Source of the DNA: Eledone cirrhosa
Taxonomy: Eukaryota
Length of the DNA: 64,000 nucleotides
Assembly: GCA_964016885.1 (NCBI GenBank)
Contig: OZ024740.1
Coordinates: 105,338,001-105,402,000, forward strand
Direction: 5' to 3'
Positions 1-64,000 of the stretch are shown here, piece by piece. A program made the position numbers and the translations under genes. The first letter of the stretch is position 1; every line of letters starts with the position of its first letter. The notes beneath the pieces were generated by a model, which saw only the letters and a list, made by a program, of their open reading frames with translations, searched no databases and was not told the DNA's origin.

Positions 1-299
1 CTGTTCGACTAAACACGAACAAGAGCAAATCGAATCCAATATTTTACTAGTATAAGAGCATTTTCAATCCGATTTCCTGTTCGGAAACCAATTTCTCCGC
101 CCATTATTAAAGGAAAACAATACACAGTGTAGTGAAAGGGACAAGTTCAGGCTATTTCAACAGTTTTCTCAGCTTCATTAGACGCTGATGCTTTCAAGAC
201 GTTTTGAACACAAAAATCAAATTCATGTAATTTAGTTGAAGCATGAAACAAAGGCATTGTTACTCTGTACAATTCATAATTCTATTCTTTACTGCTTTA

Positions 300-870
300 A
301 TGATGGTGGAACGGCAGAATGTTTCGAGTGTCGGACGAAATGCCTTGCGATATATGTACCGGTCCTTTACGTTCTGAGTTCAAATCGTGCCAAGGTCAAC
401 TTTACCTTTCGTCTTTCCTTAGTTGATAAAGTAACAAATAAGTTGATTTAATCGACTTTGCCCTCCCCCAAATTTGCTGGTTTTGTACCTAAATTAGACA
501 CCATTATTATGAATAAAGTAATCAATACCATAATTAAGGTAGGGCGGTGGATTGGTGGAATCGTTAGAGGGTCGGACAAACATCTTTATAGCATTTAATT
601 CCACCGAAGTCAGCTTTGCTTTTCAGCCTTCCGGGGTCGATTTAATCGATGTCCTCTACCCCCAAATTATTGGCCCTGTGCTTATGTTAGAAACAATTAT
701 GAATAAAGTATAAAACAACTTCTCTTCCATGTTATTTAGTTATTTATTGTTTTCCAGCTATGTTAGAAGTTTACGTTCTGAGTTCAAATCCCATTGGAGT
801 CAAGTTAATCGACAACCCCCTCATAGCCCTACGGTATTTCTGGTTTTGTGCCCAATCTTAGAAAATTATT
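300..870 (+). mobile_element. Cluster of tRNA-derived SINE copies (major octopus-type SINE)
   Basis: Repeated A-box/B-box-like head (ggcagaatgtttcgag / gagttcaaat) and body gtcaactttgcctttca...ggggtcgat...agaaacaattatt, recurring through the window. Confidence 0.8.
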
Positions 871-1708
871 TATCTGTTAATGATTGACATATGCTGCTGG
901 TATTGAACATGTTTGGTTGTTCGTGAAAAGGAGCGAACTTCTAAAGCAACAACTCCCAATCTGGGGTCTACAAAGATGGCATTGGGAGTTTGAACTAAAT
1001 GAAGCATTTCACGTACTTTGTTAAAAAGCTCATACACTATTAGGTGTCCCTTCTCGTCTATGTATGAACAATTCTTTCTTAATAGCTATTCTCGTTGTAT
1101 AACAAATTGGGAAGGGTGTAACTATAGTGGAAGGATAAAGGCGGGAGGGGGTGCGTGATCCACTTAAATAAAAGAGTTCGCTGGCAATTAAAAGGTTTGG
1201 CGACCACTGTTATAGAAGTTCTATAAAACCTGTATTTTCCAGGTCCCATGGATACTGGATTAAGAAGGCCATTCTTTTATGAAACGGGAAGAATAAAAAA
1301 TACCAACCCCACTAAGATTTCAACACAGAACTAAAAGCAACGAAGTTTCAAATATTTTCTGCCAATTCGCCCCAACTAAATTAATTTTTCACTTTACAAA
1401 CTAATGAGGGAACCTCTACACCAGGAACCTCCAAGCCTCAGCCATGTACAAAAATAAATAAGTAAATAAATGAATGAATAAACAATATAAGAAAGACTAA
1501 TATATAAATCAGAAACCTGTATAAACAAGTATTTTATTCTGTTATATATATATATATATATATGGGAAATGAAATTTCGTTTCATTTTTTCCGTTTATCG
1601 TTTTCGGTGCACCCGGCCGATTAACCCACTCGATATGCAAATTGGGCTACTCAGCCGTTAATATGCATAAGGTAAGTATATGCGTTCAACAATCTGGCAG
1701 GAAGGTAT

Positions 1709-1751
1709 ACGTTGCTGACGATAGCTAATAAGCTTGAAACTAGTACAGCGT
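1709..1751 (+). ncRNA. Minimal type I hammerhead ribozyme motif in a Penelope pLTR-like fragment
   Basis: ACGTTG-CTGACGA-tAGCTaataAGCTt-GAAAC-ta-GTA-CAGCGT: stem I, core boxes, stem II, short palindromic stem III and a GUA triplet. The stem II closing pair is U-U. Confidence 0.65.
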
Positions 1752-2013
1752 TCCTTTGTCAGTGTTGAACAAACGAGCAACGATGGTTGCTAGACACTAC
1801 GGCTTAAACACACCGAGCATTATAATAAATGTTCGGTGAATCCATACGTACATATATATATGTGTGCATGTATATATATATGTATATATATATATATATA
1901 TATATACATACTACTGTACGTCTGTATACATATATGTATGTACGTGTACATACTTATATTTAAGTAACAGCCGTACTAAGAGTGGGAAATGAAATTTCGT
2001 TTAATTTTTTCCG

Positions 2014-2049
<36 letters not shown>

Positions 2050-3089
2050 TAATTTCTTATACAAATGTCAGGCTGTGGCTTAACAGCTCAATCAACACCC
2101 TAGCTAATCTCATCGATCTCTGGAGGGTTAATATCGACCAGTTTGGTGACACTTTCTCTACACGGTCACACGACATACTAGAAACTATCAACCCCTAAAT
2201 CACTACCAACAGTCTTTTTTTCTTTAAAAAAAAAAAAAAAAAAAAAAAAAGGAAAAAGAAGCTTTGGACCATGACATGCCTGACTTACAATCCCCCCCCC
2301 CCAAAAAAAAACCCCGTGATGGCTATAGCTTGGACACTTGACCAGGGGACTGCTCCATTAAAACTAACCTGAGACTAATCAACAACAATCTCATTTAGGT
2401 ACCAGACCGCAAAATCGCTGAACCGGTATACAACTCGTATTCAATCCCATCGGCCAGGTGTTAACGTAGTGGTGATGGTGGTGTCATCAGAACATTTTGG
2501 GCGGCTTCTCTTTCGCAAGGAATCTATTTCAAGACATTTATAAGCTATTTTCTGAATCTGAGGGTTACCATTGAAAAATAGGAGTGGAATGAGAGTTGCA
2601 GTGCCATCCATTGTCCCCACCCCACTAATGACGAGCCTACCTTTAAGCTTTTATCGAAAGTGACATTAAGGCAAAGCCATTTAGCTTCAATTAGGCAACG
2701 AAAATGAAGAAATTAACTAGTCTCACAAAAAAAAAAAAAAAAAAATACTATCACCTCCATCCCAATCAACGGTTCTCACCACAACTATTGTCTAATATCT
2801 TACGTTGCATGCAAACACGTTTTATCTGAATAAAACGGACAACTATATACCTATGGTATAAGGTATCTTATTCCATATGCTTTGTAGACATGGCGCTACA
2901 GTTTCTTTAAAGTCAGAGTATGTCCCATAAAACTGTCAGTTCTTTGAATGTAAACCACGTTTAAATGCTGCCTTACTCGTGGAACAGCTTGTAGATAATC
3001 GGCTATAGCTTATAGTAATAGAATATATATATAAGAGAGAAAACCAAATTTCAAAGATATATCAGGATAGAACCAGTTTAAAACTAGTT

Positions 3090-3258
3090 AGACCATTACT
3101 CAGAGTTCTCGATACTTGAGGTAGTAGAGTGTGGGTATATTATAAAGAGTCGGGACCCGACGGTTGAGCTCTTGCCGTTTCAACAGCTAGTTCCGGACTG
3201 TTTAAGTCCTGAAGTTGAAACGGCAGGAGCTGAGCTGTCGGGTTCAGACTCTTTATAA
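3090..3258. mobile_element. Fold-back (inverted) Penelope pLTR-like fragment between (TA)n runs
   Basis: Inverted repeat 3140-3258. Related to 7690-7852. Carries the 3' half of a hammerhead (GAAACGGC...GTCGGG). Confidence 0.55.
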
Positions 3259-4223
3259 ATATATATATATAAAGTCAGAGGACAGAGTGTCCACACACAC
3301 ACATTCGTAGTTAGAATTCGAGTTTATATTATTTAAAAAAAAAAAAAAAAATTTTTGGTGGGTGTGATGGGAAAAGAAAATAGGATGTTGTGGCTAGATT
3401 ATTTTCCCAGCAAGTATATAAAACACGCGTCAATGTATAAAGCAAAAATGTGCTTTCAATGTGGAAGCGAAATCGGTTCATGGTTTAAGTGATAGTAAGG
3501 AGAGGGGGTGGCAGAAGCAAATATCAGCTAACAACGCCCGACAAAGATGCAAGCATGCACGCACGTATGTGCACGACTCTGCGTGCATGCAAGCACGCAT
3601 GACCAGTGTATTTGAAATTTGCAGCAACTCATTATCACACTTGTTATGTCTAACGGTATTTTTGTCCAAGATTCTTCATACACCGATACACTGCCCCACC
3701 CCCCCAAGCACACACCAGACAGACACACACGTAAATATTATGCATGCACAAATGTGCATAAATATCCTTAAATGCAACACGCACTATATATATATATATT
3801 CAAATGTACCATACATGCTCGCCCACACAGAAATGGGCATGCAGACAAGACACGCGCACACGAAAACTCACAAAATGTTCACACGCACGTAAACTACTAG
3901 TATGCAAACAAGCACGCACATATTTTTATGATAGATCTATGCACATTTGCCGAATGCATGTACACACACATGTATGCACATAATTACACACACACACATT
4001 TATGCGCTATGTACGTACATGTATAAATTATACGCAGGCACACTATGTTCACACATTTTTGCAATTTGTATGCACATACACAAATATGCATACACGCATT
4101 TTCACAATATATACATAGTTACAGAAAATATAAAACCCATTCACACATACATAATAGTTATACATAGGTTAACAAACCATAACGTACATCTCTAGCACAC
4201 ACACACACACACACATATATATA

Positions 4224-4324
4224 CAGGGTGTCCCCAAAAAATGCATACATACTTTGATTACCTATACAGGCAATATTTATTAGAATGCTATTGACGTGTG
4301 TATATATATTTTTGGGACACCGTG
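4224..4324. mobile_element. Tc1/mariner-type MITE
   Basis: TA|CAGGGTGTCCCCAAAAAATG ... ATTTTTGGGACACCGTG imperfect terminal inverted repeats. Confidence 0.65.
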
Positions 4325-4423
4325 TGGGTGTGTGTGTGTGTGTGCGTGTATACAAAGGCGGAATCATAGCTATATAATAAATTAATGCATATATGAATAA
4401 ATAAAGGAATTTTCTTTGCTTAC

Positions 4424-4661
4424 CTTCCGGTGGAAAGTCATCTTCGCCGCTATCCTCAGTGACAGAGGACTGCTTCGGCAACCCAGTCTGCCATTCATCT
4501 TTCCGTCTTCCAGAAGAGGACACAGAAGATTGCCCAACTCTGTTAAGTTTGGCAAAATAGTCTGCTGCATACTGGATAAGGTTGAATGGCCGGTCTCTGA
4601 GTACAGACACGGTAAAACCCTGTAGAAGTTCTGTTAATCCGGGTGGAATCTCAAAGCTCAT
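4424..4661 (-). CDS. PRKAR2: First coding exon of cAMP-dependent protein kinase type II regulatory subunit (RIIa dimerization/docking domain plus linker)
   Basis: Translation [39 protein letters not shown] closely matches the N-terminus of animal PKA-RII as recalled ([22 protein letters not shown]), followed by an acidic linker (EDSGEDDFPPE). The frame meets a consensus donor G|GTAAGC at 4424/4423 after 79 codons + 1 nt (phase 1). A polypyrimidine tract and candidate acceptor AAG lie just upstream of the ATG (exon start ~4672). Downstream exons are not recognisable in the window. Confidence 0.92.
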
Positions 4662-6039
4662 TGCTTCAGATACTTAAGACACAGAGAGAAAGAGGGAGGG
4701 ATAGATACAGAGAGACAGGTACACCACAGACTAACAAGGTGGGGGAGAAATATATGTATATGTTTTTGTGTAAAAATAGTAGAGGTAATAAAAAAATAAA
4801 TTTCTTGTTGTTGTGTGTATTTGTGTTATGTTATAAAGAAATTTAGTTTGGAGTTTCGTTTTATAATTTTAAACTGAAAATTGTATTATATATATATATA
4901 TATATATATAAAATAACACAAACTGCGATACAATGAAAATGTCACTAATTACAATTCACACCATTACACCCACTTGAAAGAAAAAAAAAGTTACGAAGTT
5001 CCTTGACGAGAAAGTTAGGTTCTTATGATTAACCAAATTTGTGTTTGAGGATATAAAGACAAATATTTATATATACTTATAGAGATAGATTTTTTTAAAA
5101 GTAAAGTATTATAGTTCTAGTAAAACTAAATGAAGAAGAAATAAAAATAAAATGTGCTAAACAAAAATAAATTAAATTAGGATAAAAACATGTTATTGAA
5201 AGATTTGATAAGGCAAGAAGTATGAGGGAGTATGAAGCAATAAATAGTTCCTGAAAGTAAAACCAAGGAACTGAGAGTGAGAGAGAGAAAGTGGGAGAGA
5301 GAAAGGAAAAGAGGGAGAGAGAGAAAGAGATTAAGGTAACCGAAATATTTGGAGAATACCTTCAAAATAATATATTTCACTATAGAATTCTAACATATAC
5401 AGTATGTTATGTTATGTATATATATATTAGATACATTGAAAGATATGTAAGGATGTTGGATATTACAAGAATGTGTATATATCAATAAAGATATGTAAGG
5501 TGTTGAATATTGAAAGAATGTGTGTATGTGTGTATGAATGTAAAACAAAACAAAAAACAAACGCTTCAATATTATCCGACTGTTAATATGTAAACACGGA
5601 CATATACAAATATTATATGTCTGTGTTACTTTTTCAAAATACTTCTAGCTTTTTTTTTTCTTCGTCGATATTTTACTGTCTTTTGACAGCGATATTTTTT
5701 ATATATACGTACATGTATGTATGTATATAATGTGTGTGTGTATATCAATATCTCCACTTCTCACCTATTTATTTTTATGTTGTTCCTTAGGCTTTCTTTT
5801 TTCTTCGCATTCGCACATTCTCTCTATCTCAACCGTTCTCTCTCTCCCTCCCTTTTCACTTTTTTTTAATTTAAATCCAAAACTTCCAGCGTCAGAAATT
5901 ATAATAACAACAACAATGATGTCGATGGTGGTGATGATGATGATAATAAGGGGAAGCACGATGAAGATAATGAGCTATCCATTTACATGCAAGTCACAAT
6001 GAAATAGTGCCATGGAGAGAGAGAGAGACCTTGTCAGAG

Positions 6040-6200
6040 GCAGAGACACGCGACAACTGAATTATAAAGTCTCTCTTCTTTCTTCCTTCTTTTCTTTCCT
6101 TCCGCGTCTTACGGCTGCTGTTGCTGCTACCGTCGTCGTCACGCCGCCACCTGCTTCTTCTACCTGTCTTTATCTGTCTGTTACTCTCCTCTCTCTCACC
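6040..6200 (-). promoter_or_regulatory. Candidate 5'-UTR exon/promoter region of the PKA-RII gene
   Basis: Non-TE, locally CpG-rich patch (ccgcgtcttacggctgctgttgctgctaccgtcgtcgtcacgccgcc) with a minus-strand donor-like CC|GTAAGA at ~6112. An alternative donor AG|GTGAGA lies at ~5764. The acceptor upstream of the ATG implies a non-coding exon exists, but its position is inferred only. Confidence 0.3.
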
Positions 6201-6328
6201 TCACATTCTGTTACATTTGTTTAGTTATTATCTCTCTCTTTTTCTTTCTCTCTCCTTCTCTTTCTCTCTCCTACTATAATATTTTATTAGTCGGTTTCTA
6301 TCTCTCCTGTTTGTCTGTCTCTCTCTCT

Positions 6329-6399
<71 letters not shown>

Positions 6400-6464
6400 C
6401 AGAGTTATTAATATTAAAATACAAATATTAATAAAATAGATCTTCTTTTTATCAATTACATTTT

Positions 6465-6512
6465 ATTATACATATTTCGGATGTACAACAGTACGTCCTC
6501 ATCAGACAAAAT
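6465..6512 (-). ncRNA. Hammerhead ribozyme core motif (Penelope-associated)
   Basis: Minus strand reads CTGATGA-GGACGTAC-tgtt-GTACATCC-GAAAT-at-GTA. Stem I is weak. It lies in a short insert between (TA)n tracts. Confidence 0.55.
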
Positions 6513-7227
6513 ATAATGATACATGACATACCCTGAGATGTTAAATGGTTAAGATTTAATCAAGGTAGTATTTGTATTTTAATATATATATATATATATG
6601 TGTGTGTGTGTAAGAGACTACTTTGAGTTTCTAACTCAATATATACTTTTGATATATATATATAGATAAAGATAAAGATAAATAGATAAAGTGAGAGATA
6701 TATCTTTATATATCTTACTTCATGTTATTGTTGTTTAGTTATTCTCCTTATACTTTCTCTCTTTCTCAACTTTCCATTACATAAGCTGTTTTTTCTCTGC
6801 ATCTCATTTCTATTACACTTGTTTAGCCTCTATCTGTCCCCCCCCCCCTCACTATTTCTTCTGCTCTCTATTTTCTATTACTCTTGATTAGTCTGTCTCC
6901 CTCTATTATCTATTACGCTCATTTCTTCTGTCTATCTGTCTGCCTCGATATTGTAACACATGTTGACCCGCTCTCTTTGTCTTTCTTTCTCTATTGCAGT
7001 CACTTCAGTTATTTTTTCTCTGTGTTTTCTCATTAGTCTATGTATTTACCCACTCCCTTAATTACTATCATTTTCCTTTTAATTTATATCTATTATTGAA
7101 AATAGCAACACCGAAAAACAAACTATCACATCTTATCTTAGACCTTTTTCTTTTTTCTTTCTTTCTATCTGTTTTTTAATGAATCTCCATCTTTCTGCGC
7201 GCACGTACATCTACCAATATCTTTCCT

Positions 7228-7496
7228 TTGGCACACACACACAACCACATCCATGACACACCTGTACCCTCCACTTTGACACGTCTACCCCCCCCCCCTA
7301 CATATCTTTCTCCTCCAAACCATCTTTTCTTAACCTTCACACATCACTTATACCTCTACCTGTTCTCCCCTTACAAACACTTTCCTGAAGAAGGACGTCT
7401 GTCCGAAACATTGAATCCACCTCTACTTCCTCCAAGGTGTGAACCTAATATAACTGTGTACTTTTGCATTCATTCCTGTTTGTTTTGTTACATTAT

Positions 7497-7500
<4 letters not shown>
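7228..7500 (+). mobile_element. Penelope pLTR fragment with hammerhead core
   Basis: CTGAAGA-AGGAC-gtct-GTCC-GAAAC at 7385-7409. Downstream aacctaatata is shared with 47990-48230 and 49255-49497. Ends in (TA)n. Confidence 0.55.
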
Positions 7501-7559
<59 letters not shown>

Positions 7560-7664
7560 ATATATATGTTGTTATACTTTGGGAGGGCCATGCTGCAAAA
7601 CAAATTCGTTGACTTAATATCAGCGATCTTCGTTAATTTTATTATATATATGTATATATATAAC

Positions 7665-7852
7665 GAAGGAGGTGTGGTAAGGAACCAGATGGACCATAAC
7701 GCACCAGAGTACTCAATACTTAGGGTAGTAGAGTGGGTAATAGGGAAACTGTTTGACCCCGACGACAGAGCTCAAACCGTTTCGACGGCTATTTCAGTCC
7801 AGAAATAGCCGTCGAAACGGCTTGAGCTCGGCCGTCGGGGTTAAACAGTTTC
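7665..7852. mobile_element. Fold-back pLTR-like fragment (family of 3090-3258)
   Basis: Inverted repeat 7745-7852 with centre tcagtccaga. Each arm has GAAACGG...GTCGGGG (hammerhead stem III, GUC and the 3' strand of stem I). Confidence 0.55.
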
Positions 7853-7884
7853 ATATATATATATACATATATATATATATTATA

Positions 7885-8060
7885 CGAGGTTCGGCCGAAA
7901 AGTTAATAGGCTGACTATGAAAAAGTGAAGCTGGAGTTGTGAAGTCTTGTACGTATTAATTTCAACTCATTTTATTAATAACTGCATTGTTTCTTTCTAG
8001 GGACTATGTTGAAAAATAAACCTAATTTGGTTATTCCATGAAAGTATCTTGGTCAGACAT
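7885..8060. mobile_element. Mariner-type MITE, right end truncated
   Basis: TA|CGAGGTTCGGCCGAAAAGTT start. Homologous to the complete copy at 32797-32989. Confidence 0.7.
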
Positions 8061-8502
8061 AAAGGCAAAGAATAATTCAAAGCCCAAATGTGATTTTATA
8101 GTCCACAGCAAGATAGGTAAAAGTCAGTTCAGGGTTTAATCCAATCGGTAAATTTCCAATCACAGTAGGATTATACCATAGAGCAATATATATAAAAAAA
8201 TGAATGAAAACAACCAGGATTAAATTATATTAAATTATCTAATTGATTTACGAACATTTCTATCAATACAGTAAGAAAATACATTTGCTCTGTATTGATA
8301 ACATAATTATTTACCAGCCACATGCCCGAACATCTCCATTTTGAAAACAAACAAATTTAATATACAATGGGGAAAACGTTAACACTTTATGGAAGACTAA
8401 ACAGGCAATTAAAGTTTATTAATAACAAAACACCGGCAGTGATTAAATATTACTTTGCTTGACTTATGCACGTATACTACAAACTAAAATAATTGTTTCT
8501 AC

Positions 8503-11196
8503 TTTAGCAGTATTGGTTATAGAGTAGTCGCCACTTTAGCAGGGTGGTAGAATCAGTGGTCGTTACTTTAACAGGGTAGATGATTGAAGGTCGTTAGTTG
8601 CCAGTGTGGTAAGTGATAGTATCCTCGTTGGATTATCTTGTTGACATAGACGTGAGGGAAGGTCCCTCGATCTATTTACCATCTATTTACAATATTCCTT
8701 TCGTCAGGTCGCCAATTCCAGCAGCATGGATTATAGATGTTATTGAGACACGAGTAACATAACAATGATTTCAACAGCAGTAATTAGAGATGAAATGTAT
8801 GTTTATTTATATGGTTGAAGTTACAGATAAAAAGAGGTTACACAAGGGAATGTGCCATTGCGCCGTTAAGCCGGCGACGCTAAAGTGCAAATCTCACCGT
8901 TACATTATGCGTGTTGCTGGCTTGAAGTTTCCGGTACAAGAGAGAGATTCTTCAAATCTTCGCGGGGAATTTCTTCCTCAGGGCGCGTAGGGATACATCC
9001 TCTTCTACTGGCGCTGATTGGCTGAACTGAGCCAAATCACGCACAGAGAATGTATGTGAGCCCGCGGAATGTAGGTCACTACATCACCTCCGACCAGATT
9101 TTCAGCCGAAAATCGATAACGAAGAAACCAAGGACCCACATATTATTGAATCAGCAAGAACAAATGCTGAAAGAGCACATCAGTGAAAAAATAATTGAGC
9201 AGAAAGATTCATGCAAGAACAAAAAAAAAATTAGGCGCGACGGGCCGTGTTGAGCCGCTGTCAAATGACTAGCTGTTTTGTAGTTTAAACGAGACCCTCA
9301 AGGGCCTACCAGAAAACAGATAAAGTCTGACATGGGCGAAGTTGCTGTTCTTGCATTAAATGTTAATGGTAAGCGTTGTACCAGTAGCTGTGAGAAAATG
9401 ATGGCCCCCAGATGTATTGTCGAATGTGCTGTGGAGCCAGGAAAAAATGGCTGGTTGCTTTTTGTAAAGAAAAAAAAGGCAAGTTTAATCTGTAGGTGGG
9501 CTGCAGTGTAAATTCCATAATTCGGGCGAATCCACAGAAGTGGCTGAAATATTGACAAGTCCAGTTCAATTTGTTGCTTTCCCAGCGAGTCGGGCAAAAA
9601 CAACAAGACGGATGGCCGTCATGGACGATCAGTGTGCAACGAGATGCGAAGCTGTTTGAGTTCAGCTGCAATTAGTATTCTCGTGTTGTGGTGCCTGTTT
9701 GAATCCAGTGGATTAAGCTCTGTGAGCTGCTAGCATGTGACAGCATCTCAACCAGGTGAAAAGGGACTCGCAGAATATTACGTTTGAAGAACATATACCA
9801 AGAACAACATGTTGGTGTGTGATAAAAAAAATGTATGCATATGCAGGCATGTAAAACAGCAAAGAATGTGAATGAACAAAAACCATGAGCAAACAAATAG
9901 CAAAAGAGCACAAAACAAGTAAATGCATTCTACAAAGAAATATGTGAATGTAACAAACTGATAATTCAAAGTCAATCTAGGGGAGCAGAGAAATTGCTCA
10001 ATAAGTTCAAAGTTTTTCAAAGTCAAATAGTTCACACATCACCAGTGTACAGACACTAGTTCTATCTGAAAACTGAAAAAGAAGTTTGCTAATGCCGTTA
10101 GGGGTTAGATGTATGGTGTTTTTGTGAGATTTCGTGGCCATCTTGTGTGGCATAAGGTTGTGTTGCTTATTGTTAAAGCAAAGTCAAAGTATCTTCTGTA
10201 GAGTAGCGGTCACCAAATATGGCACCCACGTCTGACACCATAATGGTGAGAAAACTACTGTCTCAATTTCTCGCGTCCCTGTGGTAACGAGACAGAAGGT
10301 ATGGTGGTTGCGTCGGTAAAGTTACAAGCCGTTTTGAAATTTCCGATGTGTGGTGGTTTGCGTCGGTAAGGCTATGAAGCTGCCGCTCACTATTCCCTGT
10401 TTTGGTCAGTGGCTAAACAATGTTGTCGCTGCTGCTGCTGTCTTTGTTGATCGTAGACAGGAGTTGTCGGTAGCCATTTTGAAATTTCTTCGTGGCGAAA
10501 AGTTTTTGAAATACTGCTAATTTTTCAAAAATCTTAAAAGGAATATTTTTTTATTTTCGCAAGTTGCGAAAAGGTTGGCAACGTGGCAATAAAAGTTCAA
10601 CTGAATGAAAAAGAAGGGCTGCGTTAAATTCTTACGTCGGTCACCACTTTAGCAGGGTGGTAGAATCAGTGGTCGTTACTTTAACAGGGTAGATGATTGA
10701 AGGTCGTTAGTTGCCAGTGTGGTAAGTGATAGTATCCTCGTTGGATTATCTTGTTGACATAGACGTGAGGGAAGGTCCCTCGATCTATTTACCATCTATT
10801 TACAATATTCCTTTCGTCAGGTCGCCAATTCCAGCAGCATGGATTATAGATGTTATTGAGACACGAGTAACATAACAATGATTTCAACAGCAGTAATTAG
10901 AGATGAAATGTATGTTTATTTATATGGTTGAAGTTACAGATAAAAAGAGGTTACACAAGGGAATGTGCCATTGCGCCGTTAAGCCGGCGACGCTAAAGTG
11001 CAAATCTCACCGTTACATTATGCGTGTTGCTGGCTTGAAGTTTCCGGTATAAGAGAGAGATTCTTCAAATCTTCGCGGGGAATTTCTTCCTCAGGGCGCG
11101 TAGGGATACATCCTCTTCTACTGGCGCTGATTGGCTGAACTGAGCCAAATCACGCACAGAGAATGTATGTGAGCCCGCGGAATGTAGGTCACTACA
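8503..11196 (-). mobile_element. Young non-autonomous Ty3/Gypsy-type LTR retrotransposon
   Basis: Two 549-bp direct repeats (8535-9083, 10648-11196) with a single visible mismatch (8937 C / 11050 T). 4-bp TSD CTAC (8499-8502, 11197-11200) splits a SINE (aattgtttctac|ttttggcacaagg). On the minus strand the LTR starts TGTAGTGACC, a PBS-like TGGTGACCGACGT (resembling a tRNA-Trp PBS) follows the 5' LTR, and purine-rich GGTCGGAGGTGA precedes the 3' LTR. The 1.56-kb internal region has no intact ORF. Confidence 0.9.
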
Positions 11197-13687
11197 CTAC
11201 TTTTGGCACAAGGCCAGCAATGATCCCAGTGCATTACTGGTACTTTATTTTATCAACCCCTAAGGATGAAAGGCAAAGTTAACCTCGGCGGGATTTGAAC
11301 TCAGATAATAAAATGTTATAGGAATACAAATAGAGCTTATAAGTTTAATTATACTTATTAATTGAAGTAACAACAATTAAAAGAATAACATTAATAGAAC
11401 ATATTAAGAAAAACAATACAAAAATTATAGAGGCTTAATTCCGTAATAAAAATATCAATCGCTAGAAGTTCTAGTTACTAAGAAACTAATAACCTAAACA
11501 ACTAAACCATAGCAAAGCCCAACACTAGGCAAATTGAAATAAACATAATATATGTATGATATGATGTGTCACATATACAATGGGACTTTGTATTTTAAAA
11601 TTATTTATAAAAAATTATTCTTTCTTTTTAACAAGTTTTTGTTATGCAGGCAGTACATAAAAGATACAAAGATTTAACAAGCAAAAGAATAAAATCTAAT
11701 AGGTGCAGCTATGGACCGACTGAGTTGAGTTTATTGAAAGAAATGTAGAACTGTTGTTTACTTAAGTCATAGTAATGTTATAGTAACGTTAAGTGTAGAG
11801 CAAGTGTACAAACAAGATATAAGAGTCCTGTTGTTCCTTGATAATACAACCCATTTTAATAGAGGCGAAAGGATTATTTTTAAAAGAAAAGATTATAAGT
11901 GTAAGGTAAGTTAAACATATTCACACACACACATATATATTTATATATATATATATACACATACACTCTCCGAAAACTAGGAATAGATCATATACACTTC
12001 AATGGGAAGTAGTATGTAGGGCCACATCGTATAAACCTCCGAATAAATTGTGTAACCTCTGTCTTCTAGAGACCCGTACTATAATCTTTTCGAAACTAGA
12101 CCTCCTAAATAGAAAATCAGATGTGTTTTCCCCATGCCAGCACCACTACCGACACTCGTTCCATACCTTTAAACCTAGCTGCTAGTATATAACAATGTCA
12201 GATTTGAATTCCTCACCTCTAGGACTTATCAGCCCCCACAGCAACACATTCTTTGATCAGCTCTTTCCTCTAGACAACTCCTATTTATCTCTAACCTTAT
12301 ACTCTACAATAACTATTAGAAATAAACATAAAGTTACCACCTTTTAATATAACTACTATAGCGTACATATATTATATACAGTAATGGATATATAATATGT
12401 AGAGACATTTAATGTAATATGTAATAATAAATTATATTTACATTTATAATTAAATATATAAATTAATATCATTGCATATAAGGGATTAACTTTTAACACA
12501 ATATAATGTATATTATTACACAAATGATTTAACTAATTGGACATATAAACAGCTATTCATTTTTCCATAACTTATATCTTGTCCAGTAATGAATAGATAA
12601 CAATCTAATGAGACCTTTAATGTATTATAGGAAAATAGACTGTATTTAAAATTAAGTATAAATATATAAAATTATGTAAAAGAGATTCACTTGTATCACA
12701 ATATAATGTGTATTAGAGCAAAGAATTTAAATAATTGATACTTTCCTGTATATTTTAATTTAATTTAATTAGCTAGTTACCTCCCCTTACGCATTAGCGC
12801 CCCTTAATCTTGGATCTCATACTCACTTCCGGAAATTAAACCGTTAGAAAAACTACCTGTTGAACAACTCTAATCCATGAATAAGAATACAATAAGACCA
12901 ATTTACAATCCATTGCTGTAACTAACTTAAAACAATCAATATAAACATTAACTAAAATATAATTTAACATATGTAATGGAAAAGACAACAATAACTTTGA
13001 TTTTCTCAACACACACACACATTCGAACACTATCATCACATTACATCCGCCATACATTTTTAATACACTAACACATTTGCTTGGTATTTTATGTGATACA
13101 TTTACCATACAGTATTTATTTATTTATTTATATATGCCTAATACCTTTGCTTGCTTCCTTATATATATGACTAACGCATGTGCACTCTCTACACGCTTGC
13201 ATATGTACTGCTAGTGTCCTCATTCTTTCTCAATGCTTCTTTCTCAATGCCTCTTTAATTATTAGACTATTCTCTTGTATTATCTGTCGCATGTATTCCA
13301 CTCTGTGCTTTTAATTTTAATTTGAATTTTTGTACAATTCTCGTATAATATATGACGCATCCATTACACCCTGTAAATACGAAACTGTTGTTCACAACAT
13401 CAATATATATGTATCTATATGATTGTTCAGTTGAATAGGAAGTTAATTATATGTACAAACATTGATAATGCTCCGATGATTCCAGACGAAAATTTGTAAG
13501 AAATGATTGTCAGCTATTAAATGATTTGAACATAACTTTGATAATTGTGTAATTTTATATTCCTGCTCTGTAAAACACTTGATGTTCTTATATTGAGCTA
13601 TTTCTCTTACTGGTAATAAGGTAGTAACAAATTACTGACCTTTCCTGTTTGTAGTTGTTTATAGTATATACATAACTATAAATAGTA

Positions 13688-13880
13688 TGGATTGGCAGTA
13701 TCAGTAGAGGGACGGACGCCATGCTTTGACGCAAAGAGTTACGTCCCTTTACGATCTGAGTTCAAATCCCGCCGAGGTTAACTTTGCCTTTCATCCTTAC
13801 GGGGTCGATAAAATAAAGTACCAGTAATGTACTGGGTATTTGCTGGCCTTGTGCCAAAAGTAGAAACAATTATTATTATT
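13688..13880 (+). mobile_element. tRNA-derived SINE, near full length
   Basis: ggattggcagtatcagtagag ... gagttcaaatcccgccgagg ... agaaacaattattattatt. Confidence 0.85.
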
Positions 13881-13905
13881 ATATAAATATATATATATAT
13901 ATAAA

Positions 13906-14010
13906 TATAAACGAAAGAAAATCAGTGATGCATCTGAACTCAATTTATTGTGTGTTATAACACGCAATAAATTGAGTTCAGATGCATCACTGATTTTTTT
14001 TCGTTTTATA
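13906..14010. repeat. Near-perfect ~100-bp palindrome (fold-back)
   Basis: aaacgaaagaaaatcagtgatgcatctgaactcaatttattg-tgtgttataacacg-caataaattgagttcagatgcatcactgattttttttcgttt. Confidence 0.9.
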
Positions 14011-14088
14011 TTATATCATACTCTGCCCTGTAAGAGCATATAGGGCTCAACCGGCATACCGCCTATAGAAGCACCTTAGCTACCATCA

Positions 14089-14247
<159 letters not shown>

Positions 14248-14309
14248 TTGTGTGTGTGTGTGTGTATAGGATAACTGCAATTCGATTTCGAATAATGCCA
14301 TCGCTTGAT

Positions 14310-14880
14310 ACTTAAGCACGAGTATCTTAGACCACATAGAACAATATGCAGGCGAAAGAGTGAGAAAAACGAGACGCTACTAGACCAAAAGATAGCAATA
14401 TAGTGAGGAGCACTGGGAAACCTCTCCATTAATTTTGAGGCAAGCCAGCATGCTCACAGCGTTACCTGGGGTGATGGCGAGGCTGAGGTGCTGGAACAAC
14501 CAAGTGCCCTCACGAGCATCAGCAGTTACCTCTGTTTGGCGAGCCGCCAGTGGAGATAAGAACCTCGCTGTCAGTAGCCAGACTCCCCCAAACGTGTCGA
14601 ACGTCACAGGCTGGATAATGTAGTTTGCTGACAGAACAAGGTATTTTAGGATTTGTTCCGTTCAGCTGCGGATGTTGTAGCACTCTCCCTTATTGCTGCA
14701 TCCAGAATGTGGGAAGAAACAAAAGAGTAACTAAATGTGACGTCCCAGGTAAGGCACCTGCCTCTTGACCAGGAGCACAGAGTAAGACAGTCAAGTCTTT
14801 TCCCATCAATTCTGGACAATCCAGACGGTTCCAAAATTGAGGGTATGTTTGCCGGGTCCAAAGCTCTTAAGTGGTAATAG
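14310..14880 (-). mobile_element. 3' fragment of a CRE-clade non-LTR retrotransposon (restriction-like endonuclease domain)
   Basis: LEPSGLSRIDGKRLDCLTLCSWSRGRCLTWDVT...FDTFGG...LFQHLSLAITPGNA resembles the CRE RLE motif series RPDG..W..G..WDVT..ETFG..QRLS..IQRGNA. Near-identical copies at 34280-34800 and 46030-46550. Confidence 0.75.
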
Positions 14881-15049
14881 GACATTGTATGTATGTGCGC
14901 GCGTGCGTGATTTTGTTGGCGTTCTTAAATTAGAGACATGTGTGTCACTGTTTTTAAGTTAGAGACATATATGTGTGTATCCCTTTCCTTTCTTGTACAC
15001 ACACATACATTCACACAAGCACACATACTCATTGCGTGATGGACGGGTG

Positions 15050-15700
15050 GACAGAAGTCCCTCAAATTTAAATACATGTGAATGTAGTTCTACTGAAGCA
15101 GTTAGAGAAGTTCAAGTATATTGGAGCCGTGTTCATGAGTGATGGAATGTAGGATGGTGAATTAAGTGCAAGATTTGCAAAAGCTGATGCAGTAAAGTGC
15201 CAGTCTCAGCATTCAGAAATCAGAAGAAGGGGGTAGGTATAAAAGCCAAACTCGCTGTCTTCCTGGTATTCCTGCCAACTCTTACCGAGGATCATGAATC
15301 CTGAGTAATAACCAAAAGAATACAATTGCAAATAAAAGCGGAATTGCTCCGAAGGGTCTTTGGAGTAACGTTACTCGATAAAGTGCATAACTCAGAAACC
15401 AGAGAGTCACTCCTGGTAGAGCCGTTACTTCTCCGAATTGAGAGATCACAACTCCGATATTATGAGCATGTAGTTAGAATGTCTCAGTAAAGAATCGCTG
15501 GACACATTTTACAGGCAAAACCAACCGGCAAGAGACCCAGAGGTAGACCCTGAGCAAGTTAGTTGGATAACATCCATGAGCTTAGGTTCCAGCTGGATCA
15601 GTTGGAGATGTTTGCTTCTGAGAGACTCGCTGGCAGGAGTGTTTGAGAAGGACTCTGCCTCTACGACCCTCTCAGAAATAAGTGGGCGAAGAAGATATTG
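15050..15700 (+). mobile_element. RTE-type LINE 3' fragment (pseudogenised)
   Basis: LKQLEKFKYIG..., IERSQLRYYEHVVRM, GKRPRGRP motifs with stops. Copies at 35070-35338 and 46740-47380. Confidence 0.75.
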
Positions 15701-15936
15701 TCAATTTACTTTTCAATTTACATATATATATTTCCGTATAATACCAATATGCACACTACATATGATAGCAGAAAACCGCTCGCGGGCGGTTTTTAAAAAC
15801 GGGAAGAAAAATTGATTTTCACATACATGTTCATTCAGAGCAGAGAGTTCATTTCTCTGTCCATCCTTCTCTGCTTATCACTTGGTTGTGACGTCACAAC
15901 CAAAGCTATAAGCAGACACACGTATATATATATGTA

Positions 15937-15969
<33 letters not shown>

Positions 15970-16424
15970 ATATATATATATCTATATATATCTATATATC
16001 TATATATATATACACACACATAAAATATATGAGAGTCCCGGGTTCAATCGGGGGTAACCACAGTAAGATACGACCTCTATCCATCATCAAAATCACCACA
16101 TTCCCTAACCAGCAGAAAACAAACACATGAATACAACTGTATTACAATGACAGTTGGCTTTCCTAATGATTTCTTTTGAATGAAACATTTCTAGTCCTGT
16201 AGAAGCCATTTCTATATTAAATTTGATGTACACAGACACACACCCACATTCACACACATATATATGCTAGTGTAGTTCCCGTCAAGGTGACAGGTTTTAA
16301 TAATTCCATGATTACAGTTACCTCCTCCTTCTTGTCACTCCGGCCATTTCTGTATTTCATTTTATATTTATTTAAATATATCACAACAGTTCTCATGCAT
16401 ATTTTCTTTAATCATTATCAAACA

Positions 16425-17147
16425 TTAGCAGAAAACCACCCTTCGGGTGGTTTTCTGCTAGCATGTGTAGTGTGTATATTGGTATTATACAGAAATATAT
16501 ATGCATGTAGATATGATACATCAAATAAAATCGTAATTGACAATATACACAGAAATTGAACGAAGTCTATGTTAAACTGTCTTTTGTAATCAGTAAAGTA
16601 ATCCATGATACATTAAAAAAGACGATATTATATATAAACTGCATTAGGAGAAAATTAGCGACAGAAATATATGCGATATTTTTATATGTGTTATAATATA
16701 ACAGCCGCTAACCGGAAGTGTTGACATTTGAAATTTTAAAGAAGTGAATCTTTAAATAAGCTATAACATATATTTAATCAACAGCCACGAAATTTAGCAC
16801 ATAAATTATGTAATATTCATTCATTATTTATTCAAAGTACCAGTAAAGTGCTGGGTAATTGCTGGCCCTGTGCCAAAAGTAGAAACAATTATTTATTCAA
16901 AGTGGCGGTGGATTGGCAGTATCGGTAGAGGGTCGGACGCCATGCTTTTCAACATAGAGTTACGGCCCTTTGTGGTCTGAGTTCAAATCCCGCCTTTCAT
17001 CCTTACGGGGTCGATAAAATAAAGTACCACTAATACATTGGGATAATTGCTGGCCTTGTGCCTAAAGTAGAAACAATTATTTATTCAAAGTAATCCAACT
17101 TATTTTACAAACGCTGTCCCGCACTCCTTTCTTTATTATAGTTAAGA
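16425..17147 (-). mobile_element. Non-autonomous Helitron (short form) with two nested SINE insertions
   Basis: Minus strand: A|TCTTAACTATAATAAAG 5' end. 3' hairpin GCAGAAAACCACCCGAAGGGTGGTTTTCTG followed by CTAA|T (CTRR, AT target, no TSD). Homologous to 33475+ and 44855-47478. Confidence 0.75.
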
Positions 17148-17199
17148 TACATCCACTAAATTACGATGACTTTTTCAGTCTATCTATCTATCTATCCCC

Positions 17200-17722
17200 C
17201 CCCCCCCAAAAAAAAAAACCGCCACCCTCCTTCAAAAACGAAGGAGAGGCGGTTTTCCTTTGTGTGATAGCTATGGCGAAAGAGATTGTATGATGGACGA
17301 GGTTAAAAGGGCTGAGGTCAGACACCTTTCTCTCTGGTCAACAACTGATTCTTTTTTTCAAATACTTTGGAAGAAGAATCAGGATGGAGAGAGAGGTGCT
17401 GTACCCCAGCAAGTTTTATGAAAGGTGGGTGAAAGTGGCGAGAATGACCCGAGTGAATGGGCCTTCTCTCTATATCAGCCTGTAGGTTGAGGAAAAAGAG
17501 GAAGAGAGGAAAGGGGTACAAACTCTTCGTACTTCTGGAGATGAGGGTTGCACATTTTTTTCGGGAGTATGTGCTACCCATATGAACTGTCTCCCCCTAT
17601 TGGGGAAAATCGAATAACTTTTAATTTACAATTGTGATAATATTTTACACGTTTTTATTGTATGTAAACTCCCCCCTTTGTAATTGTCCCCTTCTTTTGT
17701 GCCCCTGTGGCTAATAAAGAAA
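17200..17722 (+). mobile_element. 3' end of an L1/Tx1-like LINE
   Basis: Decayed C-terminal ORF2-like peptide (VIAMAKEIV*WTRLKG...RIRMEREVLYPSKFYERWVKVARM), then AATAAA and a (TATC)n tract. Confidence 0.6.
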
Positions 17723-17728
17723 CATATC

Positions 17729-17805
<77 letters not shown>

Positions 17806-18189
17806 GTCTGTCCGTTTGTATATCTGTCTGTCTGGACGCCTCTTTGCCTGTCTGTCTAGCTATCTTCGACAGCTATTGGGATTTGTACTTTGCTGTTGCT
17901 ACTGTTGTTCTAGCCCGAAGACAGATACCTTGGTAAATATACATATATAGATAATTAAAGATTGACAGCCAGACAGACAGGTAGCTAGACTAACTACACA
18001 GATTGAAAGATCGATATACATTTATTGTCAGAAAATAAATTGACACATAGATAACTGTTATTGGACCAGTTTGTTAACACCGGTATGAAGAGAGATTTAG
18101 GGAGGAATATATCAAATTGTCATTTCCAAAATAAATCTAGCACAAAGTGTTGTAACGGACAATTGCGTTTTATTATATTGATATATATG

Positions 18190-20430
18190 TTTCTGTGTCT
18201 ATACATGTGTATATGCAATTTTACATGCTGGATTTCTGAAATGTTTTACATATTTTTACAGTTCCATTTCTGGACTGTACTTGCAACTACCTAACTAGCC
18301 GTACTCTTTCTGGTTCTGTGAAGTCCAGTTTCTCAAGATGTTTTCTGAAGCAGTTAGTGACGTATTCCAGAGTTCCGATTATCACTGGTACGAATCTAAA
18401 AGAATAGTCAAGATGGAGTATCTGCAGATTCCTCATTAATTCAGCATAAATGTTCTCCTTTTCGTTAATCTTCAACATCATATTGGCATCGGCTGAGTAG
18501 TGGATTTCAACTACTGTGCATACCTTCTTTTCTCTGTCCCATATCACTGTGTCTGGCCTGTTATGTTTGCATTTTAGTGGGATTTTGTCTGGAACATATG
18601 TATGCATATGTCCTTCACATCACTGTAACATTTTATATGTTTATTCTCAGGATTATCCTTTCTTCGGATTGCATTGTATAGGGTTTGGCCACTATGTTAT
18701 GCCTCATAGGTAGATAGTATCGTGATGACATCGTGATGACATGTTGAACAGCTGCTTATGATATGGGTGACATCTTCGATATTTATTCAGCATTTGTTGT
18801 CATATCTAGGTGTTTTGCCTACAACCCTATCTCTTTTGTAGTAAAAGCATTTTATGTCACTCGATGTGGAATTTTCCGGTGCCGGACAGGGCTTTTCGGA
18901 TGTTAACATCAATGGCTCGGATCTCATCTAGCGTCCAGTCGAGTGTTGGTGTCAGTACAGGCACAGCAAAAACATTTGTGTGCCATTGATTTATTGTGCG
19001 CAGAGATTTCTGAATACCTCATTTTTCTTATTCGGGCGTTATATTCCCTAGTTACTCGTTCCTTGTTACAAATTCCATCATAGGATATATTTTCATCTAT
19101 CCCTAAGTATCTGTAGCAGTCCTTGTCAGACACTGGTGAAACAGTCAGGCCAATGATAGAGATGTTGCTAGATTGGTTTGTAGTTTTACCGCGCTTTACA
19201 ATCATATAGGAACATTTATCCTGGCCAAATTCCATTCCTATATCATTCGAGAACGTTATAACTAGGTCAAGGTTTGTCTTCATAACAATTTGTATTCTTT
19301 GCATACACTTTTAGGTCTTTCACAATGAATGTATGTGTTAGGTTTGTGTTTCTGGTTTCCTGTGAACCTATTATATATCCTTCATATTTCATCAACATAA
19401 AGAACAAGGGTTTTACTAACAGTATAAATAACCTCACAGAGAGACTGTCTCCTTGAAATATACCCCTGCAATATTCTATTTTATCAGTGACAATATAGTC
19501 CTTCTTTTTTTTATTTATTTAACTTCAGGATAGTGGCCCAGGAAGAAGATAAGTTCTCTATGACTCTGATAATGGTATTTGAGATTTTAGCAAGTCGAAA
19601 GCCCTCTATCATCCAAGAGTGGGGAACAAAATTTAATGTTTTCCTCTAGTTCAGCTAGACTGTAACTAAATCTCTCCCATGTCACCACGGTTTTGTTAAT
19701 TGGGAGTTCCTCAACACACATCCAAACTCCTTCCTTCCCGGTTACTTGTTCATCAGTGATGATATTATTATCACAGTGATCTTGGAGAAATAAGTTCAAG
19801 CAGACTGTGTACATTTTATACATTAGGTTCTGGAATGCAATAGGTAGGTTTTTTTTTTTTTTTTTTTTTTTTTTGGCCAAGAGGGTTTCTTTGTTTTGGG
19901 TGACCAATATTGTTTCTGCTAATGTCAACCAACTTGGTATATATATATATATATATACATCTCACTTAAGAGCTTGCTGGTAAACGTTGATAAGATACAT
20001 CCGATAGAAAGTAATTTTTTTTTGTTCCAGTATCTGACAATCAAGTCTCTTCTTGGTGCTTTCATATCTTGAAGTTTTCCTATCATAGTCTCAAGGGCAT
20101 CATTATTGATGTATATTTTTTGGTGTAATGCAGGGGCAATAGTTAATTCGGATCTCTTCCAATAACATTGTATCTTAGTTGAATTTCCTTTCCTCACCCC
20201 ATACATATTTTTACCAGAAGAAATCTATGTCTTTCTGGGATGGGACCACAGTGACATTTGTTGATTTGCTTTTTATATTTCTACAGACTAATGTTTGGTT
20301 TCGGCTGAATCTTTTATTCCTCAGTTTCCTTTAAGCTACTCCCTTCTTATATCGGAGTTTCTCGCTGACAACTCTCAGTTCTTGATTTTGATCAACTTGT
20401 ATCGAAGACTTCTGCTTGTACTGTAACCAT
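18190..20430 (-). mobile_element. Heavily decayed Dong/R4-clade LINE
   Basis: Fragments HNRPDTVIWD..E..YAEL (RLE), FSNDIGMEFGQDKC, YRYLG and AFQNLMYKMYT. Collinear with 21158-25200 but with deletions. Confidence 0.85.
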
Positions 20431-20842
20431 CTCTATTTTCACCAATATAATGCTTTACTGTTATTGCTACGATATCTAGACAGACGTTAACTTGCTAAAA
20501 TGTAGGGTCTTTAATTTGTCGTTAATATTCGTCTCCAGTTTTGTCGAGAGCGCGCAGAATTTCATTATTGGTTTCTTGTTTAATATTGTCGTTTTACGTC
20601 TATTTTTTTTTTGAGAGAGAGAGAAAGCTTTATATGCAGATTAATCTGTTTGGAAAGTTTCGTTAAGGATGTATTTTAATTATTTCCAAGCTAATTGTAG
20701 ACTTATTATCATTGATCTTATTTTGATGTTGGCGCTTAACTTGACTACGAGATATAGCAGTTGAGGTAAACTCTATTGTGGCTTGGCTGTTTGTTGCTGT
20801 CATGGCTGTTTGTTGCCGGTATGCCTGTTTCAAGAGATGCAC

Positions 20843-21158
20843 AGTGCCTTTGCTCACTATAAAAGCTTGACGGCACAGGCATTGCTTTATATCTAGAGAT
20901 CTCTCTGCATTTGTCGTCACATGGTACCATGGGCCCAGCACTATGTGTCAATAATTGTCACAAGTGTAGTGTTTGTACCAGAGTTTTCAAGTCGCTGGCT
21001 GGACTAAAAAGTCACACTCGTTCAGCGCATCGGTAGGGGTTCTCCTACATGGATATAAAGTAGTGGCCGTACTCGAAAACGAGTTGGCAGCCACCATGTA
21101 TGTATGTATGTATGTATGTATGTATGTATGTATGTATGTATGTATGTATGTATGTATG
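20843..21158 (+). mobile_element. RTE-derived 3' terminal fragment with (TATG)n tail
   Basis: Encodes a C2H2 finger-like CSVCTRVFKSLAGLKSH. Same sequence as 38026-38285 and 38860-39110 in the opposite orientation. Confidence 0.75.
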
Positions 21159-24100
21159 TTCTTCTGGTTTTATAATTTCACAAATGTTTGCCAATAGAGA
21201 GAGAGAGAGTCGGTTTCTAACATAGACACAAGACACAACATCAACTAGGTAGATATGTCTGCATGTTTGCATGCATGTGTATGCAGGTATGGATGTTGTT
21301 GTATGTGTGGATGTGTGTGTTTTGAGTTATGTGTGTGCATGTGTATATGCTTTGTATCTCTACATGTGTATATGCAGTTATTAGATGCAGAATTTTTGGA
21401 ATGCTTTACCTTTCCAGTAATGGATTGTACTTGTAATTTCCTAATTAGTTGTGTTCTCTCTGTTTCTGTGAAGCCCAGCTTCTCAAGATTTGTACTGAGG
21501 AAGTTACTAACACATCCCAATGCCCCAATAATCACAGGCATAAATCTGAAGGTATAGTCGGGATGGCGTATCTGTAGATTTCTCATTAGTTCTGCATGCA
21601 TAGATATTCTCATTTTTGCTAATCTTTAATATTATATTGGTATCTGCTCGGCAGCTAACTGCCACTACTGTGCATGCCTTCTTTTCCCTGTCTCATATCA
21701 TTATATCTGGTCTGTTATGCCTGAATTTTATTGAGGTTTTTACTGGAACATTCCACCAGTACTCTTTCATATTATGTACATGTATGTCTTCCACCTTGCT
21801 GTAGCTTTTAATGTATTTATTATCGGGGCTATCTTTTCTACGGATTGCGTTGTACAGTATTTTGGCCACTACATCATGCCTCATAGGTAGATAGTACTGT
21901 GATGAGATCTTTGGACAGCTGCTTATAACATGGGTGACATCTTCGATGTTAATTCTGCAGAGTCTGCACTTGTTATCACATCTAGGTGTTTTGCCTGCAT
22001 CCCTATCTCTTTTGTGAATCAGGTATTTTGTGTTGATTTCCTGTTCTTGGATTGCAAAAGCATATATTTCAAAGTGGGAGCCAATATAGCGGTTGTTGGT
22101 CCAAGATAGACTACTTTGCTTATCTATATTACTCTCACTCTGGAGCTTCCTGGCCACATATCCATGCATGATGTTTTGCTGATAAGCATGCAGTTTTTCA
22201 TCCATGGATTCACTGCGGTACTGCTGGTCAATTCCCCTGGGTGTGAGTTTTTGATTGTCATGCAGGGAGTATCTTTCAAGGAGTTCCTTTCCAACACTCA
22301 TGATCTTATCTGTCTCATGTAGATAGACTTGCTCAATAGATGGACTCCTACGCTTCGAGGTTCGTAAATGTTGTCGGAGGGATATGATGCGACACTCAAA
22401 TGCTGTCTGGCCTGATGATAGGCCTCTGCCCCCCTACTTCAAGTAAAGGCGGTCTACGTCACTGTTGAAGTGGAAGTTGCCAGTGTTGTTTAGAATTTTT
22501 CGAGTTTTAACATCAATTGCTCGGATTTTGTCTATCGTCCAATCGAGTATTCCAAACGTTGGTGTTAGGACAGATACAGCAAACACATTGTGAGCCACTG
22601 TTTTATTGTGCGCAGAGAGTTCCGATGACCATATTTTTCTTAATCGAGTGTAATATTCCCTTGTTACGCGTTCCTTATTACAAATACCATTATATGATAT
22701 ATTCTCATCTATCCCCGGGTATCTGTAGCAGTCCTCGTCAGATATCGGTGAAACAGTTAGGCCATTGATAAAAATGTTGCTATATTGGGTTGTAGTTTTT
22801 CCCCGCTTTACAGTCATATAAAAATATTTATCTTGGCCAAACTCCATTCCTATATTCTCTGAGAATGTTGTAACCAGGTCAAGATTTTTATTCATCCCAT
22901 CTATGTTCTTGACATAGAGTTTCAGGTCATCCACAAAGAAATTATGGGTTAAGTTCGTATTTCTGTCCTCCTGTGAGCCAATGCTTCGCATTTCTTGAGC
23001 AGAAAGGACAAGGGGTTTAATGACAGGATGAATAATATCACAGAGAGACTGTCTCCTTGAAATATACCTATGTGATATTCTTTTTTATCAGTGAAAATGG
23101 AGTCCTCCTTCTCTGTTTTTAACTTTAGGATCGTAGCCCAAGAAGAAGACAGCTTCTCTTTGGCTCTGGTAATAATGTCTGGACCTTTAGAAAGTCGGAG
23201 GGCCTCTATCATCCAAGAGTAGAGAACAGAATCAAAAGCTTTCCTGTAGTCCAGCCAGACTGTAGCTATATTCTTCCTATGTTGTCGCACCTCCGACATC
23301 GCAGTTTTATTGATTAGGAGTTGTTCAGCACACCCGCAAACACCTTTCTTTCCAGCTGATTGTTCGTCTGTGATGATGTTATTATTTTCACAGTGATCTT
23401 GGAGAAATAGGTTCAGGCAGGCTGTATACATCTTATACATCAGGTTCTGGCATGCAATGTGTCGGTAGTTTTTTTGCCAAGTGGATGTCTTTGTTCTTGG
23501 GGACCAGTATTGTTTGTGCTACCATTCTGGTATATGTGTATCTCCCTTGAGAACTTGTGGGTAGAGGTCGATAAGATACATCCGATAGAATATCAGTTTT
23601 TTCTACCAGTAGCCGAGAATCATGTCTCTTCCTCGTGTTTTCTTATCGTGGAGTTTTCCAATCACAGTCTCAAGGGTATCCTCATTTATTTCGTACGTTT
23701 TTGTTGTAGTGAAGGAGCAATTGTTCTTTTGGATTTCTTTAAGCCACACTGTATTCTGGTTGAAATTTTTCTTTTCAGCCCATATTTTTCTCCAGAAGGA
23801 ATTTATGTCTTTCTGGGATCGAGCCTCAGTGACATTTATTATTTTGCCCTTCATATCTCTATAGACTGATGTTTGTGTCTTCTGAATCTTTTATTAAATA
23901 CTTTTCTTTCATCTACCCGCCTCAGGTATCGGTGTTTCTCACTGACAGTTCTCAATTCTTGTTTGAGAGTTATCAGCTTATATTGAAGAGTTCTGGTTGC
24001 ACTGTCACCAAACATCGTTTCTATTTTATTTTTCACTCTTTGTTGGTGAGGAGTGAAGGTTTTTTGTCCTTGTTTGCATGTATAGAGCATTGTCACATAT

Positions 24101-25200
24101 CCTATAGTTTTTCGTATGTCAACAATCTTTTTTCTGTTTTAGTTTTATATGATGGTATTTTTTGTGGTGTTTTGTTCTTGCTATCACCAAGATAATGATT
24201 CACTGTCGTTGTTAGGGTATATAAACAGGCGTTGATTTGCCAAAATGTTGGGGTTTTAATCTGTCGTAAATATTCACCTCGTATTTCGTCAATAGCACGT
24301 AATATTTCATTATTTGGTTTTATTTTATTTTGTATTGTTTTATTACGTTCAGCAAGAGAAATGTTTATACAAGAATAAATTTCTCTCTGGAAGATTTCGT
24401 TGAGAGAAAATTTCAATTGTTTATACTTTTGATTATTATTATCGATAGTGTTTTCCACAATAGTCGAGGCATACTCAGATGGTACACGTGGTGTCAAATT
24501 TCTTACCGGCATAGTTGCTTCAAGGGACTCTTAGGCCTGGTTGCTAGGAATTCTAGTCGCATGGCGACCTGTAGCACGTGTTGTTGATTCCATATTTGTT
24601 CTGGGGGACTAACAATTAATAATATTTATCTTATTTTCCGTTCAACAAACGTCGCTTGTTGGCGTAATTCTTTGGCTGTGAAGTGATTTAGCTCTGGGTG
24701 TATTTCGTCCCAGTGTAGCTTCATTCTGTTCACATAGCCAACGGATGGATATTTTCGACATTTTATAACAATTAAATAAATCATCATTAAGTTCACAACT
24801 CCAAGAGAAATGCGATTTATAATTTCGGTTTCTTCTGTAGCTGCAACTGAATAAATTTAGTTTACCTTTCTCATTGATTTTCTCATTGGTTTTCTTCGGT
24901 AAATTGTTTTCGTTCTTTGTGTTCGGTAAATTGTTTTCGTTCCTTGTGTTCGGTAAATTGTCATTGTTGATGTTGTGTCCAACCATCTTGTTTGTAGCAA
25001 ATCCTTGTAAAATGAATTTTGTATTTAGTCGGATATCCCTACGAATTCGAATAAAGCGTGCCTTCAGTGGATATAGTTAGACGAATACCCAATTATTCAA
25101 AACGACTGATAGTGTGGCATTACTATCGGAGATATTATTCATCTTAAATTTAATGAATAGTCTCCCACGCGAAAATGTGCGACTGATCGCGTTGACTGAC
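21158..25200 (-). mobile_element. Near full-length pseudogenised Dong/R4-clade non-LTR retrotransposon (RT, CCHC, RLE)
   Basis: ORF pieces 24986 to ~21390: WLDYRKAFDSV, GIFQGDSLS, HNFFVDDLKLY (RT), CRLC..EDVTHVISSC (zinc knuckle), RHDVVA, HNRPDI (RLE). Many frameshifts and stops. A 27-bp x3 repeat at ~24890-24965 encodes NENNLP(N/K)(T/K). Confidence 0.9.
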
Positions 25201-25588
25201 TGTATATGTCAGTCTGTACGTACGTACGCCCGTCCGTACGTACGTCCGTCCGTCGGTACGTACGGACGTACGTACGCATGTATGTATATATTTATTTTAA
25301 TATAATGTGGGGTTAACCAATGCTTGTGAGTGGAATTTGATAGGAAGAAACAGCAGAAGCCCATCTTATGCACACAAACAGTATATTTAATATTATGCAG
25401 TTTATGGTAATGAATACACTCTATGTTCCATAGCTTATAACAATATTAGATGTGATATCTTATATACTAGCGGTTCAATAAAAAAGATCGATATGTTTGA
25501 CTAAATCAATGTAGTCTCGAACCTGACCGCAGTCTAATGATTGAAAACGTAAAGAAATAATATATATATATATATATATAAAAATTTA

Positions 25589-28395
<2,807 letters not shown>

Positions 28396-29475
28396 TCCAT
28401 ACGGCCTTCGTTGCAAAGAAAGATTCTCATCAGAAGGTTCTTTTCATTCAAAGAATATAAAATTCTTGAATTTAAATTACCCAAAACTGTTACCGAGATG
28501 AGAGTAAATGAAGTGGAATCAATTTTTTCAAGGGCCGAGTGCAAAGATAGAGGCAGAGGCAGAGAGGTCAGTCGGCTACCGCTATAAATAGCAGTAGTCA
28601 AAATGACCAAATTTCATCTCGACCAAGAGGAGAATAATTATAATAAAGTATATATCCCTACACGCAAAAAGCGTCCAGGGACACATGTATTGTCCAACCA
28701 TATGCCAATGTGGTTCAATGGCAGGTTAATAAATTAACGAGCCAGAAAATATATAATCAAGGTTTAGCAAATAAGAAAAAGTTTCAAAATAAATTTCAAA
28801 AAATTCACTGTACTCACAGAACGGAAGCCTGTTGATAAAGTGAGTCCACAGTTCGGTTCACTGCGCAAGTGGAATTGTTGATTTCGGATTTCATAGAAAC
28901 CTATCGGAGATATTGCTTAATATCGATCGAGATGGTCTAGGTTTGTCAATACCTGATTGATTTTTTCGTTGCTTTGGTTCATGTGGCTGGGTCACCGGTC
29001 GCAGTTTTCAATTTGTCAAGCTATCTAACGTATGTTATTACTCTATGGTGACACAACCTTATCGAGTGTTTTGCTGCCCTCACATTCCTAATTGTATGTC
29101 GTTAGCTTGGCCACAGCCAAAACTTTGATTTTACTAAACTTCCATTTGTATATATATAGGATAACAAGTTATCGTTATAGGTAATCCAGTTAGACGTTGT
29201 GAGTACTCTGTGTCGTGGATAGTTTTAACGTACGGCTTTGTTTGACTCAACAAGATGTTTCCATAGTTAGGCAGTGAGTTCGCGAGAATTCCTATGCAGG
29301 TTATACTTGGAGTAATAATAGTGAAAGATTGAAGAGTATTGGAGTTCGAGTGACGCAACTTCGAGCGATTAGCGGCCTCTAGACTCACCTGATCAATGAA
29401 ACAATTATTAATACCTGAAATAAAGCCCCTTGTACAGCCGACCATGTTACTCTTCAATATTTCACTATATATATA

Positions 29476-30088
29476 TACTAGAGTAAAACATGTCCAGAGA
29501 ATTATTTGAATAATCTCCCATAAGGTTGAGATAAAATTTGGGCGATATTAGGCTGCGCTTTCTAGCAACCAACCCACTCGCCGTAAGCAACCAATCACAC
29601 CCTTCCTGACTTTACCACTTCCACGTCACAGTTCTCAACCATTTTGAATTCGTGTTTGGCGGGGGCCACTTCGGAAAATAATATGTCCTAGCGAGTTTGT
29701 CCCCTGAAGAGCTCTAACACTCGAGTATTTCCTTAATAAGGTATCTCAAAAGTGAGCGAAACCCGACGGTCGGGATTTAGTGATTTAATCCTGGTATGTA
29801 TATAAGCATTTCTAACATTAATTTTTACCTAATTATGTATGGTTGACCGTATATTTAATTAATTTCCACGTGCTGTTGAAATGTTGGGTAAATATTCTAT
29901 ATCGGTTGTGCGGGAAGACGCCGCAATGGTATATTTATTTACTATTTCTTCATAGATGCCTTTTATTCTTATAGCCTGGTCTAATTGATTTTTTGTGTGG
30001 TTAATTATGCTGATTGGGAATAGAGATGATGTATATATATATATATATATATTATCAAATAATTCTCTGGACATGTTTTACTCTAGTA
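29476..30088 (+). mobile_element. Non-coding element bounded by ~39-bp inverted repeats, containing a hammerhead (Penelope pLTR-type)
   Basis: tactagagtaaaacatgtccagagaattatttgaataat at the left is the reverse complement (1-nt indel) of attatcaaataattctctggacatgttttactctagta at the right. Confidence 0.65.
29699..29776 (+). ncRNA. Canonical type I hammerhead ribozyme
   Basis: GTCCC-CTGAAGA-GCTC-[39 nt]-GAGC-GAAACC-cgac-GGTC-GGGAT. All core nucleotides are present, with a GUC triplet (predicted cleavage after 29771). Confidence 0.8.
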
Positions 30089-30194
30089 TTTTGCTCTGAT
30101 TGTTTAATTTATTAATTCTTCATTGAGCCTCAACGTGAAAAGTTGCCAAAACACATATATACCTCTGACTTTGTTTAATTGTTGTATGTGTAAA

Positions 30195-30281
<87 letters not shown>

Positions 30282-30287
<6 letters not shown>

Positions 30288-31906
30288 TTTCTGAATTTGT
30301 TTAGCAAGATTCTTTATCTGAAAACGTGTGTTGAAACCGATATTGTTATGGTTTTGGAGGGTCATGTTGCCAATAAGAAACACACTACGTTGATGATATA
30401 AACATCGTAGTAAAAACACCCCACTAGAGAACAGTCAGGAATTAGAGAAAAACACCATGGAAAGCATCCAGCAAATAGCTAACTCCATCCACCAGAGTAT
30501 TAGAGTAACTATAGACTACCCAAGCAAACACCCCCAACCATCGATTACATGTACTAGACACAGAGCTCTGGTTAGAAACCATTAATAACAAAAAACAAAT
30601 CCCCCATTCCCATTATGCCAAACCCATGGCTTCCAAATATCTGATCCACTGAAACTCAGCTGTTTCGGACCACACCAAAATCAACATACTGATTGCGGAT
30701 TTGGTACGGGTTATGAGAAACGTGTCCCGCATGTGCAACCCCAAAGAACTAGAGAGACACATACAACACTTCATCCACCGTATGCAGTTCTCTGGTTACA
30801 ATCAGAGAGATAAAATCAGAGTATATAGAGGAGCCAGAACCAAATGGGAAAAAATGGTAAATAATGATACAAATGGGACCTGCCCCTTGTATAGGAGCAA
30901 ATTTTGGAATAGAATAGAAAGAACTAGGAATAAGGTTAATAGAATAAACTCATGGTATGATAGCAATAAATACCAGAGTGTAATGTTCATCAATACAACC
31001 CCTAGAGGTGAATTACCTTACAAATTTAGAAGGGCCCTAGATAAACATAAACTCAATATTAAGATAGTAGAAAGACCAGGTACCTCCATAAAAACACTTA
31101 TTAGCAATACATACCCTTTTCAAAGACCTCCCTGTATAGATAAGAAATGTATAATCTGTAAACTAAGCCTCCATATTAACTGTAAAACTAGAAATGTAGT
31201 ATATAGCATAAGATGTACTGAAGGACAATGTAGAGATAAGAATATAGTGTACATAGGTGAGACAGCTCGTAGTATAGGAGAACAGATAAATGAACACTGG
31301 CGAGAGCTTCAAGATAGAAAAGAATCATCTGTACTCCACCAACATGCTAAAATAGAACATAAGGGTAAATTAGAGAACATAGAAATAAAAATAGAATCTA
31401 CACACAGAAAAGACCCAACGTTTAGACAAATCACAGAGGCAGTAAACATAAATGAACTCCAACCAAAATTAAATAGAAAACATTAATGGAATAGCAACAT
31501 CACAACTTACAATTAAGGACAAAATGAAAACACACACACACATAGAACAAACAGCCAACCAGTAACATGTAAATAAACAAATAAATAAACAAATATAAAC
31601 ACACACAGACACCCGGATGTAAAACATGCGCAAACTAAGCACACAACACACACAAAAACAAGATGGCGTAGGACAAAACAAAGGAGAGGCACAAAAACAA
31701 AGAAAATAATCCCCAGTCACTGAAGAGGTCACAGAATGTGTGACGAAAGAACTTTGACAATATATAAACAACCGTCCGGTTATGGAACCAACCATCCAAC
31801 CGGATATTTATAAATTCTTAAATTTATAAATTTAATTTATAATAAATTGGAGTGAAAGCCACTGGTACGTGTGTTTCTTATTGGCAACATGACCCTCCCA
31901 AAGCAT

Positions 31907-31988
<82 letters not shown>

Positions 31989-32110
31989 ATACTTTGGCAG
32001 GGTCATGTTGCCAATAAGAAACACACGCTTATTGGCAACATGAGTATAACAATATCAGTTTCCTCACACGTTTTCAGATAAAGAATCTTGCTAAACAAAT
32101 TCAGAAACGA
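30282..32110 (+). mobile_element. 5'-truncated Penelope-like element with inverted pLTR pieces
   Basis: RT thumb remnant 30420-30700 (VLDTELW, HYAKPMAS) and ORF 30701-31486 with GIY-YIG (CKTRNVVY..C..YIGETARS..EH..H..RQITEA..LN). 30282-30386 is inverted relative to 31870-31912 and 32026-32108. Flanked by (TA)n. Confidence 0.9.
31716..31758 (+). ncRNA. Minimal hammerhead motif in the Penelope 3' pLTR
   Basis: GTCA-CTGAAGA-gGTCACAgaatgTGTGAC-GAAAG-aa-CTT-TGAC. A related degenerate copy (CCGAAGA...GAAAGAACTTTGA) lies at 36979-37015. Confidence 0.6.
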
Positions 32111-32599
32111 AATATATATATATATATATGTATATATATTCCTTAATCTTTTTATCACAAGACAGTTAAAGGGAATGCCGTGATCCACCGTTCTATCTCC
32201 TTTATTCTCTGACTCCTTACTAACTGTAACTATAAAATAGCATTAGCAAACTGTCAGTGTTTTTGTATAATTAATCTATTTCTTTTAGCTCGCCTATCTG
32301 CCTGTCATTCTGTTATATCATATACAGTCTTGAATATTACTCTTAATTTTTCCACGCAACATCTTTCTCTCTCCTCTCTGTATCTGCTTCTGACTGTCTT
32401 AGAAAGCACGAAGAGCCAATGCATTAATGACCAAGCATTATCTGACAACTAAACTGCATTTCCATATATCTCTACCAGCTTTGCTAACCTGACAGATTTT
32501 TTCCCAGTGTATTTATTTTTTTATTTGCTTTTCCCAAACATACATTATAATATAATTCCTACACTTTACTGAACTCTTCCATGTGAAAATGTTGAAAAC

Positions 32600-32631
<32 letters not shown>

Positions 32632-32796
32632 AATACTCTGCACCCACAAAAAGCAATGAATAGAAATTATTTGAAGGTTGAAAATCACAGATCGTAATGA
32701 ATAAAATGAAACACCTTTGCCAAATTGAAATACATACATAGATACATATATATACATATATACGTACGCGCTTGCAAGTAAACACATGCATATGTA

Positions 32797-32989
32797 CGAG
32801 GGTCGGCTGAAAAGTTCACAGGCTATGAAGAGTGATGCTAGAACTGTGAAACCTTACATGCATTAATTTCAACTCTTCTTACTAATAAGTGCATTGTTTA
32901 TTTCCAGGGACTATGTTGAAAAATAAACTTCATTTGGTCATTCTATGAGAGTATCTTGATCAACCTATGAACTTTTCAGCTGACCCTCG
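32797..32989. mobile_element. Complete mariner-type MITE
   Basis: TA|CGAGGGTCGGCTGAAAAGTTCA ... TGAACTTTTCAGCTGACCCTCG|TA: TIRs plus TA TSD. Confidence 0.88.
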
Positions 32990-33032
32990 TATCTGTTACG
33001 TGTGCGTATATATCTGTCTGTCACTCTCTCCG

Positions 33033-33099
<67 letters not shown>

Positions 33100-33106
<7 letters not shown>

Positions 33107-33344
33107 ATAATAATAAATGTGAAGACTAAAATCCAAAGAGGGCTCGATAAGGATAAATATATATCAAATATATAAGAACCCTAGAGCAAATATTTATTAA
33201 AATAACAGGTTAAAGTTTAAGCAAAGAATCGTTGCTTTCACCCTCAACGGGATCTTCTGAAACTAAAAAGATTGAGTTTTTTAGTTTCAGAAGATCCTGT
33301 TAAGGGTGAAAGCAGCGATTCTTTGCTTAAACTTTAACCTGTTA

Positions 33345-33352
<8 letters not shown>
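33100..33352. mobile_element. Fold-back Penelope pLTR fragment in (TA)n
   Basis: Inverted repeat 33195-33352. The arm contains hammerhead-like CAGAAGA-TCC..GGT-GAAAGC, also seen at 36843-36870. Confidence 0.65.
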
Positions 33353-33439
<87 letters not shown>

Positions 33440-33474
33440 AAATTAACGAAGATCGTTGATATTAAGTCAACGAA

Positions 33475-34863
33475 TCTAAACTATAATAAAGTAAGGAATG
33501 CGGGACTGCGAACGGTTTATTTCTTTTAATCCAGTTAGTAAAATAAGTTGGATTACTGTCAATAAATAATTGTTTCTACTTTTGGCACAAGGCCAGCAAT
33601 TACCCAGTACATTACTGGTACTTTATTTTATCGACCCCGTAAGGATGAAAGGCAAAGTTAACCCCGGCTGGATTTGAACTCAGATCATAAAGGGAGGTAA
33701 CTCTATGCTTCAAAGCATGGCGCCCATTCAATAAATAATGAATGAATATTACATAATTTATGTACTTCATTTCGTAATTTTGTTATTGAATTTGATATAA
33801 ATAATTGTATTGCTTATTTATAATTGACTTCTTTTCAAAGCTTAAATTTCTACACTTCCCGTATTTCGCCGCCACCGCTACCACTTCAACTACCATATAT
33901 ATATAGAAAGAGAGAGTGTGTGACGCATATGTGTGTGTATGTGCACATACATACATCTATATGTCTGATTATATCACTATAATCGTGCAAACACAGACTT
34001 ATGAAAATACACGCCCACGGACATGCATTAACATATATATTTACACAAACACACACATACAGTCATGATAACGTTCGGTGAATTGGAAATGGGAGGGTAA
34101 AACAAGTATAATATTTTATTTATTTATTCACAACACAGTTTAACTCTTTTTTTAAAAACTCATTCGTATAAACATTTAATATAATGGTTACAGAACTAAA
34201 ACAAACAAATATAATATATACAAAGGAAAGGGAAAGGAAAAAAAGAAAGAGAAAAAATACACAAGCGCGTAGAACACAACCACATAGAACAAAATGCAGG
34301 GAAAAACGAGACGCTACCAGAGCAAAAGATAACAATATAGCGAGGAGCACTGGGAAACCTCTCTAATAATTTTTGATGCAAGTCAGCACGCTTGCAGCGT
34401 TACCTGGGGTGATGGCGAGGCTGAGGTGCTGGAACAACCAAGTGACTTCACGAGCATCACCAGTTACCTCTGTTTGGCGAGCCGCCAGTGGAGATAAGAA
34501 CCTCGCTGTCAGTAGCCAGACTCCCCCAAACGTGTCGAACGCCACAGGCTGGATAATGTAGTTAGCTGACAGAACACGGTATTTTAGGATTTTGTTCCGT
34601 TCAGTTGCGGATTTTGAAGCTTACCGCTGCATCCAGAATGTGGTAAGAAGCGAAAGAGTCACTAAATTAGACGTCCCAGGTAAGGCACCTGCCCCTTGAC
34701 CAGGAGCACAGAGTAAGACAGTCAAGTCTTTTCCCATCAATTCTGGATAATCCAGACGGTTCCAAAATTGAGGGGATGTTTGCCTGGCCCAAAGCTCTTA
34801 AGTGGTAATATGACAGTGTGTGTATGTGCGCGCGTGTAATTTTGTTGGCGTTCTTAAATTAGA

Positions 34864-34957
<94 letters not shown>

Positions 34958-35338
34958 ACTGTGTTTAAGTTAGAGACATGTATGTGTGTATCCCTTTCCT
35001 TCCTTTTACACACACATACATTCACACAAGCACACATACACATTGTGTGATGGATGGGTGGACAGAATTCCCTCAAATTTAAATACATGTGAATGGAGTT
35101 CTACTGAAGCAGTTAGAGAAGTTGAAGTATATTGGAACCTTGTTCATGAGTGATGGAATGTAGGATGGTGAATTAAGTGCAAGATTTGCAAAAGCTGATG
35201 CAGTAAAGTGCCAGTCTCAGCATTCAGCAATCAGAAGAAGGGGGTAGGTATAAAAGCCAAACTCGCTGTCTTCCTGGTATTCCTGCCAACTCTTACCAAG
35301 GATGATGAATCTTGAATAATGACCAAAAGAATACAAGA
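33475..35338 (+). mobile_element. Non-autonomous Helitron carrying CRE and RTE fragments, 3'-truncated
   Basis: A|TCTAAACTATAATAAAG start. Collinear with 44855-47000. Nested SINE 33571-33727 with TSD tcaataaataat. Confidence 0.72.
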
Positions 35339-35369
35339 TTTTTAGTTTAAGGTGTCATCATTGGCATAG

Positions 35370-36078
35370 AGTATTTCCGGGAAATGCCTCTCCAGTAACA
35401 TTGTCTACAAATGTAAGGTCGACACACCCACGTATAGTAAGGCCTACATAGGGTTAACTGCCAATAGATTCAAGCAGCGTCTTTACATGCACACCCATTC
35501 TTTTCTTAACCCTCTAAGAAGGAACATGAAGTCACTTTCAGCTTATATATAAAGGACAACCACACCCTATATAGGTTACACTGGGAGATCCTAGCTAAAG
35601 CTAGATCGTATAACGGAAATAAAAGACCATGCGATCTTTGCACCGCTGAAGCCCTGGAAATACTCTACGCCAATGATCACATCTTAAACAAAAAAATTGA
35701 GGCAATTTCGGCTTGTAAACACAAATTGCATAACATTTTCCTGTATTACAGCCCCATATTATACCCTCACGAATAGTACGAACACTACGCGGATAATTTA
35801 CGCCTTGATATGGTAGTTAAGTATATTTTATGTTTATAGCATTACTTATTTGTATAGGTACGTATATTTTCTTGTACGTATATATGCTTGTATATGTTAT
35901 AGGAGTATTTATTATATATACTGGTATGTGTGTATATGGTTATGTGTATATGTGTATTTCGTGTTTGTGCGTGTATATTTGTATGCCTATATGTGTGTAT
36001 ATGTGTATGTGTGTATATATGTATTTGTGTATATTTATGTATATTTATGTGTATTGTATATTTGTGTATATATGTGTG

Positions 36079-36114
<36 letters not shown>

Positions 36115-36890
36115 TATATGTGTGTGTGTGGGTGGGTGGGGGTGGGGGTTGTTCGTGCGTGTGTGTGTGTGGATGTATGGGTATGCGTGTATGCGTATGT
36201 GCATGTACGTGTATTATATTTGTTTTGCGTGTGTGGATTTATATAGATATTTATATACATGTGGGTGTTATGTATATGTATGTATGCGTGTACGTATGTA
36301 TGTATGTGTATATTTATATATGTATATATAATTATATGTATATATGCACACACACACATATATTTATATGTGTTTTTGGTGTATACGTTCGCATGTGTGC
36401 GGGTATATCTGTCGTGCCGGTTTACGTACGTGTGCGCGTGTCTATGTGTACGTGCAGGTATATGCATGTATGGCGTGTGTTTTGCGTATGGACGTGTATG
36501 TACGTATATAGATGTGTGTATGTATATATTTAATTATTATTACTTTTATGAATTTAATAACCTCTGTTATTTTCGTTCAACTAATTTATTTACATATTCT
36601 TAACTCCGAAGCCGAGAATCATTCGGTTTCCTAAATATAATATTAGTCTAATGACTCCATTTATACCATAAACGTGGTTTTGTCTTTGCGTGTAATTGTT
36701 CTCCATGCTCCACATAACGACGACTTATCTTTGCTTTTTTCCGTTCATTGCCAGGGAACATCTTCACGAACAAAGTATCGTCGTCCTGTTTCCGCTTTTC
36801 GAAATATTTACTTCTGCGTTCACAGATTGATTTTTTTTGTTTCAGAAGATCCCGTTAAGGGTGAAAGCAGCGATTCTTTGCTTAAACTTT
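35370..36890 (+). mobile_element. Penelope-like element 3' part (GIY-YIG, TG/TA-rich UTR, pLTR)
   Basis: KCLSSNIVYKC..YIGLTANRFKQR..WEIL..CDLCTAEALEIL..LNKK in 35380-35720. The pLTR end matches 33280-33335. Confidence 0.8.
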
Positions 36891-37207
36891 AAGAGACGGA
36901 GACAAGAATAAGTAATAAATAAATAAAATAAAAATGGTGTAGACATACAATACAACAGGAGGAAACATACTAGTACTACCGAAGATGTTGCAGATGTGCA
37001 ATGAAAGAACTTTGATAGACTATATATATATATATTTATATCTGTATTTCTAACCTTTGGTCAATCAATGATAAACTTTGATTGTCAAATAAATTAACTA
37101 TGGAGATATAAAATTTACAGAAACGAAAACCAACCAAACAGTGAGTGTGTTCTGTTATTATTTCTGGCAATATTATTACAACAATATGACCCTTCCCAAA
37201 TATAACA

Positions 37208-37239
<32 letters not shown>

Positions 37240-37246
<7 letters not shown>

Positions 37247-38008
37247 TGAGTCCTTCATCAGTGACCCTCCAACCGTCCTAGGCATTTCATCGCTTTAAGG
37301 GCCATATACCTCAGGTTGGTGCGAACAACGGCTAAACAAAGCCGTTGGGACACGTAAATAAAGAGAACGTTAGGGTGAACAAACAAAATGGTTTAAGCAA
37401 CAGAAAGTGAGAAGAAAGAGACAAGTCCCAGATTTCTATGAATATAAACTCGATAAAATCGTGAACTAGAGAATAAAGACCATCAGACCTGGTTGAAATG
37501 TGAGCAAGGAAGGAATTTCGCACAGGTCTAACGGGAGGAAGAAGAAGGGGTCTGGTCTGCGAATTCGGTAAACATAAGTTCTGTGAAGACGCAGACGAGA
37601 GAGAGAGAGAAAAAAAATTCATACCGGCTTGGCCAAGAGTGCGCGAGAAAAGAAATCGGACAGGTCAAGCGGGAAGAAAGAGGAGTGGAGGAGAGGTAGT
37701 GACAGGGTATGAGTGAGTGAAAGTTGAGGAAGAGGCTAACAGAGAGAGAGACTGCTAGAAAGGGTAAAGATACAAAGAACGAAACAGACGGGTGGCAGCA
37801 GAGGAAAAAATATGTGTAAATATGATAATAATGGAGCTGCGGCGTTGCAAATGGGTTACATATAAAAAAGTGAGTCCTTCATCAGTGACCCTCCAACCGT
37901 CCTAGGCATTTCATCGCTTTAAGGGCCATATACCTCAGGTTGGTGCGAACAACGGCTAAACAAAGTCGTTGGGACACGTAAATTAAGAGAACGTTAGGGT
38001 GAACAAAC
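37240..38008 (-). mobile_element. ~620-bp non-coding element, 1.2 head-to-tail units
   Basis: Sequence at 37246 recurs at 37870 (period 624). Homologous to 48300-49253. Strand inferred from the hammerhead-like boxes. Confidence 0.8.
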
Positions 38009-38025
38009 TATATACATACATACAT

Positions 38026-38631
38026 ATATGGTGGCTGCCAACTCGTTTTCGAGTACGGCCACTACTTTATATCCATGTAGGAGAACTCCTACCGATGCGC
38101 TGAACGAGTGTGACTTTTTAGTCCAGCCAGCGACCTGAAAACTCTGGTACAAACACTACATCTGTGACAATTATTGACACATAGTGCTGGGCCCTTGGTA
38201 CCATGTGACGACAAGTGCAGAGAGATCTCCAGATACAAAGCAATGCCTGTGCCGTGAAGCATTTATAGTGAGCAAAGGCACAAAGGCAGTCCCACTCTCT
38301 TAACCAAGATGATATTTACCAAAAAGAAGAACAAGTCAACATCATTGGATACCATCAGGGTTGCAGGTGTTATATCAGAGTTTTCCTTCTTCTAGAATTC
38401 TGCCTTGACAAAGGCTAAGGGGTCATCTCTCCCGGTGATTTTGGATGGCCATTGACTCTTAAGAGCTCCTTTGCCCTTTGACAGGTTTTGTTTTTAGTCC
38501 TGCAGGATGTCCAAAGTCACCCTCCTCACCAAGAAACCTTGGTGGGGTTGCCAGTTTAGTCGCCAACGAGCCGACTATGATACAGGTTGTACTGGGATAC
38601 ATGTTACCAGTAGCACCAACTGGTGACCTGA
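38026..38631 (-). mobile_element. Bipartite RTE-derived non-autonomous element (5' UTR joined to 3' end) within (TACA)n
   Basis: The 3' part equals 20843-21097. The 5' part (ggtgaggagggtgactttggacatcctgcagg...aagagtcaa) matches 55105-55195 upstream of the RTE LINE. A second, 5'-truncated copy lies at 38860-39271. Confidence 0.7.
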
Positions 38632-38793
38632 CATACATACATACATACATACATCCATCCATCCATCCATACATACATACATACATACATACATATACAT
38701 ACATACATACACATATATATACATATACACATATACATATACATATACATACATACATACATACATACATACATACATACATACATACATACA

Positions 38794-38829
<36 letters not shown>

Positions 38830-39296
38830 CATACATACATACATACATATATATATATATGGTGGCTGCCAACTCGTTTTAGAGTACGGCCACTACTTTA
38901 TATCCATGTAGGAGAACCCCTACTGATGCGCTAAACGAGTGTGACTTTTTAGTCCAGCCAGCGACTTGAAAACTCTGGTACAAACACTACACTTGTGACA
39001 ATTATTGACACATAGTGCTGGGCCCATGGTACCATGTGACGACAAGTGCAGAGAGATCTCCAGATATGAAGCAATGCCTGTGCCGTGAAGCTTTTATAGT
39101 GAGCAAAGCACTGCACAAAGCCAGTCCCACTCTCTTAACCAAGATGATATTTACCAAAAAGAAGAACAAGTCAACATCATTGGATACCATCAGAGTTGCA
39201 GGTGTTATATCAGAGTTTTCCTTCTCCTAGAATTCTGCCTTGACAAAGGCTAAGGTGTCATCTCTCCCGGATACATACATACATACATACATACAT

Positions 39297-39431
<135 letters not shown>

Positions 39432-39479
39432 CACGCGTACACACACATATGCGATAGCCTACAAAGAGCTACATTTTAA

Positions 39480-40200
39480 AAACCCAGTCTATGTCATACA
39501 TATTCTGTGTTCAAATCCTGCCTAAGTCAACATCCCACAAAATCTAATAACTAAAGTACCAGCAAAATACTTGATGATTCCCTCCCCTCATAATTTGCGA
39601 CCCTGTGCCTATATTAGTAATAGTTATTAAAGGTTGTGGATTTGCATAATTGTTAGAAGGTCAGACAAAATGTCTGGCTATGTTTAGTTCCGAATTTTAC
39701 AACTGGATTAACTTAACCGTTTGGAGTCTATAAAACAAAGTGTTTGTCAAGAAGTTGGGTTGATTTACCCACCACCCAATTGTAGCATTGTGCCTATGTT
39801 AGAAACAATTACTATTACTTCGGAGAGGGGAGTGGATTGACAGCATCGGGAGAGCATCGGACAACATGCTTCAGGGAAAAGAATTACAACGGTAGTTTAC
39901 GTTCTGATTTCAAATCCCGCCGAGGTTAGCTTTGCTGTTAATCCTTACGGGGTCGATAAAATAAAGTAGGATTAACGCATTGGGGTCGATTTAATCGACT
40001 TACCATAAAATTGTTGGCCTTATGCATATATCAGAAACCAATATAACCTCGGAGAGAATGCCAATCGCTATTTGTTCCACAAGTTTACGATCTGAGTTCA
40101 AATCATTCCAAAGTAAACATTGCTTTTTTATCCTTACTGTCTCGAGAAGATAAAGTACCAGCTTTGTATGTGGGATAATTTTATCGATTGTCATTCCCCT
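39480..40200 (+). mobile_element. Array of decayed tRNA-SINE copies
   Basis: Several diverged gttcaaatcc / ggggtcgat / agaaacaatt segments in tandem. Confidence 0.65.
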
Positions 40201-41989
40201 CACCACCAACATCTAATCTGGTCCCTCTGTTATACACTAGTGTCCTTCCCCTCACCACCAACATCTGGTCTGGTCCCTCTGTTACACACTACTGTCCTTC
40301 CTCTCACCACTAAGATCTGGTTTGGTACCTATCTTATACAAGATTGTCATTCCTCTCAGAACCATCTGGTCTGGTACCTCTGTTATACACGATTATTAAT
40401 GAAATTAGTTGCTAATAAAATGCTCAGAATGGTGTAAGACGAAAAGCATTAAAAACTGATAGGAAACCCTGTCCGATGGATCTTCGTTGATTTGACAATG
40501 AATTTTCTACTTGTTCGATTAACGGAACAAACTGCTCATGGCATTAATATGCAAGTGACTGAGCATTTCATTGACGTATGTATCCTTGATGCAATTCCCA
40601 GGGAGATTCAGCGCGACACAGTGTATTACAAAGCTGGCTCTATCAATTACTGGTACATTCCACCCTAATGACTTCTTAACAGTTTCCGTCTACAAAATTT
40701 TATCAAGGGTCTTGGTTTGATGCCATGTTGTAAGATCGAACCCTGAACGTTAGGATTGCGAAGCGAACTTCTTAACCATTCGGCCATGCTGTACACACAC
40801 GAATCCTGTCGAGTAATAATAAGAGATAAGCTTCAGATGGGTCTATTCGGCGATTCTGTTTCAATTTCCGGTGCCATTTCTTACGAAATTATCTTAAAAT
40901 TGTTAACGTGTCTTTGGAAAAATCCCTGAATATCAAACTGTCGTATATTTCTCTTTCACCACAAATCCTTATATTGGAGTGGAGTGATGTATATATATAT
41001 ATATATATAACCCATGTGCAACCACGCAGCACTCCATTTTTCTTACATTTATATATATATTTATATATATATATATATAATTTAGCGAGAATCGTATTTC
41101 GGCTGGTAGAAAAAGCGAAACGAAACGCAAAATCGTAGAAATATATTATATATATATATACACATATATATATATATGAAGAAATCAATTTTATCAGATT
41201 AAACAACAAATAAAATCCATATGTCATTACAAGATTTAATTAAGGATGCCGCAACTAGTGTAATGCATTTGTTAAGTGCATTCAGTATGGTTGATATTGT
41301 AAAAAAATTACAAACAAAACGAAAAAAAAAATCTAAATGACTATTGCCGTCGTCTCGTCGTTATCATCATCACCATCACCATCACCTTATTCTTCTTCTT
41401 CTTCTTCTTCTTCTTCTTGTCCCACTACTATCAGAATGAAATGATTACTTTTATCATCAAAGCCGTAGTGGAATAGAAACGTTTGAGTGTGGACTAAATG
41501 GCTTATAGTATTGAGTTCCATCCCTTTACAAATCCCGCCAGGGATCGATATTTTTTAATCTTTCATATGTACAAGTGTGTTGGTAGTTATGCTGGTGGTG
41601 GTGGTGGTAGTGGTTGATTCAATCTATTATATCCTTTTCCCTTTCAAATTTATGGCACTGTGTCAATGTAAGAATTGTTTATTAGATAGCTGCCACTAAC
41701 TATCGAGGATACTTTTGTAAGTATCAGCATGTATCATTCTTTCGCTAATGGCTTTAGGTGCTCATGTAGTTGTGAACAGATATAGACACTCTTCTGACTT
41801 TCCCACATATAATCCAGCTGCACATGAGTGAATTATTATCGGCGTACAACGGCGGTGGATTGGCAGGATTGGGAGCGCGTCGAACAAATGCTTAGCAGTA
41901 TTTGTTCTGAGTTCAAATCTCGCCGAGGTCAACTTTGTTTTCAATCCTTTCAAGATCGATAAAATATAGTACTAGATAGCCCCAAGTCT

Positions 41990-42220
41990 GTCTCGATCCT
42001 GGACGTTCATCAGGCCGATGCTTATCCTGATTTCCGTGGCGTGAAGCGACTAAGAATACAAGACTCCCTGCTGGTACTCATTTTCAACTGAGAATATTGG
42101 AGTAACGTAAAATGAAGTGTTTTGCTCAAGAACATGACATACAACCCAGTCAAGGAATCGAACCCAAGACATTATGATCATAAGTCCAACACCCTTACCA
42201 CTAAGTACCGCACCTCCACA
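41990..42220 (-). mobile_element. CORE/MIR-like tRNA-derived SINE
   Basis: Minus-strand tRNA-like head (tagtggtaagggtgttggac...ggttcgattcc) followed by the core tgttcttgagcaaaacacttcattt. Related pieces at 40500-40790 and 62335-62560. Confidence 0.65.
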
Positions 42221-42792
42221 TTAGTTAAGTACCGGAGTCGATATAATCGACTTTCCCCCACTAAACTGCTGGCATTGAGGCAAGATTAAACATTTTTTAT
42301 TAGCATGCACCTTGATATCTCTGTTGGCTTTAGGTGGCCATATAGTCGAGTGGCGAACAGATTCCTTAAAGATTCTTATACACTTGGCCCAGTGGAACAT
42401 CCATGATGTGACAGCCTTAGTGGGAAAAGGGCTGCACTAGCAGAATGTTAGTACTATGTTTACCGAACCAGAAAAGATGAAAGGTAAAGCATCCTCAGCG
42501 TTGTTTGAACTCAAAGTGCAGAGAGCCGGAACAAATCTTACAACACCTTCTATCCGACACTAAAACGACAACTAATCCGCTGCTCTATATAATGTAAGAA
42601 TTATTAAAATCATTATTACTGTTGCATCGCCAACGTTGAGTCTTTGAGATTTTCTTGTGTCACATTTCTGACGAGAACATCTGTTACTGATACTCCAGGC
42701 GCTCTATTGTTATATATACACATGTGTTCTCTCTCTCTCTCTCTCTCGCTACCTCTTTCTTTCTCTCTCTATCTCTTTCTTTCTCTCTCTCA

Positions 42793-42861
<69 letters not shown>

Positions 42862-42889
42862 GTCTTTCTCTCTCTATATGTGCATGGAT

Positions 42890-42970
<81 letters not shown>

Positions 42971-43522
42971 GAGAAGATGAGAAATAAAAATGTTTTTCTT
43001 TTTTTGCCAGGATATAAAGAAAGATATGAGAACTGTCAACCATTTCCACCAGCCGAGGGCTACAAATTTCATGCAGTAAGTGCTATCATCCATAGTGAAC
43101 ATATGCGAAATATACACTCACCTAACTTTAACATACGTACAAGGTTTCTTTCATGTAGGTCTTCCCATATGAAAGCCCCCACATTTGTTGCTCACATTTG
43201 CTTCCAAAAAACCTTTCAAATTCATCTTCACTCTATCCCTCTCATCACATATGTATGGTCTTCAAGTGAGAAACTTTTCCGATTAGTAAACTTTCACGTG
43301 AACGTGTTTACGTATTCAGTCAGCCTGCTAGAAATAGCAGCCAAACGTCCCTCATATCACACCATACCATCGTAAAAAGGGTAAAGAGACATTGAATAAT
43401 GTCGTCCTATATACAGTATGTTAAACAAAATATCTTGCTTTGTCCACATGGAAGTATTACTGTGTAACTTTAAAATTTAGTAGTTCGTTGACGATCAATG
43501 TTTGAACAATAGGAAAATACTC

Positions 43523-43561
<39 letters not shown>

Positions 43562-43562
<1 letters not shown>

Positions 43563-44495
43563 TAGCAGCAGGACCCGGCGTTGCACGGGGTAGGAAACGT
43601 GAAATAGCAACACGCATATGTAAAGATTGAAGAATGTAGCTGTGTACTTTTTGAATTCCCTTATTCTCAGGGAATGATTGTTCATCTACTGGAAACGTAG
43701 AACACCAGCAGGCCAGTATCGTGAAACAGCTGCATGCATGTGCAAAACCTGAAGAAAATCAGCTGGATACTCTTTAAGCGTACTAAATCTTAGATTATGA
43801 TTTTTCTTCCATTTGGAGAAAATCGGTTAGGTACTTTTCGAGTTTTATAGATTCGCAACACAGCAACAAAGGTACGACAAAATGGGTCGCCCCGGTATTA
43901 GCACAACCGCTGTTCAGCGTACTTGTGCAGGGTGTTCATACTGCGGTGTAGGTGTAACAAAAGGGGTCTTAGTAGAAGTAGCACAGACGTGAATTTTACG
44001 GTGTTAATAACACGGCAACGTACACAGGGCCCGGATTTGCGCGCGATGAAAGCATAAAGCGTCAACAGGACGCCGACAAAAATTTTTTAAGTCCTCCTCA
44101 TTTCCTCAATACCCCGAAAATGGTCCTGCTTAAAAGTAAATAAGTGTTGTGTCCTCTGTTAAATAAACCAAATTTTTAACGAAATATTATACGCTACTTA
44201 CAGTGTTTAAATATCATCTATATTGAAAATGAAAATGGCATGTAATGCCCAATGCTAATTCGAAAATTTCCTAGAACCAATTAATGGAATCTGAACTTTT
44301 TTGTCCATAGCAATGCGAGGGGACTAACTAATGTGTGCTGCAAATTTCGAGGAAATCGGCTGGATTATCTTTAAGTTACGCCTCAAAAAAGCCTAAAAAA
44401 GCCTAAGAAATACGGTTTTTCGCCTAATGCGAAGGGCTGGAAAAGTTAAAACTATTACTTTTGTATCTCAAGGAGTCAAGTTCTGTGTTCATGCA
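43562..44495 (-). mobile_element. Non-autonomous Helitron, second family (3' end intact)
   Basis: Minus strand ends CCCGTGCAACGCCGGG (hairpin)-TCCTGCTG-CTAG|T into (TA)n. Internal repeated aaaatcgg-type motifs. 5' end not found. Confidence 0.75.
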
Positions 44496-44496
44496 T

Positions 44497-44854
44497 TTAT
44501 CTGTGGTCGGGCAATGCCCTGGCCCACGAGGTTGCTGGATTGAAGAGGTCTAACATGTATATATGTACTCTAAACCAGAATCGATATACTCTTCTTCTCG
44601 TGTCCCTTTGCGGGTCTTTATACATCGGACAAACGGGACGCCGTGTGGCGGACCGTTTTGCTGAGCATTTGGATACTCGGTTTGGATACATCAGTCACTC
44701 ACCATTTCTGTTCTCCTGGTCATTTTTCCCTACATGTTTCAGACCTGGGTGTCCTTTTACATCATGGATCACAGGCCTCGCGCACCAGGACTGAACAGAG
44801 TCTGATTCACCGCCTTGGGTCCTATTCCCCTCTTGGACTCAACTCACCTCCCAA
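44497..44854 (+). mobile_element. Penelope GIY-YIG fragment
   Basis: CGSLYIGQTGRRVADRFAEHL...VTHHF..H...RTRTEQSLIHRLGS..PLGLN, frameshifted. Confidence 0.85.
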
Positions 44855-47478
44855 TCTAAACTATAATAAAGTAAGAAGTGCAGGACTGCGTACGGTTTAT
44901 TTCTTTTAATCCAGTTAGTAAAATAAGTTGGATTACTTTCAATAAATAATGAATGAATATTATATAATTTATGTACTAAATTTCGTAACTAAATTTCGTA
45001 AATATAAATAATATAAATAATTTAAAATTGACTTCTTTTCAAATTTCAAATTTCTACACTTCCGGTATATCGTCGCCACCACCACCACGTCAACTACCAT
45101 GTAAAAGAGAGAGTTTGTGATGAGAGAGATACAGATAGAGTGATTATGATTTTCTACACGCTGACGCGTAAGATTGTGCACATACATACATCTATATGTA
45201 TGAGTATATAACTATTATGAGTATATAATTATAATCGCGCAAACACAAACTTATAAAATTACACGCTCACGAACATACATTCAGATAAATACACATACTT
45301 TCACACATATACATTTACACAAACACATATTCACACATATACATTTACACAACACACATTCACACATACATTTACACATACAGTCATGATAGCAGCGGTC
45401 GATGAATTAGAAGTAAAAGTATAATGTTTTATTTATTTATTAACAACACAGTTTAACTCTTTAAAAAATCATTTGTATAAAAATTTGATATAATGCTTAC
45501 ATAACGAAAACAAACAAATATAATATATACAAAGGAAAGGAAAACGAAAAAAAGAAAGAGAAAAAATACACAAGTACGTAATGCACACATCTAAGATCAC
45601 GTAGGTTGGATAATGTAGTTAGCTAACAGAACACGGTATTTTAGGATTTTGTTCCGTTCGGCTGCGGATGCTGTAGCTCTGACCACTGCATCCAGGATGT
45701 GGGAAGAAGCAAAAGAGTCACTAACTGTGACGTCCCATTCACACAAATACACATACTTTCACACAAACACATACAAACATTCACACAAACATACATTCAC
45801 ACATATGCATTTACACAAACACACACATACAGTCATGATAGCGTTCGGTGAATTGGAAATGGGAGGGTAAAATACTTTTTATTTATTTATTAACAACACA
45901 GTTTAACTCTTTTTTTTTTTAAAACTCATTTGTAGAGAAATTAAATATAATGATTACAGAACAAATATAATATATACAAAGGAAAGGGAAAGGAAAAAAA
46001 AGAAAGAGAAAAAATACACAAGCACGTAATACCCACATCTTAGACCACATAGAACAATATGCAGGCGAAAGAGTAGGAAAAACGAGACGCTTCCAGAGCA
46101 AAAGATAGCAATATAGCAAGGAGCACGGGGAAACCTCTCTAATAATTTGAGATGCAAGCCAGCACGCTCGCAGCGTTACCTGAGGTGATGGCGAGGCTGA
46201 GGTGCTGGAACAACCAAGTGCCCTTACGAGCATCAGCAGTTACCTCTGTTTGGCGAGCCGCCAGTGAAGGTAAGAACCTCGCTGTCAGTAGCCAGACTCC
46301 CCCAAACGTCTCGAATGCCACAGGCTGGATAATGTAGTTAGTTGACAGAACAAGGTATTTTAGGATTTGTTCCGTTCAGCTGCAGATGTTGTAGCTCTCT
46401 CCCTTATTGCTGCATCCAGAATATGGGAAGAAACAAAAGAGTCACTAACTGTGACGTCCCAGGTAGGGCACATGCCTCTTGACCAGGAGCACAGAGTAAG
46501 ACGGTTCCAAAGTTGAGGGGATGTTTGCCCGGGTCAAATCACTTAAGTGGTAATAGGGTGTATGTGTATGTGTGCGCGCGTGAGTTGTCGGCTTTCTTAG
46601 ATTACAGACGTGTGTGTCACTGTTTTTAAGTTAGAGACATATATGTGTGTATCCCTTTCTTTCCTTTTACACACATACATTCACACAAATACACAAACAC
46701 ACATATACATTGTGTGATGGACGGGTGGATAAAAGTCCCTCAAATTTATATACATGTGAATGGAGTTCTACTGAAGCAGTTAGAGAAGTTCAAGTATCTT
46801 GGAGCCGTGTTCATGAGTGATGGCATGCAGGAGGCTGAATTAAGTGCAAGAATAGCAAAAGCTAATGCAGTAATGCGCCAGCCTCAGCAATCAGAAAATG
46901 AGGGTAGGTGTAAAAGCCAAACTCGCTGTCTTCCTGCCAACTCTTACCGAGGATGATGATTCTTGAGTAATGACCAAAAGAATACAATTTCAAATAAAAG
47001 TGGCAGAAATGGGATTCCTCCGAAGGGTCTTTGGAGTAACGTTACTCGATAAAGTGCATAACTCAGAGACCAGAGAGTCACTCCTGGTAGAGCCGCTACT
47101 TCTCAGAATTGAGAGATCACAATTCCGATATCATGTGGTAGAATTCTCAGTAAAGAATCGCTGAACACATTTTACAGCCAAACCAACCGGCAAGAGACCC
47201 AGAGGTAGACCCTGAGCAAGATAGTTGGATAATATCCATTAGCTTGGCTGGTCACGCTTTGGGATCCAGCAGGATCAGTTAGAGATGTTTGCTACTGACA
47301 GACTCGCTGGCAGGAGTGTTTGAGAAGGACTCTGTCCCCACGACCCTCTCAGAAATAAGTGGGCGAAGAAGATATTGTCAATTTACTTTTCAATTTACAT
47401 ATATATATTTGCGTATAATACCAATATGCACACTACATATGCTAGCAGAAAACCGCACGCGGGCGGTTTTTCTGCTCG
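44855..47478 (+). mobile_element. Complete ~2.6-kb non-autonomous Helitron carrying CRE and RTE LINE fragments
   Basis: A|TCTAAACTATAATAAAG ... GCAGAAAACCGCACGCGGGCGGTTTTTCTG-CTCG|T. Internal partial duplication (45290-45600 vs 45740-46045). Confidence 0.75.
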
Positions 47479-47752
47479 TAATAATAATAATAATAATAAT
47501 AATTGTTTCTACTTTAGGCACAAGGCCAGCAATTACCCAGTGCATTACTGGTACTTTATTTTATCGACCGTGTAAGGATGAAAGGCAAAAATAATAATAA
47601 TAAGAGGAAGAAAAATTAATGTTCACATACATGTTCATTCAGAGCAGAGAGTTCATTTCTCTGTCCATCCTTCTCTGCTTATAACTTGGTTGTGACGTCA
47701 TAACCAAGCTATAAGCAGACACACATACACACACACAAACACACACACAAAA

Positions 47753-47862
<110 letters not shown>

Positions 47863-47989
47863 ATATGTACACGCACACATGCTTACGTATGTGAACAAGT
47901 GTAGCTCTTTTTACAAAACGGTTTTTTTCCATTTCAGGTAGACGCGCTCCATCATCCAATTTTCTAAAAAATAAATCATATACAAAACG

Positions 47990-48223
47990 CTAGCACCAAC
48001 AGTTTTCCAAGAGATGTCAACATGAATGGACCTGTTATTTTTATGTAAATAGATTTTTTCCAATTCCAACCCGCCCGTCCCCTCAAACTATCTCTTTTCT
48101 CATTCTTTCTTCTGATGAAGGACTAGTGTCCGAAAGGTTAATACCTCTTCCTGCTATATCAAGCGTTAACCTAATATATTCCTTCCATATACTGTACCGA
48201 TTGTGTTGTTATTTCTGGTTACC

Positions 48224-48230
<7 letters not shown>
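47990..48230 (+). mobile_element. Penelope pLTR fragment with hammerhead core
   Basis: CTGATGA-AGGAC-tagt-GTCC-GAAA at 48112-48135. Diverged direct copy at 49255-49497. Confidence 0.65.
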
Positions 48231-48299
<69 letters not shown>

Positions 48300-48301
<2 letters not shown>

Positions 48302-49253
48302 GAAAAAGTTTGTCCTCATCAGTGGCCATCCAACCGTCGTAGGCATTTCGTCGCATTAAAGGGCATATACCTCAGGTTGGTGCGAGCAACGGCTAAAAAA
48401 AAGTCGTTGGGACACGTAAATAAAGGGGACGCTAGGGTAAACAAACAAAATGGTTTAAGCAGCAGAAAGAGAGGAAGAAGGAAACAAGTCCCAGATTTCT
48501 ATGAATATAAATTCGGTGGAATCGTGAACGAGAGAATAAAGACCATCAAACCTGGTTGAAATATGAGCAAGGAAGGAATTTCGCACAGGTCTAACGGGAG
48601 GAAGAAGGGGTCTGGTCTGCGAATTCGGTAAACATAAGTTCTGTGAAGTCGCAGACGAGAGAGAGAGAGAAAAAAAATTCATACCGGCTTGGCCAAGTAC
48701 CCGCGAGAAAAGGATTGTGGACAGGTCAAACGGGAAGAAAGGGGAGGAGGAGAGGTAGTGACAGAGAGTGAGTGAGTGAAAGGTGAGGAAGAGGCTAACA
48801 GAGAGAGACTGCTAGAAAGGGTAAAGACACAAAGAACGAAACAGACTGGTGGCAGCGGAGGAAAAAATATATGTGTAAATATGATAATAATGGAGCTGCG
48901 GCGCTGCAAATGGGTTACATATGAAAAAGTTTGTTCTCATCAGTGGCCATCCAACCGTCGTAGGCATTTCGTCGCATTAAAGGCCATATACCTCAGGTTG
49001 GTGCGACGGCTAAAAAAAAGTCGTTGGGACACGTAAATAAAGGGGACGCTAGGGTAAACAAACAAAATGGTTTAAGCAGCAGAAAGAGAGGAAGAAGAAA
49101 ACAAGTCCCAGATTTCTATGAATATAAATTCAGTGGAATCGTGAACGAGGGAATAAAGACCATCAAACCTGGTTGAAATGTGAGCAAGGAAGGAATTTCG
49201 CACAGGTCTAACGGGAGGAAGAAGGGGTCTGGTCTGCGAATTCGGTAAACATA
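48300..49253 (-). mobile_element. ~620-bp non-coding element, 1.5 head-to-tail units
   Basis: Sequence at 48301 recurs at 48922 (period 621). Homologous to 37240-38008. Confidence 0.8.
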
Positions 49254-49507
49254 CGCCAGCATCAACAGTTTTCCAAGAGATGGCAACATGGATAGACGTG
49301 TTATTTTTCTCTAAAACATTTTCTCCGATTCCGTCCCGCTCATCCCTTCATTCTTTCTAATTTCTCATTATTTTTCCTGGTGAAGGACTAGCGTCCGAAC
49401 CGTTAAGAGCCTTTTCCTGCTATTTCAACCGTTAACCTAATATATTCCCTCCATATTCTGTACCAATTGTGTTGTTCTTTCTGTTTACCTTTTACATACA
49501 TACATAC

Positions 49508-52414
49508 CAGTGGGGAAGGGTACCTGGAAAGCAGGGCATGCAGTCCAATCGCCATGGCGGAAAGTGGGGCTGTGCAGCCAATTCGCAAACATTTTCAGTC
49601 CTTTCCACCATTTGTAAATGTGATGTGAGCTAATTTTAATGAGAAAATCCCTGTCTACCAACAGACTAATCTTCAGTCTTAATACCCCTCTCCACTAGAC
49701 ATGATGTCTCCCTATTAATAACAACCTAGCAGCAAGCCTGTCATGATATTGATTACGTCAGAAATATGAGTAAATAATAAAAATTTGAAATAATATTTAA
49801 AATAGTATACATACTTATTGGGATCTTTTATGAAAATTCATCTGTAAATCAGTTCAATTCTTCGATTCTTTTTGGCAAATTCATCGATCACTTTATTATA
49901 AAATGTATCAGGACCTCGCTCTACCTTCATCTTCTTCAAAAGGTCTTTCTTCATGGAAATTATGACCAAATTGCTCAATCTCTCTTCACTTTAAGAACAC
50001 CTCATATAATTATTAACTCTCTTTAATGAAGAAAACGATCTCTCACATGAAGCAGATGTAGTAGGTATGGTCAGAATTAGGTGCAATAATTTTGTTACTT
50101 CTGCCAGAGCTTCATTTAGTTCAAGTTCCAGTATAATGTTGCGATTTTCTGGATGCTTGACGCTTGCTTTGCAAAATCTGCAGCATAAACTGATTTCAGC
50201 TCGCATTTCAAGCCATCTAAATCAAACATGTTTGAATAGATATCCAAAGATGAAAATGCTTCCGTCGCAAATTTTCTTTCATAAGCGTGAAAAAGCTTCG
50301 GATTCAACAATTCAACAAATTTGAAACCTTTGCTCGACGTGAAAAATAACTTCATCCAAAATGTTAAACAAAGTTCTTAAAGCACCTTGTGGTTCTTGAT
50401 ATCGACCACCCTTCTCTGGTGGTTCAGCAACATCATCCAGAACCCGGCAGTAAAATTCCTCAAACTTGTTGTTCTTGATATTAACTAATTGTTTTTGGAA
50501 GTTTTCCACCTCATGAATGCACCTTGAAATATCAAGTGAACTTTTTTGAAGAATCGAAAACAGAATTTCTGACCCACACAATATGGTTTCAAAAACTACT
50601 AACAGAAATCTAAATTGAAAATCTTCGAGGATTGCAACGAATCCCCTTGCCTGTGCTAATTCTGAAGCATTCCAATGCTCTGGATTTTCTAATATTGTTG
50701 AAAACATAGTAATTTTATTGGATAAAATAGATACCTGTCGAGATGAATAATTCCAACGTGTCTCAGGCAATTTTGGAAATCGCCTTTCAATTATTTCATC
50801 CAATAGAGCTATTCTAGTTGTTGATTTAGAAAAAAAGGTGAAATTCCTTTTAAAGTTTGAAAGAAAATTCGACATTCACGAATACTTGAAACTGATTGAG
50901 ATAGTACCAAATTAAATGAATGTGCATAACAATGAACAAAGATGAAGTTTGCACCAAAAGTCTCCTTTATTCTTGCTTACACTCCGTTCAAATGCCCAGC
51001 CATCACACTCACTCCATCTTAAGTTTGTGCAATGAATTTTTTTACCACAATTGAATTCATTAACGAATTTTCTGTCAGTGATGCAGCTCTTCTATCTTTA
51101 CTAACATCGACGTATCCCCAAAACCTTTCTTGAGGCTGTTCTTTCTCATCTACAAATCAAAAAACGCGTGATAATTGAGATTTCAATCGACAATCCGTCG
51201 TCTCATCAAACATAACAGCAACAACGGATGTTTTTTTGATCATTGCTTTAATTTCACATTTAATTGTAGCAGCTATACAATTAATGATCTCGTTTTGAAT
51301 ATCACTTGAAAGTCCAGAAAATATACAGTTAGCATTTTTCTTCACGAAATCTAAATGCGATCTTAAACAATCATTGTATTCCGCTACTGCTTCACATATA
51401 GCCAAAAAATCACCCTTATTGTTTGAGTCTTCTGTTTCATCGTGTCCTCGAATTGATAATTCTTGACAGGCCAAAATTTCAACGCAATAAATTAACCTTT
51501 TCAATACATCACGATTTTTCTCAACAGTTCTATTATGCAACTGAATCGAAGCTGCTTTCCAGTGATCGATCTCTGTATCAATTCGATGTCGACTAAAGAT
51601 TTTCAGAGCAATTACGGAACTAAAGTGGTTCTGAGATTTTTTGTGTCTTGTCAAAGCTGTAATCAAATTGTTCAAATCGCAGTAATCGGTGGTTGTCCAT
51701 GTATTACTATGGTGACAAAACAACAGACATGGAAAACAGAACAATTTGTTCAGAATGGGACCCCGTCATCCACTCATATTGTTCATAATATTTAGAATCA
51801 AAATAACGATAACATTCCTTGCCGCTCACTTTCGTCTTTGTCTTAATTTCAAGCTTAGGTTTATCTCTTCCAAGAATGATAATATTCTTTCTCTCTTCAA
51901 AGCTTCTTAATGCAAAAGATCGAGAAAGTAGAGAAGAAACTGAATTAATTGACTCTTTTGCCATCATGTGGATGAATGAAAATGTGGAAAATGTAATTTT
52001 TGCGTAACTTTTTAAAAATTAACTTGATATATTTGAAATTAAAATTTAAAGCATTGGAATGAAAAAATTACCTATTCAATCATGAAAATTTAAACTTTAC
52101 CTATATAATCAGGAAAATCCCCCAGCTGAGGCGACACGTGTATATTCTAGAATCGTCGGTGAAATAAGTGGCCGGTTTGACCACTTCCCGTTTGGACCTC
52201 GTGTCGTTGACGCATGCATCCTTTGTTTAAAATCCCCAATAACGACGATTATACCTTTTTTCTGTACATTATAGTGCTTTTCTATTTCAAGATATTTATT
52301 TATTCTTCGTTATTTCCCTTTGCTTTTTACGTTCCAAGATATATACCTTCTTAATTCGTTATTTGATTCTCTAATTCTTCTCTTCCAGCATGGTTCCTTC
52401 CCCTTCCCCCCATG
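49508..52414 (-). mobile_element. Decayed hAT-superfamily DNA transposon (ZMYM1/DUF4371-like transposase)
   Basis: ORF pieces 51967 to ~49850: EWMTGS/FCFPCLLF..H..S..H (TTF-type zinc finger), RGHDE..NKGDF, DIQNEII, DETTD..QLS, HCYAH, ETRW, PTTSASCERSFSSLKR (hAT dimerisation). Imperfect TIRs CAGTGGGGAAGGG / CCCTTCCCCCCATG. No 8-bp TSD seen. Confidence 0.9.
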
Positions 52415-52417
52415 CTA

Positions 52418-52615
52418 TGGATTGGCGGTGGATTGGCAGTATCGGTAGAGGGTCGGACGGCATGCTTGCAGCATGGAGTTACGGGCCTTTACGATTTGAA
52501 TTCAAATCCTGCCGAGGTTAACTTTGCCTTTCATCCTTACGGGGTCGATAAAATAAACTACCAGTAATGCACTGGGATAATTGCTGGCCTTGTGCCAAAA
52601 GTAGAAACAATTATT
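52418..52615 (+). mobile_element. tRNA-derived SINE, full length
   Basis: ggcggtggattggcagtatcggtagag ... ttcaaatcc ... agaaacaattatt. Confidence 0.85.
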
Positions 52616-52791
52616 TGAATAAAAAGAAAAATAACGGAATGTTTACGGCTGCAGTACCTTTGATCAACGGTCTTTTTTCCTCAGGGATGACCTGTGACTA
52701 AACTGCTACTACTATTATTAGAACAACAACAGCAGCAGCAACTACTACTACTACTACTACTACTACTACAACAACAACAGCAGCAGCAGCA

Positions 52792-52844
<53 letters not shown>

Positions 52845-53081
52845 ATACTCCTACTACTACTGTTGTTTGGGGGTTTGATCTTTGCTTCCTTATGATATTG
52901 ATGGTTACTTTTCGGATGTTCTTGACATAGATGTAAATGCCACATCAAAATTTAACCCGTTTACTATCAAACCGTCTAAAACAGGTCCTGGTTTTATGAT
53001 ATAAAACTGTTCGTTTTAAAGTATTTATATTTCTATCAAATCCTTCTATGATAATTTTATATAAGAACCTTTGTTGAGCTA

Positions 53082-53231
53082 AGCAGTAAATAGTGATTTC
53101 TAATTTAGACACAAATATTTAGCAGTAAATAGTGATTTCTAATTTAGACACAAATATTTAGCAGTAAATAGTGATTTCTAATTTAGACACAAATATTTAG
53201 CAGTAAATAGTGATTTCTAATTTAGACACAA
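53082..53231 (+). repeat. 39-bp perfect tandem repeat, about 4 copies
   Basis: agcagtaaatagtgatttctaatttagacacaaatattt starting at 53082, 53121, 53160 and 53199. It includes the tail of the adjacent SINE. Confidence 0.92.
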
Positions 53232-54350
53232 GGATAGCAATTTGTGGGGAGAGGAAAATCGATTATATTGACACAAGTACTTTACTGGTACTATATTTTA
53301 TCGACGAAGGATTAAAAGCAAAGTTGACCTCAGCGGGATTTAAACTCAGAACATAAAGAGTCGGTGCAAATACCGCAAACATTCTATCCAACGCTCTAAC
53401 GACTCTGACAATTTACCACTTAATAATTGTTTCTTTTTTTTTTGGCACAAGGCCAGCAATTACCCAGTACATTACTGGTACTTTATTTTATCGACCCCGT
53501 AGGGATGAATGGCAAAATGAACCTCGGCGGGATTTGAACTCAGACCGTAAAGGGACGTAACTATGCTGGAAAGCAGGCGTCCGACTCTCTACTGATACTG
53601 CCAATCCACCCACTTAATAATGGTTTCTGATTTAGGCACAACCCAACAACTTTGAAGGAGGGGGACAGTCGATTAAATCAACCCAGTGCATTATTGGTAC
53701 TTTATTTTATCGAATACGTAAGGATGAAAGGCAAAGCTGACCTCGGTGGAATTTGAACTCAGAGCGTAAAGGGACGTAACTCAATGTTCGACGCTCTACC
53801 GATACTGCCAATCCACCGCCCTCAATTCACCACTTAATAATGATTTCTTATATAGGCACAAGGCCTGCAATTTTGGGGGAGGGGAAAGTCGATTAAATCG
53901 ACGCCAGCGCGTGACTGGTACTTTATTTTATCGACCGCGTAAGGATGAAAAGCAAAGTTAACCTCGACGGGATTTGAACTCAGATCATAAAGGGCCGTAA
54001 CTCTATGCTGTAAAGCATGGCGTCCGAACCTCTACCGATACTGCCAATCCACCGCCCTCAATTCACCACTTATTAATGAGAAATGTTGGTATACTACTAA
54101 ATTTTTACAAATTCCTCTTTATTTTCAAACTATTCGAGAATCATTAACATAGAGATATAGTAATGAACAGTTTTTAAACATAGGTACTAAGCTTTATATT
54201 TCGTGGAAAGGGATAGCCGATTAAATTAATCCAGTATTTGATAGGCTTTTATTTTATTGATTCCTCGGAACGACTGAAGGCAAAATAAATAACCATAGTA
54301 TGGTTTGAACTCAAAACGTAAACTACCGTAACTTAATTACCATTCTAACG
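53210..54350 (-). mobile_element. Head-to-tail stack of about 5 SINE copies
   Basis: Repeated ggcacaagg...actggtactttattttatcga...atttgaactcag...ctgccaatccacc units. Confidence 0.85.
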
Positions 54351-55739
54351 ATTTTTCTCATTCACCAATGGGTTGCCTGTTGCTGGTATGTTTTCTCATG
54401 TAGGAGGCTTTCCAACAGGTGAGTCCCATGCCTGCCACTTATCAGCCTCAAGTCAGCTTCAATTCATCATTTCAGTGTTGATCGAATAGATCTATAACGT
54501 TACAGCGCGGGGAATTTCGTCTTGGAGTATCTATCTAGAATAAAGTTATGAATGAATTTGAGGAGCGGCCGAGAAATGCTATCTAGCCAAAGCTGTAGAC
54601 CTTTGCTTAATTGTTTTATTTATTTAAAAAAAAAATTCTTTCTCTAAGACATTTTTAAAAGAGATTTTTTGAAAGCAAAGCATTGGCTCCTAAAATACTA
54701 GAGTGGGTCCCTGCAATACTACCGTGGGTCTCCTGCGGCCCACTTGCCATCAGGCAACTTGGGCAGTCCGCCACTGTAAAGTAAGAGACATATAAGAATA
54801 GAGGAGAAAGAAGTATGATACAATATATTAGATGCCTATAGTCGAAGCAAAGCGTGATCGATGCTTAGAGATGCATGTTAAATATTACAGTGGAGTTAAT
54901 ATTTAAGGAGAGTTAAATGCAGAAGGTAAGCAGAACGGGAATAATCAAAAATATATGGAGGAGAAAGCAAGACATTTAAAAACAAGATTTAATTCTTACA
55001 CAGTGTTTCGTCTTCTACAGCAGGTAGACATATATATCTCTACTGTAGTGTATATACACACATATATGTCTACCTGCTGTCACACATATATGTATACCAA
55101 ACTTGCTTGGTGAGGAGAGTATTTGGGCTGGACACCCTGCGGGATAAAAAAATCAAAGCCTGACAAAGGGCGGAGGAACTCATAAGAGTCAACGCCCAAC
55201 CAATAGTGTATATAGTGGGTGTGTAAATATATATATGTGCGTGTGTGTTAGATTGTTTGCATGGGTGTGTGCATTTTAATTTTTTTTACATTTAAACTTT
55301 TAACTTTTAAACAATTCATCTTTTTAATCTATTTAACTAATTAACTATTTATCCGGTTTATCCGGGAAATCCTGCTGCATCTACCAACTTTTTAATTTAA
55401 ATTTTTTTTTTAGAGAAGACCACCCTGAAAAACCTGCAGTTGATACAGCTACCGATCATCTTGCATCTACTTGCTATTGGATTCTGGCTGTTGATATTTA
55501 CAGAGCAGCATGTGTGTAGCATAAGCACGCGCTGCTTTGATCTCCTTGTGCAGATATCTCTTCAAAGTCCAGTGGTGATGAGGTAGTAGCGACGAATACA
55601 GACCTAACGAGTTGGAGGTATGCAGTTGCTAATCTACACACAGACGGCACAAGGCTTATTTAATGTTGTTGCCAGTTTTCGAAATAGGAATTGCTAAAAA
55701 TATGTAAGTAAAAGTGAACTTTCAAAAATATGAAAGTAA

Positions 55740-57215
55740 AAGTGACTTCAGAGCCAAATTTCAGTAAAAAACGGTATCAAGCAAGGCGAAATACTTGCAC
55801 CTACTATTTTCTCCATCTACTTTGTCGTGCTGCTGATATTTGCCTTCCAAGACTTCAAAATAAGTGTATACTTGCGAATTAGAACCTCTGGGAAAATCTT
55901 TAATCTAAGACGGTTTAACACCAAGTCCAAAACATTTGGTACTCTTGTTAGGGAGTTCCTCTATACTGATGATGCAGATGTTGTGGCCCACAAAGTAGAG
56001 GACATGTAGTTGATATTGGACACCTTCTCTAATGCATGCATTGTGTTTGAGTTCAATATTAGTATAAAAAAGCCAAAGGTTACGTACACTCGACCAGTTA
56101 GGGAAATGTATGTAGAGCCAGACATTTTTGTGAGAGGAAAAAGACTTGAGGTGGTGGACAGATTTGTATACCTCGGAAGTACACTTAGTAGAAACATAAA
56201 GCTCTCTGTGTATGAGGCCTGTGTTCTTACAGCCCTGCTATACGGATACTGAAAAAGACCACAGGATTGCGAAAGCGAGTCTCGCCTTCGGGATGCTTGA
56301 CAAACGAGTCTAGTCAAATCTGGTATACACGACAAACATAAAGCTCTCTGTGTATGAGGCCTGTGTTCTTACTGCCCTGTTATATGGATGCGAAACGTAG
56401 ACAACTTACATGCAACATATGAGGAAGTTGGAAAGGTTTTATCAGCATTATATCCGACGCATTCTGAGCATCAACTGGTCCTCTTACACACCTGATCCTG
56501 CAGTACTTGAGAAAGCGGGCAGCTCCAATATTGAAAGGAGGGTTATTATGAACCAGATGCTTTGGGCTGGTCATGTGGTCAGGATGGAAGATGGAAGGCT
56601 GCGTAAACAGTTATTTTATGGGGTACTGACCTGAGGAAATAGGCCACAACATAAACCAAAGAAGCGATTTAAGGATGTCATAAAAGACAACCTTAAAACT
56701 CTGAAGATAGATATGGAGAACTAGGAGAGATTGGCTGATGGCTTGTACATTATGGAGAAAGATCACTAAGTATGGATGTAATGTGTTTGAGAAAAAGCGA
56801 GTGGAAAATGCTGTTTTCAAGCGTTCACTCCATAAACGGGACCCAAGTGCAGTTCCTGCAAAAAAACCAGTAGAAATTGAGGTCCAATGTATGTGGCCGA
56901 TTTCTTCTAACAAGAGCTGGATTTGTCAACCATCTGAAATCACACGAGCCAACGGGAAATCGAGCCAACTGTGTGATGATTCTACCGCCACACACTTCAC
57001 AGTACATTTACAATGAGTGTGGCTCAATTTGCAAGTTAGCTGGTGGACTGACCAGGCATGGTAGAATGTATGAAGACACACCGATGTAAGTATTGCCTGG
57101 AGACAGACTGTACAAGTTTCACATCTGTGAACGCACCGGCAAAACAAAAGCGGGTCTGAAAAGTCAGCTGTGTTCACCCTCCGATGAAGAATTAGTCTGG
57201 TAATGATGGCCATAT
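55740..57215 (+). mobile_element. RTE-BovB-like LINE, 3' half, pseudogenised
   Basis: GIKQGEILAPTIFSIYF, REFLYTDDA, VDRFVYLGS, LLYGCE, WAGHVVRMEDGRL, KPKKRFKD and C-terminal C2H2 fingers. An RTE-like 5' UTR fragment lies at 55095-55205. Confidence 0.88.
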
Positions 57216-57672
57216 CAATTTATTGAAATAATTTGTTTTATTCTTCAATTCAAAAACTGTAATCAAATTGCAGGCCGGGACTTTTGGTCAGTCTTCTTAT
57301 ATTTAGGTTGCTTGAATGTGAGTATATCCCTAGGGAATGATCCTTGTGAAGTGTTTTTTTGAGTACTTTATTGTGATCACCCCTTCAGTGTTTTGAATAA
57401 TATTTTTAACGATATCTTTTCACAGAGAAGTTATCTATATTCGTGACAATTTTAATTATCTATAATATATATATATATATATATTTTAGGGTTCATTGTC
57501 ATGCGCATGTATTGTTTTTTTTGGCGGTAATTTACTTCCTCATTTTTGAATCAGTTTGAGCATTTCTTTAGAACTGCTGGACTGGCAACCTGACAGATAC
57601 CTCAGGCACAGATGATGATTATCGCTAAATACTGATGTTGGTTAGATTATCAATATTAATATTATTGGGGCA

Positions 57673-57799
57673 CCCACTGATGAATTATAGGAGCCCACTT
57701 GAATATATATCTATTGATGGTATACAAGCTCCTACATAAATTGGTATAATTTCACCCAAATTGTAGGAATCCTATAATGAAACGAGACGTCCGTCTGGG
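57673..57799 (+). ncRNA. Canonical type I hammerhead ribozyme with a long branched stem II
   Basis: CCCA-CTGATGA-ATTATAGGA-[77 nt]-TCCTATAAT-GAAACG-agacgtc-CGTC-TGGG, with a GUC triplet (predicted cleavage after 57795). Sits in a ~500-bp insert between (TA)n tracts. Confidence 0.8.
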
Positions 57800-57988
57800 A
57801 AGAGATATATTCGATATGTCTCATATGAAATAATACAGCCAATTTTCCACGCAATACTTTTAGTTAGCACCCCGAACGCATAATTGGGAATATAATCACT
57901 TATTTTCTAATGTTTGTTGAGTGAGTTGGAATTTGGCCGGAGTATCGCTAAAAAGCTTTCTCCGATATTGTATTTATTTATTTATGTA

Positions 57989-58344
<356 letters not shown>

Positions 58345-58834
58345 CACATTCACACATACACACACACATATATATATATTTACCTATTGTAGGTATTAGT
58401 AGTGATAGCTTTTGTGGCAACAGACATGATGGTGACAGTTGTAGAGGTGGTAGTGGTTGTGGTGGTACTATTGGAATACAAGCGATGAACATGTGCCATG
58501 ATAAGTGATGCCAAGAGTGTACAAAGAAAGCCACTATAGAAAATCACTAGAAACACAAAAGAGAAAGAAACAACTAAGGTAAAAACCAATTCCATCTAAT
58601 GTAATATAACATTACATGATAATCTATAAAGATATTTGTGGATATCATAGATTTGATCTATTATTCAGGACCAATTAAACTCCTATCTATTGCATCTATT
58701 GCATTTTGGTAAGCAGTAAACTTTGTTATTTTTTCTCCTTTTGAAACTATAATTGAATCAACGAAATTGGTATGTTTACCTATATACTATCAATGGTGGT
58801 ATTACTACTGTTGCTGCTACTACTACTACTACTG

Positions 58835-58867
<33 letters not shown>

Positions 58868-59059
58868 AATATAATAATGGTTTCTGATTTAGGCACAAGG
58901 CCAGCAAGTTTGGGGAGGGAAAGTCGATTAAATCAACTCCAGTGCCTGACTGGCACTTTATTTTATCGACCCCGTAAAGACAGCTTCGGCGGGATTTGAA
59001 CTCAGAAAGTAAAAGAACGAAACTCTATGCTGCGATAATGATAACAATAATGATAACAA

Positions 59060-59640
59060 TTTTTTTATTGGCCACTAGGGCCGAAATATGAAAGATAATA
59101 AAAAAAAGCAGGGACAGTGGTGATTTACAGAGTTTAAAACACGCGTAAAAAGTTACAGTAAAATGAAAGGGAATGTGTTTGTGTTTGTGTGGGTATCGCT
59201 GTTAGTGTGTGTATGTTTAGAGAGAGAGATAATGGGGGGGGGGGGGGGTAGAGACAGAGAGAGGGGCTGAGGGAGAGCTTCGTTGGGGGACTCCCTTGGT
59301 GTTTTTAACGATGTCTTATTTTACTTTTGCTGTTGTTGTTGCTGGTTGTGGTGCTGGTCTTTTTGCTTCTTATGCTGTTGTTGTTGTTGTTGTTGGTGTC
59401 GCTGTTGTTGTAGATGTTAATGCTGCTGCTGCAGCAGTTGCTGGTTTTGCAATCACTGTTCATGTTGCCGCTGCTACCTGGGCTGGCGACGCTCTTCTTG
59501 TTCGCTATTGGTGATGATGTTGTGGAAGTTGGAGCCCTGTTGTTCTCAGTTTGCTGTTGAGAGCAGAAAGCTCTCGAGTGACCTGTCTCCCCACGTAGAT
59601 GGCAACGAGGCTTTTTGCTCATAACCATAACATGCAACAT
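59060..59640 (-). mobile_element. L1/Tx1-like remnant (ORF1 zinc-knuckle fragment plus 3' UTR)
   Basis: PRCHLRGETGHSRAFC is a CX2CX4HX4C knuckle with one Cys>Arg change. The minus-strand end ggccctagtggccaataaaa resembles the Tx1-like end at 17700-17720. Confidence 0.5.
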
Positions 59641-61753
59641 GCAAACTCGAGTTTAATTTTAAAAAAATAAGGAATTGTCATATTTTTCTTTTTACCTAAG
59701 TATAGAATAATAGAGAAATTTTGGTTGATGAAAACTATGAGGAAGCCTAGCAGAGAATTATTCCTGTTTCTGGACGGTAAATTTAGTTAGACACCTTGAG
59801 CTTGACTGGGGATGAAATCATATTATATACCAGTCTCTGCATGACTAGCTTCTTTCTCTACTACATGCTCCACGATAACTTCCTTCGTTTGTCCCCATAA
59901 ACATAGACATCCTAATTCTACTGCCTTTAATGTACAATATTCCCCTTTATTCTGGTGAATTTCTTTGGTTGGTCACGATACCCCATCTGCTTTTCTTTTG
60001 TATCCTTCTCGGTCCAACCCATTTGTCCTGCATAACTCTGATCAATATTTTTATTCAGGCTGTGTCCAGTTTTCTCACATTCCTTGTTGTCAACACTAAT
60101 GGATATGCTGCACGAGCTACGAGGTTCATAAAATCCCGTAGCATCACGTGACTAGCGATGTTAAATGCAACTGCATTTTTCTTCAGCGCTAAAGAGCCCA
60201 ATTCCAGTCAAACATTAGTGAACATCGCGTATAAGAAGTCAAATCGGGACCACGGCCTAGTTGAAAGAAATTTCACATAATTGACACAACTAATATCCCC
60301 GAGAAAGACATGAATGTCACAATATACCATTTTCCTTTTCCCCTGACTTAAAGAAACCTTTGTGTCTAGTCAAAAAGAAGCCTAAATTTATAATTAAAGC
60401 TGATATTTACTGCAGGAGATATAGGATTGGAACGTATTCTCTTTAAATTAGTCATGTGATGTTGCTGCAACAATCACAGCAGTTGTGTGCTTACATTTAT
60501 TTGTAGCTTACATTTATTTGAAGAGTTACGTGGTACCATCGAACGTCTTTAAACATTATTCTGCAGCAATCCTGAAGTAGGGGTGGGTGGGATTTAATTC
60601 AAAGGAAAAATTGGTAGTTTCAGAACGATATAAATAGATTAAGATTCTTCTGTAATCAAACAGGAAACTAATGACCTTTTCAAAATGTCAATTTTCCTGT
60701 ATTAAAATGACATTAAAGTATTACATAACTAACATGTTTAATGGCAAAAGAGACGTAAGCAGGTGTGAGATGTAACCTTGAAATATAATGCAATTGTGTA
60801 TTCCTGAAGATGAAAATGAGGTGAAAGTTTTGTTACCATACCTCACATTGCTTTAAATCAAGCCAACTACTGAAATTACATTCACTTTGTATAAAAAGTT
60901 ATTTTAGATTGAAATTTCCTTTTGTTTTGTGGAAGCGTTGTAAAAGACAAGACAAACAAATAATTCTGAATGTATAATTTGTCACTGTGTATGCAAAATG
61001 ATTTGATAATTATGAGAACGATAGATTAAACAAACATATTGCGCTGGTGTAGACATAGTCGTGTGGTTCAGAAGTTTGTGTTGCAATCAAGTGATTATAT
61101 GTTAATGAATGTTTAATTCTTACACCTTAGAAGATATCTCCACCTGGCTAGCTCCTTTCTCTACTACGATAATTTCCATAGTTTAATTGTTTCTCATTAT
61201 CCCCGTAAACATAGACGTCCTAACTCTACTGCCTTTTTGATGTAATATCTTTGGATCAAGGTTGAACGCACACTAAATAATACATAGGAATGTATAAGGA
61301 ATAACAAGATTTCTATCAAATTTTGGCTGGCAACTAAAGGAAAAATGCACTAAAAAATGAATAATCTTGCTTTTCTTTGTAGTCTCTCGATCTACTCAAT
61401 ATACGTGTCGGCTGAGAAACCTTATGTTCAGGTTCTTTATGTTCTGAGTTCTAATCCCGCTATAGCCTGCATGAATGGGAGGCCCTGAAAAGGATCATTT
61501 GTACTTCCCTTCTTCCTGATAAAGATCAAGGCGAGGTTTCCTCGGTTGATCGCAATATTTGATAATAACATTTGATAATAACATTTGATAATAATATTTG
61601 ATAATAACATTTCCTTATTGTTTCCATTCTCTACATCCAGATATTGCATGAAATTATAACACCCCAAAATAAATAGTCTTTTCTTAAACATATGTGTGTT
61701 CAAACCATATACGTAGCCGAGAGATCAGACTTTGAAGCGTTGAGAATATAGAA

Positions 61754-61943
61754 TTAATGTAAAGGATGATGTGCTCATGCGCAAAGATACTATGAAATAC
61801 CTTATAAAATAGGGTGAAGACCCTTAAAAGTCAGGACAAGAAGTTGGAATTGCTCGATAGCAACTTCTTTTTCTGTCTTTTAAGGTTCTTCACACTATTT
61901 TATAATCTATTTTATAGCATGAGAATATCATCCTCTACATTAA
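61754..61943. mobile_element. Fold-back MITE-like palindrome
   Basis: ttaatgtaaaggatgat..ctcatgc / gcatgag..atcatcctctacattaa outer arms and ataaaatagggtgaagacccttaaaag / cttttaaggttcttcacactattttat inner arms. Confidence 0.7.
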
Positions 61944-62572
61944 GTATATGTGTATTTATACATAACAGACATTAGACATTGTATTTATTTATTAATTAGT
62001 TAAGTTCTCTTAACAAATAATCAATAAGCATATCAAATAATAATGAATACAATACGATGTTATATTATTTATAGTTTTAATAGATAAAATTTCCGTTTGC
62101 AATATTGCATAAATGAATATTAACACTGTTTAGGAATAATAAGCTCTATTTAGAAAAGTTGTTGTTAAAAAACTATTTACTACTGAAATTATTGTTTTGA
62201 AATGAAATTTTGTAATTAGATGTCACATCTATCAAACATACAATTACACATACTTACACTGACACATACATACGTGCACACACACACACACACACACACA
62301 CATGTATATATAAATATGTATATATGTATGTGAAGGTGCATGTCTTTGTGGCTAAGGTATTCGGCTCACAATCGTAAGGTCATGAGTTCGATTGCCGGCA
62401 GCGCGTTGTCTCCTTGCACAAGACAATTTATTTCAGGTCGTTCCAGTTTACTTAGCTGGCAAAAATGAGTTGTACCTGTCACGTTTGGTGTTACGCTGGA
62501 TCTCCCTGAGAACTATGTTAATTCCACGAGCAGGCTGTTCTGCTGATCGGATAAAAAATATATGCATGCATG

Positions 62573-62947
62573 TGTAGTGACCTACATTCCGCGGGCTCAC
62601 ATACATTCTCTGTGCGTGATTTGGCTCAGCTCAGCCAATCAGCACCAGTAGAAGAGGATGTATCCCTACGCGTCCTGAGGTAGAAATTCACCGCGAAGAT
62701 TTGAAGAATCTTCCTCTCGAACCAGCAACACGTACATGTGACGGTGAGATTTTGCACCTTGGCCTGCCGGCGCAATGGCACATTCCCTTTTGTAACCTCA
62801 TTGTATGTGTAACTTCAACCATACAAGTTAACCAACATTATTTGTGCTACAACAAAAATAAACATACATTTCATCTCTAATTTCTGCTGTTGACGTCATT
62901 ATTATGTTACTCGTGTCTCAATAACATTTATAATCCATGCTGCTAAA
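62573..62947 (+). mobile_element. Solo LTR of the 8503-11196 family (short form)
   Basis: TGTAGTGACCTACATTCCGCGG ... CCATGCTGCTAAA with 4-bp TSD CATG (62569-62572, 62948-62951). Confidence 0.9.
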
Positions 62948-62949
62948 CA

Positions 62950-63078
62950 TGTATGTATGTAAGTTCTGGTTTTATTATTTTATAAATTTTCACCAATAGC
63001 GAGAGCCAGTTTCTAACATAGACAATACTTTTTCATTGGAATTTAGACATCAACTAGATAAATACGTATGCATGTCTG

Positions 63079-63126
<48 letters not shown>

Positions 63127-63360
63127 CATACATACGTATTTATCTAGTTAATACGTATGTATGTCTGTATATATATATGCGCGCGCGCGTGTGTTATTGT
63201 ATGTGTGGGTCTGCATATTTTGAGTTATATGTGTGCACCAATTTTCTTATAAACCCGTCAAATATTATATATTTCTGACATCAGTTTCGAAAATGTTATA
63301 TTATTAGCGTCAAAAATTCTAATTTCTGTCAACTACGTATTTCATGTTTCAGAATATCTG
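62950..63360 (-). mobile_element. Dong/R4 3' UTR remnant
   Basis: Similar to 21158-21400 (ccaatag.gagag..gtttctaacatagaca..catcaactag), again abutting (TATG)n. Confidence 0.55.
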
Positions 63361-64000
63361 TATAATCAATTATATTATTTAACTATATAATTCTTTAATT
63401 TCTTCGATTGCATGTGAAAACGACTTATAGCGCTGGCGTGTATATAAAATATACAATACGTACGTACATATATATACATCGCTATTTCAGAGCTCCAATA
63501 CAAATGCCCCCCCCCCCCCCCCCCATATTAGCAATAGTTAATTTTCCGAAAGTTAAATCTTTGCTGCTCCCACCTCATAATCCTGTTTCAATCAACAAAA
63601 AGGGGTGTGGAGAATTTCAGCGCAATCAACAACTGTTAGGCGACCCTCAAACGCCTTGAATTTGGAACATAGTATACGCAACGATTAATTCTGTTCAAAA
63701 GTGGTATACTGTTCCCTATCTCGACCTTTTCTTTTTTCTTAGAGAAATTTATATGGACATATCCAGGCAACCCCAGAAAATGTTTTAAAACGTTCTGAAT
63801 CAAATTTACCAATAGTTAATTTGAAAAATTGTTGAAATAACATGCAAAACTTAAGAAATATTAGGTTTTCTTAATAAAGCACACAACTTCTGTAAGAGAA
63901 ACGCATTTTTATTTACAACAATAATTTCTATAGAATCAAAAACGTAATGTGAACACTGAACACCGAATATTGAACATTGGATTGGCAGTATCGGTAGAGG

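Follow-up and report, generated by a model that had tools for sequence, protein, structure and literature searches.

The two LTRs of a retrotransposon are identical at insertion, which is the textbook outcome of reverse transcription and underlies both LTR dating and boundary calling. The window analyzed here, a stretch of 64,000 nucleotides from Eledone cirrhosa, carries on its minus strand a 2694-bp (2.7-kb) non-coding Gypsy element (8503-11196) that breaks this rule: its 5' and 3' LTRs show a single difference in 549 aligned nt, and a unit of 32 nt (8503-8534) is present in the 3' LTR only. How can two LTRs that are so alike end differently, and is this the accident of one copy or a property of a family? 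A reading made from the sequence alone had offered two answers, either the addition of one unit to the LTR end in each cycle or a one-off 32-bp deletion in this copy.

The window element and its relatives

The element is flanked by the 4-bp TSD GTAG (8499-8502 on the 3' side and 11197-11200 on the 5' side). The 3' LTR (8503-9083, minus strand; 581 nt) has the ends TGT...AAA and is preceded by a purine-rich tract at the position of the PPT (9084-9098, minus strand), and the 5' LTR (10648-11196, minus strand; 549 nt) has unit 2 as its last unit and runs directly into the PBS at 10647. The internal region (9084-10647, minus strand; 1564 nt) is non-coding; no ORF of at least 150 aa was found in 8503-11196 and no Gag in the element. 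The PBS (10634-10647, minus strand) is 2 nt shorter than the complement of tRNA-Trp: it pairs with a 2-nt gap with tRNA-Trp(CCA), whose gene was located in L275 by ARAGORN, and other family copies have the full complement.

The LTR end is modular and built of serial units, all on the minus strand, exactly as the sequence-only reading had described. Towards the terminus of the 3' LTR, an old LTR end with a decayed att motif is followed by an old PBS-like motif (together 8702-8724; predicted tRNA-Trp duplex of -17.1 kcal/mol), where the LTR extension starts. Between this old PBS and the unit array lies a captured spacer (8632-8701). The array comprises unit 0 (8598-8631), a decayed unit-like stretch classed as a unit from resemblance only, unit 1 (8567-8597), with a head that is decayed further and the att variant CTGTTAAA, unit 2 (8535-8566), with a decayed PBS-like head, a middle and the att motif CTGCTAAA, and unit 3 (8503-8534), with a PBS-like head and a tail whose last 21 nt equal the LTR end of a coding relative, the helper, at 20 positions. 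Unit 3 lies within the TSD and is absent from the 5' LTR. A solo LTR in the window (62573-62947, plus strand; 375 nt, TSD CATG) represents the unextended form: it stops at the first CTGCTAAA and is free of units and of the old PBS-like motif. At this same position the long LTR has the decayed att motif, the old PBS-like word, the spacer and then the units. The spacer had no blastn match in the internal regions of the helper or of the element itself, and the origin of the 106-nt LTR extension was sought in the same regions with no match. Within the internal region, two PBS-like words stand near each other (10198-10242, minus strand; predicted tRNA-Trp pairing of about -17 kcal/mol each), the second of which may resemble a tRNA-Leu PBS. 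Elsewhere in the window, the stretch 21693-23518 (minus strand) contains three open frames (189-246 aa) that overlap or adjoin one another and possibly belong to another retroelement.

Elements of the CsRn1 clade are characterized by a tRNA-Trp PBS, a 4-bp TSD, the LTR ends TGT...AAA or TGT...ATA, a Gag with the motif CX2HX9CX3C and a Pol in the order RT-RNase H-integrase (accessible part of PMC2582038). By its features, the window element can be classified as a non-coding, CsRn1-type Gypsy element. The helper has unit-free LTRs of 226-236 nt around approximately 5 kb of coding sequence and the same PBS as the window element; in L166 it encodes a Gag carrying CX2HX9CX3C (1700-2521 of that locus) and a Pol with the domains RVT_1, RT_RNaseH, Integrase_H2C2 and rve, i.e. 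RT-RNase H-integrase. A 4-bp TSD was found at the window element, at the solo LTR and in 59 non-autonomous and 18 helper pairs. The window leader, the first ~320 nt of the internal region, is 83% identical to the helper leader over 323 nt, the U5 segment is 84-87% and the terminal 21 nt are 95% identical, and the PBS is the same. As both share the PBS, the leader, a portion of U5 and the last 21 nt, the coding element is likely the helper of the window element. The latter has LTRs, a PBS and a PPT and no coding capacity, as expected of a non-autonomous element, and at 2694 bp falls outside the strict TRIM definition of a total length below 1000 bp (accessible part of PMC10886601).

An exact pattern detected 153 PBS junctions genome-wide, the short PBS being kept in 153 copies, and in 10 of 30 inspected loci with a full-complement PBS the copy belonged to the family or the helper and its leader was normal. 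Several candidate primers or primer sites gained little or no support. A search for tRNAs that complement the short PBS exactly gave one pattern match, which ARAGORN did not class as a tRNA. For heads starting with GTGGCGACCACGA a second primer was considered, presumably of the tRNA-Arg type; no matching gene was present among the 87 pattern matches listed, in a pattern search of limited power, and ARAGORN detected no tRNA in the six loci scanned. A subfamily with the C-type head as its true PBS had two matches genome-wide, and L195, a candidate tRNA end, proved to be the PBS of another element. In several unrelated LTR families (L229-L258), the LTR ends in CTAAA and the tRNA-Trp PBS that comes next is the same, and two loci (L233, L257) have a PBS-like word just inside the LTR end, which hints at unit formation in other families. 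Six solo LTRs on contig C25 (L002-L006, L011) have identical flanks and represent one insertion copied by segmental or tandem duplication.

Discordance of LTR ends across the family

Loci were collected from the 3.0-Gb assembly by exact patterns and lie mostly on contigs C1-C4, and therefore form a non-random sample. Sets of 100, 20, 42 and 40 loci were fetched, of which 58, 13, 17 and 36, respectively, were dropped because no LTR pair or matching TSD was present; these were mostly helpers that need longer stretches, solo LTRs, interrupted copies and copies with mutated TSDs. Loci with both LTRs and a matching TSD were kept, giving 59 non-autonomous and 18 helper pairs. L166 was excluded from the pairs (mis-called 3' end) and L298 (internal region of 2116 nt) from the direction test described below. 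A pair was considered discordant when the last 40 alignment columns contained an indel of ≥ 3 nt or ≥ 3 events.

By this rule, 28 of the 59 TSD-bounded non-autonomous pairs were discordant in the last 40 nt versus 1 of the 18 helper pairs (Fisher p = 0.0016), and the same rule applied to 11 other 40-nt stretches of the LTR marked 1-8 of the 59 pairs. Among the first 42 pairs, indels were 12-fold denser in the last 40 nt than elsewhere in the LTR (30 in 1680 nt versus 32 in 21466 nt, p ~ 3e-18), and LTR-body substitutions numbered 4.2 in discordant pairs, 3.85 in concordant pairs and 11 between copies. LTR bodies are ~99% identical within pairs (median body divergence of 1.1%), and ends are discordant even where bodies hardly differ, as in the window copy (1 mismatch) and L121 (0 in the first 290 columns). 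Only the tip of the LTR is affected. Upstream in U5 there is no gradient of swapped alleles, shared-allele differences are mostly ~1/10 of the expectation for unrelated copies (with one small bin at 0.53), and helper tails are hardly swapped, with 1 shared difference versus 25.8 expected if unrelated. Whole-LTR intermolecular plus-strand transfer from unrelated copies was rejected on these allele data and on the LTR bodies, whose divergence is no higher in discordant than in concordant pairs.

A script counted one unit more in the 3' than in the 5' LTR in 10 pairs, one fewer in 8 and an equal number in 41. Removal of four miscounts that arose from decayed att motifs (L115, L153, L163, L260) brought the count to 7 versus 7, with 45 of the 59 pairs equal; the remaining discordant pairs are swaps or small indels. 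Since 28 of 59 pairs are discordant and the change in unit number is balanced, neither a systematic 3' = 5' + 1 nor a one-off deletion fits the family. The addition of one unit per cycle, as the sequence-only reading had suggested, is thus contradicted, and the nested module order expected with it gave way to a combinatorial one. That the family gained units over time does hold, as its copies carry 0, 1, 2, 3 and once 4 units. The 32-bp deletion suits the local change in the window copy and fails for a family in which about half of the pairs are discordant. Identical ends and a fixed module set in other full-length copies, which would have spoken for a one-off event, were not what the family displayed, given its discordant pairs.

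For the window copy itself, the data favour a 5' LTR that has lost unit 3: by internal sequence this copy nests with the unit 3 carriers L099, L025, L077 and L260, and the pattern of unit 2 joined to the PBS word has seven matches, of which the window is one. Unit 2 is the terminal unit of whole lineages elsewhere (both LTRs of L316, solo LTRs L374 and L384), and L070, whose LTR body is closest to that of the window copy, is asymmetric in an identical way, so a gain at the 3' LTR is also conceivable. We consider the loss probable and the gain somewhat doubtful.

Source of the units and of the two ends

The junction between units has 339 exact matches in the genome versus 3 for a reversed control and is therefore not due to chance. 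In 172 LTR ends, ascertained by pattern, 160 non-first units comprise 77 distinct types; arrays consist of 1-3 units in 171 ends and of 4 in one, with units combined in varying order. Matches to one unit pattern are concentrated on the four largest contigs C1-C4, which make up 54% of the assembly and contain 41 of the 45 matches (p ~ 8e-8).

The middles of the window's units 1, 2 and 3 show no significant likeness (p 0.29-0.67), so their descent from one another as tandem duplicates is not supported. Nor is there support for copying of the primer, another suggestion of the earlier reading: the longest words they have in common with the tRNA-Trp gene measure 4-6 nt. The look-alike word in the internal region (10198-10214, minus strand) is a real PBS-like sequence but resembles unit 3 no more than chance allows (p = 0.14, 500 shuffles), so it was discarded as a donor. 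The middle of unit 3 matches the helper U5 tail (p = 0.0005; 20/21 terminal nt). More generally, 6-mers of common units or helper tails cover 88% of 131 rare middles, versus 37% for shuffles; a few middles are not accounted for by known units. Helper tails are present in both LTRs of L090, L130, L315 and L375, in the 3' LTR only of L156, L388 and L107 (a tandem array) and in the 5' LTR only of L313; they are joined to unit heads at several different points, and in L130 the junctions differ between the two LTRs. Three further loci (L076, L134, L146) have tails of other sub-lineages. There has been exchange of tails within the family as well as between it and the coding helper, and these grafts together with the 6-mer coverage indicate that a unit is an inherited PBS-like head joined to the U5 tail of some family RNA. 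Unit heads are predicted to pair with the 3' end of tRNA-Trp at -8 to -12 kcal/mol, versus -19.9 kcal/mol for the PBS.

The pattern itself, namely a modular U5 array with two-way discordance and tail exchange, is observed directly and well supported; the steps that lead to it we infer from integrated genomic copies only. Our preferred reading, to which we assign a probability of roughly 0.6, is that in about half of the copies the two LTRs differ at their ends since the final 25-40 nt of each LTR would have been copied separately, from two co-packaged RNAs that may include the RNA of the helper. A second template is needed since foreign tails occur in one LTR only. In such a scheme, short minus-strand DNA primed by tRNA-Trp would be made on one RNA; at the att and PBS-like word common to both RNAs, or at a microhomology of 2-5 nt, it could move to the other RNA and so fix the 3' LTR end. 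Later, the minus strand would continue beyond the PBS, enter the other RNA's still uncopied U5 tail and pair with the plus-strand strong-stop DNA, which would fix the 5' LTR end. Pairing in register would result in a tail swap and pairing out of register in a unit gained or dropped; as changes in the 5' LTR would be heritable, the array could grow, shrink and shuffle. Heads that bind the primer poorly would be likely to persist, as a good upstream head would prime and the unit would be lost.

This two-RNA reading draws support from internal regions that are mosaics of sub-lineages, from L146, whose leader and 5' U5 tail fall with one sub-lineage and whose LTR body and 3' tail fall with a second, from 3 of 30 loci (L231, L247 and L255, the latter equal to L317) in which an 18-nt tRNA-Trp copy precedes a jump, and from stuttered att motifs beside the PBS (L351, L153, L107). 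L134 has the opposite linkage, its leader grouping with the 3' tail and not with the 5' tail, and counts against it. In a direction test, which is a weak one, the nearest relatives resembled the 3' end more in 19 of the 28 discordant pairs and the 5' end more in 9 (p = 0.087); against any concordant copy the result was 19 versus 7 (p = 0.029), so that the 3' end is weakly favoured as the common state. L153 was scored as 5'-derived, but its odd 5' end is common to L107 and thus inherited. Because there is no upstream U5 gradient and helper tails are barely swapped, any two-template step has to be a short one that occurs far more often in the non-coding family. Since 10 of the 30 full-complement loci belong to the family or the helper and have a normal leader, the PBS may sometimes be re-copied from the tRNA, unlike in the strict Ty3 scheme. 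A second RNA is unnecessary for roughly half of the discordant pairs, those with clean unit loss or small indels. More tentatively, trans priming may be routine: a tRNA-primed cDNA of 25-35 nt from the partner RNA, often that of the helper, would jump and provide the 3' LTR end, and the element's own RNA would provide the 5' LTR end.

Unusual joints were recorded at several individual loci. L107 (G000:C4:93913000-93922999) contains five LTRs and four internal regions in tandem with a period of 2135 nt and a single TSD ATTG; LTRs 1-4 share one end and the last LTR has a helper tail. At L317 (= L255), L231 and L247, an LTR with its 18-nt tRNA-Trp copy abuts an LTR start or other sequence, as fossils of aberrant plus-strand transfer. 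L109 continues past its 3' LTR with a short templated patch, after which the LTR end recurs in inverted orientation (fold-back), L299 has a PBS word and a short hairpin in place of the TSD after a helper 3' LTR, and in L145 and L069 a terminal tail and PBS abut inverted element sequence with no normal LTR.

Discordance could also arise on a single template or after insertion, when units slip in DNA-templated synthesis, in host replication or by ectopic gene conversion; the window copy would then be a 32-bp deletion between CTGCTAAAGTGG repeats. Such slippage accommodates the clean losses of whole units (window, L068, L070, L084), the internal unit duplication in L266, the concordance of the unit-free helper and the nesting of the window copy among unit 3 carriers. 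As a general account it is nevertheless unlikely, because the helper tails of one LTR (L156, L388, L107, L313) and the sub-lineage tails (L076, L134, L146) are not in the element that received them, gene conversion confined to the terminal 30 nt apart. Moreover, discordance does not follow LTR-body divergence, a proxy for age, as the window copy and L121 illustrate, and the dissimilarity of the three middles indicates that the units are not recent tandem duplicates of each other.

An artefact of assembly or polishing, by which reads of other copies would be mixed into the tandem units of single LTRs, deserves consideration, as assembly is difficult where a multi-copy repeat contains short tandem units and, among the reads and contigs listed, none bridged flank and LTR at the window locus. 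It is quite improbable, as the TSD is intact in every counted pair, helper pairs of the same assembly are concordant and one-sided ends are in many cases unique sequences. In other individuals, raw reads contain unit-skipping joints (21 reads for X9, 26 for X10 and 15 for X11) and, in eight reads, helper-type tails next to unit 2, and a contig of a second organism (organism B) contains the leader, the PBS, a helper tail and units. These reads and this contig show the variants to be real DNA, the 5'/3' phase aside, which the reads do not show.

A ratchet that adds one primer-derived unit to the 3' LTR per cycle, leaving a polarised repeat/spacer record, has hardly any probability left, for although the 3' LTR has one whole unit more in the window, L068, L070 and L270, unit number increases along some branches of the internal-sequence tree and the exact PBS word opens three units in 5' LTRs and not in their 3' partners (L071, L072, L146), gains and losses are balanced with most pairs equal, arrays are limited to 1-3 units in 171 of 172 ends, unit order is combinatorial rather than nested, middles have no match to the tRNA and the U5 end of the 3' LTR is not inherited in the standard cycle (accessible part of PMC6894440).

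Relation to known systems and meaning

The nearest known counterparts are CsRn1, PwRn1 and AgCR of the CsRn1 clade of Ty3/Gypsy elements, with which the family shares the tRNA-Trp PBS, the 4-bp TSD and the TGT...AAA ends, and whose type of Gag and Pol is encoded by the helper (PMC2582038). In contrast to these, the window element lacks an ORF of at least 150 aa, and its LTR is lengthened by ~200 nt past the old end by the old PBS, the captured spacer and the att and PBS-like units; in the accessible part of that report, LTR pairs are near-identical and no such array is mentioned. The partnership of the autonomous RLG_Cereba and the non-autonomous RLG_Quinta likewise involves a shared PBS, shared LTR termini and recombination between lineages that is ascribed to template switching, as outlined in the accessible part of PMC11302176. 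Here, however, only the terminal ~25 nt of the helper U5 are grafted, repeatedly, with varied junctions and often in one LTR, and old ends stay in tandem instead of being replaced.

In Ty1 and Ty3, the plus strand is transferred through R-U5 complementarity at the 3' end of the minus strand, and the PBS is not inherited from the tRNA (accessible part of PMC5371799). This provides a step at which the U5 of the 5' LTR meets a second, independently made U5 copy, and the short PBS persists in 153 copies. Some family copies, by contrast, have the full tRNA complement, and the accessible text reports neither heritable LTR-end discordance nor unit arrays for Ty1/Ty3. In the standard cycle, both U5 ends derive from one minus-strand start, which results in identical LTRs (accessible part of PMC6894440). 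The same source describes clans of LTR retrotransposons in which co-packaged heterologous RNAs give mosaic progeny, like the internal regions here, but with two identical LTRs, whereas about half of the pairs in this family differ at the U5 end.

The family departs from a polarised, CRISPR-like repeat-spacer array in two respects, as there is no unidirectional addition (7 versus 7) and the order is combinatorial. Among tRNAs and small RNAs, a search for a spacer source covered the tRNA-Trp gene and gave no match, and family tails explain 88% of the rare-middle sequence. The array is not a new acquisition or memory system. Within the literature consulted (open papers, mostly as abstracts), no stacked or tandem att and PBS units and no routine discordance between 5' and 3' LTR ends were found. 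Partnerships with shared termini, template switching and recombination of co-packaged RNAs are known already; the stacked units and the routine discordance of the tip would be new.

The rule of LTR identity fails in this family in about half of the copies, at the U5 tip only, and the unit-free helper serves as a built-in negative control. If the two ends do come from different RNAs, the assembly can be read for co-packaging partners and sites of strand transfer in an animal Gypsy clade that lacks biochemistry, and one route by which LTRs lengthen beyond their own PBS comes into view. Should routine trans priming be true, every insertion would record both RNAs of its particle, the stacked units would be a fossil series of borrowed integrase-attachment ends, and a retrotransposon's parasite would have a way to keep its end matched to the integrase of its helper.
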